64,000 nt of DNA, from NCBI RefSeq assembly GCF_028641065.1, contig NC_073378.1, positions 23,870,001 through 23,934,000 of the forward strand, written 5' to 3'. The notes beneath the pieces were generated by a model that made no database searches, was not told the origin of the DNA, and worked only from the letters and a program-made list of their open reading frames with translations. How positions within the stretch are numbered: position 1 is the stretch's first letter; each line of letters opens with the position of its first letter. This stretch comes from Leucoraja erinacea. Taxonomy: Eukaryota. Shown piece by piece: positions 1-64,000 of the stretch. Both the position numbers and the translations under genes were made by a program.

Positions 1-42
1 GCTGCACCCGCTGAGTTTCTCCAGCATTTCTGTGTACCATCA

Positions 43-450
43 GTACAATCACACAGGAAGTCCCTACTTCCTCAGCATATTGAGGAGATTTGGCATGTCG
101 ATGAATATTCTATTAAACTTTGACAGATGTACAGTAGAGAAGGATCTGGGTATTCGCATCACAGCCTGGTTTGGCAACTAACACGCGCGTGAACCAAGGA
201 AACAGCAGAAAGTGATAGACCGCCCGGTCCATCACAAGTCATGACCTCGTCACCATCAAAGGGATCTGTAGGAAGCACTGCCTCAAAAAGCAGCCAATTT
301 GATCAAAGTCCATATCACCCTGGCAATGGTCTCACTTCACTGCTGTCATCAGGAAGATGGTACAGGACCTTGAAAACAGTAACCTTTGGGTTCAAGAACA
401 GCTTCTTCATAGCAACCATCAGGCTTTTGAACACTACACAACATTAACCT
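43..450 (+). mobile_element. Degraded 3' fragment of a Rex1/Babar-type LINE
   Basis: Decayed LYFL.RLRRFGMS...FxRCTVE...ITAWFGN...LLSSGRWYR...FKNSFF motifs of the Rex1 RT C-terminus; better-preserved copies of the same family lie at 4.8-6.1 kb and 59.4-60.8 kb. Confidence 0.65.
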
Positions 451-3400
451 CAGCAACTATGGCCGTCTTTGTTTGTACCTCAGATGTCCGTTTTTGCACT
501 ATTTATAGTTTACCTGATATACCGGGTTATTAATTTACCTTAGTTTTGATTGGTTGTACGTTGTTCCGTCAATTGTTTACAGGCCGTGTTTAGCGCCAGG
601 TAAATCAAAAGGTAATTGGTCCATTGTCAGTATATGGGGGCCAATTAAAAACAGCGTGACGCACTTGACGCAGACTTGAACAACTACCGCCCCTTTCTCA
701 CCACTGCTGCTATTCTGACCATCTTCCTTTCACCAACCCAAAGCCCACTCACTCCAGTGCGGTCAGGCAGCAATGTCGGAGGAAAGGAGGCGGTTGGGGT
801 AACGTGGGTCGCGGGGACCCTCCTTCCGCCTGAGCATCAAACTTCCTTGTTCTTTTGTCGAGATACCCTTTTTTCTCTCAGCCTGAGAGTCCAGGGGTGG
901 GGGGTAACTAAGGAGGGTATGAAAAGATACAGAACAAATCAGAGCTGGCACCGATGACTTAGGAGGGTGGAGCCCACAATGGTCCATTGTGGGCTGTGGA
1001 TGAAGGGATACAAACTGTGAAACCGGCAGGACGACTAGAGTGGGTACGGGACAGAGTGAGAGGGAGTGCAAGGGTTACTTGAAATTAGAGAAATTAATTC
1101 CGAAAACTGCCCAAGCGAAATATAAATCCTCCAGCAGGTAGTTTATTTATTAAAGTAACTTCTTTTCATTTCGTAACTTAATGTCATTTCCACATTTGTT
1201 GTTATCAATTTCCCAAACTTGTTTTCTCATGACCAGCAATCACATTTAAAAAAATATTTTATTCAGTTTTATTTGCATTGATTCACACCCTAAACTTTAC
1301 CCTTCTCATTTAGGGCTTTGGTTTATTTGTCGTCTTCTAACTAGCGATTCACCTTTGTGATATTGGGTGTTTTCCGTTTCCCCCAGTTTGATAGTCAATT
1401 CCTTATTTTTTTTTTTTGACTTGTGCCTTTGATTTGTTCTTTTTTTCCTTTTTTTTTTTGTACTGTATACTCCGTGTTCCCATGAATGCACAACATCTCA
1501 TAGGTTATTGACTCATCCAATAAAACTTACGTAATAAAATAAAAGCCAGCTCTCCCTTAAGGGGTCACTGTGCTTTCAAAAAAATGCTCATATAATTTGA
1601 TTGTGTTAACGTGAAAAAATAAAACCGAAAACCATGTCCATCCTTCCCCACATTTCCCCACCTACTTCTCGCCCCCCCCAAACTGGAATGGAAGGTTGTG
1701 TCCGAATGAGAGTTTGGCTATGCACATCCAACGGGTGTCTCATGAATAGCTGGAACAGGAGGAGACAAACCTCATGTGGGGTTGCACAAGGTATGTACAA
1801 GAAAAGTTTGGTAAACAGAACCTCGCCACGAAAGAAGAAAAACCGCTATGTTCTCCCACCTATTTACCGAACAAAGTTGTCCCGACAATTTTTTTTTTGG
1901 ACATGGCAACGATGTTTATAGGGAAAAAGAAGATGGTTAATCACCGCCTGGGAAAAGAACGAACAAACAATTTTTTCAAGAGGAAACATTAACTGATGGG
2001 TTGCACAAAACGTTGAAAAGAGAGGATGGCCTGCATTACGAGAACAAATAGAAACCCAGGAGTCTGAGCTATAGAACCCACCTCATGGGTAGGGGGAGAA
2101 GAAGTTTTGAGTAGGAGGGCGCAGTTAGGGGAAGCCTGCTGGGATTCCAGTTTTGGAAATGTGCAGGATTCGAATAAAAATCAAATAAGAAGAAACAGAT
2201 CCGGAGGAGAGGCTATTGAGTGATGTTGTTGAAAATCTCCCGAGAGTTGATCCTGATCTTCAGGAAAGGTAATGAGTAGGGTCGGAACCATCCTTTCTAA
2301 AAAGTTGCAGTAAATATACCCTGAGGGGGATATTCTTTATAAGAGGGTCATTACTGATTAAGAATGATTTTTTGAGGATTTATTTTTAATTATAGATTTT
2401 TTTCTCTTGCCATAAAGGGAGGTCTGGGAACCCCTGCTTCAGGTACAATCAATCCTAAATAAACCAAAATAAAAAACTGGGTCGCTTCTTCTCGGGGAAG
2501 GAGTAAATGGGAACCGGCAGGGGTCCCCTCTCCAGTTCTCACTTAAATTATGGAGGCGGAACGCATGAAAAAAAAATCCAAAAACCAAACTGCATTAGAG
2601 AGTCAAGTGATGGCAGGATGAGCTGCCGGAGGAGGTCGTTGAGGCAGGTACTATCTATCGCAACGTTAAATAAACATTTAGACAGGTTCATGGATAACGC
2701 AAGCGCAGGCTAGTGGAACGACTGTAGATGGGACCTGTTGGCCCATGTGGGCAATTTGGGGAAACAGAACCTGTTTTCCATGCCATAAGACTCAATGATC
2801 TATTTCTATTGTTTTCTTTTTCTTGTCTTGCTTACTTCCTTCTCATAATATAAAACTAGAGGTTGTGCATAGAATGGATTACGGTATTACATAGTTGGCA
2901 CCTAAAATTAGGTTCCACTGTACTGTTTTGTACTTTATTAACTTCTAATAAAATAAACAAAACAAAAAAAAACAAAAACAAACAAAAAAAAAGACTCAAT
3001 GATCGATGTTTGTGTTGCATTAATCTTTTAATACTAGGCTCAAGGATCACCTATATTCTTTGGCACCTACATTCGCAGGTACCTTGGCACCCTTAGCCCA
3101 TCTTTAATTCTCTAATTATCATTATCTCCGCCGTTTTCTGCAATCGACCCTGATAACATGCATCTAAAATCCGAGGGACTGAGCGTTAATTTATCAAGAT
3201 GTCAATGTCTCCTCATTTACAATTCCTGTGATGCCTGAAACAATGGGTGCATTTTTGAATAAAGGCAACTGGAGAACGGCAGATGTCGGGTTGACATAAA
3301 AACTACAAAGTCCTGTAGTAATTCGGCGCCAAGGTGCCCACTGAGTTACTCCAGCACTTTGTGTCTTTTTCAAATATAGTCAGGCAATGAAGTAAACGTT

Positions 3401-3828
3401 GCTGTGTTTACTGACTCCGTGATAGTTTAGTTTAGAGACACAGCGCGGAAACAGGCCCTTCGGCCCACCAAGTCTGCACTGAACAGTAATCCCCGCACGT
3501 TAACACTACCCTAGGGACATATTTTTACATTCGCCTACACATCTGTACGTCTTTGGAGCAAAAACTCCTTGATCTTATCATATATATACTCCACAGAGGG
3601 ACAGGATCACACGCTTCAAAAATAATATTGAGCTTTGCGAAAGGAATAATTAAAGTTTCCAATGAATAAGAACAAACAGTCAATACGTCCCCTCCACAAT
3701 GTCTTCCTCATGGGGAAATTGAAACCAAATCACCCCCACGCACCTATTGTTTCATAGTAAAATATGGCTATTCTAATTTACTTTCAAATTATTTGCATGC
3801 TTGAAAACAAAAAGAATACAAATCGTAC

Positions 3829-3926
3829 CTGGCATAATTCGCCTTCTCTTTTATCAACCAGGTGACAGAGTAACAGCAAAATAAAGAAGCCAGCAGGACA
3901 AGGAAACGGCGTGTCTTCCGTCCCAT
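3829..3926 (-). CDS. First coding exon of an unidentified type II (signal-anchor) membrane protein, possibly a Golgi glycosyl/sulfo/sialyltransferase
   Basis: MGRKTRRFLVLLASLFCCYSVTWLIKEKANYA: basic N-terminus followed by a hydrophobic anchor. Kozak ccaacgATGG; acceptor tcctttctctaaccttcacaag just upstream (exon starts about 3933); donor CAG|GTACGA at 3828; a further non-coding exon donor CAG|GTGAAC at 4146; GC box at about 4340. Downstream exons are not confidently found. Confidence 0.55.
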
Positions 3927-4825
3927 CGTTGGTCTTGTGAAGGTTAGAGAAAGGAACTCTAAATCCAATCCTGTCCCTCTGTGGAGTATATATGATGATG
4001 ACAAGATCAAGGAGTTTACTGGGCTCCAGCGTCCACTCGTGTCCACTTTACTCCCTTCGTAGTAAATACACGAAGTGATACCGCCCTCTGATCTGGTAGG
4101 TACTCTCTCGTATTGCGTTCAAAGGCGAAATTAGTGTCTGGTTCACCTGCGCCTTCATCGAGTCACTGTGTGTGACACCGACATTTTTTTCCACCAGCAA
4201 TGAAAACCGACACCGCTGCTGTAAATACTCAGCAGGTCATTGTTTGGGGAAGGAAAGCGAGAATAACGTTCCAGAGTTGCCTTTCTGTTTAATCACAATC
4301 GGGAGGAAAAGAAGTTGGTTAAACAGCAAAACAAGGGAAAGGGCGTGTCCAGGGCTGTCTCTGACAGCATGCATAACCCGCACTAAAACATCGTCTGCCC
4401 ATTACTCTCCAGAAATGCAGTCTGACTCGTCGAGTGCCACTTGCAGTTTGTTCTTTGCCTGGGCGAAAAAAAACTATTAACCAGGTTGTGTGGGAAGGAA
4501 CAGCAGATGCTGAATGATACCGAAGATAGACACAAAAATGCTGGAGTAACCCAGCGGGACAGGCAGCATCTCTGGTGAAAAATAATGAGTGGCGTTTCGG
4601 GGTCGAGACCCTTCTTCTGACTGAGAGTCAGGGGGAAGGGGAAACTAGAAGTTTTGAAAGGTTCAGAACCAATCAGCCTTGTCCCCTTGACTCCCTTCAC
4701 AATAAATACACGTTGAATGTGAAAATCCACCCACAAGCCTTTTGGATAAGCAAATGGATGTGGATATTGCACAGAAGGAGGAGCTTTTAAACCCCCTGTC
4801 ACACGGTACGAGTCCACCCTCCATT

Positions 4826-5456
4826 GATTCAGGTTCAGATTCAGATTCAAACTTTATTGTCATTGTGCGGTGTACAGTACAGAGACAACGAAATGCAGTT
4901 AGCATCTCCCCAGAAGAGCGACATAGAATACAAGCAATAAATAAATATACGTAAATACAGTTGTTGTAGTGCAATTTTTTCTGGGTGAAGGAGTGTCGGG
5001 GGGGGGGGGGGGGAGGGGAGTGACTGGCAGTCACCGAGGTACGGTTAAGTAATGTAATAGCCGCAGGGAAGAAGCTGTCCTGGACCTGCTGGTCCGGCAA
5101 TGGAGAGACCTGTAGCACCTCCCGGATGGTAGGAGGGTAAACAGTCTGTGGTTGGGGTGAGAGCAGTCCTTGACGATGCTGAGCGCCCTTCGTAGACAAC
5201 GCTTGCTTTGGACAGACTCAATGGAGGGGAGCAAGGAACCGGTGCTTTCCGGTCGGAGACAGAGCAGTTGCCATACCATACTGTGATACAGTTTGTAAGG
5301 ATGCTCTCGATGGTGCAGCGGTAGAAGTTCACCAGGATCTGAGGAGACAGATGGACCTTCTTTAGTCTCCTCAGGAAGAAGAGATGCTGGTGAGCCTTCT
5401 TGACCAGTGTTGAGGTATTGTGGGTCCAAGAGAGGTAATCGGAGATGTTGACCCCG
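4826..5456 (-). mobile_element. Rex1/Babar-type LINE 3' fragment
   Basis: ORFs NFYRCTIESILTNCITVWYGNCSVSDRKA and HPNHRLFTLLPSGRCYRSL; (TGAATC)n-type tail at the left end. Confidence 0.8.
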
Positions 5457-5556
5457 AGTTAAAAAACAAATCAAACTCGTGGTAATCATGTAGAATTAAC
5501 GTAGCCAAGAGAGGTTAACGTAGGGAACGTCGGGAACGTCGGAACTCGTGGACGTA

Positions 5557-6121
5557 ACTGTGGCTGTGGAAAGCATCTTGTCTGGAAATATTACCATCTG
5601 GTTTGGGAATTGCTCTGCCCAGGACAAGAAGGCTCTGCAGAGAGTAGTGCGTTCGGCCGAACTTACTGTGGGAACTTCACTCGCCCCCCCTGCAGGAACT
5701 ATACATCAGGAGGTGCAACTCCAGAGCCAATAAAATCATGGGGGACCACTTCCACCCCTGCAACGGACTGTTCCAGCTGCTATGGTCAGGCAAACGCATC
5801 TGTTGCCTTGCTGCAAGAACAGAGAGGTTGAGAAGGATTTTCTTCCCAGAGGCCATTAGGACTGTAAACTCCTATCTCACCAGGGAGTAACTTTTACTGA
5901 ACCACTCTACTGCTTTTTTTTAAATTGCTGTTTTTTTTCCCTTTTTCCTTCCACCCACAATATTTAATATGTAAAAGAATATGTGATTGTTCCATTCTGA
6001 TTGTAGTTTGTTTGCTTGTTTGTTTGTTTGTCTTTTTGCACAAAGTCCGCGAGCATTGCCACTTTTCATTTCACTGCACATCTCGTATGTGCATGTGACG
6101 AATAAACTCGACTTGACTTGA
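5557..6121 (+). mobile_element. Rex1/Babar-type LINE 3' fragment
   Basis: AVESILSGNITIWFGNCSAQDKKALQRVVRSAE; ends aataaactc(gactt)n. Confidence 0.8.
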
Positions 6122-6447
6122 CCTTAGCGACTTGAAACGCTAACGGCAGGTACTCGGGAAACGTGTTAACTCGTGAAAAATTTTCAACATGTTGAAAGAT
6201 TTCCACGAGTCAAATGTACTCTTGAATGAAACATTTAAAACTTTTAAACTCGTTGTAATAGCGTAGTAGCCCGTGAGTTTACCATAGTGACTTGTGAGTA
6301 ACTTGTGGGTTTGGCCTGAGTGCCTGAAGTGAAATGTTGAAAATTAGTCAGATCTTAATGGAAAATTTTACAGTGATCTAACAATTCATTTTCAGTGAGT
6401 AATGCCTTTCAATGATTGCTGCCAGACCTTGAACATATGCAGTTCAA

Positions 6448-8711
6448 ATGGACACCCGTTGCCTTAGCACAGCATGGCTTTTAGTATTACTAACTCCAAG
6501 GGAAGGGCACGGATCAGTTTTAGTGATGCAGCTCAATGGGGTCAAACTCGACCAGGTTCTCCAGCCACAGGAGCTTCGCCTACGGGGAAGCATCCATACC
6601 CTGTGCCGAGATACAGATGGCTACCGACCGGGTTAGGGTGACTGAGGGCAGGCGGGTGTGTTTAACCTGTAAGGGGGATGTTCCTTTGGGGAGATGGTGG
6701 TGGCTCAGGAAGCTGAGCTCGGACATGAGGGATCGATCCTCGGACTGGGAAAGACTGGACAATGATACCTACCGGACCATCACGGGGTCACCGGGAGGGA
6801 TCACTGTATGTTGGGACAAATGGTTGGCCTATGACCAGGGGCTTTATTTATGTCTATGAGGGTCTGCCAAGGTGTGTCCGGTAGGGGTATCAATAACTTT
6901 CGTCAAGTGGTGGCAAGACCCCGGGAATGGGATAGATTGGGACCGCAGTGGGCAGGCATGTGTGGCCCCCAGGACTGGGATGACAGTAAAAGCAACCGAA
7001 TTGCTGGTTCAGGTGAAGAAGCCCCTACCCACAGCCCAACCGATCGACCCTCACAACTGTCCAACCACCACCAAAGGGCCGGAGAATGGGTTAGCATTTG
7101 TCCCAACCAAAAGGGTGCTGTACCAGGGAGTGCATTACGCTGTGGCCTCAGTAGTATTAAATTTGACTGAAGTGCGGTTACCCGCATGGTGTCCCCGTGA
7201 GACGGAATTATTATATCAGGCCCTGCTAAAAGACATGTTCCAGAAATTCCACAACCTGGATTTTGGGGACATAGACATTGAAGAGATGTACCGCGGGGGA
7301 GGGGATTTCACTTTGGGGTCCGGTAGGCAAAGACGAGGGGTGGTTAACGACGGGTTTACAGCATTTAACACGGGGACGTCTATTATTAATAGCATGGACA
7401 ACGTAGAACTGGCCTTGCAGATCAATCAGTTGAAGGGCCAGTTACGAAAGGTTCTGGGGGAGGAAAATGCGGTGGTAGGATCGGGACTGCACGAAGAGGT
7501 GGCAATGACTCTACATCTAAAAGAAATCATAGCACAATTGGAGACACATGCAAAAACGATAAACGCTTTGATTAAAGAGGACCGGAATGCATCCGATCAG
7601 GCTGCACAGAATGAGGTGTGTGGGCCGTATGGGCCGTATGGTGCGTGGTTGTTGGGGGAGGGGAGGAGCAACCTGGAAGACCTGAGGCAAGGTCGGGTCC
7701 CCTCCTGGATAAGCAACCAGCACCTAGCAGCGCTACACCCTTATAACAGCACTTTGAGTCCTTGTCAGCTTCGTGTGGCTTCCGAGGCCTACCCGGTACC
7801 GGTGGATTGCGGAAAATCCAATCACACCATAATGGGAGTGGTCGTAAGAATCCCGGTGATGGGAACCTCGGCACGACCAGCTCCTCTGTACCGAGTGGAG
7901 AACGTGGGAGTTGTTCGTGGGGGGGGTGCATATTCGCTACGGGAAGGTCCCGCCCTATGTCATAGTGAGGGAGCAAGCTGTGACAGGCATTGACCTTTTG
8001 GGTTGTCGGAGCCGGGGAGCACAGGTAATCCTGTGTCCCCAGCACATGGGCGCTGAGGCTAGGCCTCAGTGTGGGTTCAGGACTGTTGGGGCACAGCCTA
8101 TAAACTGCACCATGGAGGCGATGGCAGCAGACCATGTCCCTCCACAGGTGGTGTATATAGGCAGTGGGACGTACTGTGTCACCACAAGTGCCCAGCGGTA
8201 TCAGCACGGATCACAGCTGTGGTGCCCGATACTGCACAGCAGCTTCTGCTTTAAACCCAGGGCAGAAGTCCATGTGGCACAGCAGCGAATATTACCCATC
8301 CCGGAACCTTCTTCGGTTCACCTCTCGGTACGAGAAAATGTAACTGACTTATTTAACTATGTTGCCCATTTTGGGTATGATATTCCCCCAGTGAATGAAA
8401 AATTAAAAGAGTTGCTGGTGGCGGTCGAGTTGTCGCACAAACACTTCTTCTCCCTGGAACAAAAGACTCTGGATATCGCCAGGGAGATCGAAGAGATCAA
8501 GTCTCCAAGTTGGTGGGACCTGGAGTCCTGGATCATAGTTCCAGCATGGGTCCGCATCGTGTCCCATGTTCTGATCATCTGCCAGATGATAATTGTGCTG
8601 TATTTGCTATGCATTAATTGCAAATTTAAAAGGCGGAGGAGGATGGCCAAATTACAACAGCTGGTAAATCGAGCCGCCCGATGTCACCATAACGACACCC
8701 CATCACTGTAA
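6448..8711 (+). pseudogene. env: Endogenous viral envelope / class I fusion glycoprotein gene (F-protein-like) with N-terminal Ig-like domain; about 750 aa when reconstructed, 3 lesions in the assembly
   Basis: Stitched from ORFs 6448..6636 (signal peptide MDTRCLSTAWLLVLLTPREGHG), 6536..6859 plus 6872..7993 (same frame, single TGA at 6857-6859) and 7911..8711 (frameshift at the G8 run 7919-7926). Furin site RQRR (7325-7336) then fusion peptide GVVNDGFTAFNTGTSII, HR1 (LALQINQLKGQLRKVL..LKEIIAQLETHAKTINAL), Cys-rich region, HR2 (VNEKLKELL..LDIAREIEEIK), Trp-rich MPER SWWDLESW, TM and KFKRRRR stop-transfer; several NxS/T sequons. Confidence 0.85.
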
Positions 8712-8872
8712 AATGTCTGTACTCTAGTGCAAGTTTTTGTACATATGTTGTAATCCCTGCATTTCCACGGAATGGTCGTGAGGGTACTGTATGGTTTGTG
8801 GGATTGATGTAAAGTAAAAGGTGTATAGTGTGTTAATGTGCTTCGAGGGTCTAGTTTAGCAATTAAGGGGGC

Positions 8873-9794
8873 TTTCGGGGTACATAATTTCACCTTCTCA
8901 CCAGGAGTGTTTACAGCTCTTGAGGCTGGAGGATTGCCCACTAACTTTGTCAATCGATACGGTCCGTGCAAGCCTGGACGTATCGTAGGGGCATGTAAGT
9001 TATTGGGGCAAATCCTCCAAAATCATGGAAGAACTCGGATAAGGACATGGACATTTTAAAAAGACAAATTTGCTGGCTGCAACGGAATAACCCCCAATCC
9101 ACAAACCTGTCTGGCATGTGGACTTGCGCATCAAACAACTGGGCGAATGGTGTGGGGAGGAAAGGCTGAGACGGAGATAACGAGGTTATCTTGGATACAC
9201 AAAGGAAGGAACCAAGTCTCAGCAGGATGACCCATCCATCGAGACAATAGGAGCCCGTCCAGACGATGGGATAACGATCAGGCTGAGGGATCATGACATC
9301 AGCAAGCCCCTTATCATCGGAAGCCTATTGTTCATGCCAGATCGAAACTGGGTATCATCAAAAGAACCCTGTTCATCCAGAGGACCACCTGGGGGTTTCA
9401 AAGAAAGCTCAGGTATAAAACAGTAGTCAAGCCAGAACTCTTTCTCTCTTTCTTCCTGCTCTGCTGGACGGCTCGTGAGCCCAAACTGTAAGTATCCCAG
9501 TGACCTGGTGAAATTCCCGAAATAGGATAGCATTGTTGAGATAAAGGGGGGAGTGGTTGTACTTGCAAGTAAAAGTGTGTAAAGTAAGTTTTACGACGTG
9601 CCCGATAGTTTTTCGTCCATAGTCTTAGTTTAAAGCGTAAGTTTAGCCACGTATTATGTAGTGTTGGTGAGATTCGATTTCTCATTGTTTAATAAAGCCT
9701 TTAAATCTTAGACTTGCTTTGAGTCCATCTTGGTTTCTGTTTTCCCTCATCAGCACACTCTGGTCAATTCAACCTTTTATCATATTCCACCATA
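8873..9794 (+). mobile_element. Putative retroviral LTR downstream of env (about 0.9 kb; boundaries approximate)
   Basis: Short purine tract AAGGGGG at 8865-8871; TATAAAA at 9414-9420; pyrimidine-rich R-like start at about 9440; donor CT|GTAAGT at 9488; AATAAA at 9691-9696; T-rich U5-like segment ending TTCCACCATA at about 9794. No second LTR in the window to confirm the ends. Confidence 0.55.
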
Positions 9795-10021
9795 ATTCCG
9801 AGGTCTAGAACCTGGGGGAATCCCTTTTGTTGTATTCTCCCTCTTGGAAACCGCTCGAGTGGATTGGTGGCCGTTTGACCCTCTGACAAGGGAGAGAATA
9901 ACTCGGGCAGTTGGGCCCGAAGTGAAATAAAGGGAAAGGCAAAACCCCTACAGCTGGAGAGTCTTGCATGAATGTTGAGAACAATCTGGCACTGTGTGAA
10001 CGGTGAGGAGAGTCTATATAA

Positions 10022-10443
10022 AAACATAGAAAATAGGTGCAGGAGTAGGCCATTCGGCCCTTCGAGCCTGCACCGCCATTCAATATGATCATGGCTGATC
10101 ATCCAAGTCAGTATCCCGTACCTGCCTTCTCTCCATACCCTCTGACCCCTTTAGCCACAAGGGCCACATCTAACTCCCTCTTAAATATAGCTAATGAACT
10201 GGCCTCGACTACCCTTGTGGCAGAGAGTTCCAGAGATTCACCACTCTGTGTGAAAAAAAGTTCTTCTCATCTTGGTTTTAGAGGATTTCCCCCTCATCCT
10301 TAAGCTGTGGCCCCTTGTCCTGGACTTCCCCAATATCGGGAGCAATCTTCCTGCATCTAGCCTGTCCAACCCCTTAAGAATTTTGTAAGTTTCTATAAGA
10401 TCCCCTCTCAATTCTCCTAAATTCTAGAGAGTATAAACCAAGT
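10022..10443 (-). mobile_element. CR1 (HER1-like) LINE 3' end
   Basis: Reverse complement of the CR1 3' UTR (gatcagccatgatcatattgaatggcggtgcaggctcgaagggccgaatggcctactcctgcacc) and the RT C-terminus. Confidence 0.85.
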
Positions 10444-10731
10444 ATTATACTGGGTTAATAGGTGATCAGAGGCAACTGAGTGCAACAGGTGAGAAGAGTT
10501 AGGCTGATGAGAGGGGAGTGGCAGGCAGGCAGGTGAGGAGAAGGAGGGGCCGGTGGAAAAGTACTGGGAGGTGAAGTGGATGAGAATGAGGAGAGGGCAG
10601 ACTGTGACACTTTGGTTCTAAAAAAGCTCGCCTGCCTGAATTCCTTCCTTCCCTAGACACATAGAAAAATCGAGTTCAGGGGCGGGGCCATTCATGCCCT
10701 TTGAGTTCCATCACTGCCATTCACGGTGATC

Positions 10732-10831
10732 NNNNNNNNNNNNNNNNNNNNNNNNNNNNNNNNNNNNNNNNNNNNNNNNNNNNNNNNNNNNNNNNNNNNN
10801 NNNNNNNNNNNNNNNNNNNNNNNNNNNNNNN
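10732..10831. other. Assembly gap (100 N, probably unsized)
   Basis: Run of N; other gaps at 37671-37874, 56193-56483 and 61946-62139. Confidence 0.99.
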
Positions 10832-11179
10832 TCGTCGGGTGGGGATTGACAAGAGAGAGAGGGATGTTCCAAGAAAATCCGATATTCATACTCAATCTTG
10901 GAATTATTTATATCGTCTTTAAATTGATTATTGTGTTCATCTTTAAATGTAATTCTGGATTCATGTCTCGTGGGAACAAATAAGCACGGTCAAAGATGGT
11001 AAATATAAAACTACAAAATAACTTCAGAAAATGAAAACTTGTAGAGAGGACTTTTGGCCCTCTTCACTTTACAAAGAATAACCTCAGGGATTTAGTAAAT
11101 GTCATTCAAATACTCTGCAACCTTGGGATATTATTGTTCATATTCAAATCCGATAGGTAAGTCTTGATTTGTTCAATTT

Positions 11180-11410
11180 GTTCAATTAGTTAAAAGATAC
11201 AGCGTGGAAACAGCCCTTCGGCCCCTCGAGTCCAGAGGGCCAATTAGCCTTCAAACCCGCAAGTCTTTGGGATGTGGGAGGAAAACCGGAGCTGTGGGAG
11301 GAAATGGGAGCACCCGGAGGAAACCCACGCGTTCACAGGGAGAACGTGCAAACTCCACACAGACAGCACCCGAGACCAGGATTGAACCCGGGTCTCCGGC
11401 GATGTGGGGC
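11180..11410 (-). mobile_element. tRNA-derived V-SINE (HE1-like)
   Basis: Reverse complement of gacccgggttcaatcc...ggtgctgtctgtgtggagtttgcacgttctcc...gggtttcctccgggtgctcc...ttcctcccacatcccaaagac. Further copies at about 3424-3560, 11920-12030, 20072-20350, 26655-26960, 27810-28070, 53160-53465 and 54398-54670. Confidence 0.8.
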
Positions 11411-11870
11411 ATTAATTGTAATGCTAATACTTGGGCCTTTGCTGATATGCCGGGATGATTACCCAATATTACTGATTATTAATCCATTGCATTATTGATT
11501 ATATATGCTGCGCCCGTTCTCCTTTATCTGTACGTTGTGAGCGGCTTGCTTGCATTTACCGGGTAGCTCGCAACAAAAGCTTTTCCCTGTACCTGGTGGC
11601 AATAGTAAACTGCATCAATGTATTTACATGTATCTGTATGTTGTTGCTTTAACCGGCCTGTTAAGGTGCAGCAACTGAGAATGTCATTGTTCTGATGTCG
11701 CTGCACGCAACAACCAAACACTCTTGTCTTCATTCTACACTTGACATTTAAACACCATTTGGACAGGTACACATGTAGGAAGGAGCTGCAGACGCTGGTT
11801 TAAACCGATAGACACAAAGTGCTGGAGGAACTCAGCAGGTCAGGCAGCATCTATGGAGAGAAGGAATGGG

Positions 11871-11899
11871 TGACGTTTCGGGTCAAGACCCTTCTTCAG
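11871..11899 (-). ncRNA. Minimal type I hammerhead ribozyme motif in a Penelope-derived short repeat
   Basis: Minus strand reads CTGAAGA-AGGGTC-TT-GACCC-GAAAC-GTCA, i.e. the CUGANGA core, stem II, GAAA, a palindromic minimal stem III and a GUC cleavage triplet. Confidence 0.65.
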
Positions 11900-12295
11900 A
11901 CTGAAGGTCTGGTTACTTGGCTTGGTACAAGTGTAAATTGTCCCTAGTGTGTGTAGGATAGTGTTAATGTGCGGGGATCGCTGGTCGGAGGAGACTCGGT
12001 GGGCCTGTTTCCGCGCTGTATCTCTAAACTGAATCCCGTCCGGCTAACAGGGCTGTGTAGGGCCGAGTGCCGGGACACGGTGACATGTGGCTCTGATCTC
12101 CACAAAGCCAATCGCGTATCGAACAGCGCCACAGGTCAATGGGCCTCTGGTGCTTGGAGTCGGTCCACAGACACAGAGAGGAAATTGGCTGTTACTCCGG
12201 CTGTTTGTGTCTATCAGTGCCTTGGAGAGTGGGCTGGACAACGTGTGACGCAGCTGGTCACGGCTCCCCTGATCTACGCTAGTCCCACACACTTA

Positions 12296-12461
12296 TGGAC
12301 CTGTCCCACTGAGGCGACTCTTTAGGCGACTGTCAGGGACTAGTTTTATTAGCATTCACCTACGACACCTCGCGACAACCTACGGCAACCTCCAACAGCA
12401 AAAATTATTGCCACTGTCGCTTGTAGTCGCCCAAAAGATCGCCTAAGAGGGACAAGCCCTT
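12296..12461. mobile_element. Small MITE with Harbinger-like terminal inverted repeats
   Basis: ggacctgtcccactgaggcga ... tcgcctaagagggacaagccc imperfect TIRs. Confidence 0.5.
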
Positions 12462-12616
12462 CAGGCTGCGGCTCGGTGCATCCTGGAGGACAACCAGTGG
12501 CTGCTGGAAGTAGGTACCAAGCACTGGGTAGAAATGGTGGAAGATAGTGGCCTTCAAATGGGGTGGTTGGAGAAAGCATCCTGCTTGCCTGCTATATTTT
12601 CACTTACTGTGTGTAA

Positions 12617-12950
12617 CTGCAGGAAAAATGTTCCCGATGTTGGGGGCGTTCAGAACCAGGGGTCACAGTTTAAGAATAAAGAATAGGCCAGTTAGGACTG
12701 AGATGAGGACAAACTTTCTTCAACCAGAGAGTTGTGAATCTGTGGAATTCTCTGCCACAGAAGTCAGTGGAAGCCAATTCACTGGATGTTTTCATTTAGT
12801 TCTTGGGGCTAACGAAATCAAGGGATATGGGGAAAACACAGGAAAGAGGTATTGATTTTAGATGAACAGCCATGATCATATTGAATGGCAGTGCTAGCTC
12901 GAAGGGCCGAATGGCCTATTCCTGCACCTATTTTCTATGTTTCTATGCTT
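12617..12950 (+). mobile_element. CR1 LINE 3' end
   Basis: AGKMFPMLG..RTRGHSLRIK..RTEMR motif plus the conserved 3' UTR. Confidence 0.8.
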
Positions 12951-15399
12951 GAGTATATGGCAATAAAATTCAATCACATGATTTTGAAGCATTCATGCAT
13001 GGTGGAGGTATAATGTAGTCATAGAGTGATACAGTGTGAAAACAGGCCCTTCGGCGCAACTTGCCCACACCCGCCAACATGTCCCAGCTACACTACCTGC
13101 TTTTGGTCCATATCCCTCCAAACCTGTCCTATCCATGTATCAGTCTAACTGTTTCTTAAATGTTGGGATAGCCCCTGCCTCAACTATCTCCTCTGGCAGC
13201 TTTTTCCATACACCCACCACCTTTTGTGTGGAAAATGTTACCCATTAAAAAGTTACCTCTTAAAAATACTTCAAACAAAAATCATTGAAATCATACTTCT
13301 ACAGTGCACGAAAACATGATTTTAATACATCATATTTCAAAAAGTCCCTACACCCAACTTGGTTGCTCCACTCCCTCGCCAGGAACCCCCAAGGCGAGTG
13401 ATAGTGATCGCTCAGCCTCCCCACTTTCAAAAACGCTCCGTGGCCCCTGGTTCAGACGGGGATCACTGCCAGATGTGAGCGGGGAACTGAGGCCAGTTGT
13501 CCGTAATGTGTGGATCCCAATGCTCAGCTCTTCGTGTTTCGGAGTTGGCTAATGTTATTGATTTTTAAATCGCCTGATGGTAATTAGTTGGCAAAACCTT
13601 AATTTATTAATCTGGAATATCCAGGGGGATGGGATAAGTGTAATATTAAAATGACATGCAAGGTGTCAGGCTGTCTGTCACAACGTACAGCCCCGATAAC
13701 CCATTATTTCCTTCAGTAAAATATTGGGAAGATAGCACTATTGTCATTTGCCACTCAACTATTATGTTTGTTTAGCTCGCTGACTATTTCTAACCATCCC
13801 CTCTCCCCAAATTCCTTTGACAGGTTGAATCGAAATGTCCTCAATCTCGTTGTTTTATCAATTGAACACGTAGATGAACATCCTCAAGGAGCATAATCAG
13901 ATGGAAACTGATTCAGATGCGATGTTCAAAGGCTTGTTCAAAGAAGGGGCATATTTTAAAGGAGTGACAGAGATACTTGCAGGTGAATGTGTGAGGTTAT
14001 TATTTGCCTTTAATTTTAGCTTGAACCTAGACATCTGAAGATTCAAAGTTTAATTTAGTAATTGTGCTGATACTGACCCAAACCAACCACGTAATGATTA
14101 TCATCCATGCCGGAGGTTTTATTTTTCTGATGCCATTTAAACTTCACTTGGATTTCAATCACTTCAATGTAAAAGTAATCAGGAATGGGGAACATTGGAA
14201 CAAAAATTTGCCCTCGGTACATATTAACTGTAATATAATAATGTATGCATGTTGGTAGGTGCAATCAAAACAAATATCTTTTTATCTTTGTTGTGTCATG
14301 AATACCACAGAAAATATGAAGTATTCTCAAGATCACATTTAATAGAATAATATTGCTTAAATATATAGTTATTGGACTTTGCATTTCGGAAACGTCCCAG
14401 CTGTGAGGAAGACAGCAAAATACTGAAAATATTGGGGGTGAAAATGACTTCCTTGTTAGGAAAATGAAGGAAATGGTACAGCTGAGTGAGTATAATTTCA
14501 TGGATGAGAAATTGTGTTCAACCAATTGATGACTTATTTGACAAAGTAACTAGCATGTTAGATAACAAGGAACCCAATGGATGTAGCACATTTTGTTATA
14601 CAAAATTTGGCGCGTGAAGTGCCCCATAAAAGATTACCGCATTAGATAAGCACCTGTGGTCTTGAATGCAATAGGTTGGCCAGGGGGTCAGATATGGGGC
14701 TTTATGTGTGGGCCAGATATATTGTCAGTGCAGAGGGTCTAGGAGCAAGGCCAAGTGTGCATCCAGAGTTAAGGTCTGGAATAGTACTAGGTGTGCAGTC
14801 AAAGCTGGGACAATGGGAATGTTCAGCACTAGGAACCTAAGCAGGTCAGCAGCTATGATCAGGGTTGAATAGAAGGCCAGGTGTAAGGCTGGACTCAGGT
14901 CAGGACTGAGAGAAGGTATGCAACTGGAGTGAGGGTCAGGAGTAGTACCAGAAGTGAGACCCAGGTTGGTCAACATGGGCCAAGTGTGTGATTATAATCT
15001 GATTTCCAAACATAAATATACTATGATCATTCATGTGCTACATCTGTTGACCAGAGCCTGGCTGCACTGTGGAATGTAATTAGGAATGTAATATAGCCTA
15101 ACCTTATTCATAGCTAATCCAATTTAAAGCATAAATATTGCATTCAAGTGTCAGTTAAAAGACTAGCTATAGTATGCACCAGATTGCACAATTTCAAGCT
15201 GAAAAATGCAAAAGCTCCATACCAATGAGAAGGTGCCCCCCCCTCCCCCCCCCGTCGCTGCGCTCCCTCGAGCTTGGTCTGTCGTAATTTCTCACTCCCA
15301 ACTCTCACCCAATGTTGGCAGCCCTGGAGAGGGGTAGAGGGAGGGAGCGGGGGAGAGAGGGAGAGGGGAGAGATGGGGGTTGGGGGGCTGTGGGGGGGA

Positions 15400-15740
15400 A
15401 GGGGAAGCCATGTTTCCGCCTCCAGGCCGCCTTTACTCCCGACCTCTCTCCCTGCGCCGCCTCACCTCTGATGCAAGCCACGTCTTTTGCACATTGATCA
15501 ATGCAGCGCTGGGGACCCCCGCGGCCACTCGGCCGGTTCTCGCACCCCGGGGCCCGCAATAGTCGCGCCTTAAGTCGGGGCGGCGGCCCCTTTAAGGGGC
15601 GGAGCCGGGTCGCGGCGCCATTGGCCGGAGGGAGGCGGAAGCGGCGCTGCCATTGGCGGAGGCCGCTGTCAGTCAGTCAGTCAGGCGGCCGCAGGGTCCT
15701 GACGCCCCGTCAGACCGTCGCTCTCTGTGTGTGAGCGTGT
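15400..15740. promoter_or_regulatory. CpG-island promoter of BOLA2, probably bidirectional
   Basis: CpG-rich; GC boxes (GGGGCGG), two ATTGG (CCAAT) boxes at about 15620 and 15653, and an ETS-like GCGGAAG. A minus-strand donor CAGAG|GTGAGG near 15465 suggests a divergent transcript. Confidence 0.6.
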
Positions 15741-16580
15741 CTGTGTCTCTCTCTGTCTGTCTGTCTGTGTCTCTCTCTCTGTGTCTCCCTGTGTGTGTCT
15801 GTGTCTTTCTATCTCCTCCACCCCCCGCATTGCAGACGCGGACACAACTTGCAAACTTCACTCCGACTCCTGGTTAGTTATTCAGTGAAATATCTCAGAA
15901 TGGAGGCGCGGGAAAGAAATGCAATCTCATCTCAACTCTCTCTCTCCCCCTCCCCAAAAACCCCCCCCCCCCCTCCACCCTCCCCCACCCCTCTCCACCA
16001 AGGAACAACCCCACGCCCCCCGTCCACTTCTCAATAGCTCTCTCCGTCCCCACCACCCCTCAACAGCGCCCCGACTCAATGGAGGCGAGGGAAAGAATGC
16101 ATCTCATCTCATCTCAAGCCCTCTCTCTCTCCCCCCTCCCCCCCCCTCCCCCCCTCCCCCCCTCCCCCCACCCACCCCCCCCCCCCCCTCATTCCCCCCT
16201 CCCCCCCATACCCCACCCCCTCCCTCCATCCCTCATTCCCTCCCCCACCCCCCCCCACCCCCTCTCTCCCCCCCCCCCCTCCCTCCCCTTCCCTCCCCCC
16301 CCTCACTCACCCCCCTCCCCCCCCTACACCTCCCACCACCCTCTCTCTCCACCCCCCCCCCCCGCGTCACTCCCCCTCCCCCACCCCCCACTCCCCCCCT
16401 TTCTCTCCCCCCCACCCCCCACCTCCTCCTCCCCCCCCCCTACCCCCTACCCCCCTCGCTCCTAGCCCCCCCCACCCCTCCACCCCCCCTCTCTCTCTCC
16501 CCCCCCCCCTCACTCTCTCTTCCCCCCCCTCCCTCACAACACAACTCTCTCTCCCCCCCGCCCTCTCTCTCCCCCCCAGG

Positions 16581-16646
16581 ATGACGGAACTGACGGCCGC
16601 GGGTGTCCGGGACAAGTTGCTCAAAGAGTTAAAGGCGGAGCATGTG
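16581..16646 (+). CDS. BOLA2: BolA-like protein 2, coding exon 1 (MTELTAAGVRDKLLKELKAEHV)
   Basis: Acceptor cccccag|G before the ATG, donor GTG|GTGAGA; matches the BOLA2 N-terminus (human MELSAEYLREKLQRDLEAEHV). Confidence 0.9.
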
Positions 16647-16726
16647 GTGAGAGAGAGAGGGTGTTGGGTTAAATGTCAACTTGCTTGGTATGGACAAGGT
16701 GGGCCGAAGGGCCTCATGTTCCTTTG

Positions 16727-17330
16727 TGATAGGACCAGAATCAGGCCGTTCGGCCCATCAAGTCTACTCCGTCATTCAATCATGGCTGATCTATCTCTCC
16801 CTCCCAACCCCATTCTCCTGCCTTCTCCCCATAACCCCTGACACCCGCACTAATCAAGAGTCTGTCAATCTCCGCCTTAAAAATATCCACTGACTTGGCC
16901 TCTACAGCCGTCTGTGGCAATGAATTCCACAGATTCACCACCCTCTGGCTAAAGAAATTCCTCCTCATCTCCTTCCTAAAGGAACGTCCTTTAATTCTGA
17001 GGCTGTGACCTCTGGTGCTAGACTCTCCCACTAGTGGAAACATCCTCTCCACATCCACTCTATCCAGGCCTTTCACTGCTCGGTGACGTTTCAATGCCCC
17101 CCCCCCCCCCCCCCCATCTCCCTTGCTTACGCACAGACTATTGTCTATTGTCCTTTAATTCTGAGGCTGCGCCCTCTGGTCCTAGACTCTCCCACTAGTG
17201 GAAACATCCTCTCCACATCCACCCTATCCGAGCCTTTCACGGTTCGGTGACGTTTCAGTGAGATCCCCTCCCCATTCTTCTAAACTCCAGCAAGTACAGG
17301 CCCAGTGCCGACAAACGCTCATCCTACGTT
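16727..17330 (-). mobile_element. CR1 LINE 3' fragments in a BOLA2 intron
   Basis: KGLDRVDVERMFPLVGESSTRGHSLRIKGRSFRKEMRRNFFSQRVVNLWNSLP. Confidence 0.85.
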
Positions 17331-17767
17331 TAATTCTGCTCCTATGTCTTGTAGTCAGTGGATCTGATGCAGAGGATGTTTGTTTAAGAAAGAACTGCAG
17401 ATGCTGGTAAAATCAAAGTGCTGGGGTAACTCAGTGGGTCAGATTAGAGGGTTCCAGCTACAGGGAGAGGATGCAGAGCAGGTTTCCTGGATTAGGGGGT
17501 TCAGCTCCAGGGGGAGGCTTTATAGACTTGGATATTTTCTCTGGATCGTTGGAGTTTGAGGGGAGAGCTGATAGACGTTTATAAAATGACCAGAGGTGTA
17601 GACAGGGTCAACAGTCACAACCTTTCCCCCCAGGGCGGAGATGTCCAGGACTAGAGGGTAAAGCTTGAAGGTGAGAGGGTCACAGAGACACATTTCTCTG
17701 GGACGTCGGGGGTTGAGGGGTGAGCTGATCATTTGTAAAGTTGTTACAAGATGTCTGTCCCCAACAG

Positions 17768-17865
17768 GAAGTGGAGGACATCACCGCACAGAAATGTTCG
17801 ACCAGTTTCAAGGTGCTGGTCGTGGCGGAAGTGTTCGGCTCAAAGGCTCTGCTCCAGAGACACAG
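17768..17865 (+). CDS. BOLA2: BolA-like protein 2, coding exon 2 (EVEDITAQKCSTSFKVLVVAEVFGSKALLQRHR)
   Basis: ccaacag|GAA acceptor and CACAG|GTGAGG donor; phases 0 and 2 fit the flanking exons; conserved Cys and the LLQRHR motif. Confidence 0.92.
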
Positions 17866-18147
17866 GTGAGGGGTCACAGAGACACAGCGTCGAAACACCC
17901 ACAGATGGGCGATCGTTTCGCTCAACACCTTTGTTCAGTCCGCCTGGACCGACCTGATCTCCCGGTTGCCAAACACTTTAACTCGTCTGACAGACACAGA
18001 GTGCTGGAGTAACTCAGCGGGTCAGGCAGCATCTGTGGAGAGGAGTGGGTGACGTTTTGGGTCGAGACCCTTATTCAGACAGCCTGAAACGTCACCTATC
18101 CATGTTCTCCAGAGATGCTGTCTGACCCGCTGAGTTAGTTAACAAAG

Positions 18148-19955
18148 ATTAGTTAAAACAAATGTAGGTCCCTTGCAGTCAGAAACAGGTGAATTGATCA
18201 TGGGGAACAAAGACATGGCAGACCAATTGAATAACTACTTTGGTTCTGTCTTCACAAAGGAAGACATAAATAATCTGCCCGAAATAGCAGGGGACCGGGG
18301 GTCAAATGAGATGGAGGAACTGAGTGAAATCCAGGTCAGCCGGGAAGTGGTGTTAGGTAAATTGAATGGATTACAGGCCGATAAATCCCCAGGGCCAGAT
18401 AGGTTGCATCCCTGAGTACTTAAGGAAGTAGCCCCAGAGATAGTGGATGCATTAATGATAATTTTTCAAAACTCTTTAGATTCTGGAGTAGTTCCTGAGG
18501 ATTGGAGGGTAGCTAATGTAACCCCACTTTTTAAAAAGGGAGGGAGAGAGAAAACAGGGAATTACAGACCAGTTAGTCTAACATCGGTAGTGGGGAAACT
18601 GCTACAGTTATTAAAGATGGGATAGCAGCATATTTGGAAAGTGGTGAAATCATAGGGCAAAGTCAGCATGGATTTACGAAAGGTAAATCATGTCTGACGA
18701 ATCTTATAGAATTTTTCGAGGCTGTAACTAGTAGAGTGGATAAGGGAGAACCAGTGGATGTGTTATATCTGGACTTTCAGAAGGCTTTCGACAAGGTCCC
18801 ACATAAGAGATTAGTATACAAACTTAAAGCACACGGTATTGGGGATTCAGTATTGATGTGGATAGAGAACTGGCTAGCAGACAGGAAGCTAAAAGAGGAG
18901 GAGTAAACGGGTCCTTTTCACGATGGCTGGCAGTGACTAGTGGGGTACCCCAAGGCTCAGTGCTGGGACCCCAGCTATTTACAATATATATTAATGATTT
19001 GGACGAGGGAATTGAATGCAACATCTCCAAGTTTGTGGATGACACGAAGCTGGGGGGCAGCGTTAGCTGTGAGGAGGATGCTAGGAGGCTGCAAGATGAC
19101 TTGGATAGGCTGGGTGAGTGGGCAAATGCATGGCAGATGCAGTATAATGTGGATAAATGTGAGGTTATCCACTTTGGTGGTAAAAAAAGGAAAGTAGACT
19201 ATTATCTGAATGGTGGCCGATTAGGAAAAGGGGAGATGCAACGAGACCTGGGTGTCATGGTACACCAGTCATTCAAAGTAGGCATGCAGGTGCTGCAGGC
19301 TGTGAAGAAAGACAATGGTATGTTAGCATTCATAGCAAAATGATTTGAGTATAGGAGCAGGGAGGTTCTACTGCAGTTGTACAGGGTCTTGGTGAGACCA
19401 CACCTGGAGTATTGCGTACAGTTTTGGTCTCCTAATCTGAGAAAAGACATTCTTGCCATACCCGGAGTGGAGAGAAGGTTCACCAGACTGATTCCTGGAA
19501 TGTCAGGACTTTCATATGAAGATAGACTGGATAGACTCGGCTTGTACTCCCTAGAATTTAGAAGATTGAGGGGGGATCTTATAGAAACTTACACAATTCT
19601 TAAGGGGTTGGACAGGCTAGATGCAGGAAGATTGTTCCCGATGTTGGGGAAGTCCAGAACAAGGGGGTCACAGTCTAAGGATAAGGGGGAAACCTTTTAG
19701 GACCGAGATGAGAAAAACGTTTTTCATACAGAGAGTGGTGAATCTCTGGAATTATCTACCACAGAAGGTAGTTGAGGCCAGTTCATTGGCTATATTTAAG
19801 AGGGAGTTAGATGTGGCCCTTGTGGCTAAAGGGATCAGGGGGTATGGAGAGAAGGCAGGTACAGGATACTGAGTTGGATGATCAGCCATGATCATATTGA
19901 ATGGCGGTGCAGGCTCGAAGGGCCGAATGGCCTACTCCTGCACCTAATTTCCATG
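18148..19955 (+). mobile_element. 5'-truncated CR1 LINE (ORF2 RT plus 3' UTR), degraded
   Basis: DKSPGPDRLHP, NYRPVSLTSVVGK, QHGFTKGKSCLTNL, YLDFQKAFDKVPH, GVPQGSVLGP, KFVDDTK, LVRPHLEYCVQFWSP. Confidence 0.95.
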
Positions 19956-20279
19956 TTACTCCAGCGCTCTGTCTCTTTGGTCGGTGAAAACCAGCGTCAG
20001 CAGTTCCTTCCGACAAACCTCATATTTCGCTTGGGCAACTCACAACCCATTTCCAGCAACTTCCGTCGGCAGTCACGGTGGCGCAGCGGTAGAGTTGCCG
20101 CCTAACGGCGCCAGAGACCCGCGTTCCATCCCGACCGCGGGTGCTGTCTGTACGGTGTTTGCACGTTCTCTCCCCGTGAACCGCATGGGTTTTCTCCAGG
20201 CGCTTCGGTTTCCTCCCACACTCCAAAGACGTGCGGGTTTATAGGTTAATCGCCTTCGGTGAAGATTGTAAATTGTCCC

Positions 20280-20318
<39 letters not shown>

Positions 20319-20438
20319 GATAGTGTTAGTGTGTGGGCGATCGCTGGTCGGTGGGGAGGGGGTGACAGAGACGGGGAGAGGAGGGGGTGAGGAGGTGCAT
20401 GACGATGACCTCTGTGTCCCCCCCCCGTTTCTCTACAG

Positions 20439-20553
20439 GATGGTGAACGAGGTTCTGAAGGAGGAGATGAAGTCGATCCACGCACTGGAGCTGAAGACAT
20501 TCACCCTGGAGCAGTGGAGGGGAGCGGCTCATGGTCCTGAGGTCAAGAGCTGA
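20439..20553 (+). CDS. BOLA2: BolA-like protein 2, coding exon 3 (MVNEVLKEEMKSIHALELKTFTLEQWRGAAHGPEVKS*)
   Basis: ttctctacag|G acceptor; IHALELKTFTLEQW resembles human IHAFEQKTLTPDQW with the conserved His; the spliced protein is about 92 aa; AATAAA at about 21041. Confidence 0.92.
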
Positions 20554-22029
20554 ACCCCAACTCGCACGTCCTCCTCCAACCCCTCGAGTTCCCCCTCCCC
20601 TCCCCCCATCATGTCCACCCTCTTCCCCCCCCATCATGTCCACCCTCTTCCCCCCCAATCATCCCCCCTCCCATCATCCCCCCCCTACCCCCCCCATCAT
20701 GTCCCACCCAACTCCCCTCCCCATCACACTCCCCCCCCACTCCCCCCCCCCCACCATGGCCCCCCCTCTTCTCCCATCCCCCTCATCATGTCCCCCCCCT
20801 TTCTCCCCTCCCCATCATGCCCCCCCCTTTCTTCCCTTCCCTCACCCCCATCATGGCCCCCCCTCTCTTCTCTCCCCCTCCCCCCACATCTATATAATTA
20901 AAAGTCTAAACTTGACCACCATGTTTGCATTGTATATTGATTTTAGAAAAAACGCTACCACTTACGGCTGTGATTTTTGGCCATCTTACTCAGAGTCCCC
21001 TCCGCTGCGCAGGACAAGAGGATTTTTCCCATCGACTAAAAATAAAAAATAAAAGCCCCAGGTTCCCAGCCAAGGTCTGTAGAATCATAGAAATACAAAT
21101 AATGTCTATTATAGACTTTATATCTCTATGGTAGAATGGAAAATAATCAAAATGTGCGCTTAAAAAGTGCCTGCGAGTTAATGGACCAAACAGATCTAAG
21201 CTACATTTCAATATAAAATTGCATACATGTAAGCCTACAAGTAACAAACAAAATGTGTAGATCACCTCTGTAAAGTACATAGTTACAATATCACTTGGTT
21301 TTAGTGACTGAAATGAAAAAAATAATAATTAGATCCTGGAAAACCAGTTGGGGAAAAACCAGTCCAGGCATTAAATTTTGGGCTTCAGCCCCATCTTACC
21401 CTTTGGGCTTTACCCCGTCCTAACTTAGTTGTGTGTGGGTGTTTGTTGTAGTTGGCTGTGCGTTATGTGTGCGTGTGTATGTGGGAGGGAAGGAGAGAAG
21501 AGTAGGAGAGATGGGATGAAGGAGAGAAGGAAGCGAGGGAAGTAGAGAAAGAAGGGAGGTAGGGAAGGAGAGAAAGAAGGGAGGGAGGGAAGGAGAGAAG
21601 GGAAAACAGAGAGGAAGGAGAGAAATGAGAGAAGGAAAGAGAGAGGAGGGAGAGAGGGAAGGAGTGAAGGGAGGGAGGGAAGAGGAGGAGAGAAGGGAGG
21701 GATAGAAGAGGAGGAGAGAAGGGAGTGAGAGTGCTGGCGGCAGGAGCGGATGCCGGGGTCAGGGCGGATGGGCGTAAGCTGAGGATGAGGTTTGTTAACG
21801 TTGCTCTAACCCCCAGCCTGGCCCTCCATGTATTGTTCACCGCATCTCCCCAGGAAGAGAGGGGTGGAGCCGGGGCTGTGTGCGTGCAGCATGGCGACTG
21901 GAGGTGCGGGAGCGCCGCCCTGGGACCGTGATGGAACGACCCACCTACCCCTTCTCCATTCCCGCTCGCACCCCCTCCCCGTCTACCCCTTTCTTTCCCC
22001 TTTACCCCTCTACTATCTCTCCCCCCTCC

Positions 22030-22367
22030 ACCCGGGGTAAATCCACTTGGGCCGAGAGCAGATTACTCCGGCGCGGGCCTCCCTTAGGCACTTAAGGCCA
22101 GCCATAGAGCGGAATAGATGACATTTCGGGTCGAAACCCTTCTTCAGTCTGACAGTCAAGGGAAAGGGAAATGGGAGATATAGGCAAATCTTCCATTCAT
22201 TTGACCCTAGTACCATCCATCTCCGTTGCTCCTCTTTCCCCTGACTCAGTCTGAAGAAGGCTCTCGACCCAAAATGTCATCTATTCCGCTCTATGGCTGG
22301 CCTTAAGTGCCTAAGGGGGGCCCGCACCAGAGTAATCTGCTCTCGGCTCAGGTGGATCCACCCCGGG
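22030..22367. repeat. Inverted repeat, arms about 150 bp, spacer about 40 bp
   Basis: 22030-22180 (ccccggggtaaatccacttgggccgagagcagattactcc...ttaggcacttaaggccagccatagagcggaatagatgacattt...) is the reverse complement of 22219-22367. Confidence 0.85.
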
Positions 22368-24328
22368 TCCATTTTCTGAGTTACATCTTCAAAAAATTCC
22401 AGAAGATTAGTCAAGCATGATTTCCCCTTTATAAATCCATGCTGACTCGGACCGATCCTGTTGCTTCTATCCAAATGTGCGGCCATCTCATCTTTTATAA
22501 TTGACTCCAGCATCTTCCCCACCACCGATGTCAGGCTAACTGGTCTATAATTCACAGTTTCTCTCTCCCGTCTTTCTTAAAAAGTGGGATAACATTAGCT
22601 ACCCTCAAATTCACAGGAACTGATCCTGAGTCCATCGAACATAGGAAAATTATCACCAATGCGTCCACAATTTCTAGAGCCATTTCCTTAAGTAACCTTG
22701 GGATGCAGACCATCAGGCCCTGTGGATTTATCAGCCTTCAGTCCCATCAGTCTATCCAACACCATTTCCTGCCTAATGTGGATTTCCTTCAGTTCCTCTG
22801 TCACCCCAGATCTTCTGGCCACTACTATATCAGGAAGATTGTTTGTGTCCTCCTTAGTGAAGACAGATCCAAAGTACCTGTTCAACTCATCTGCCATTTC
22901 CTTGTTCCCCATAATAAATTCACTTTTTTGGGTCTTCAAGGGTCCAGCTTTGACAACTATTTTTTGCCTCTTCACATACCTAAAGAAGCTTTCACTATCC
23001 TGCTTTATATTCTTGGCTAGCTTACCTTCGTACCTCATCTTTTCTCCCCGTATTGTCTTTTTGGTTATCTTCTGTTGCTCTTTAAACATTACCCAATCCT
23101 CTTGCTTCCCGCTCATCTTTGCTACAATGTATTTCTTCGCTTTAATTTTTATACTGTCCCTGACGTCCCTTGTCAGCCACGGTCGCCCCTTACTCCCCTT
23201 GGAATCTTTCTTCCTCCTAGGAATGAACTGATCCTGCACCTTCTGTATTATTCCGAGAAACATTTGCCATTTTTGTTCCACTGTCATCCCTGCTAGTGTA
23301 TCTTTCCAGTCAACTTTGGCCAGCTCCTCCCTCATGGCCCCATAGTCCCCTTTATTCAACTGTAACACTGACACCTCCGATCTACTCTTCTCCCTCTCCA
23401 ATTGTAGATTAAACCTGACCATGTTATGGTCACTGCCTCCTAATGGCTCATTAACCTCGAGGTCCTTTATCAAATCCTGTTCATTACATAACACTAAATC
23501 CAGAATTGCCTTCTCCCTGGTAGGCTCCAATACAAGCTGCTCAAAGAATCCATCACAAAGGCACTCTACAAAGTCCCTTTCTTGGGGTCCAGTACCAACC
23601 TGATTTTCCCAGTCTACCTGCATGTTGAAATCTCCCATAACAACCACAGCATTACTTTTACTACATGCCAATTTTAACTCCTGATTCAACTTGCGCCCTA
23701 TGTCCAGGCTACTGTTTGGGGGCCTGTAGATTAGTCCCATTAGGGTCTTTTTACCCTTACAATTCCTTAGTTATATCCATACTGACTCCACATCTCCTGT
23801 TTCAATGTCACCCCTTGCAAGGGACTGAATTTCATTCCTCACCAACAGAGCAACTCCACCCCCTCTGTCTGTCTTTTCGATAGGAAGTATACCCTTGAAT
23901 ATTCAGTTCCTAGCCCTGGCCCTCTTGCAGCCTGTCTCAGTAATTCCCACATCATACTTGCCAGTTTCTAACTGAGCCTCAAGCTTGTCCACTTTATTCC
24001 TTATACTTCGCGCATTAATATACAGCACTTTGACCTCCGTATTCACTTCCCCCCTCGCAATTGGCCCTGACCTTACTCTGTTGTCCATTCTCGAGCTTTC
24101 CTTCCCATTAATTCGAGAATCAGTTGTCATTTTTCCTGGAGCCACTTCCCCTTCAACTACATCTTTATACTCCCAATTTGTCAATCCCTCCCCTCCCCCC
24201 CACTATTTGGTTTAAACCCACACGTGTAGCCCTAGCAAACCTGCCTGCCAGAATGTCGGTCCCCCTCCAGTTAAGGTGTAACCTGTCCCTTTTGTAAAGG
24301 TCACCCCTGCCCCAGAAGAGATCCCAGT
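22368..24328 (-). mobile_element. CR1 LINE internal fragment (ORF1 end, APE endonuclease, RT start)
   Basis: VLYINARSIRNK, YDVGITET, IYRPPN, MGDFN, LDLVL, SDHNMV, KSTGPDGLHP, NYRPVSLTS. Confidence 0.95.
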
Positions 24329-24910
24329 GGTCCTTCTGCAGTTGTACAGGGCCCTAGTGAGGCCACAGTATTGTGTGTCATTTTGGTCCCCTAATTTGAG
24401 GAAGAACATTCTTGCTATTGAGGGAGTGCAGTGTAGGTTTATAAGGTTAATTCCCGGGATGGCGGGATGTCATATGCTGAGAGAATGGAGCAGCTGGACT
24501 TGTACTCTGGAGTTGAGGATGAGATCCGATGAGAGGGGATCTCATTGAAACATATAAGATTGTTCAGGGTTTGGACACGCTAGAGGCAGGAAATGTTCCC
24601 GATGTTGGGGGAGTCTAGAACCAGGGGCCACAGTTTAAGAATAAGGAGTAAGCCATTTAGAACGGAGACGAGGAAACTTTTTCGCACAGAGAGTGGTGAG
24701 TCTGTGGAATTCTCAGCCTCAGAGGGCGGTGGAGGCCAGTTCCCTGGATGCTTTCAAGAGAGAGCTAGATAGGGCTCTTAAAAATAGCGGAGTCAGGGGA
24801 TATGGGGAGAAGGCAGGAATGGGGTACTGATTGGGGATGATCAGCCATGATCACATTGAATGGCGGTGTTGGCTCGAAGGGCCAAATGGCCTACTCCTGT
24901 ACCTATTGTC
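24329..24910 (+). mobile_element. CR1 LINE 3' end
   Basis: VLLQLYRALVRP..YCVSFWSPNLRK plus the 3' UTR. Confidence 0.9.
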
Positions 24911-25351
24911 TAAAACCAACTGTTTAATGACAACATACACTGGGAACAAAGTGTCACACTGTCACTGTCAGGCAATAACATTTTTTAAGCTCATGTTTTT
25001 GTTTGTTATTTTTTTTGTTTTTGTTTTTATTTTATTTTTTATTAATATAACAGTAAACTTACAATCTTATTTTCCCAAAAATTCCTCCTTATTCTACAAA
25101 ATGTTTACAAAGCTCGGTTATAGCAAGTTTTTCACAGTGGTAATTTTAACATTTATGCTTTTCTTTTTCAATCACTACGGTATTTAACAATAACATTTTG
25201 TGTCCTTTAGAGAAGGAATTGGGAATTGCGGAATTTTAAACACCCGTCATCATCCTTGGCTTGAATCAAATTATTTAAAATGCTCTTCCATCTTCCTCCA
25301 ATCGTGCGGGTTGGGGATTGGGAGGGGCCTCACCACTGGAATAGCCTAGAG

Positions 25352-25794
25352 CAGTGGTTCCCAACCTTTTTTTGGCCATGCCCCACCTAATCACCTCTAA
25401 AATCCTGATGCCCCCCCATTGCTTTCCCTTGAGAGAAAACGGAGGAAATAGATATTATAAGGGTAACTTAGCAAAAGCTCTTTGAATCGCATTTCTAAAT
25501 CCAATTCAATAAATAAGGTTCTCCCATGACCTCGCGCGCTTCGTGCGACGTGCATGAAGAGCGATGGCGCGGTGATTATGTAATAACAACACAATAAAGA
25601 CCTTTTTTACCCCAAAAAAATTATTTACTCAAAATAACATCTGAAACATAAACTACATATGTTTACCTGATGGAAAATCCAAAAAAATAAAAATTGAAAA
25701 TTTGGACCCAGACCTCCTCAGTCGCGCTCAATTGCCCCCCTTAAAAATCAAATTGCCCCCCTGTGGGGCGTACGCCCCACGTTGGGAACCACTG
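25352..25794. mobile_element. Non-autonomous hAT (Charlie-like) DNA transposon
   Basis: 14-bp TIRs CAGTGGTTCCCAAC / GTTGGGAACCACTG with a perfect 8-bp TSD GCCTAGAG (25344-25351, 25795-25802). Confidence 0.9.
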
Positions 25795-28783
25795 GCCTAG
25801 AGCCTCTCTTCATCTAAATCCAGCACTGCCCATACCCCCTGGCTCCGCTATCTTTAAGAGCTCTATCTAGCTCTCCCTTGAAACCAGAGAACCGGCCTCC
25901 ACTGCCCTGAGGGAGAGAATTCCACAGACTCACAACTTTTGATGTGGAAAAAGTGATGAGGAATGGAGATGAGGAAAAAGTGTTTCCTCATCTCCATTCT
26001 AAATGGCTCACCCCTTATTCTTAAACACTTGTGGACAACACTCCCACCGTGTGGTGATTCACTACACTGCAGGCCCGTCTGATATGTGAACAAAGTACAG
26101 GTGTACTGGGTTGACTTGTACTCTAATCCACAGCAGATTGTCCGAAATAACTGGGTTCACACTAAAAATGCCTCAGGCTCTTCAGCCCAATATTTTACAT
26201 TACATCTGCATCTGTTCCACCTGCTTGTTCCACATTGTGCTTCAATCATTAATAATTATCACTGATCAACATTGTACCATAGATCGACAGAGTACTGGGG
26301 TAACTCAGCGGGTCAGGCAGCATCTGTGGAGAATATGGATAGGTGACGTTTCACAGAGTGCTGGAGTAACTCAGCAGGTCAGGCAGCATCTGTGGAGAAT
26401 ACGGATAGGTAACGTTTCAGAGTGCTGGAGTAACTCAGCGGGACGGGCAGCATCTCTGGAGAGAAGGAATGGGCGACGTTTCAGGTCGAGACCCTCCTTC
26501 AGACTGAGAGTCAGAGGGGAGAGGGAAACTAGAGATGCAGACGGTGATGTCAAGTTTAGTTAGGGTTAGCAGGGAGAGATAGATCAGCCATGATTGAATG
26601 GCGGAGTAGACTTGATGGGCCGAATGACCTAATTCTGCTCCTGTCACTTAAGACCTTTAGTTTAGTTTAGAGATACAGGGTGGAAACAGGCCCTTCGGCT
26701 CACCGAGTCTGTGCCGACCAGCAATCCCTGCACACTAACACTACCCCACACACACCAGGGACAATTTACAATTTTACCAAAGCCAATTAACCTACAAACC
26801 CGCACATTTTTGGAATGTGGGAGGAAACCAGAGCACCCGGAGAAAACCCACGCAGGTCACGGGGAGAACGTGGAAACTGCGTACAGACAGCACCCGTGGT
26901 CAGGATGGAACCCGGGTCTCCGGCGCTGTGAGGCAGCAACTCTACCGCTGCGCCACCGTGCTGCCCTTCATGCATCATTGTCCATGCAGCGTTCTGCAGC
27001 GATGCATTACTCCCTGCAAGAATGCAAGACTCCCTCTGTTACCACACAATCTCTTTATTCAGCAATGACTCGTCACAGTTATATCGCTCCACAGATTAAA
27101 ACATCTTTACCAGCTGGGAACTATTCATAAAAGCATGAGTATCAGTATGAACGCATCGTTCCACACCAACCTCATCTCCAATATCATGTTCAGTTCTGGT
27201 CAACATATGACATGAAGGATGAGGGCAGGGGGGGAGAAGAAGAACACAATACTACAAGTGTGGTCTCATCAACGTCTTATACAACTGCAACATGACCTCC
27301 CAAACCAGTATTGAGTATAGAAGTTGGGTGGTCACCTTGCAGTTGTACAAGACGTCGGTGAGACCGCATTCAGAGTATTGTGTTCAGTTCTGGTAACCGT
27401 GTTACAGGAAGGATGTTGTCGAGCTGGAAATAGCGCAGAGAAGATTTACGACTATTTTTTACCACGGCTAGAGGGTGTAAGGGACAGGGTAGACGCACAG
27501 TCTCTTGCCCGGAGCAGGCGAATCGAGAACCAGAGGACATAGGTTTAAAGTGAGGGGGGAATGATTGAATAGGAACCTGAGGGGCAACCTTTCCACACAG
27601 AGGGTGATGGGTGTAAGGAACGAGCTGCTGGAGGAGGTAGTTGAGGCAGGGACTATCACACTTTGAAAGGTACATGGATAGGACAGGTTTGGTGAGATAT
27701 GGGCCAAACGCGGACAGGTGGGACTAGTGTAGATGGGGCATGTTGGTCGGTGTGAGCAATATGGGCCGAAGGGCCTGTTTCCACACTGTGTGACAATCAA
27801 TGCACCAATTAGTTTAGTTCAGAGATACAGCACGGAAACAGGCCCTTCGGCCCACCGAGTCCATGCCGACCGGCGATCCCCGCACACTAACACTATCCTG
27901 CACACACTACAGACCATTTACAATTTATACCAAAGCCAATTAACCTACAAACTTGCACGTCTTTGGAGTGTGGGAGGAAACCGGAGCATCCAGAGAAAAC
28001 CCACGCAGGTCACGTGGAGAACGTACAAACTGTACAGACAGCAACCGTGGTCAGGAGGTGGCTGTGCCACCGCTAAGCTCCTGCCTGTTTCTGCAGCTGC
28101 ATGTTTGTGTAGGTGCCAGTCAATGCGAGATTGCTGCACGCATTTCCTGCTTGGTTTCCCGCTGTCCTTCAACCATTGATGGCCTCCTGCAGATCGCAGG
28201 CAGTCGTGCATGCATCCAGTTGCCTCTCATCGCATTATTCCACCATTGTTGCGACTTTACTGCTGTGTCCATGCGAGTAAAACTGCGACATCTGTCCCAT
28301 GCCACAATAAACTCCAGCTGCACGCAAACTATAAACTTGCAACTGTGCAGCGTAGAAACAGGCCATTGTACAAGCTCACCAATGCCTCTACTTCCCGAGA
28401 CCATGGAAGTTCAACATGTCCCCTACAACTCCCACCAACTTCTACCGATGGAAATCAGTTTATCGGGATACATCCCAGCACGGTTTGGGAACAGCTCCGT
28501 CCAAGACCCGCAAGAAATCACAGAGAGTTGTGGACACAGCCCAGACCGTTGCGCACACAAACCAACCTCCCTTCCACTGACTCCATCTACACCTCACGCT
28601 GCCTCGGCAAGACCAGCAGCATCATCAAGGACCAGTCTCACCCCCAGTCACTCCCTCTTCTCCCTCTCCCATCGGGCAAGAGGTACAGAAATGTGCAAAC
28701 GCACACCTCCACATTCAGGGACAGTTTCTTCCCGGCCACTATCAGAGATGGGGAGAGGGGTGTAGGGGAGGGAGGGGAGGGGG

Positions 28784-29402
28784 TCACAGGGCTGTAAGGT
28801 CGTCCCCTCCCACATCGCTCCATCGGACCGTCCCAGAGAGGGGGAGGTCACCTCTCACGCAACTGACACTCGAGGGAGAGACGGAGACTCCATCCTCTCC
28901 CATCGCCAGCCCCTCCCTCGCCCTCTGGTCCAGCCCCCCCAGACTCGAGTAATCGCTGAGCAAGTCTCCCCTTCCCTCTTCTCCCTCCTCATCTCCCTCT
29001 CCCTCCTCTTCATCTCCCTCATCTCCATCTCCCTCCTCTTCCTCCTCCCCCTCCTCTTCCTCCCACTCTCCATCCCTCAGCCTGGTCCCTCCGTCCCCCC
29101 TCCCCCTCAGGAACCCCCTCGCTCCGCGCCCACCACCCCTCCACTCCCCCTCCGAGGGTCTTGAGTTTAGTCCAAGCTCCGATCAAGATGGCCACCAAGG
29201 TCAGGAAGACCAAGAGGAGCAGCAGTGGGGTCATGATGCGGTCGCCGACCCCTGACCTTGCAACGGCCTGGGGTCGTCCTCCATCTTTGTCCGGGGTCGC
29301 TACCCCCCCGTGGCCGGGGTCAGAGGGCGGGGCCTGGATTAGGCCGAAGCCTGAGGTCAGAACGAGGAAGATGAGCGGCCACGAGACTCGGACAAACGAC
29401 AT
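28784..29402 (-). CDS. PTPRCAP: PTPRCAP / CD45-associated protein (LPAP)-like, copy A; one frameshift in a G-rich tract near 29140-29155
   Basis: Signal peptide MSFVRVSWPLIFLVLTSGFG, short ectodomain, TM LLLLLVFLTLVAILIGAWTKL (cf. human VLLLLLLLLLATGLALAWRRL), acidic tail WEEEEGEEEEEGDGDE, GDLLSDY (cf. ALLSDL) and C-terminus SGTVRWSDVGGDDLTAL* (cf. GSAAW..LHVTAL). Acceptor ccccacag at 29413; short upstream exon with GTGAGT donor at 29761. Confidence 0.72.
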
Positions 29403-29761
29403 CGTCCGCAACCTGTGGGGAGAGCAGGGTCAGTGGAGGGTCAACACGGGGTCAATAAGGGTCATCAGGGGTCTACAGGGGTGAACAAGGGTCAATGGTG
29501 GTAAACAGCGGTCATTGAGGTTCAATGGCGATGAATGGTGACTGCAGGGAGGCGATGGAGGGAAGAGGGGGAGGGAGAGAAGCAAGAGAGAGCGAGAGAG
29601 AGAGAGGGAGGGAGAGAGGGAGGAGGGAGGGAGGGGGGGAGGGAGAGAGATATGAAGGAGGGAGGGAGAAAGGGAGCAAGGGAGGGGGGAGAGAGGAGGG
29701 AGTGAGGGAGGGTGAAAAGGAAGGGGGGAGAGAGGAGGGAGGGAGTTATTCCCACACTCAC

Positions 29762-29915
29762 CCTCGTTCTCTCCGTTTCTCTCTGTCTCGTAGCCGGGTG
29801 CAGATGGAGATGTATCGAGACGTCCGGGGACAGAGTGTAACCCCACCCCTCACACTTCCTGTCCCTCCCCCTTCCTCTCTCTCTCCCCCTCTCTCCATGT
29901 ACCACAAACCACTCA
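29762..29915 (-). promoter_or_regulatory. First (non-coding) exon and ETS/RUNX-containing promoter of PTPRCAP-like copy A
   Basis: Donor GAGG|GTGAGT; ACAGGAAGTG (ETS) at about 29853-29862 and TGTGGT (RUNX) at about 29900; the same motifs are retained in copy B at about 56800-56850. Confidence 0.55.
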
Positions 29916-29951
29916 AGACGTGCAAAAGTGAACGACAATGCAGGGGGGGAG

Positions 29952-29954
<3 letters not shown>

Positions 29955-29991
<37 letters not shown>

Positions 29992-30330
29992 GGACATGCA
30001 CCCCACACCCCACATACACACCCCACACCCTACCCACACACCCACCACACACAAACCCCACACGCACCTCACACACGCATCACACGCACACACGCCACAC
30101 ACGCACCACATTCACACGCACCCCACGACACACACACCCCACACACACACGCACCCCACACTACACACACATACCTCACACACACGCACCCCACACTACA
30201 CACACATACCTACCTCACACTACACACATACCTCACACACATGCACCCCACACTACACACACATACCTCACACACACGCACCCCACTACACACACGCACC
30301 CCACTACACACACGCACACCACACCACATG
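29955..30330. repeat. (TG)n plus degenerate CA-rich low-complexity repeat
   Basis: Visible directly; continues at 35146-35575 after the CR1 insertion, with a paralog at 56900-57985. Confidence 0.95.
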
Positions 30331-30332
30331 TA

Positions 30333-33300
30333 ACATAGAAAATAGGTGCAGGGAGACCCATTCGGCCCTTCGAGCCAGCACCGCCATTCATTGTGATCAT
30401 GGCTGATTGTCCCCAATCAATAACCCGTTCCTGCCTTCTCCCCATATCCCTTGATTCCACTAGCCCCTTGAGCTCTATCTAACTCTCTTAAACCCATCCA
30501 GTGATTTGGCCTCCACTGCCCTCTGTGGCAGGAAATTCCACCAATTCACAACTCTCTGGGTGAAAAAAATTCTCACCTCATTCTTAAATGGCCTCCCCTT
30601 TATTCTAAGACTGTGGCCCCTGGTTTTAGACTCGCCCAACATTGGGAACATTTTTCCTGCATCTAGCTTGTCCAGTCCTTTTATAATTTTATATGTTTCT
30701 ATAAGATCCCCCTCATACTTCTAAACTCCAGTGAATACAAGCCTAGTCTTTTCAATCTTTCCTCATATGACAGTCCCGCCATCCCAGGGATCAATCTTGT
30801 GAAAATACGCCGCACTGCCTCAATCACAAGGATGTCCTTCCTCAAATTAGGAGACCAAAAACTGTATGCAATACTCCAGATGTGGTCTTACCAGAGCCCT
30901 ATACAACTGCAGAAGAACCTCTCTACTCCTATACTGAAATCCTTTTGTTATGAAGGCCAACATTCCATTAGCTTTCTTCACTGCCTGCTGTACCTGCACG
31001 CCAACTTTCAGTGACCGGTGTACAAGGACGCCCAGGTCTCGCTGTACCTCCCCCTTACCTAACCTAACCCCATTGTGATAGTAATCTGCCCCCTTGTTTT
31101 TGCCAAAGTGGCCAACCTCACATTTATCTATATTATACTGCATCTGCACGCATCTGCCCACTCACTCAACCTGTCCAGGTCACCCTGCAATCTCCTAACA
31201 TCCTCTTCACAATTCACACTGCCACCCAGCTTTCTGTCATCCGCAAACCTGCTAATGTTGCTCCTAATTCCCTCTTCCAAATCATTAATATATATGGTAA
31301 ACAGTTGCGGCCCCAACACCGAGCCTTGTGGCACTCCACTCGCCACTGCCTGCCATTCTGAAAAGGACCCGTTCACTCCCACTCTTTGCTTCCTGTCTGC
31401 CAGCCAATTTTCTATCCATGTCAACACCCTACCCCCAATATCATGTGCTCTAATTTTAGTCACCAGTCTCCCGTGTGGGACCTTATCAAAGGTTTTCTGA
31501 AAGTCTAGATACACTACATCCACTGGCTCCCCTTCACCCATTTTACTTGTCACATCCTCAAAAAATTCCAGAAGATTAGTCAAGCATGATTTCCCTTTCA
31601 TAAAACCATGTTGACTTGGACTAATCATTTTACTGCTCTCCAAATGCCCCATTATTACCTCTTTAATAATTGACTCCAGCATCTTTCCCACCACCGAAGT
31701 CAGGCTAACTGGACTGTAATTCCCCGTTTTCTCTCTCGCTCCTTTCTCCAGGAGCAGGGAGGTTCTACTGCAGTTGTACAGGGTCTTGGTGAGATCACAC
31801 CTGGAGTATTGCATACAGTTTTGGTCTCCTAATCTTCTTGCCATAGAGGGAGTACAGAGAAGGTTCACCAGTGATTCCTGGGATGTCAGGACTTTCATAT
31901 GTAGACTGGATAGACTCGGCTTGTACTCGCTAGAATCTAGAAGATTGAGGGGGGATCTTATAGAAACTTACAAAATTATTAAGGGGTTGGACAGGCTTGA
32001 TGCAGGAAGATTGTTCCCGATGTTGGGGAAGTCCAGAACAAGGGGTCACAGTTTAAGGATAAGGGGGAAATCTTTTAGGACCAAGATGAGAAAATCATTT
32101 TTCACACAGAGAGTGGTGAATCTCTGGAATTCTCTGCCACAGAAAGTAATTGAGGCCAGTTCATTGTCTATATTTAAGAGGGAGTTAGATGAGGCCCTTG
32201 TGGCTAAAGGTATCGGGGGTATGGAGAGAAGGCGGTACAGGATACTGAGTTGGATGATTAGCCATGATCATATTGAATGGCGGTGCAGGCTCGAAGGGCC
32301 GAATGGCCTACTCCTGCACCTATTTTCTGTTTCTGTTTCTTGAAAAGTGGTTAGCTATCCTCCAATCCACAGAAACTGATCTTGAATCTATTGAACATTG
32401 GAAAATGATCACCAATGCGTCCACTATTTCTAGAGCCACCTCCCTGAGGATCCTAGGATGCAGACCATCACGCCCAGGGGATTTATCATCCCTCAGTCCC
32501 ATTAGCCTACCCAATACTATTTCACGCCTAATTAAAATGTATTTCAGTTCCTCAACCCCCTTAGATCCTTTGTCCTCCAGTACATCTGTAAGATTGTTTG
32601 TGTCTTCCTTAGTGAAGACAGATCCGAAGTACCTGTTCAACTCTTCTGCCATTTCCTTGTTCCCCATAATAATTTCACCCATGTCTGCCTTCAAGGGACC
32701 CACATATGACTTTGCTATTCTTTTTCCTTTAACATATCTAAAGAAGCTTTTACTGTCCTTCTTTATATTCCTGGCCAGCTTCCCCTCGTACTTCATCTTT
32801 TCAGCCCGTATTGCCCGTTTTGTTTCCTTCTGTTGACCCATGAAATTTCCCAATCCTCTGGCTTCCAGCTACTCTTTGCTATGTTATACATCTTTTCTTT
32901 TAGTTTTATTCTATCCCTAACTTCTCGTCAGCCACGGTTGCCTGCTACTCCCCTTAGAATCTTTCTTCCTTTTTGGAATGAAATGATCCTGCATATTCCG
33001 GATTATGCCCAGAAATTCCTGCCATTGCTGTTCCACCGTCATTCCTGCTAGAATCCCTTTCCAGTCTACCTTGGCCAGCTCCCCTCTCATGCCTTCATAG
33101 TCCCCTTTGTTAAGCTGCATCACTGCCACTGCCGATTTAACCTTCTCCTTCTCAAATTGCAGATTAAAACTAATCATATTATGATCACTACCTCCAAGCG
33201 GTTCCTTTACCTCGAGATCTCTTATCAAATTTGGTTCATTGGACAACACTAAATCCAGAATTGCCTTTTCTCTGGCCGGCTACAATACAAGCTGCTCTAA

Positions 33301-35130
33301 GAATCCATCTCGGAGGCACTCTACAAATTCTCTTTCTTGGGGTCCTGAACCAACCTGATTTTCCCAATCTACCTGCATATTGAAATCCCCCATCACCACA
33401 GTGGAATTACCTTTGTTACATGCCAGTTTTAACTCCTGCTGCAACTTACACCCTATATCAGGGCTACTATTTGGGGGTCTGTAGATAACACCAATTAGTG
33501 TCTTCTTCCCTTTGCAATTCCTCATCTCAATCCAGTGACTCTGCCTCGTCAGTCCCTATGTCCTCGCAAGGGACTGAATTCCATCCCTCACCAGAAGAGC
33601 TACCCCCCCCCCCCCCCCCTCCCCCCCACTCCTCTGTCCACCTGCCTGTCCTTTCTATAGGATGTATAACCCTGAATATTAAGTTCCCGGACCCGATCCT
33701 CCTGCAGCCACGTCTCAGTAATCCCCACAATGTCATATCTACAAGCCTCTATCTGAGTCTTAAGCTCATCTACTTTACTTCTTATACTCGCGCATTCAAG
33801 TACAGTACTTTTAATTCCTTACGCATCTCACCATTCACATCGATCCCTATTACACTTGGTCATACTCTCCTGTCCCTTTGTGAGCTTTCTTTCCCATTAA
33901 TTCTGGGGTCATTAACTATCCCTTTACTCTCTTTCCCTTTAACTCCGTCTTTGGCTATCCTGTACTGTACACTGACAATGACAATTAAAATTGAATCTGA
34001 ATCTGAAATTGAATCTGAATCTGAATCTTTAGTTTAAAGCCACCTGTCTCACAGTGGCAAACCTGCCTGCCAGAATGCTGGTCCCCCACCTGTTAAGGTG
34101 CAATCCGTCCCTTTTGTACAGTTCCCCCTTACTCCAAAACAGATCTAAGTGGTCTAAGAATCTAAATCCCTGCCCCCTGCACCAGTTCCCCAGCCACACA
34201 TTCAGGTCCTGTATCTCCCTGTTCCTGCTCTCACCAGCACGAGGAACTGGAAGTAGACCGGAGATAACCACCCTGGAGGTCCTGCTTTTCAGCATTTTTC
34301 CGAGCTCTCTAAAAGTCACGCTTCAGAATATTCATCCCCTTTCTGACATCATTTGTGCCAACATGCACTACAACGGCTGTTCACCTTCGCCCTCTGCACT
34401 CTGACCGTGACATCCTGGATCCTGGTACCCGGGAGGCAGCACACCATCCTCGAATCCCGTCTGTTGCCGCAAAAACCCCTGTCCGTACCTCTCACAATGG
34501 AGTCTCCAACCACCACTGGTTGCCTGACGTCTTCTGTCTCCCGACAGCTTCTAAGTGGGTGAACCGGTTCACAAGAGCTACAACACCCGGGGACCTGTGC
34601 ATTCCATGTTTACTTCCATTACTCACCGTCATCCACCTTCTCTCTTCCAGTACCCTAGGTGTAACAATCTTGCTGTTGGACTCGTCGAGTAACGACTCAG
34701 TTTCTCAGACGAACCAGTTCCCCAACACGGTGCTTCAGGAGCTGTACCTGGATGCACTTCTCACTTGTCGCAGCCAGAGGCACCAGCAGTGTCCTTGACC
34801 TCCCACATACTGCAAGCATCGCACTGAATCAGCTTACATCTTCTTTCGTCTCTCCCTCTCCAACATTTTGCGTAGTCTCCTCGCCAAAGACTCTCATGCC
34901 AGACTCACAAGGCCGCTCCCTCACTGCCGCTTCCTAAGAGCCGCCTTACTTATATTGACTGATAAATTGCCTAATTTACCAATTTACAAACCAAATTCCT
35001 CAGTTTTAAACAGTTTTCCCCCTCTGACTCACTTCTAACTCTCGTCCCACTCGGGCTAGAGCCAATCAGTGCTTTTTCCTGCTTCTCTTTGCTGCTGTTC
35101 TTCAAAATCCACGGGGGCTCTGAGAAGCTC
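30333..35130 (-). mobile_element. Near full-length degraded CR1 LINE (ORF1 SGNH esterase plus ORF2 EN/RT), specific to copy A
   Basis: ORF1 VVISGLLPVP..LYKRDGLHLNRWGTSILAG (34029-34319), EN IYRPPN/MGDFN, RT GVPQGSVLGP/FADD, 3' UTR at 30333; absent from the CA tract of copy B. Confidence 0.92.
31749..32338 (+). mobile_element. CR1 3' fragment nested, in opposite orientation, inside the full-length CR1
   Basis: YRVLVRSHLEYCIQFWSP...3' UTR interrupts the host element at cctttct|..|tttcttgaaaagtgg. Confidence 0.85.
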
Positions 35131-35742
35131 TCAAAATCCACAGAGACCCCACACACACCGCATACACACTCCATATACACACCCCACACATGCAAACACA
35201 CCACACACACGCACACACCCCACAAACACGCACTCACACACCCCACACACACGCACCACACACACACACACCACACACACACACACATACTCATAGACAC
35301 CTCACACACGCAGACACACACACCCCACACACACACACTCACACACACCCCGCACACACCCCACTACACATACACGCACCACATGCGCACACACACGCAG
35401 TCCACACGACACACACACGCCCCCACACACACACACAACGCAGGCACCCCACACACACGCAGGCACCCCACACACACGCACATACAACCCCACACACACA
35501 CTTAGACACCACACACACACACCACACCCCCCCCCCACACCCCCACACACACACACCCACATACACACACACACAGAGGGACACTGTACAAAGAGGTGGT
35601 GAGAAGGACGGCTCCAGGAGTTTTCCCGGAGACTCGGACTGAAGATGGACGGGTGATGAGAGGAACGATGTTTCACTTCAGATTAAAACCCCGTGACTAG
35701 TGTGTACGGACCCAGTGGTCCATTTCTCCATCTCACCAGCTT

Positions 35743-36375
35743 CTACACAAGCTCACCAACGCCTCTACTTCTGTAGAAGGTTTAGGAAGTTCAACATGTC
35801 CCCAATGACTCTCTGCACCTTCTACAGATGCGCCGTGGAAATCATTTTATCGGGATGCATCCCAACACGGTTTGGGAAGAGCTCCGTCCAAGACCCACGA
35901 GAAATCGGAGAGTGGTGAACGCAGCCCAGACCATCACGCACACAAACCAACCTCCCTTCCATTGACTCCATCTACACCTCACGCTGCCTCGGCAAGGCCA
36001 GCAGCACAATCAATGACCAGTCTCACCCAGTCACTCCATCTTCTCCCCTCTCCCATCGGGCAAGAGGTACAGAAGTGTGAAAACGCACACCTCCACATTC
36101 AGGGACAATTTCTTTCCTGCTGTTATTAGGCAACTGAACCGTCCTCTCACCATCTAGAGAGCGGTCCTGACCTCCCATCTACCCCATTGGAGACCCTTGC
36201 ACTATCTTTAATCGGACTTTACCTTGTACGAAACGTTATTCCATTTATCCTGTATCTGTACACTGTGGACGGCTCGATTGTAATCATGTACAGTCTTTCC
36301 GCTGACTGGATAGCACGCAATAAAAAAGTTTTTCACTGTACCTCGGTACACGGGACAATAAACTAAACTAAACTT
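35743..36375 (+). mobile_element. Rex1/Babar-derived 3' fragment (paralog at 58128-58757)
   Basis: AHQRLYFCRRFRKFNMSP..FYRCAVE..LSGCIP; (taaac)n tail. Confidence 0.8.
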
Positions 36376-36394
36376 TCCCTCTCTCTCAAAGCAA

Positions 36395-37020
36395 GCTCAA
36401 TGCTAGCATTTATATCAAGACGGCTTGTATACAAACGCAGGGATGTAATACTGAGGCTCTATAAGGCGCTGGTCAGGCCGCATTTGGAAAATTGTGAGCA
36501 GTTTTGGGACCCGTATCTGAGGAAGGATGTGCCGGCTCTGGAGAGGGTCCAGAGGATGTTTACAAGAATGAGTGGGTTAACATCTGATGAGCGTTTGTTG
36601 GCGCTGGGCCTGTACTCGCTGGAGTTTAGAAGGATGAGGGGGACCTCATTGAAACTTCCCAAATAATGAAAGGCTTGGATAGAGTGGATGTGGAGAGGAT
36701 GTTTCCATCAGCGGGAGAGTCTAGGACCAGAGGGCATAGCCTCAGAATTAAAGGGCGTTCCTTTAGGAAGGAGATGAGGAGGAATTTCTATAGCCAGAGG
36801 GTGGTGAATCTGTGGGATTCATTGCCAGACGACGGTGGAGGCCAAGCCAGTGGATATATTTAAGGCAGAGATAGATTGTTGATCAGTACAGGTGTGAGGG
36901 GTTTTGGGGGAAGAAGGCAGGAGAATGGGGTTAGGAGGGAGAGATAGATCAGCCATGATTGAATGGTGGTGTAGACTCGATGGGCCGAATGGCCTAATTC
37001 TGCTCCATTCACTGATGACC
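36395..37020 (+). mobile_element. CR1 3' fragment containing the empty Tc1 target site (TA at 36411-36412)
   Basis: MLAFISRRLVYKRRDVILRLYKALVRPHLE; flanks match both sides of the Tc1 in copy B. Confidence 0.85.
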
Positions 37021-38019
37021 TTCTGGAGAGTCAGAAAGTCACCATGCAGCTTTAGAGGATTTTAGTCAGGCAACATTTGGGTATTGGGGTCAGATCTGGT
37101 CACCCCCATTACAGGATGTGGAGGCTTTGGAGGTGGTGCAGAGTAGCCTCGATGGGCCGAATGGCCTAGTTCTGCTCCTGTGTTTAGTGAAGCTCTACAT
37201 TCTACAACAAGGTGTTAAACCGCCACAGAGACAGAGAGCGCTGTGCGGTCAGAGTGAGAAATAACTTGTTCTGTATGAGTGTGTATGAGAGAGGGGGAGA
37301 GGGACGGGGAGGGGAAAGAGAGGGGGGGGGGGGAGAGGAGAGGAAGAGGGAGAGGGAGGGTAGAGGGAGGGGGGAGACAGTGAGAAAGGGAGAGAGGGGG
37401 AAGAGGGGCGAACAGAGAGAGAGAGAGAGAGAGAGAGGGAGCGAGAGAGAGAGAGAGAGAGGGAGGGAGAGAGAGAGGGAGCGAGAGGGAGGGATAGGGC
37501 AGAGAGAGGGAGGGAGAGGGGGAGAGATGGAGTGGAGAGAGAGAGGGAGAGAGAGGCAGAGAGGTTGAGAGAGATACACAGAGAAACTCGATGGGAACGA
37601 GTGTGTGTGAGCAGGGACAGGATGTGGTCAGTACAGGTTAGAGGGGGAGAGAGATTTTGTGTGAAGCTTTNNNNNNNNNNNNNNNNNNNNNNNNNNNNNN
37701 NNNNNNNNNNNNNNNNNNNNNNNNNNNNNNNNNNNNNNNNNNNNNNNNNNNNNNNNNNNNNNNNNNNNNNNNNNNNNNNNNNNNNNNNNNNNNNNNNNNN
37801 NNNNNNNNNNNNNNNNNNNNNNNNNNNNNNNNNNNNNNNNNNNNNNNNNNNNNNNNNNNNNNNNNNNNNNNNNNGTGTGGAGTTTCTTTCAAGTCAAGTC
37901 AAGTCAGTCACTCAAGTTTCCGACTGTTATCAGACAACTGAACCATCCTCTCACCAACTAGAGCGGTTCTGACCTCCCATTTACGAAACTGAACGGAACT
38001 GAATGAGACAGCCACCCAG

Positions 38020-38240
38020 CACGGAAACAGGCCCTTCAGCCCAACTTGCCCACTCCGCCCAACATGCCCCATCTACACAAGTCACAGAAACAGGCCCTTC
38101 AGCCCAACTTGCCCACTCCGCCCAACATGCCCCATCTACACAAGTCACAGAAACAGGCCCTTCAGCCCAACCTGCCTACACCGGCCAACATGTCCCATCT
38201 ACACTAGTCACCCAGCATAGAAACAGCCCCATCAGCCCAG
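38020..38240. repeat. Tandem repeat, unit about 61 bp, derived from a CR1/SINE tail
   Basis: acagaaacaggcccttcagcccaacttgcccactccgcccaacatgccccatctacacaagtc, 3-4 copies; paralog at 62258-62410. Confidence 0.85.
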
Positions 38241-38326
38241 CGATATCTCTGGAGAGAAGGAATGGGTGCCGAGACTGAAGAGGGTCTCGAGCCGAAAAGT
38301 AACCCATTCCATCCAACATTTTGTGT

Positions 38327-39478
38327 CTACCTAAACAGCGCCTGTCTATCCATGTCGCAATGTGCCAGCAGGCTGGAGGAGCGGGCAAAGGCCTTGACAC
38401 AGGGCGGGCAGGTGAAGAGGTGCTGGCCGGTGTGGACTCGCCGGTGCTCCAGCAGGTGGTCAAGGTGGGTGAAGCCCTTATCACAGGACGGGCAGGGGAA
38501 GGGACTCTCACCGCTGTGGGTACGCCAGTGCTGCCAGTCTTGCCACATTCAGCACACGCTAAGGGTCTCTCTCCGGCGTGTAGCCGCTGGTTCCCCCGCA
38601 GCCTCCGTGCACTCTTGAAACGCTTGCCGCAGTGGGAGCTGCCGCAACTCCCGCGAGCTGTCGAACGCCTCCCCGCAGTACAGGCAGTCGTAGGGTTGGC
38701 CACTGCTGTGCATGCGTTAGTGAGACAGGGTGTGGGAGGCCGTGGCAAAGCGCTCTTCACACACAGGGCTGGGGACGGGACGGTCGCCGGTGTGCATATG
38801 CTGGTGGGACAGTAGCCCGGAGGAGTTGATGAAGCCCTGGTTGCAGATGAAGGGGTGCTCGACTGTGTGGGTGCGCTGGTGCCTCAGTAGGTGGCTGGAG
38901 CGGGTGAAGCCCTTGCCACACTGGGTGCAGGTGTAGGGCCGCTCCCCGGTGTGGGTGTGCTGGTGCCTCAGCAGGTGACAGGACTGGGTGAAACCGTTGC
39001 CACATTGGGCGCAGATGAAGGGGCGCTCGTCGGTGTGGCTGCGCTGGTGCCTCAGCAAGTGGCTGGAGCAGGTGAAGCCCTTGCCACAGTCGCCGCAGGT
39101 GTAGGGCCGCTCCCCAGTGTGCAGGCGCCTGTGCACCTTCAGGTTAGTGGGCCACTTGAAGACTTTGCCGCAGTCAGAGCAGGTGAAGGGCCGCTCACAG
39201 CTGTGTACCCGCCGGTGCTCCCACAGGCCCGCCGGCTGGGCAAAGCTCTTGCCACAGATGGAGCAGCCATAGGGCTTCTCGCCCGTGTGCAAACGCTGGT
39301 GCTCCTTCAGGTCATTCGCCGTCTTGAAGCGCTTGCTGCAGTCAGAGCAGTCGAAGGGGCGTTCTCCCGTGTGCACCCGCCGGTGGGTCTCCAGCTGGCT
39401 CGGCTTCTGCCAGGCCTTGCCACACACGTCGCACTCATAACGCTTCTCCTTGTTGTGCCCCGTCATGTGGTCCTCCAT
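38327..39478 (-). CDS. KRAB-less multi-C2H2 zinc-finger gene, copy A (7 intact fingers, then a premature TAA at 38717 and frameshifted distal fingers)
   Basis: MEDHMTGHNKEKRYECDVCGK...; TGERPY/F linkers; acceptor ctctgtgttcccctcctgcag at about 39610; distal fingers CPSCDKGFTHLDHLLEHRRVH end at 38327. Confidence 0.88.
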
Positions 39479-40179
39479 CGAAGCTCAGCCCCTCGAAGCT
39501 CAGCCCGCACACCGAGCAGATGGAACGGGGGGGGCTCACCGGCACCCTGGCCGCCCTCAATGGCCGCTCATGTCCCCGTCTCTCCATCCACAGCAACGGC
39601 TCCTAAACCCTGCAGGAGGGGAACACAGAGGGTCAACAAGCTGGCAAACAGGACATTACTAACGCGTGAACATTACAAGTGTTTGGGAATCATAACAGCA
39701 GCCTCGTCGTGGCGATCCCTGGAAGTGACAACACGATGCACTCTGTGACGCATCGGGCAACAATTCTGTCAACATGTTGGACGATGACAGAAGGCAAAAG
39801 CGAGCGCCATCGTCTGACACATGATCGAATTAGTGCTTGAAGGGGGGGGGTGGGAGGGGTAGTGGGGTGAGGGGTTCAGGGGGATGGGGGTAGGAGTGGC
39901 TGGAGTGGGGGGGGTCAGGGGGGTTGGGGGGAAATTGCCCGTTCACACGCAGCTGCCACAGCAAAGTGTACATACGGTGATGACAAACGCAACAAATGCA
40001 ATATTCAGTGCAGAGCTGTGCAAGATTGTGTTGCAGAAAGCCCAAGGTAGCACAGACGAGAAGGGCCAAATGGCCTGTCTCTGGGAAGAACGATCACCGA
40101 CACTGACCATGTGGAGTTTGCATGCTCCCCAACCCACCCTCCCATGGTGTAGAGCCGACCGCGCCGTGACAATGTGCGG

Positions 40180-40400
40180 CTCCGATTGGCGGAGAGCGGT
40201 CTGCCAGAGGGGAGGGGCTACGGATCAACCAATAGGATGTGGCCACCTGCGGCGGGAGCGGCTCCGATTGGTCAGACATAAGGAAGGGGCGGTACCTGGT
40301 CTGTGACATCAACCCAGGAGAGGCAGGACCTGTTCCCATTGGCCGCTGGTGCTGCCCGTCAGTGGAGGTGAGGGAGGGGGCGGGACCCGCTCCCAATGCC
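40180..40400. promoter_or_regulatory. Cluster of CCAAT and GC boxes in the ZNF intron (possible alternative promoter)
   Basis: ATTGG/CCAAT at 40185, 40229, 40267, 40338 and 40394, plus GGGGCGG at about 40286 and 40377. Confidence 0.35.
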
Positions 40401-42200
40401 CTTATTCTTAAACGGTGGCCCCTGGTTCTGGACTACCCCAACATCGGTAACATGTTTCCTGCATCTAACCTGTCAAATCCCTTAATAATTGTACATGTTT
40501 CTATAAGATCCCCTGTGATCCTTCTAAATTCTAGTGAATACAAGCCCAGAAACCCATTCTTTCATCATATGACAGTCCCGCCATACCCGGAATTAACCTG
40601 GTGAACCTAAGCTGCAATCCCTCAATAGCAAGAATGTCCTTCCTCAAATTAGGAGACCAAACCTGCACACAATACTCCAGATTTGGTCTCACTAGGGCCC
40701 TGTACAACAGCAGTAGGACCTCCTTGCTCCTAAACTCAACTCCTCTCGCTTTGAAGGCCAACATGTCATTATTTTTCTTCACTGCCTGCTGTACCCGCAT
40801 GCTTACTTTCAGTGACTGATGTACAAGGACCCCCAGATCTCGTTGCACTTCCCTGACACCATTCAGATAATAGATTGCTGGAGTGCTCCAATTTTTCCCA
40901 CCAATCTCCTATCAAAGGCTTTCTGAAAGTCCAGGTACACTTCATCCACTGGCTCTCCCATGTCCATTTTCCTAGTTACATCCTCAAAAAATTCCAGAAG
41001 ATTAATCAAGCATGATTTCACCATCGTAAATCCATCCTGTTGCTGTTATCCAAATGTGCCACTATTTCATCTATTATAATTGACTCCAGCATCTTCCCCA
41101 CCACTGATGTCAGGCTAACTGGTCTATATTTCCCTGTTTTCTCACTCCCTCCTTTCTTAAAAAGTGGGATAACATAAGCTACCCTACAATCCACAGGAAC
41201 AAATAGAACAGATAGAATCTATAGAACATTGGAAAATGATCACCAATGCATCCACAATTTCTATAGACACTTCCTTAAGTACCCTGGGATGCAGACCATC
41301 AGGCCTTGGGGATTTATCAGCCTTCAGTCCCATCAGTCTACCCAACACCATTTCCTGCCTAATATGAATTTCCTTCAGTTCCTCCGTCACCCCAGATCCT
41401 CTGGCCACTAGTACATATGGGAGATTGTTTGTTTTCCTTAGTGAAGACGGATCCAAAGTACCTGTTCAACTCATCTGCCATTTCCTTGTTCCCAATAATA
41501 AATTCACGTATTTCTGTCTTCAAGGGATGCACATTTGTCTTAACTCATTTTTTCCTCTTCACATACCTAAAGAAGCTTTTACTATCCTCCTTTATATTCT
41601 TGGCTAGCTTACCTTCGTACCTCATCTTTTCTCCCCGTATTGCCTTTTTAGTTATTTTCTGTTGCTCTCTAAATGTTTCCCAATCCTCTGGATTCCCGCT
41701 CATCTTTGTTATGTGATAGTTCTTCTCTTTAGCTGACCCCACTGTCAGCCATGGTCGCCCCTTACTCCCCTTGGAATCTTCATTCCTCTTTGGAATGAAC
41801 TGATCCTGCACCTTCTGTATTATTTGCAGAAATACCTGGCCTTGTTGTTCCACTGTCATCCCTGCTAGTGTATCTTTCCAATCAACTTTGGCCAGCTCCT
41901 CCCTCATGGCCCCATCGTCCCCTTTGCTGAACTGTAACACTGACACCTCCGATTTCCCCTTCTCCCTCTCCAATTGTAGATTAAAACTTATCAGCCATGT
42001 CTCTGTAATTCCCACAACATCATACTTGCCAGTTTCTAACTGAGCCTCAAGCCTGTCCACTTTATTTCTTATAATTCGTGCATTCATTACTCCTCTCCCC
42101 TTCCACATGATTCCTATTTCACTTGGCCATACTCGTTAATTCTGGTGTTTTTTATTAACTTTTCCTGAACTCTCTTTCCCTTTAACACCATCCTTGTATC
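40396..42200 (-). mobile_element. Internally deleted CR1 LINE
   Basis: NARIIRNKVDRL..YDVVGITETWL, KSPRPDGLHP, LVRPNLEYCVQVWSP. Confidence 0.9.
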
Positions 42201-42219
42201 CTTGCACCGCGGCCTCCCG

Positions 42220-42470
42220 CCGCCAGGGGGCGCTGCAGACAGAGGACCAGAGGCGATGCAACGAGCCCTTCAATTGACAGGGGGCGCTGCAGACAGAGAA
42301 ACAAAGGCGAGGCGCAATAGCCGTGGAAACCGCTGCAGGATCTTTGGTGGAAACATAGACGCTGCACCGCGGCCTCCCGCCGCCAGGGGGTGCAATAGCC
42401 GGGGAAAAAGCGACGCTGAACCGCGGCCTCCCGCCGCAGGGGGCGCTGAAGCCAGAGGACCAGAGGGCGC
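42220..42470 (+). promoter_or_regulatory. Cluster of co-oriented CTCF-like motifs in a short degenerate tandem repeat
   Basis: CCGCCAGGGGGCGC (42220), TGACAGGGGGCGC (42275), CCGCCAGGGGGTGC (42380), CCGCAGGGGGCGC (42434), GACCAGAGGGCGC (42458). Confidence 0.55.
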
Positions 42471-42499
42471 CCAGACCTCCTTCCCTGCCTCACTCAAAT

Positions 42500-42960
42500 A
42501 CATCTTTCTCTCTCTCCCCGCCCGCACGTCTCGGTCTCGGTCTCCTCGGGCCGCCGCCGCCGCGGGATCGCCCTGGTGAAGGGAGCAGGGAGCAGGGAAA
42601 GGACGCGGGGCCGAGCGGCGGCGGCGACTGTTCCCACCTGAGCTCCCCCTGCTCCTCCCGTCCACAGATCTATGATCTTTGCCCATAACCAACTGTATCT
42701 TGCTCCCGGCGGCTGCGCACCGGCCCGCCTCACGTGATCAGAACCGCGTCACCGGCCCGCCTCACGTGATCAGAACCGCGTCACCGCCCCGTCCCACGTG
42801 ATCAGATTCGCGTCACCGGCTCGCCCACGTGATCAGGTACTCGTCACCGGCCCGCCCCACGTGATCAGATCCGCGTCACCGGCCCGCCTCACGTGATCAG
42901 ATCCGCGTCACCGGCTCGCCCACGTGATCAGGACACGGCCACGCCCACCGCCGCTATAAT
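42500..42960 (-). promoter_or_regulatory. CpG-island promoter and first exon, probably of ZNF copy A, with a 7x 31-32 bp E-box/CRE tandem array
   Basis: Minus-strand donor CTCAG|GTGGGA at about 42638; CACGTG at 42731, 42763, 42795, 42826, 42858, 42890 and 42921, each unit cacgtgatcagatccgcgtcaccggcccgcct. Confidence 0.65.
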
Positions 42961-43384
42961 GACAAAATAATCAAGCTCTACATTTTGGTTTAGTTCTTGT
43001 AAATAGGCTCCAAAATACGGCCCGCGGGCCACATCAGGCCCACCACCAGATTTTTCAAGTTCAACTTCGAGTCAGGGAGCGTAGCAAGTCTCAGTGTTAT
43101 TACCAGTTAGGTCATAGAAACATAGAAAATAGGTGCACGAGGGGGCCATTCAATGTGATCATGGCTGATCGTCCCCTATCAATACCCCATGCTTGCCTTC
43201 TCCCCATATCCCTTGACTCCACTAGCCCTTAGAGCTCTATCTAACTCTCTCTTAAATCCATCCAGTGACTTGGCCTCCACTGCAGGACTGCCAACTCTCA
43301 CGCGTTGAGCGTGAGAATCACGCCCTGAAGCAAACTCTCAGGCCCTCACGCTGATCAGAAATTTCTCACGCTCTGTACATTCCT

Positions 43385-43992
43385 TCTAGTTTTAGGGAGA
43401 AGGTTAGCAGGGAATGATCGGAAATAATACTATTATGATATTTGTTGTAAAAGGTATTAATTTTGTGTCCACCAGAAAATAGTCAATACGCGTATAAGTT
43501 TTATGTACGGATGAATAAAAGGAGTATTCTCTTCCGGCTGGATTTGCAATCCTCCATACGTCTTTTATATTTGTATTTTTTATTTAAGTATTTAGAAGTT
43601 CGCTGGATTTTGATTTTGTGTTATATCTCTTTTGTTGTGAGGATTTATCCAAATATTGATCCAAAACACAGTTGAAATCTCCCCCGATTATCAGGTTTTG
43701 CTGGGTGGAATCTGAGATTATATTAAAAATGTTGTTAAAAAATTGTGGATTATCAAAGTTGGGAGCGTTGATGTTCATCATAGTAAGTGGGGTAGAATAT
43801 ATCTCCCCAGATACTATGACGTACCTACCATATTTGTCTGCCATGGTGGTTTTATGTTTAAATGGTATATCCTTATGAATTATAATTGCAGTACCTCTGG
43901 TTTTGGAGAGAAAAGAGGAGCGATATATTTGACCAGTCCAGTTAGCCTTCAGCCTGATATGAGCTCGATCTTTGAGATGCGTCTCTTGTAAA
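43385..43992 (-). mobile_element. L1 (vertebrate L1 clade) ORF2 endonuclease fragment
   Basis: LQETHL, DKYGRYVIVSG, NINAPNFDNPQFF, IIGGDFNC. Confidence 0.85.
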
Positions 43993-44004
43993 GGGCTAGT
44001 CTCC

Positions 44005-46632
44005 TTTGACCGGTCCGTTCACAAGTTACTAATATCTGAGGACCCGATAAAAGGATACCCTGATCTATTCGATGGCAAGCTGGGCAAGCTGCCAGTTACC
44101 TTTAAGATCGCCATTGACCCCAACGTCGACCTAGCCGTCCTTGCCCCCCACCGTGTGTCACATGCCATGAAAGACAGAATTGTGGCTGATCTAAAAAACA
44201 TGGTCTCCATGGGCGTACTAGCCGAAATCAGCTAATCCACTGCCTGGGTCTCCACCATGGTTGTCACCTTTAAGAAAGACAAAGACGAGCTCCGCGTGTG
44301 CATTAATCCAAAAGATTTGAATGCTGCCATCAAGCGCCCGCACTATCCGATGAGAACTGTCGAGGACGTCGCTGCACAGATCAAGATTCAAGATACATTT
44401 AATCGGGTAAGCAAGAGTATTTTCCGTCCTTGACGCTAAAAGCTCGTTTTGGCAGATGCCACTAGATGATGAATCATCATACCTGACCACGTTTGCCACA
44501 CCGTTTGGTAGATTTAAATTTCTCAGGATGCCATTCGGCATCAACTCAGCCAGCGAACTCTTTCAAACAACCATGGAACAGCTGCTCCAAGGACTCCCGT
44601 GTGCCATCATCGTGGATGACATCCTGGTATATGGCAAAGACACAGTGGAGCATGACAACAACCTAAAGCGTATTATGGACCGGGCACGTGAGATCAACCT
44701 GAAATTCAGCCCTAATAAATGTAAGTTCAGGGTTCCAGAGGTCACATATGTTGGACACGTTTTCACTCCTGACGGTCTTAAACCCTACCCGAAGAAAACC
44801 GCTTCCATCACAGAGATGCCAGCCCCCACCTACAACGATTCCTGGGTATGGTGAACTATCTGGGAAAGTCCATACTGAACCTCAGCGAACTAAGTTCGCC
44901 TCTGAGACAAATCACTCGGAAGGAAACTGCCTGGACCTGGTTCCAGCAACATCGACAATTTGATTCTTTAAAGTCCAAGCTGACCAGCGCTCCCACGTTG
45001 ACATTCTTCGACCTAAAGCATCCTGTCACGGTAACCTGCGATGCCTCACGATACGGGCTGGGCGCAGCTTGCCTACAAACGCCTGCCGATGGGACTGTAC
45101 TACCTGTATCTTATGCCTCCCGTACCATGACGGACACCGAACAGCACTATGCACAGATCGAGAATGAGCTGCTAGCCGTGGTCTTCGCTTGTTCAAAATT
45201 CAAGGACTTCATCTTTGGAAATACTTTCACATTCGAAACATGGCCAAGTACATACGGGACAGGACAGCCTCCTACCCCATCTGCAACAGTTTGGCACCAC
45301 ACCTACAGAAACAGCCTCTGCTACAACAACCCCCACCGGCACTGCCTTGGACGTCGCTGGCGGCAGACATTTTCGAATGGCACGGTAAACATTATCTAGT
45401 CCTGGTCAACTCCTACTCTAACTGCTTCGAACTTGATTCACTGCCCTCTATCAAATCAGAAATGGTCATTCAAAAGCTACAGCCACTTTTCCACATTTGG
45501 CGCACCTGTCCATCTGCAAACTGACAATGGAAGGCAATTTACCAGCCACACATTCAAACACTTTGCCAACCGATGGAACTTCCACCATGTCACAAGCAGC
45601 CCTGAATACCCTCAAAGTAACGGGCTCACTGAACGGGCCATTAGGAGCGCAAAACAGCTAATGGAATGCGCCCACCTGCCCAAGTCGGATGTGTATCTCG
45701 ACCTCTTAAACCTCAGAAACATCGCCAGAGATGGGGTCCTGGGCTCACCAGCCCAACGCCTGATGTCTAGAACAACGCAACCTCTGACACCAATTGCCCA
45801 GCAGAAGCTGGTGCCACAGGTGCTGAAGCCATCTGCGGTCCAGAAGCGCATCCAGGAGAAACACAACATCCAGAAACTATCTTATGACAAGTCCAGCAAA
45901 CCGCTGCTGCGGGGCCAAGTTGTCTGCTTGCAAACTACTTTGGGACATTCCCGTCTAGGTTGCGTTGTTGGCCCATCCAAAGAACCCCGATCCTACCTGT
46001 CAACATCGATGGTGCCCTGTACCGACGGAGCCGCTAACACTTGCTGTCTGTAAAGGAACCACGTCCACCACTAGCCAATCCCTTTGCTCCACCTTTATTG
46101 TTCCAGCCGTCTGCTGCTGCTGCTGCTATCACTAGTCCCAGCATGTCCCGTTCTCTGCCGCGACCGGCGGCTCTGTCTAACAACAACACCACCTCTCCCG
46201 CATGCTCTCCTTATCGGTCGCCACAAATGTCCCCAGTTGCTTTCTCACTTCCTGGTTCACTGCCTCCCCCCCCCCCCACTAACTTTTCTGGCGCGGAGGG
46301 AGAGGAATTGGTCCGTACGTGTTCGGGTCGTATTAGTAGACTCGCCTGACAGATACGGTGAGTATGTTTAAATTCGAGAGTCGTATATGTGTTTAACTAT
46401 ATTCGCTCTATACGGGGAAGGATGTAGATTGGTTATTGCATGCGAACCAATCATAGTAGAAACGGAATCACTAACCCCACCTTACTGTATGCTTTATATT
46501 AACACCCACTTCCTACACTAGGCAGACTTGGAAGCGGTGATGATGAACTAGCAACTAACAACCTGTGTACTGCTATATTAAGTGTATCAATTAAAGATGA
46601 CTTTAAACTGCAGACTGTGTAATATACTTACA
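44005..46632 (+). mobile_element. 5'-truncated Ty3/Gypsy LTR retrotransposon (RT-RNaseH-IN plus 3' LTR 46422-46632)
   Basis: LRMPFGI, IVDDILVYG, CDASRYGLGA, YAQIENELLAVVF, QTDNGRQF, SSPEYPQSNGLTER; PPT ggggaagga then TGT...ACA LTR with ATTAAA. Confidence 0.92.
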
Positions 46633-49300
46633 GGTAGGATAAACATTTTAATAGCATTGATTTGGCCAATTAAAGATAAGAACATTGATGACCATTTAGT
46701 AAACTGTTGTCTGAAGTGGTCAATTAGGGGCGTAAAATTGGCTTTAAATAGGTCCTTGTGTTTCTTGGTAATCTTAATGCCTAAATAAGTAAAACAGTCG
46801 GTAGTCAATCTAAATGGAAACTGGCCATAATTCAAAATTTGATTGTTTAATGGAAAAAAGCTCACTCTTACTAAGATTTAGTTTATAACCAGAAAAACTA
46901 CTACATCGATCAAGTAATGCTACTATTGCAGGAATAGATTTCTCTAGGTTAGAGATAAATAATAACGGATCATCTGCATAAAGAGATAGCTTATGTGTCT
47001 TATTCTCACGAACAATACCTAAAATATTAGGGGATTCCCTAATAGCAGTGGCCAAAGGTTCCAAAGCGATATCAAACAATAAAGGACTTAAAGGACAGCC
47101 CTGTCAAGTACCTCGAAAGAGCCTGAAAAAAGGGGATCTCTATTGGTAAGTACAGAAGCTTGAGGTATATGATATATCAGCTTGATCCAGGAGATAAATT
47201 TTGGGCCAATCTTAAATTTTTCAAGTGTATTGAATAAGTATTCCTATTCTATTCTATTCTATCAAATGCCTTCTCAGCATCAAGTGAAATGACACATTCT
47301 GGAGTTTTATTTGACGCTGTAAATACAATGTTCATTAATCTAACGTTAAAGTATGAGTAACGATTTTTAATAAAACCTGTCTGATCTTCAGAAATAATTT
47401 GCAGTAAAATATTTTCCAATCTCACAGCTAATATTTTTGAAAGAATGTTGGAATCTAAATTTAACAGTGATATAGGTCTATATGATGTCACTTCAGTAGG
47501 GTCTTTATCTTTTTTAAGAATGAAAGAAATAGATGCTTCATTAAAGGTAATTTATTCATTAAAAAGGCATCTTTAAAAACCTTGCAAAAAATTGTCTGTT
47601 ACCATTTGGGAGTCGTATACGCAGTCTAGCTGGGTAGTGCAAGGCAGGACGTAGCTGTTTCTTAAACAACTCAGACATTATATTATGGAAAGGCATGCTC
47701 AGTCCCATAAGCTCATGACTGTAATCAGGAACAAACCGAAACTTGCATCCTTTAAATTCAACCATGCCCAACTTTTTTGCTGCTCAGAGGATATTCTCCT
47801 TCATCTGCAGAAAGTGAAACCGAACGATCAGATGTCTCGATTTACAGTTTTCTTCCCGACGCTGTGTGGTTTATCCAAAATTGGAAGATTTTCATACTGC
47901 TCGATGTTGAAAGTCTCCTTTATCATTTTAGAGACATATTTTATAACATTATCCCCTTCCTGACCTTCAGGCAAACCAACAATTCGCAGATTCAGTCGAC
48001 GGCTTCTGTTTTCCAGAGCCATGTTTTTGGTCTTGTATTGCTCGCGTGCCCGAGTATTTTCAGTCATTTTCCGTTCCAGTATTTCAATCTTCAAATCTCT
48101 TTCCTGACCCAAGATTCGCAAGTTATCAATTTGTTCCTTCTGTTCACGAGATTCATCTTGTAACATAATCAGCTTGTCTTGAATTTGAATTTGAATATTG
48201 AATTTATATTTGATTCCTTTATTGTCATTCAGACCTTTCGGTTTGAACAAAATTACGTTGCCTGCAGTCATACACAGTAACAATAAATAACAAAACATAC
48301 AATAAACACAAATTAACATCCACCACAGTGAGTTCACCAAGCACCTCCTCACTGTGATGGAGGCAAAAGTCTTAGTCTCTGTCTCTTCCCTCCTTGTTCT
48401 CCCTCTGCGCTGAGGCGATCGATCCAGGCCGAAGATGCCGCCCTCCAGTCCAGCGGACCTCCGTGGTGATGTCGCCGCTGCCGAAAACCGAAACGCCGTC
48501 TCCGCTCTGCTCCGAGTCAGCCCGCCACAGCCTCAGCTCCGAGTCGGCCCGCCACAGCCCCAGCTCCGAGTCCCGCAGCCCCAGTCCCGGGCCGCTGCAT
48601 CAGCTCTGAGTCCTGCAGTCTCAGCTCCGGGCCACTGCATCAGCTCCGAGTCCCGCAGTCTCAGCTCCGGGTCGCTGCCGAAAGCTGGAACGCCGCATCA
48701 GCGAGTCGGGCCACCGCTGCCTCGGCCCCGAAGACGGCCAGCCTCACGTTGGTAAGTCCTGGCTGGCTCTGCCTCCGGAGCCTCGAGGTCGGTCGCAGTT
48801 GGAGACCACCAGCTCCGCCATTAGGCCTCAGCGCAGACGGAGGCAGAGAAGGGGGATACGACTAGAAAAAGTCACATTCCCCCGAAGGAAGAGACAAAAA
48901 AACATGTTTCACCCCCCCCCCCCCATAACACAACCCAACAAACTAAAACTTAGCCAAAACAAGACAAACAAAACAACAACAAAAAAGTAAAGACAGACGG
49001 ACTGCAGGCGAGCCGCAGCTGTTAACAGCGCCTTCAACAACTTCCTTCAATTTGCTCAAAATTCCTTTAATCATTTCTTCCAAACCGCAGAATCTTGTGT
49101 TCATTTCTCAGTTCATTTTCGATATTGCTTCTAAGTTACCGGAGTCAGAAGCTGCGCCTTCACCACGCTCCTTCCTTGGAGACGTTTTTTTTGCTCATCT
49201 CCATCCTTTACACGGTTGAAACGTATAAAAGTGTTATCAACACTTTAAATGTCCTGTGTCTTGAAATCAAGTAATTACAAGTAACATTGAAAGAGTGGTA
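46633..49300 (-). mobile_element. L1 fragment: ORF1 fused by deletion to ORF2 RT
   Basis: ORF1 LENRSRRLNLRIVGLPEG..FRFVPDYS..YPARLRI; RT SYRPISLLN, DQTGFIKNR, SLDAEKAFDR, QGCPLSPLLF, SLYADD, YLGIKI. Confidence 0.88.
48180..49032 (-). mobile_element. Non-autonomous retroposon inserted in L1 ORF1 (Rex1-like tail, GC-rich body with internal 20-40 bp repeats)
   Basis: (TTCAAA)n-like tail and gaatgacaataaagg 3' end at the left; cagctccgagtcccgcag repeats; L1 ORF1 resumes on both sides. Confidence 0.55.
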
Positions 49301-49371
49301 AGCAAGGAGTTAAAAGTTAAGGGAGCAAACGATGAACAACCTCACAGCATGCTGCAACTAGAGAGAGACCC

Positions 49372-50400
49372 GCGATGTTTCGGGTCGAGACTCTTCTTCA
49401 GATTGATGTTGGGGGGGGGGTAAAAGAAAGGAAGAGGCGGTGACAGTGGGCTGTGGGAGAGCTGGGAAGGGGAGGGGATGGAGGGAGAAAGCAAGGACTA
49501 CCTGAAATTGGAGAAGTCAATGTTCATACAGCTGGGGTGTAAACTGCCCAGGCGAAATATGAGGTGCTGCTCCTCCAATTTGCGGTGGGACTCACTCTGG
49601 CCATGGAGGAGGCCCAGGACAGAAAGGTCGGATTGGGAATGGGAGGGGGAGTTAAGTGTTGAGTCACCGGGAGATCGGGTTGGTTATTGTGGACTGAGCG
49701 GAGGTGTTGGGCGAAGCAATCGCCAAGCCTCCACTTGGTCTCACTGATGTAGAGGTTGACACCTGGAACAGCAAACACAGCAGATGAGGTTGGAGGAGGT
49801 GCAGGTGAACCTCTGCCGCACCTGGAAAGACTGCTTGGGTTCTTGGGGTGGAGTCGAGGGGGGAAGGTAAAGCGGCAAGTGTAGCATTTCCTGCAGTTGC
49901 AGGGGAAAGTGCCCGGGGGTGGTTTAGGTGGGAAGGGACAAATTGACTAGAGAGTTACCGAGGGAACAGTCTCTGCGGAAAGCAGAAAGAGATGGGAGGA
50001 TGTGGCCAGTGGTGGGATCCCGTTGGAGGTGGCAAAAATGTTGGAGGATTATCTGTGTATGTGACGGCTGGTGGGGTGGAAGGTGAGGACAAGGAGGACT
50101 CTGCCCTTGTTACGAGTGGGGGGATGGGGAATGAGAGCGGAGCTACGGGATATAGAGGAGACCTTGGTGAGAGCCTCATTTATAGGCGAAGAGGGGAACC
50201 CCCATTCCCTGAAGAATGAGGACATCTCCAATGCTCTGGTGTGGAGCACCTCATCCTGGGTGCAGATGTGGCGTAGACGGAGGAATTGGAGGTGGGGACA
50301 GAGTCCTTACAGGAAGCAGGGTGGGAAGAAGTGTAGTCCAGATAGCCATGGGAGTCAGTGGGTTTGTAGTAGATGTTGGTCAGTAGTCTGTTACCTGCAA
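49372..50400 (-). mobile_element. Penelope-like element 3' fragment (RT C-terminus, GIY-YIG endonuclease, hammerhead-bearing terminus)
   Basis: NRLLTNIYYKPTDSHGYLDYTSSHP, LYISETKWRLGDCFAQHLRSV; CTGAAGAAGAGTCTCGACCCGAAAC at the 3' end (49377-49401). Confidence 0.85.
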
Positions 50401-51504
50401 TAGACAATAGGTGCAGGAGCAGGCCATTCAGTCCTTCGAGCCAGCACCGCCATTCATGGCTGATCATCCACAATCGGTACTCCGTTCCTGCCTTCTCCCC
50501 ATATCCCCTGACTCCGCTATCTTTAAGAGCTCTATTTAGCTCTCTCTTGAAAGTACCCAGAGAACCAGCCTCCACCGCCCTCTGAGGCAGAGAATTCCAC
50601 AGACTCACAACTTTCTGTGAGAAAAAGTTGTTTCCTCATCTCCGGTCTAAATGGCTTACCACTAATTCTTAAACACTTGTGGACAACACTCCCACCGTGT
50701 GGTGATCCACCACACTGCAGGCCCGTCTGATATGTGAACAAAGTACTGGTTTGACCTGTACTCCAATCCACAGCAGACAAATTGTCTGCAATAACTGGGT
50801 TCACACCCTCAGGCCCCTTCAGCATTGCAATTCTATTGTCCCTAGATCTGTTCCACCTCCTTATTCCACACTGTGCTTCAATCATTCATAATTATCACTG
50901 ATCAACATTGTACCACAGATAGACACAATGCTGGAGTAACTCAGCGGGTCAGGCAGCATCTGTGGGGAACATGGATAGCTGACATTTCACAGAGTGCTGG
51001 AGTAACTCAGCAGATCAGGCAGCATCTGTGGAGGAAAATATCTGATATTTTGGGTAAGAACCCTTCTGTTCCATCCCAAAATCTCTTGTTTGTCCTGAGA
51101 TGCTGCCTAGCCTAGAGTCACTCCAGCAATGTGTCTATCTTTGGTAAAAACCAACATCTGCAGTTCCTTGTTCCTACATTTTACATCAGCCAGATTCAAT
51201 TTCAGTTGTGTTAAGGTTAGAGCATCACCGTTTTAATAAAGATACCGACACTGTGCCCTCTGGTCTAAGACTCTCCTTTTTAGTTCTGAGATACAGCACA
51301 ATTCCAGTTGCACCAGAAAAAAATAATCATTAAAAACCCTGGACACTTCAAATGACAACAAATGAGGGAAAAGTCAGCACAAATAATCAAAGAAGCAAAC
51401 ACAATTCAGGAGAAAGCTGTAGTGTTCTCACCGACCTCCTGCCCTGGAGATGTAGCTCCACATCGGACACAAGGGCAGACTCCCTGTCTCTACCCTGAGC
51501 CCTG

Positions 51505-52135
51505 TGTAGTTTGGACCGGGACTCGTCCAATCTTACTACGTTCGGCACCCACTTCAGCCGTTACAAATTCCTGAGAATGCAAACCCTCCCACTACCACTG
51601 GCTGCTCCACTATCAGAGGCGGTGTCTCCCGCAGCCTCCCCGCGATGTTTAGTGCCTAGCTCGCCTATTTCACCACCTCCACCCGGCGTGTCCCCGGTCA
51701 CATCCCCGGTGAAAGGAGGAGATGCGGACTCGTACCGTACACGTGCCGGATGGTCAGCAGGCCACCCATTAGATACGATGATTTTGTGTAACTATCTATA
51801 CTGGCCCATATGCGTTATTAACATTCCGGCTACTGTATTGTTTAGGCCACCATGTTCACACGTATCTATGCTTCATTTTGTTTCTACAAGGAAAGATGTG
51901 GATTGGTTATTTCCTACTAACCAATTGTATGTGCATGTTAGTAGTTGCTCCACCTAATATGCGATTTATATCAAAGATCCGCTATAGAATATTTGATTTA
52001 TATTACCAAACGCTTCCCTACCTAATTCAGTCTGAGGAGCTGCTGGTTACTGTAATGTCCTGCAGACCAATGCTGTAAGTGGACTTTAATAAACACGTGT
52101 TGTATCTTGATATGTGTTTGACTCGACTCATTACA
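51505..52135 (+). mobile_element. Heavily deleted Gypsy element with 3' LTR (51897-52135) and 5-bp TSD CCCTG
   Basis: ccctg|TGTAG...RT remnant DRDSSNLTTFGTHFSRYKFLRM...PPT aaggaaaga|TGTGG...TTACA|ccctg. Confidence 0.75.
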
Positions 52136-52739
52136 CCCTGATTACAAGGGTAGACTCCCTGACTCTACCCTGAACCCTGGGGGGAGAGAGAGAGGGGGGG
52201 GGGGTGGGAGATAGAGGGGGGGGAGAGGGGGAGAGAGGGAGGAGAGGGGGGAGAGAGGGAGAGAAAAGGGGAGGTGACAGAGACCGTTCCTCAGCCTCCA
52301 TCACCCTGCTGTCCCATGTGTGGGTGAGGTAGTCTCTCTGTGTGTGGGTGGGGGTGATCTCTCTGTGTGTGGGTTGGGGTGATCTCTGTGTGTGGGTTGG
52401 GGTGAGGGGTGAAGTGTCTCCAGGTGGGGGTGAGGGGTGGACTCTCTCTCTGTTTATAACGTGCGATGCCACCTGTTGCCTGACTTCCCGTTTCTGAAGT
52501 TAACGGTCTAGTTTGTGGTGACGTTGAGGTTGGGGCAGATTGTTGTTTTGGCTCCAGGTGTCTCATCTCTGTCTCCGCCACAAACCGTACTGTCTCTGTC
52601 TCCCCCACACTGCCCAATGTCTCCCCCACCGTCCCATCTCTCTCTCCCCCATAAACTGTCCGATCCCTAACCCACACACTGCCCAATCCCCTCCTGTAAC
52701 TTGGCAAAGTTAGGGATGAACAGAAGATAGACACAGAGT

Positions 52740-53010
52740 CTCAGCGGGTCAGGCAGCATCTGTGGAGTACATGGATAGGTGACATTTCACAGAGTGCTGG
52801 AGTAACTCAGCGGGTCAGGCAGCATCTGTGGAGAATATGGATAGGCGATGTTTCACAGAGTGCTGGAGTAACTCAGCGGGTCAGGCAGCATCTGTGGAGA
52901 ACGTGGATAGGCGATGTTTCATAGAGTGCTGGAGTAACTCAGCGGGACGGGCAGCATCTCTGGAGAGAAGGCGTTGGCGACGTTTCAAGTCGAGACCCTC
53001 CTTCAGACTG
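52740..53010. repeat. Tandem 60-bp units of the Penelope-derived terminal repeat
   Basis: acagagtgctggagtaactcagcgggtcaggcagcatctgtggagaatatggataggcgatgtttc, 4 copies; 3 copies at the paralog 26290-26505. Confidence 0.85.
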
Positions 53011-55404
53011 AGAGTCAGAGGGGAGAGGGAAACGAGAGATACAGACGGTGATGTCGAGTTTAGTTAGGGTTAGCAAGGAGAGATAGGTCAGTCATGATTG
53101 AATGGCGGAGTAGACTTGATGGGCCGAATGACCTAATTCTGCTCCTGTCACTAAAGACCTTTAGTTTAGTTTAGAGATACAGGGTGGAAACAGGCCCTTC
53201 GACTCACCAAGTCCGTGCCGACCAGCAATCCCTGCACACTAACACTATCCCACACACACTAGGGACAATTTACAATTTTACCGAAGCCAATTAACCTACA
53301 AATCCGCACGTCTTTGGAATGTGGGAGGAAACCAGAGCACCCGGAGAAAACCCACGCAGGTCACGGGGAGAGCGTGGAAACTCCGTACAGACAGCACCCA
53401 TGGTCAGGATGGAACCCGGGTCTCCGACGCTGTGAGGCAGCAACTCTACCGCTGCACCACCGTGCTGGCCTTCATGCATCATTGTCCATGCAGCGTTCTG
53501 CAGCGATACATTACTCCCTACAAGAATGCAAGACTCCCTCTGTTACCACACAATCTCTTTATTCAGCAATGACTTGTCACAGTTATATCGCTCCACAGAT
53601 TAAAACATCTTTACCAGCTGGGAACTATTCATAAAAGCATGAGTATCATCGTTCCACACCAACCTCATCTCCAATATCATGTTCAGTTCTGGTCAGCATA
53701 TGACATGAAGGATGAGGGCAGGGGGAGAGAAGGAGAACACAATACTACAAGTGTGGTCTCATCAACGTCTTATACAACTGCAACATGACCTCCCAAACCA
53801 GTATTGAGTATAGAAGTTGGGTGGTCACCTTGCAGTTGTACAAGACGTCGGTGAGACCGCATTCATTGTATTGTGTTCAGTTCTGGTAACCGTGTTACAG
53901 AAAGGATGTTGTCGAGCTGGAAATAGCGCAGAGAAGATTTACGACTATTTCTTACCAGGGCTAGAGGGTGTGAGCTATAGGGAGAGTTGGGGCAGGCTGG
54001 GACTCTATTCCTTGGAGCACAGGAGAATGAGGGGTGATCTTATAGAGGTGTACAAATTCACGAGAGGAATAGGGCAGGTAGACGCACAGTCTCTTGCCCG
54101 GAGCAGGCGATTCGAGAACCAGAGGAAATAGGTTTAAAGTGAGGGGGGAATGATTGAATAGGAACCTGAGGGGCACCTTTTCCACACAGAGGGTGATGGG
54201 TGTAAGGAACGAGCTGCTGGAGGAGGTAGTTGAGGCAGTGACTATCACACTTTGACAGGTACATGGATAGGACAGGTTTGGAGAGATATGGGCCAAACGC
54301 GGGTAGCAGGTGGGACTAGTGTAGATGGGGCATGTTGGTCGGTATGAGCAATATGGGCCGAAGGGCCTGTTTCCACACTGTGTGACAATTCACCAATTAG
54401 TTTAGTTTAGAGATACAGCACGGAAACAGTCCCTTCGGCCCACTGTGTCCATGCCGACCGGCGATCCCCGCACACTAACACTATCCTGCACACACTACAG
54501 ACCATTTACAATTTATACCAAAGCCAATTAACCTACAAACTCGCACGTCTTTGGAGTGTGGAAGGAAACTCCGGAGAAAACCCACGCAGGTCACAGGGAG
54601 AACGTGCAAACTCTGTACAGACAGCGCCCGTAGTCAGGATGAGGCAGCAACGCTACCGCTGTGCCACTGTGGCCGCCCCTAAGCTCCTGCCTGTTTCTGC
54701 AACTGCAAGTTTGTGTAGGTGTCAGTCAATGCGAGATTGCTGCACGCAATTCCTGCATGGTTTCCCGCTGTCCTTCAACCATTGCAACGTTGCGATGTGT
54801 CGCTGCAGATGGCCTCCTGCAGATCACAGGCAGTCGTGCATGCATCCATTTGCCTCTCGTCGCATTATTCCACCATTGCTGCGACTTTACTGCTGTGTCC
54901 ATGCGAGTAAAACTGCGACATCTGTCCCATGCATTCTCCACAATAAACTCCAGCTGCACGCAAACTATAAACTTGCAACTGTGCAGCATAGAAACAGGCC
55001 TTTGTACAAGCTCACCAATGCCTCTACTTCCCGAGACCATGGAAGTTAAACATGTCCCCTACAACTCCCACCAACTTCTACCGATGGAAATCAGTTTATC
55101 GGGATACATCCCAGCACGGTTTGGGAACAGCTCCGTCCAAGACCCGCAAGAAATCGCAGAGTTGTGGACACAGCCCAGACCGTCACGCACACAAACCAAC
55201 CTCCCTTCCACTGACTCCATCTACACCTCACACTGCCTCGGCAAGGCCAGCAGCATCATCAAGGACCAGTCTCACCCCGTCACCCCCTCTTCTCCCCCAC
55301 TCCCATCAGGCAAGAGGTAAATGTGAAAACGCACACCTCCACATTCAGGGACAGTTTCTTCCCGGCTGTTATCAGAGATGGGGAGAGGGGTGTAGGGGAG
55401 GGGG

Positions 55405-56037
55405 TCACAGGGCTGTAAGGTCGTCCCCTCCCACATCGCTCCATTAGACCGTCCCAGAGAGGGGGGGGAGGTCACCTCTCGTGCAACTGACACTTGAGGG
55501 AGAGACGGAGACTCCATCCTCTCCAATCGCCAGCCCCTCCCTCGCCCTCAGGTCCAGCCCCCCCAGACTCGAGTAATCGCTGAGCAAGTCTCCCCTTCCC
55601 TCTTCTCCCTCCTCATCTCCATCTCCCTCCTCTTCATCCTCCCCCCCTCCTCTGCCTCCTCTTCCTCCCACTCCCACTCTCATCCCTCAGCCTGGTCCCT
55701 CTGTCTCCCCTCCCCCTCAGGAACCCCCTCGCTCCACGGCACCACCCCCCTCCACTCCCCCTCCTCCCCCTCCCCCTCCGAGGGTCTTGAGTTGAGTCCA
55801 AGCTCCGGCCAAGATAGCCGCCAAGGTCAGGAAGACCAAGAGGAGCAGCAGTGGGGTCATGATGCAGTCGCCGACCCCTGACCTCACGGCGGCCATCTTC
55901 TCCTGGGGTCCTACTCCATCTTTGTCTGGGGACGCGACCCCCCGGTGGCCGGGGTCAGAGGGCGGGGCCTGGATTAGGCCGAAGCCTGAGGTCAGAACGA
56001 GGAAGATGAGCGGCCACGAGACTCGGACAAACGACAT
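55405..56037 (-). pseudogene. PTPRCAP: PTPRCAP-like copy B (several indels and a premature TAA)
   Basis: Paralog of 28784-29402; stops at 55717 and 55444 (LSGTV*), indels in G-rich tracts; acceptor at 56048 and first-exon donor at 56706 conserved. Confidence 0.7.
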
Positions 56038-58796
56038 CCTCCGCAACCTGTGGGGAGAGCAGGGTCAGTGGAGGGTCAACACGGGGTCAATAAGGGTCAT
56101 CAGGGGTCTACAGGGGTCACTAGGGGTGAACAAGGGTCAATGGTGGTCAACAGCGGTCATTGAGGATCAATGGCGATGAACGGTGACTGCAGNNNNNNNN
56201 NNNNNNNNNNNNNNNNNNNNNNNNNNNNNNNNNNNNNNNNNNNNNNNNNNNNNNNNNNNNNNNNNNNNNNNNNNNNNNNNNNNNNNNNNNNNNNNNNNNN
56301 NNNNNNNNNNNNNNNNNNNNNNNNNNNNNNNNNNNNNNNNNNNNNNNNNNNNNNNNNNNNNNNNNNNNNNNNNNNNNNNNNNNNNNNNNNNNNNNNNNNN
56401 NNNNNNNNNNNNNNNNNNNNNNNNNNNNNNNNNNNNNNNNNNNNNNNNNNNNNNNNNNNNNNNNNNNNNNNNNNNNNNNNNNNGTAGGAGGGGGGAGGAG
56501 GAGGGTAGAGGAGGGAGGGAGGGCAGGATATATGAGGAGGGAGGGAGGGAGGGGGAGGGAGGGAGGGAGGGAGGGAGAGAGGGAGGGAGGGAGGAGAGAG
56601 AGAGGGGGAGCAAGGGAGGGGGGGGAGAAGGGAGGGAGAGAAGAGGGAGTGAGGGTGGTGAAAAGGAGGGGGGAGAGAGAGGAGGGAGAGTTATTCCCAC
56701 ACTCACCCTCGTTCTCTCCGTCTCTCTCTGTCTCGTAGCCGGGTGCAGATGGAGATGTAATGAAACGTCCGGGGACAGAGAGTAACCCCACCCCTCACAC
56801 TTCCTGTCCCTCCCCCTCCCTCTCTCTCTCCCCCTCTCTCCATGGACCACAAACCACTCAAGACGTGCAAAAGTGAACGACAATGCAGGGGGGGAGACTG
56901 TGTGTGTGTGTGTGTGTGTGGTGTGTGTGTGTGTGTGTGCTTGTGTGGTGTGCACACACTACCCACACACTCACCCCAGACACATACGCACCACATGCAC
57001 TCCACAAACGCACACACAAACCCCACACACACGCACTCCACACACACCCCACAGCCCACACACACCCCGCAACACACACGCAGACACCCCACAACACACA
57101 CCCAACACACACGCAGACACCCCACGCACACACCACACACGCATACACACCCCACCCACACATCGCCACACACCCCTCACACCCCACACATACACACACC
57201 CCACACATACACCCCACACACACACCACACACATACACCCATGCACACGCACACCCCACACACCCCACACATACACCCCACACACACACACCACACACAT
57301 ACACCCATGCACACGCACACCCCCACACATACCCCCCACACACAAACACACGCCACGCACACATACACCCCACTCACATACACCACAGATAAATCCCACA
57401 CACGCACACAACACACACGCAGACACCTACACACTCACTCAGACATGTACACAAAAGTACACGCACATACATGTACACACACACGTACACACACGCACCA
57501 CACCCCCCACACGTTGACACACAAACACACACGTACACACACACACACACACACGTACACACACACACACATACACACGTACATACACACACACAGACAC
57601 GTACACACACACACACACGTACACTCGCACACCCACGTAGACAGGCGCACACACATGCACACACACTCAGACACACCCCCCACACACACACCCCATACAC
57701 ACCTCACAGGCACAGACACACACACCACAGGCACACACCTCACACAAACACCCCACACACGCACAGCCCACTCACACACCCCCATACACACCCCAAACAT
57801 GCACACACACCCACATATAGCCCACACTCCCCACACATCACACGTACATACACACACACATACAGCCCACACACCCCACGCACAAATACAGCCCACACAC
57901 ACCCCACAGCCACGCACACCACACACAGACACCACACCCCCCCACGCACAAATACAGCCCACACACACACCACACACACACACAGAGGGACACTGTACAA
58001 AGAGGTGGTGAGATGGACAGCTCCAGGAAAATGGACGGGTGATGAGAGGAACGATGTTTCATTTCAGATTAAAACCCCGTGACTAGTGTGTACGGACCCA
58101 GTGGTCCATTTCTCCATCTCACCAGCTTCTACACAAGCTCACCAACGTCTCTACGTCCGTAGAAGGTTTAGGAAGTTCAACATGTCCCCAATGACTCTCT
58201 GCACCTTCTACAGATGCGCTGTGGAAATCATTTTATCGGGATGCATCCCAGCAGTTTGGGAAAAGCTCCGTCCAAGACCTACGAGAAATCGCAGAGTTGT
58301 GGACGCAGCCCAGACCATCACGCACACAAACCAACCTCCCTTCCATTGACTCCATCTACACCTCACGCTGCCTCGGCAAGGCCAACAGCATAATTAAGGA
58401 CCAGTCTCACCCAGTCACTCCCTCTTCTCCCCTCTCCCATCGGGCAAGAGGTATAGAAGTGTGAAAACGCACACCTCCACATTCAGGGACAATTTATTTC
58501 TGGCTGTTATCAGGCAACTGAACTGGCCTCTCACCATCTAGAGAGCGGTCCTGATCTCGCATCTACCTCATTGGAGACCCTCGCACTATCTTTAATCGGA
58601 CTTTACCTTGTACAAAACGTTATTCCATTTATACTGTATCTGTATTCTGTGGACGGCTCGATTGTAATCATGTACAGTCTTTCCGCCGACTGGATAGCAC
58701 GCAATAAAAAAGCTTTTCACTGTACCTCGGTACACAGAACAATAAACTAAACTAAACTCTCCCTCTCTCTCAAAGCAAGCTCAATGCTAGCATTTA

Positions 58797-61523
58797 CAGT
58801 GGCTTGCAAAAGTTTTCATACCCCTTGAACTTTTCCACATTTTGCCTATTCTTCTTTGCAAAATAGCTCAAGCTCAGTCAGATTGGATGGAGAGCGTCTG
58901 TGAACAGCAATTTTCAAGTCTTGCCAGAGATTCTCAATTGGATTTAGGTCTGGACTTTGACTGGGCCATTCTAACACATGAATATGCTTTGATCTAAACC
59001 ATTCCATTGTAGCTCTGGCTGTATGTTTAGGGTCGTTGTCCTGCTGGAAGGTGAACCTCCGCCCTAGTCTCAAGTCTTTTGCAGACTCTAACAGGTTTTC
59101 TTCCAAGATAGCCCAGTATTTGGCTCCATCCATCTTCCCATCAACTCTGACCAGCTTCCCTGTCCCTGCTGAAGAAAAGCATCCCCACAGCATGATGCTG
59201 CCACCACCATGTTTCACAGTGGGGATGGTGTGTTCAGGGTGATGTGCAGTGTTAGTTTTCCGCCACACATAGCGTTTTGCATTTAGGCCAAAAACTTCAA
59301 TTTTGGTCTCATCTGACCAGAGCACCTTCCTCCACATGTTTGCTGTGTCCCCCACATGGCTTGTGGCAAACTGCAAACGGGACTTCTTATGGCTTTTTTT
59401 TTCAACAATGGCTTTCTTCAGAATCAGAATCAGAATGCTTTATTGTCATTGCATGTGTCACATACGAGATTACTGTGTCTCTCCATTTAAAAGAACTTCA
59501 AACATTCACATACTCATACTTTTTTCACTCCCTCCCTCCCCAAACCCACCCATGGATTCACATTTACATAAATTAACACTGTCTCCCACTCCCCCCTCCT
59601 TCCCCATAACCCGCTCCCGAGACAGAGTTCAGTTCCAAGATTGCTGATGGGTAAAAGCTGTTCTTGAGTCTGGCAGTGCGTGACTTTAGCGACCTGTACC
59701 TTTTTCCTGAGGGCAGCAGTGTGAAAAGGTGGTGACAAGGATGTGTAATGTCTTTCACGATATTACAGGTCCTGCTGCGGCATCTGGAGTGGTAAATGCC
59801 CTCCAGAGGGGGCAGGGGGAGTCCAATGATACCCTGGGCAGTTTTTATCACCCTCTGGAGAGCTGCTCTGTCAGCTGCTGAACAGTTCCCAAACCAGGCA
59901 GTTATGCAGTAAGTCAGTATGCTTTCTACCGAACAGCGGTAGAAAGACTCCAGCAGTTTAGCAGACAGATGGGCCCTCCTCAGTGTTCTGAGGAAGTAAA
60001 GTCTCTGTTGCGCCTTTTTTACTACAGCAGAGTTCAGACCATTTAAGATCCTCACTGATGTTGATCCCCAGAAATTTAAAACTAGGCACCCTCTCCACCT
60101 CCTCGCCCCCTATCTCCAGTGGCCTGAGCTCCACTCTATGTCGCCTGAAATTAGTGATGATCTCCTTTGTCTTTTTAGTGTTCAGAGAGATTGTTGTGAG
60201 CACACCACTCAGAAAGTCTGTGCAACTTCTCTCTATAGACGACCTCGTTCCCATCTGAGATGAGCCCCACCACGGTTGTATCGTCCGCAAATTTTATGAT
60301 CCTATTTGCGGGGTGATGGGGCAAGCAGTCGTGTGTGTATAGGGCGTAGAGGAGCGGACTGAGCACACAGCCCTGCGGTGCTCCTGTGCTGAGGGTCAGG
60401 GATGTCGAGGTGTAGGGTCCAAGTCTCACCGTCTGTGGACGTTCACTGAGAAAGTCCAATATCCACCGACACAGTTGACTGCTGAGGCCAAGGTCTAGTA
60501 TTTTTGTGATCAGCTTGCTGGGTATGGTTGTATTAAAAGCTGAGCTGTAATCAACAAAAAGCATCCTGACATATGACCCCTTCTCCTCTAGGTGTTGTAG
60601 TGCAGCAGTGTTTATGGCATCCTCTGTAGATCTATTAGCCCTATATGCATACTTGTGTGGGTCGAGTGAGGGGTGGGGGGAGAGATAATTTAATGTGACC
60701 TAGGACCAGCCTTTCAAAGCACTTGGAGACTACAGATGTAAGAGCAACGGGCCTGTATTCATTGAGGGAGTTGATGATTGTCTGCTTGGCACCGGGATGA
60801 TAGTGGTGGTTCTTCTTGACACTCTTCCATAAAGGCCCGATTTGAGGAGTGCACGACTAATAGCTGTCCTGTGGACAGATTCTCTCACCTGAGCTGTGGA
60901 TCTCTGGAGCTCCTCCAGAGTTACCATGGGCCTCTTGGCTGCTTCTCTGATCAATGCTCTCCTTGCCCGGCCTGTCAGTTTAGGTGGACGGCCATGCCTT
61001 GGTAGGTTTGCAGTTGTGCCATACACTTTGCATTTTTGGATGATGGATTGAATAGTGCTCCGTGAGATGTTCAAAGCTTGGGATATTTTTTTATAACCTA
61101 ACCCTGCTTTAAACGTCTCCACAACTTTATCCCTGACCTGCCTGGTGTGTTCCTTGGGCTTCATGATGCTGTTTGTTCACTAATGTTCTCTAACAAACCT
61201 CTGAGGCCTTCACAGAACAGCTGTATTTATACTGAGATTAGATTATACACGAGTGGACTCTATTTACTAATTAGGTGACTTCTGAAGGCAATTGGTTGCA
61301 CTGGATTTTATTTAGGGGTATCAGAGTAAAGGGGGCTGAATACTTTTGCACGCCACACTTTTCAGATTTTTATTTGTAAAAAAATGTGAAAACCATGTAT
61401 TATTTTCCTTCCACTTCACAATTATGCGCCACTGTGTGTTGGTCTATCACATAAAATCCCAATAAAATACATTTACAAAATGTGGAAAAGTTCAAGGGGT
61501 ATGAATACTTTTGCAAGCCACTG
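58797..61523 (-). mobile_element. Tc1/mariner DD34E transposon of the Passport/Eagle/Glan family (interrupted, 3' portion deleted)
   Basis: TIRs of about 50 bp CAGTGGCTTGCAAAAGT.TTCATACCCCTTGAACTTTTCCACATTTTG, TA TSDs; transposase MKPKEHTRQVRDKVV..GRPPKL..WSDETKIE..FQQDNDPKH..SPDLNPIENLW. Confidence 0.95.
59420..60809 (-). mobile_element. 5'-truncated Rex1/Babar LINE inserted in the Tc1 transposase
   Basis: [41 protein letters not shown]; (ATTCTG)n tail; TTCTTC duplicated at 59414-59419 and 60810-60815. Confidence 0.92.
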
Positions 61524-61871
61524 TATATCAAGAGGGCTTGTATACAAACACAGGGATGTAATCCTGAGGCTCTATAAGGCGCTGGTCAGGCCGCATTTGG
61601 ATATTGTGAGCAGTTGAGGGGGAGGGAGAGAGGGGAGGGGAGAGAGAGGGAAGAGAGAGGGAAAAAGAGGGAGGAGAGAGAGGGAGGGATATGGCAGAGA
61701 AAGATGGAGGGAGTGGGGAGAGAGGGAGGGAGAGAGAGGCAGGGGAGGGAGAGAGAGAGAGGTTGAGAGAGATACACAGAGACAGAGAAACAACTCGATG
61801 TGAGCAGGGACAGGATGTGGTCAGTACAGGTTAGAGGGTGAGAGAGATTTTGTGTGAATCTTTGCAACTGC

Positions 61872-61905
<34 letters not shown>

Positions 61906-62491
61906 GGGGAGAGAGAGAGGGGGGGAAAGAGAGGGAGGAGAGAGGNNNNNNNNNNNNNNNNNNNNNNNNNNNNNNNNNNNNNNNNNNNNNNNNNNNNNNN
62001 NNNNNNNNNNNNNNNNNNNNNNNNNNNNNNNNNNNNNNNNNNNNNNNNNNNNNNNNNNNNNNNNNNNNNNNNNNNNNNNNNNNNNNNNNNNNNNNNNNNN
62101 NNNNNNNNNNNNNNNNNNNNNNNNNNNNNNNNNNNNNNNGTGTGGAGTTTCTTCCCAGCTGTTATCAGGCAACTGAACCATCCTCTCACCAACTAGAGCG
62201 GTTCTGACCTCCCATTTACGAAACTGAACAGAACTGAATGAGTCACAGTCACCCAGCACGGAAACAGGCCCTTCAGCCCAACTTGCCCACTCCGCCCAAC
62301 ATGCCCCATCTACACAAGTCACAGAAACAGGCCCTTCAGCCCAACTTGCCCACACCGGCCAACTACACTAGTCACCCAGCACAGAAACAGCCCCATCAGC
62401 CCAACTTGCAACTCTGGTGAGAAGGAATGGGTGTCGAGACTGAAGAGTGTCTCGACCCGAAACGTTACCCATTCCATCCAACATTTTGTGT

Positions 62492-63684
62492 CTACCTAAA
62501 CAGCACCGATCTACCCACGTCGCAATGTGCCAGCAGGCTGGAGGAGCGGGCAAAGGCCTTGCCACAGAGCGGGCAGGTGAAGGGGTTCTGGCTGGTGTGG
62601 ACTTGCCGGTGCTCCAGCAGGTGGTCAAGGTGGGTGAAGCCCTTATCACAGGACGGGCAGGGGAAGGGACTCTCACCGCTGTGGGTACGTCGGTGCTGCG
62701 ATAGCCTTGCCACACTCAGCACACACTAAGGGTCTCTATCCGGTGTGTATCCGCTGGTTCCCCCGCAGCCTCCGTGCACTCTTGAAACGCTTGCCGCAAT
62801 GGGAGGAGTCGCTCGCCTTCGTGATTCTGCTGGTGCTGCTGCAACTCACGCGAGCTGTCGAATGCCTCCCCGCAGTACGGGCAGTTGTAGGGCTGGCCAC
62901 TGGTGTGCATGTGCTGGTGAGACAGAGCGTGGGAGGCCGTGGCAAAGCGCTCTTCACACACAGGGCTGGGGACCGGACGGTCGCCGGCGTGCACCTGCTG
63001 GTGGGACAGCAGATAGGTGGAGCGAGTGAAGCCCTTGCCGCACTGGGCGCAGATGAAGGGGCGCTTGCCAGTGTGGATGTACTGGTGCCTCAGCAGGTTG
63101 CTGTAGAAGGTGAAGCCCTTGCCGCAGTGGGCGCAGATGAAGAGGTGCTTGCCGGTGTGGATGCTCTGGTGCCTCAGCAAGTTGCTGGAGAGGGTGAAGC
63201 CCTTGCCGCACTGGGCGCAGATGTAGGGCCGCTCCCCGGTGTGGGTGCGCTGATGCAACAGCAGGTGGCAGGAGCGAGTAAAGCATTTGCCGCACTGGGC
63301 GCAGATGTAGGGGCGCTCGCCGGTGTGGGTGCGCTGGTGCCTCAGCAGGTGGCTGGAGCAAGTGAAGCCCTTGCCGCACTGGGCGCAGGTGAAGGGGCGC
63401 TCGTCAGTGTGGGTGCGCTGGTGCCTCAGCATGTTGCTGGAGAGGGTGAAGCCCTTGCCACAGTGGCTGCAGGTGTAGGGCCGCTCCCCGGTATGCACCC
63501 GCCTGTGCACCTTCAGGTCCTTGGACGACTTGAACCTTTTGCTGCAGTCGGAGCAGGTGAAGGGGCGTTCTCCCGTGTGAACCCGCCGGTGGATCTCCAG
63601 CTGGCTTGGGCTCTGCCAGGCCTTGCCACACACGTCGCACTCATAACGCTTCTCCTTGTTGTGCCCTGTCATGTGGTGGTCCAT
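62492..63684 (-). CDS. KRAB-less multi-C2H2 zinc-finger gene, copy B (8 intact fingers, distal part frameshifted)
   Basis: 322-aa ORF MDHHMTGHNKEKRYECDVCGK... with TGERPY linkers; distal fingers in ORF 62492..62722; acceptor at about 63810. Confidence 0.88.
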
Positions 63685-64000
63685 CGATTCTCAGCCCCTC
63701 GCTCACCCGCACACAGAGCAGATTGGGGGGGTGGCTCACCGGCACCCTGGCCGCCCTCAATGGCTGCTCACGTCCCCATCTCTCCGTCCACAGCAACGGC
63801 TCCTAAACCCTGCAGGAGGGGAACACAGAGGGTCAACAAGCTGGCAAATAGGACATTACTAACGCATGAACATTACTAGTGTTTGGGGATCATGACAGTA
63901 GCCTCCTCGTGGCGATCCCTGGAAGCGACGACACGATGCACTCTGTGACGCATCGGTCGACAATTCTGTCAACATGTTGGACGACGACAGAAGCGAACAG

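Follow-up and report, generated by a model that had tools for sequence, protein, structure and literature searches.

Positions 6537–9951 of the window (the whole 64,000 nt stretch of Leucoraja erinacea DNA analysed) are read here, with a probability of about 80%, as the dead 3′ end of a multi-copy endogenous retrovirus (ERV). What is left is an env in three pieces and the 3′ LTR. The virus was likely similar to snakehead retrovirus (SnRV), and its Env is predicted to be a class Ib fusion protein that likely carried an Ig-like module in front. The element family is a Retroviridae ERV. Other copies have the organization LTR-gag-pro-RT-tether-RNaseH-IN-env-LTR with a target duplication and a primer site, and the window copy keeps env and the 3′ LTR (Table 1).

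Table 1. Features of the truncated provirus and its upstream flank (window coordinates)
Feature	Position	Strand	Remarks
Unrelated high-copy repeat fused to the truncated provirus	6123–6536	.	Carries a false "signal peptide" start (6448); outside the element
env piece 1	6537–6859	+	N-terminal module, likely Ig-like; true start and signal peptide absent from window copy
env piece 2	6860–7993	+	Frame holds to about 7925; an F2-like strand plus helix, then the furin site, the predicted fusion peptide and HRA, and the beginning of the beta region
Furin-type cleavage motif RQRR	7325–7336	+	Sequence motif
Predicted fusion peptide	7337–7393	+	Position inferred; low pLDDT
Predicted HRA/central helices	7343–7690	+	Model helices 198–238 and 248–309, mapped from copy L006
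Predicted Cys-rich beta domains (F domains I and II)	7784–8291	+	Span the second frameshift; model-based
env piece 3	7860–8711	+	In frame from about 7920; beta domains, HRB, Trp-rich membrane-proximal stretch, TM, short basic tail, stop
HRB	about 8397–8495	+	Predicted, within env piece 3
TM	8556–8615	+	Kyte-Doolittle 2.55; Trp-rich stretch precedes, basic tail follows
Region between env and LTR	8712–8993	+	Short purine tract at its end; possible broken 3′ ORF from here into U3
3′ LTR, 958 bp	8994–9951	+	TGTA...TACA; also serves as the 5′ LTR in other copies and occurs as solo LTRs

The window env is made up of three open stretches on the + strand, 6527–6859 (110 aa), 6860–7993 (377 aa) and 7860–8711 (283 aa), with one frameshift near 6858 and a second in a G-run near 7920–7930. 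There is also a 9 nt tandem duplication near 7626, and, compared with other copies, the window env lacks roughly the first 65 codons that follow the ATG. The difference between the window env and eight long copies is 0.017–0.050. An earlier note on this DNA had joined four overlapping ORFs into one gene with a signal peptide in the first. An env-like gene is present, but it lies in three frameshifted pieces from 6537 to 8711. ORF 6448–6636 was excluded from it because other copies match the window only from 6537 and the frame of this ORF is wrong relative to env beyond that position. The proposed signal peptide falls in the unrelated repeat and was discarded. Other elements of the earlier description were recovered: the RQRR motif, directly followed by GVVNDGFTAFNTG, the Trp-rich stretch, TM and basic tail, and a long Cys-rich region that, in the predicted model, is a beta region separating two helical repeats. 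The putative fusion peptide is weakly hydrophobic (0.31). As the earlier note had also stated, neither CX6CC nor a QNR/QNK ISD-type word is found in env pieces 2 and 3. Judged by these sequence characters and by a TM subunit of ~455 aa, the protein is not a gamma-type Env. The window locus is a dead fossil, an ordinary decayed provirus.

Copies of the repeat that abuts the provirus are up to 94% identical (40 of 1797 candidates scored), and in both copies checked the repeat runs on into different sequence. Together with 5449–5559 it forms one uncharacterized high-copy repeat that has a short internal inverted repeat and is interrupted by another insertion at about 5560–6122.

When window positions 6440–10000 were used as a query, at least 60 matches were found at the 40 places scored (of 1558 candidates), with up to 96% identity over 3.4 kb. 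Because 40 scored genomic places match, the env-like gene is not a chance feature. Most matches end at about 9952, and the element is present in dozens of copies that are 88–97% identical. The LTR sequence recurs upstream in 16 of the 18 stretches fetched. Target duplications of 4 bp were exact in 7 of 10 LTR pairs, shared three of four bases in another and were unreadable in two. In all eight copies printed, a primer site complementary to tRNA 3′ ends of this genome lies behind the 5′ LTR. The 18 nt site has two mismatches to a tRNA-Arg(TCG) gene and is an exact match to the 3′ end of a 93 nt tRNA-like gene (L107:1430–1522) that ARAGORN calls Gly(TCC) and that resembles tRNA-Arg(TCG). SnRV uses a tRNA-Arg primer. 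Divergence between paired LTRs was 0.012–0.085 (K2P, eight pairs), equivalent to about 3–19 or 27–190 million years at the two rates quoted in PMC4422223.

Between their LTRs, the other copies have the gene order gag(CCHC)-stop-pro-RT-tether-RNaseH-IN-env. The internal regions encode a Gag with a zinc knuckle, a protease, RT, two RNase H domains (one degenerate, one full) and an integrase, and Pol is in the same frame as Gag, directly past the Gag stop. Gag includes a long coiled coil (TMF_TATA_bd, E = 0.0029); it gave no SMC match, and a similar stretch is found in SnRV Gag. In other copies, env starts with an ATG just past a pyrimidine tract that ends in AG, and a hydrophobic leader comes next. 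Neither gag nor pol of this family was found in the window or in the 40 kb before it. A same-family LTR located 41 kb upstream of the window env (L056:4339–5332) was considered as the 5′ LTR of the window copy and rejected, as it is a solo LTR with its own GTTC target duplication.

No open stretch exceeded 650 codons in the env region of 20 loci or 664 codons in 18 upstream stretches, and each of these lengths was reached. One out-of-frame env deletion, removing the equivalent of window 6537–7160, is common to 7 of the 20 loci (L010–L013, L015, L017 and L019). It fuses the region of the signal peptide to a point midway through the F2-like part and defines an env-defective subfamily that was still amplified. 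A deletion from protease to RNase H is common to the upstream stretches of L023, L024, L028 and L031, and is in frame in some, where the start of the protease is fused to integrase. The sharing of these deletions implies that defective copies continued to multiply, and they likely relied on proteins provided in trans. In L024, L027 and L028 the first in-frame gag ATGs lie inside the primer-binding site, leaving almost no leader. Behind env and into U3, window 8840–9500 and the same region in L002–L019 contain recurrent open stretches of 80–202 codons, each copy broken differently. These may represent the decayed remains of a 3′ accessory ORF located where SnRV has its 3′ORF and foamy viruses have tas.

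A full HMMER scan returned 45 Env relatives. Among the 10 looked up, the named sources were Pristiophorus, Rhinoraja, Mustelus, Chiloscyllium, Heterodontus and Scyliorhinus, and the frogs Pelodytes, Mantella and Xenopus. Pairwise BLAST against SnRV Env gave nothing significant, the window pieces had no Pfam match under E 0.05, and for the F core, Pfam, PDB sequences and the ESM Atlas all came back empty when searched with single sequences. Baculo_F was matched weakly by 1 of the 39 profile members. The 39-row Env profile matched SnRV Env at 91.6% (E = 8e-7, 296 columns), with SnRV Gag and Pol as controls at 0.3% and 0.1%, and a partial loki Env at 94.5% (E = 7.9e-8). The homology to SnRV Env is not exclusive because loki Env also matches. 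Against 177,635 PDB sequences, the profile had a sole match under E 0.1, foamy Env 8rm1 (2.1e-4).

For structure prediction with AlphaFold2, the natural 650-codon stretch of copy L006, which is 89.5–95.8% identical to the window pieces, was used. The single-sequence model was unusable (pLDDT 37.8); with the 39-row alignment pLDDT rose to 69.6, with the core at about 90 and pTM 0.50. Among the Foldseek matches to PDB listed, 41/41 were paramyxovirus or pneumovirus F (best E 2.8e-9), with low whole-chain TM-scores of 0.19–0.33. The top 15 of 48,161 chains compared using VIA-align were all F or foamy Env, with Z from 11.6 to 5.6 against 5.5 for the first unrelated row (a coiled coil), on a scale where, by the tool's own warning, middling Z values are common. 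Newcastle disease virus F (Z 11.6, rmsd 13.2, 340 aligned), hMPV F (Z 9.2, rmsd 6.0, 283 aligned) and foamy Env (Z 8.2, rmsd 5.7, 278 aligned) were among them, and model residues 110–518 align to F and foamy Env. Matches to predicted viral structures were lispivirus and related glycoproteins, baculovirus F, an abalone herpesvirus protein and the walleye retrovirus Envs of WDSV (E = 6.1e-7) and WEHV-1 (E = 2.9e-8) (Q9WHI8, A4GTG3). We favour the F-type reading because a single family is indicated by the sequence profile and by both structure methods, despite the low TM-scores. The nested domains I–III of class Ib proteins, with the pre-cleavage strand in the core sheet, are predicted by the model, and furin cleavage, trimer formation and membrane fusion would proceed as in that class. 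The suggestion in the earlier note that this is the F-type env of an enveloped retroelement is thus upheld by profile and model, and the structural comparison it proposed found likeness to class I fusion proteins, with no cellular family as best match. On the same modelling, the "distinct" Env of the walleye epsilonretroviruses is likely also class Ib.

The module in front of this core is likely Ig-like on sequence grounds. Piece 1 carries the pattern V.EG..V.L.C...W...D.G.Y.C, which is kept in 6/6 rows. The ESM Atlas gave Ig families at 0.90–0.92, with nine of the 10 family-bearing matches in one Ig-type family or clan. Pfam scores were Ig_3 E = 0.052 for the window piece, Ig_3 E = 0.0085 in P0050 and V-set 0.045 in relatives. 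The Chiloscyllium relative is named an Ig-like domain protein in UniRef, and a profile of the module had no match in PDB. Relatives in sharks, skates and frogs differ in the module at this place. By eye, the modules that precede the core start C-P-x-x-x-x-G-P-x-x-G are Ig-like in P0029 and P0045 and differently Cys-rich in P0028 and P0040; there is none in P0057 and loki, and about 500 residues in SnRV, whose Env also opens with an Ig-like pattern. Ig-type binding domains are known in gamma-type Envs, among which they have been swapped, according to the part of bioRxiv 2024.03.17.585361 available. The module of the element may bind a receptor.

Reference RTs were pulled from public collections by motif, and labelled by motif or against rows of the supplement of Wang and Han. 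Of 40 reference loci, 15 entered a quick tree and nine a rooted tree, and two of the five loki-motif loci encode RT. P0017 (near-identical to SnRV) and P0020 (partial) were left out of the quick tree, and P0023, three delta rows, two foamy rows, one MLV row, P0010 and P0011 also out of the rooted tree and AU tests. In the rooted tree (27 rows with a four-row outgroup and only two, closely related loki RTs), the element RT falls inside Retroviridae (100/98) and loki forms the sister group of all the other retroviruses. The basal branching of Retroviridae is not resolved in this tree; the element is found there with frog and coelacanth ERVs, and SnRV is adjacent without support, branching apart at 80/77. 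In the quick tree, which had no outgroup, a long loki branch shares one open node with SnRV and the group of the element. Groupings for the AU tests, loki excepted, were chosen after the first quick tree. Those with loki (p = 0.015) and epsilon (p = 0.007) were rejected, and those with foamy (p = 0.13), with SnRV alone (p = 0.13) and of the whole group with SnRV (p = 0.28) were not. Holding the group with SnRV costs 2.5 log-likelihood units, versus 16.8 with foamy.

The RT is 44.6% identical to that of SnRV, 37.6–38.0% to loki, 33–36% to foamy and 35–38% to epsilon and gamma; frog and coelacanth ERV RTs are closer than SnRV, at 50–52%. The Pol protein relatives include one unnamed Pol at 78% and others, from frog and coelacanth or likewise unnamed, at 50–53%, some of them labelled "NYNRIN-like". 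A search of IMG/VR with the RT piece returned one relative, L039, whose RT matches, on visual comparison, the row for SnRV in the supplement of Wang and Han. SnRV is the closest named virus, and best match and gene layout make the element likely SnRV-like; membership is compatible with the data, and the clade is without support.

The earlier note had offered a lokiretrovirus-like carrier as one of two readings. The element would then be the first lokiretrovirus from a cartilaginous fish, with the usual F-like Env and an added N-terminal module, and the profile match to loki Env, the dual RNase H, the long Gag coiled coil and the position of loki next to the group of the element in the unrooted tree all fit. 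Dual RNase H is not diagnostic of loki because it is common to all retroviruses, and the RT evidence runs the other way: the rooted placement inside Retroviridae, the AU rejection, the lower identity and an LPQGFH motif where the loki rows have CPFGY. Lokiretroviruses are reported from lampreys, bony fish, amphibians and reptiles, and six chondrichthyan genomes are unmarked in the table of Wang and Han, in the part available (PMC7947760). Judged by its RT, the element lies outside the loki clade and is not a lokiretrovirus, and we regard that identification as very improbable. Of the further check proposed, to find full proviruses and place their RT, LTR-gag-pol-env copies were indeed found in the genome and the loki placement was lost. 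The nearest named Env relatives are from cartilaginous fish, the host group that the earlier note had thought probable. SnRV-like ERVs have already been reported from a chimaera, as elephant shark CmiERV lineage I (PMC4422223, available part).

A more serious competitor, though still an unlikely one, is a deep retroviral lineage of its own, comprising frog, coelacanth and shark ERVs, standing apart from SnRV proper and perhaps nearer foamy-like ERVs, with its F-type Env acquired by descent or env swap. That the closest RTs belong to unnamed or "NYNRIN-like" frog and coelacanth proteins with SnRV apart, that the AU test keeps the foamy grouping, that Env matches foamy Env, and that this Env is far shorter than that of SnRV with a short tail are all consistent with it. 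The far smaller likelihood cost of the SnRV grouping argues against it, as do the CCHC Gag and same-frame gag-stop-pol arrangement, which match SnRV and are unlike foamy viruses. The Ig-like module and the unbroken Chiloscyllium relative could instead suggest a host-domesticated gene or a cellular Ig-family membrane protein. The window env has two frameshifts, no start or signal peptide, an attached LTR and dozens of close copies, its structural matches are viral fusogens only, and the Chiloscyllium protein has no match above 40% among the 61 of 79 candidates scored in the skate genome. The breaks and the truncation refute a host gene at the window locus, and its probability is negligible.

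The favoured SnRV-like ERV shares with SnRV the closest named RT, a coiled-coil CCHC Gag, stop and Pol in one frame (L039 record), and an Env core homologous over 296 columns. It differs in Env length (about 760 aa, estimated from overlapping copies, versus 1134 in the SnRV open stretch) and Env tail (about 31 versus 136 aa), in its 958 bp LTR, in that no unbroken 3′ ORF was seen, and in an RT nearer to frog and coelacanth ERVs. With lokiretroviruses it has in common a profile-homologous F-like Env with a furin motif, dual RNase H and LTR-gag-pol-env organization; its RT is outside the loki clade, and loki Env begins at the F core, without an N-terminal module. Foamy Env (PDB 8RM0/8RM1) has a class Ib core that matches by profile and structure, but its RBD is inserted before the furin site and it has a membrane-spanning Env leader (PMC11468914, available part). 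In the element the extra module is N-terminal and follows an ordinary signal peptide, in a spike-like order; its Gag contains a CCHC knuckle, and Pol is in frame past Gag. Foamy viruses are not known to have a CCHC knuckle in Gag, and make Pol apart from Gag. In Gag/Pol layout and the order of Env leader and RBD, the element differs from Spumaretrovirinae. The best structural matches, paramyxovirus and pneumovirus F, lispivirus glycoproteins and baculovirus F, share 9–16% identity with the Env of the element; F has no attached binding module, and the gene of the element sits in a retroviral genome. The walleye epsilonretrovirus Envs (WDSV, WEHV-1), whose structures match the model, are much longer, and the RT grouping with epsilon was rejected. 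They are described as distinct and non-gamma in PMC9967133 (available part).

By analogy with class I fusion proteins, Env of the ancestral virus would have been made from spliced RNA as a precursor with a signal peptide, and furin would have cut it at RQRR. The N-terminal Ig-like module would bind the receptor, after which the Env trimer would drive its fusion peptide into the target membrane, and HRA would zip with HRB into a six-helix bundle; the strand before the furin site would remain, as it does in F, within the fusion core. Once in the germ line, the family would have spread further, partly as deletion-bearing copies needing proteins in trans. The window copy has since been stripped of all sequence upstream of 6537 and is incapable of producing Env.

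Both the SnRV-like ERVs of cartilaginous fish and the F-type Envs of loki and foamy viruses have been described before. In the literature searched, with partial coverage, we found no assignment of an F fold to SnRV or SnRV-like Env, and the available parts of Viro3D, the gamma-Env review, an amphibian survey and an errantivirus study give none to SnRV-like Env. SnRV is listed as an unclassified orthoretrovirus (PMC12193657, available part). The model offers a fold and a domain map for SnRV Env, and provides evidence that SnRV-like orthoretroviruses use a class Ib fusogen. It has been published that env is needed for SnRV spread, and the homologous gene is therefore an entry protein in SnRV. 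Among deep-branching retroviruses, the F-type fusion machine likely occurs more widely than has been described. The element family is a sequence bridge linking loki, foamy and SnRV Envs, with a model that also matches walleye Envs, and the origin of retroviral Env is therefore testable by structure-guided phylogeny.

More tentatively, and at somewhat less than even odds, the F-type (class Ib) fusogen may be the ancestral retroviral Env, retained in loki, foamy viruses, SnRV, the shark-skate-frog ERV family and walleye epsilonretroviruses, with gamma- and beta-type Envs as later replacements. The F core of the SnRV-like branch would then be a chassis for exchangeable N-terminal binding modules (Ig-like, different Cys-rich, long in SnRV, or none), built on the same plan as the spike of coronaviruses. 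Against an ancestral F type in epsilonretroviruses, the gamma-Env review, in its available part, calls the walleye Env distinct and recent. The accessible text of Fernandez et al. 2024 places orthoretroviral Envs in class Ia and has the F-like fold set foamy viruses apart (PMC11468914), and that of Wang and Han describes loki Env as without overall similarity to other retroviral Envs and leaves four origin scenarios (PMC7947760).

Among the Env relatives, P0029 of the bamboo shark Chiloscyllium punctatum is an unbroken 739 aa protein and a possible case of host co-option; no closer orthologue, above 40%, was found in the skate genome (61 of 79 candidates scored). In the P0058 cluster of Mantella aurantiaca, 12 of the 15 listed members have the full 677 aa, a recent expansion. 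Elsewhere in the window, arrays of 84 nt repeats at 38750–39385 and 62788–63675 have a spacing that we take to be that of C2H2 zinc-finger exons.

Follow-up and report, generated by a model that had tools for sequence, protein, structure and literature searches.

A predicted immunoglobulin-like head on an F-type Env of a skate endogenous retrovirus

We suggest that a family of endogenous retroviruses in the skate Leucoraja erinacea encodes an envelope protein (Env) in which a proline-rich linker connects a predicted immunoglobulin (Ig) head, likely to bind a receptor, with an F-type fusion core. We consider this reading reasonably probable. F-type fusogens normally lack an Ig domain, and paramyxoviruses attach via a separate protein. 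The Env was recognised in a window of 64,000 nucleotides, i.e. the whole stretch of DNA that was analysed, and the copy present there is a dead, broken endogenous retrovirus of a multi-copy family. Its features, in window coordinates, are the following:

6537..8711, + strand: remnant of the env gene of an LTR retrovirus-like element, 5'-truncated (signal peptide missing), with one internal stop and one frame change
6611..6910, + strand: predicted Ig-fold domain with strands A, A', B, C, D, E and F (G presumed), from AlphaFold2 strands on a homologous natural copy, VIA, ESM and Pfam Ig_3
6659..6661, + strand: extra B-strand Cys, in 14 of 16 copies; its putative partner is the extra E-strand Cys at 6809-6811 (17 of 17 copies)
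6668..6670, + strand: canonical B-strand Cys, in 16 of 16 covering copies and in family homologs
6701..6703, + strand: C-strand Trp, in 16 of 16 copies and nearly invariant in alignment A2
6833..6853, + strand: F-strand D-x-G-x-Y-x-C motif, from a pattern search and the copies
6857..6859, + strand: premature TGA, seen in no other copy (1 of 17) and absent from the covering contigs in four of four public runs
7016..7081, + strand: proline-rich linker into the conserved Cys-Pro...Gly-Pro start of the F2-like subunit; the F fold begins at the equivalent residue (~188) of homolog P0021
7058..8546, + strand: ectodomain of a predicted F-type (paramyxo-/pneumovirus-like) fusogen, from a profile match to PDB F0 and a homolog model compared with RSV F
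7325..7336, + strand: RQRR furin-type cleavage motif, from the sequence, with a basic motif at the same column in relatives and a segment in fusion-peptide position next to it
8547..8621, + strand: transmembrane (TM) segment, from the sequence; behind it, a short, basic cytoplasmic tail extends to 8711
8993..9953, + strand: 3' LTR of ~1 kb, TG...CA, matching both LTRs of the copy on contig C1

The initial annotation described the Ig segment as in frame with the fusion protein apart from one TGA. The TGA is there and separates the Ig motifs from an ORF in the same frame (6860-7993), but the gene is also truncated at its 5' end and changes frame near a G run at ~7918-7927, with the TM anchor and the remaining ectodomain encoded by a second ORF (7860-8711). 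A DNA search of the skate's own genome (2.19 Gb; the best 40 of 149 candidates were scored) gave 41 rows including the window itself. Among the matches listed, 13 other full-span copies match the window from exactly 6537 onward with 92-98% DNA identity, three are partial copies, 16 match only downstream of the head, and eight match only 6400-6537. Because the viral copies diverge from the window at 6537 and an unrelated repeat adjoins it there, we place the 5' truncation at this position. The adjoining 6400-6537 segment is a separate dispersed repeat, to which the eight listed matches elsewhere belong. An ATG at 6449 followed by a hydrophobic stretch was considered as the Env signal peptide and rejected as chance mimicry inside this repeat, upstream of the point where the viral copies diverge.

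All motifs claimed for the Ig segment were located, and they lie in one plus-strand frame: VRVTEG (6632-6649), CLTC (6659-6670), WWWLRK (6695-6712), ITVCW (6800-6814) and DQGLYLC (6833-6853). The codons of the canonical cysteines, at 6668 and 6851, have the stated spacing of 61, which is within the 55-75 range of Ig domains, and both cysteines and the Trp are retained in every copy that covers them. Across all six frames of the window, there is a single match to the pattern C-x(8-16)-W-x(35-65)-D-x-G-x-Y-x-C; of 100 locally shuffled windows, one has a match. The domain had been placed at 6632..6900; the location holds, while the extent is wider, ~6611-6910 from the A to the G strand. It had also been proposed that an extra Cys pair could bridge the B and E strands. 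This pair is retained, is present in all five family rows (P0002, P0003, P0007, P0008 and L050) and, by the strand register of the model, its two members face each other across strands B and E; a B-E disulfide is, therefore, likely, with the bond itself deduced from this register.

A model of the head was calculated with AlphaFold2 from 13 sequences over 203 residues of a homologous natural copy. Confidence in this model is low (mean pLDDT 50.8, core blocks 54-73, no residue at or above 90, the five models ranging from 35 to 51), and its strands fall on the motif positions. In a VIA structure search with this model, all 50 listed rows are entries with Ig-superfamily domains; the best match (Z 9.5, rmsd 2.6, 86 residues) is modestly above the Z of 7-8 that is typical of unrelated models, and identity to solved Ig domains is 7-20%. 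The PDB rows from Foldseek are mostly V domains (antibody, TCR, CD8) and none reaches E 0.001. In ESM features, the head lies among I-set and V-set clusters (0.91-0.93), below three unnamed clusters (0.93-0.95). Among Pfam families, Ig_3 ranks first for the window segment (E 0.081), P0002 (E 0.0027), P0010 (E 0.0085), P0007 (E 0.58) and L050 (E 0.3), and never reaches its cut-off, with 18.6 bits at best and 13.9 for the window segment against the 30 required; it gave no match in P0003 or in the long ORFs, and phmmer of the head against PDB gave none either. The subtype signals differ, with VIA favoring I-set, Foldseek V domains and ESM both.

The rows listed by VIA are all Ig-superfamily entries while the profile search stayed below its cut-off, and the suggested Ig beta-sandwich is supported on a low-confidence model. 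Because four partly independent signals agree, namely the motif spacing, Pfam Ig_3 as the top family in five family sequences, the ESM features and the structure searches, we consider it very probable that the head has an Ig fold. If the segment were instead a beta-rich viral domain that mimics Ig motifs, with the Ig call produced by a weak model, then the low pLDDT, the sub-threshold Pfam scores and the lack of a sequence match in PDB would be accounted for. The agreement between the four signals, and a strand order that fits the motif positions, argue against this explanation and make it very unlikely.

The suggestion that the downstream part is an F-type fusogen is borne out by a profile match and by a homolog model. 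With a profile of 30 rows, the best PDB matches are two F0 glycoproteins in two colinear segments (E 0.046 and 0.22); Pfam PF00523 gave no match in the family Env sequences. A profile from alignment A2 found zinc fingers only in PDB and was discarded as an artefact of a chimeric row. The core was modelled on P0021, a full-length natural homolog (27% identical, E 1.9e-17), and not on the family's own protein. Most core blocks of the P0021 model have a pLDDT of 70-93, while its head is below 50, and the core matches the F proteins of RSV, hPIV3, NDV, Nipah virus and hMPV (Foldseek E 8.6e-11 to RSV/paramyxovirus F; VIA Z 10.7); the VIA Z of the model to foamy virus Env is 8.0. Since the F alignment starts at P0021 residue ~188, the head appears as an addition ahead of a complete F fold. 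A signal peptide, a furin site and a C-terminal TM anchor can be read from the sequence of the family Envs.

The head is part of the Env reading frame outside the window. Seven of the 13 other full-span copies have no stop and no frameshift from the Ig start into F2, and in natural copies the signal peptide, the Ig segment and F2 form one reading frame. Near-identical DNA is present in public runs of four organisms, and in two of these runs a single gap-free contig extends from Ig to F2; no RNA was found among the listed public holders of near-identical DNA. Protein homologs with the same head were found in Rhinoraja, Pristiophorus and Rhincodon and in further contigs, and every named close homolog comes from a skate or a shark. 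In other words, the segment is contiguous with env in other copies and in other species, as the proposed Ig-F chimera demands. Compared with the skate and shark homologs, identity is 48-82 of ~101 residues in the Ig segment, 55-59 of 87-89 in F2 and 16-27 of 37-48 in the linker. By these counts, constraint on the Ig segment is about equal to that on the fusogen and stronger than that on the linker. Within the genome, pN/pS of the Ig segment is 0.46 for singletons and 0.69 for shared variants, on counts too small to be informative.

On contig C1 lies a copy with gag, integrase, env and a pair of ~1 kb LTRs that are 95.6-98.1% alike, and the protease, reverse transcriptase (RT) and RNase H were found in other copies; the order LTR-gag-pro-RT-RNaseH-IN-env-LTR was pieced together across copies. 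RNase H is recognised by Pfam and a tether-like ORF by eye only; a tether plus RH (dual RNase H) is common to all retroviruses. The primer-binding site (PBS) is complementary to tRNA-Arg 3' ends present in the genome, and tRNA-Arg is also used by snakehead retrovirus (SnRV). One such sequence, L059:1431-1523, is tRNA-Arg-like with an insertion in the anticodon arm; its 3' end is an exact PBS match, and ARAGORN calls it Gly.

In a ranking of RT matches in PDB, foamy virus (165 bits) precedes MLV-type (140) and Ty3 (104). Judged by eye, the RT has LDISNGFWSI, LPQGFH.SP.IFHQ, QYVDDILL and KINPKK in common with the SnRV row in the available part of the supplement of Wang and Han, and the Loki-Pma and Loki-Aro rows there read PFGY(.NSP) where the element reads LPQGF, a comparison likewise made by eye. 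On these RT motifs, the element is likely SnRV-like (clade Huo of PMC6001957) and not a lokiretrovirus. According to the accessible parts of the respective papers, SnRV-like endogenous retroviruses are known in elephant shark (PMC6001957, PMC4422223, PMC12193657) and no lokiretrovirus was reported in three chondrichthyan genomes (PMC7947760). The organization LTR-gag-pol-env-LTR with a tRNA PBS, here tRNA-Arg, is also that of SnRV and clade Huo, as far as the available descriptions go. By contrast, in the parts of Xu et al. (PMC6001957), Han (PMC4422223) and PMC12193657 at hand, neither an Ig domain nor an F-type fold is mentioned for the SnRV/clade Huo Env.

Despite its RT, the element has an Env that works like that of lokiretroviruses. 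In the available part of PMC7947760, the latter also have an env with an F0-like fusogen, a furin site, a TM anchor and a PGP/GP...G start of F2; their pol has RNase H and a tether-like region, to which the ORF recognised here by eye may correspond. However, seven of the eight published lokiretrovirus Env rows in this material have no N-terminal head, and their F2 follows straight on the signal peptide; the remaining row is a C-terminal fragment. The foamy virus Env, as described in the accessible part of PMC11468914, similarly combines an F-like core with a built-in receptor-binding domain (RBD) and has no separate attachment protein, but its RBD is inserted inside the surface subunit, whereas the skate head precedes the entire F fold at the N-terminus and displays canonical Ig motifs. 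The same portion of that source assigns an Ig-type fold to the internal domain II of F; this domain is part of the core, and the skate head is additional to it. Similar in layout are the gamma-type Envs with RBD-C or SIRP-like RBD-C (Hotzel, bioRxiv 10.1101/2024.03.17.585361), which, in the available part of the preprint, have an N-terminal Ig-like head and a proline-rich linker, exchange heads between lineages and, in one class, have the canonical B-F disulfide plus an extra one. These Envs have an orthoretroviral gamma-type core and a recognisable SIRP donor, while the skate element has an F-type core and no donor was found for it. Finally, paramyxovirus and pneumovirus F proteins resemble the skate Env in the fold of the fusion core and differ in relying on a separate attachment protein.

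A HMMER search of 1.84 billion representatives gave 35 matches, in which distant full-length Envs have a common core and different heads. Among seven Envs compared, every pair of cores is similar (z 8-107), while head pairs from different lineages score z -1.1 to 3.2; a second comparison agrees. By sequence comparison, the head slot appears to be exchangeable, with at least five sequence-unrelated heads on homologous cores. Three heads of the distant Envs look Ig-like: that of P0021 by an automatic UniRef name, that of P0035 by a V-set match (E 0.045) and that of P0036 by eye. In the sister lineage, with a core that is ~30-35% identical, head similarity is z 0.0 and the head has no atlas match (P0012). 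A core tree of 15 rows (unrooted and with long branches flagged) has Ig-type heads on both sides of a 100/99 split, and this distribution fits repeated exchange or one old origin followed by fast divergence.

Several of these distant Envs are of interest in their own right. P0035, from a Logan contig, is a 749-aa Env with a V-set-like head that lacks the canonical cysteines (Pfam V-set E 0.045); by eye, we take this head to resemble CEACAM/CD2, and P0035 is the best candidate for tracing a host donor. P0036 and its cluster (Mantella aurantiaca) are 677-aa Envs with the same core type and, by eye, a different Ig-like head; the cluster has 16 members, with 677 aa in 12 of the 15 listed, which suggests a recently expanded frog endogenous retrovirus. 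P0012, P0019 and P0024 (Mustelus, Pristiophorus and Chiloscyllium) form a related Env lineage with a cysteine-rich head.

Intact Envs of 739-754 aa with a putative Ig-like head, so named automatically by UniRef for P0021, and an F core are present in Chiloscyllium punctatum (P0021), Scyliorhinus torazame (P0054) and Heterodontus francisci (P0055). The accessions of this conserved gene comprise GCC29952.1, XP_067889054.1 and XP_072333160.1. The three Envs are 85-88% identical (627/739, 631/739 and 662/754) across three shark orders, and the split of these orders is very old, ~200 million years. Further homolog searches, each covering at most 8000 candidates, gave P0021 and P0054 among the matches listed, and the range of the gene is a lower bound. 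On this conservation of sequence, the putative Ig-F env gene of sharks has likely been domesticated. A close match of it was not found in the skate genome, where the best matches have 23-40% identity. We put forward a broader reading only tentatively and regard it as possible rather than probable: SnRV-like retroviruses of cartilaginous fishes and amphibians would represent an unrecognised Env class with an F-type core and an exchangeable N-terminal head repeatedly filled by Ig domains from host adhesion or immune receptors, and one Ig-F Env would have been domesticated prior to the divergence of the three shark orders and have persisted intact as a host gene since then, making it a candidate syncytin-like fusogen or entry-restriction factor.

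The search for the closest host Ig donor, by which a captured host domain could be traced, came up empty in the skate's own genome: apart from viral copies, it gave no match at E < 1, and the three weak matches have no Ig exon and amount to noise; such searches miss distant donors. None of the 35 HMMER matches is a host donor either.

In the model that we favor, the RQRR site would be cleaved by furin, and the head would stay on the F2-like surface subunit. The three heads of a trimer would then engage a receptor on the cell surface, probably a glycan or a further member of the Ig superfamily, and receptor binding would tether or trigger the F core. The head would, in this way, replace the separate attachment protein of the paramyxovirus type. 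Because retroviruses possess only one env gene and lack a separate HN, H or G protein, attachment must be either built in or done by the core. Binding and triggering by the head are suggested by where it sits, by its proline-rich linker, by the apparent exchangeability of the slot and by precedent. Receptor heads exposed during entry often vary faster than the core; the skate head varies no faster than the core within the family, and this slow change counts against the proposal. So do the lokiretrovirus Envs of the available published rows, because being headless in seven of eight cases they indicate that an F core can do without a head.

These headless Envs would suit a scenario in which the F core binds cells itself and the Ig domain serves to modulate immunity or to shield the Env, as a receptor decoy, a mimic of a CD200-, CD2- or SIRP-type ligand or a steric cap. 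The weak V-set match of the P0035 head, with its CEACAM/CD2-like look, and the top BFVD rows for the skate head, which include herpesvirus and poxvirus Ig-like membrane proteins and one CD200-like protein, point in the same direction. However, all BFVD rows have E > 0.03, are not significant and reflect the common fold only, and the position of the head and its proline-rich linker copy the layout of the gamma-type Env RBD, as given in the accessible part of the preprint on the latter. We consider a shielding or decoy role unlikely. Alternatively, the domain could be a structural or folding extension of the F2-like subunit that caps and stabilises the trimer, with a single ancient origin and subsequent divergence rather than an exchangeable binding head. 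A single ancient origin fits the core tree, in which the best-supported split has Ig-like heads on either side; moreover, several heads show, by eye, a C-x-x-C-like pattern in strand B, and head and F2 are similarly conserved within the family. That the sister lineage has a head with no detectable similarity and no atlas match, that the P0035 head lacks the canonical cysteines and that F folds are complete without a head all argue against a structural cap, which we regard as fairly unlikely.

The initial annotation raised the possibility that an Ig-F Env is undescribed. This can be upheld for the combination, while its parts have precedents in the accessible portions of published work: F-like Envs in lokiretroviruses (Wang and Han, PMC7947760), a built-in RBD on the F-like foamy virus Env (PMC11468914), and an Ig-like RBD with a proline-rich region, RBD exchange and a captured SIRP-like IgV on gamma-type Env (Hotzel, bioRxiv 2024.03.17.585361). 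Literature searches, some of them swamped by unrelated words, brought up no paper that describes an F-type retroviral Env with an Ig head or the conserved shark env gene, and a prior description is possible. The word 'immunoglobulin' is absent from the main text of PMC7947760, PMC4422223, PMC12193657, PMC13709493 and bioRxiv 2023.10.26.564294. If the favored model is correct, an Ig-plus-F Env encoded by a single gene would be a third solution to attachment, beside the partner protein of paramyxoviruses and the inserted RBD of foamy viruses, and the gammaretrovirus design of Ig head, proline linker and fusion core would have arisen on an unrelated core. The findings also extend F-like Envs to a lineage with an SnRV-looking RT, which bears on the question of which Env the first retroviruses had, and through the intact, conserved gene of sharks, the domestication of Envs outside bony vertebrates can be approached directly.

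The skate genome also holds variants of the element. Copies without the Ig segment were considered as a spliced or functional short Env, and this was rejected, as the three examined have one common junction that is out of frame and without GT-AG ends, with a net loss of 731 nt. L018-L020 and run X5 represent an amplified deletion derivative that has lost the head and part of F2 at a single shared junction; it is likely a non-autonomous element copied in trans. In L026, L027, L028, L031, L032 and L034, a pol deletion joins the start of the protease to the end of RNase H, with loss of RT. The gag region of L021 begins with a long coiled-coil ORF that recalls the smc-like gene reported for some lokiretroviruses. 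A second Env subfamily, ~50% identical and close to the Rhinoraja proteins, is represented by L050/L069 (G000:C9) and L070 (G000:C6).
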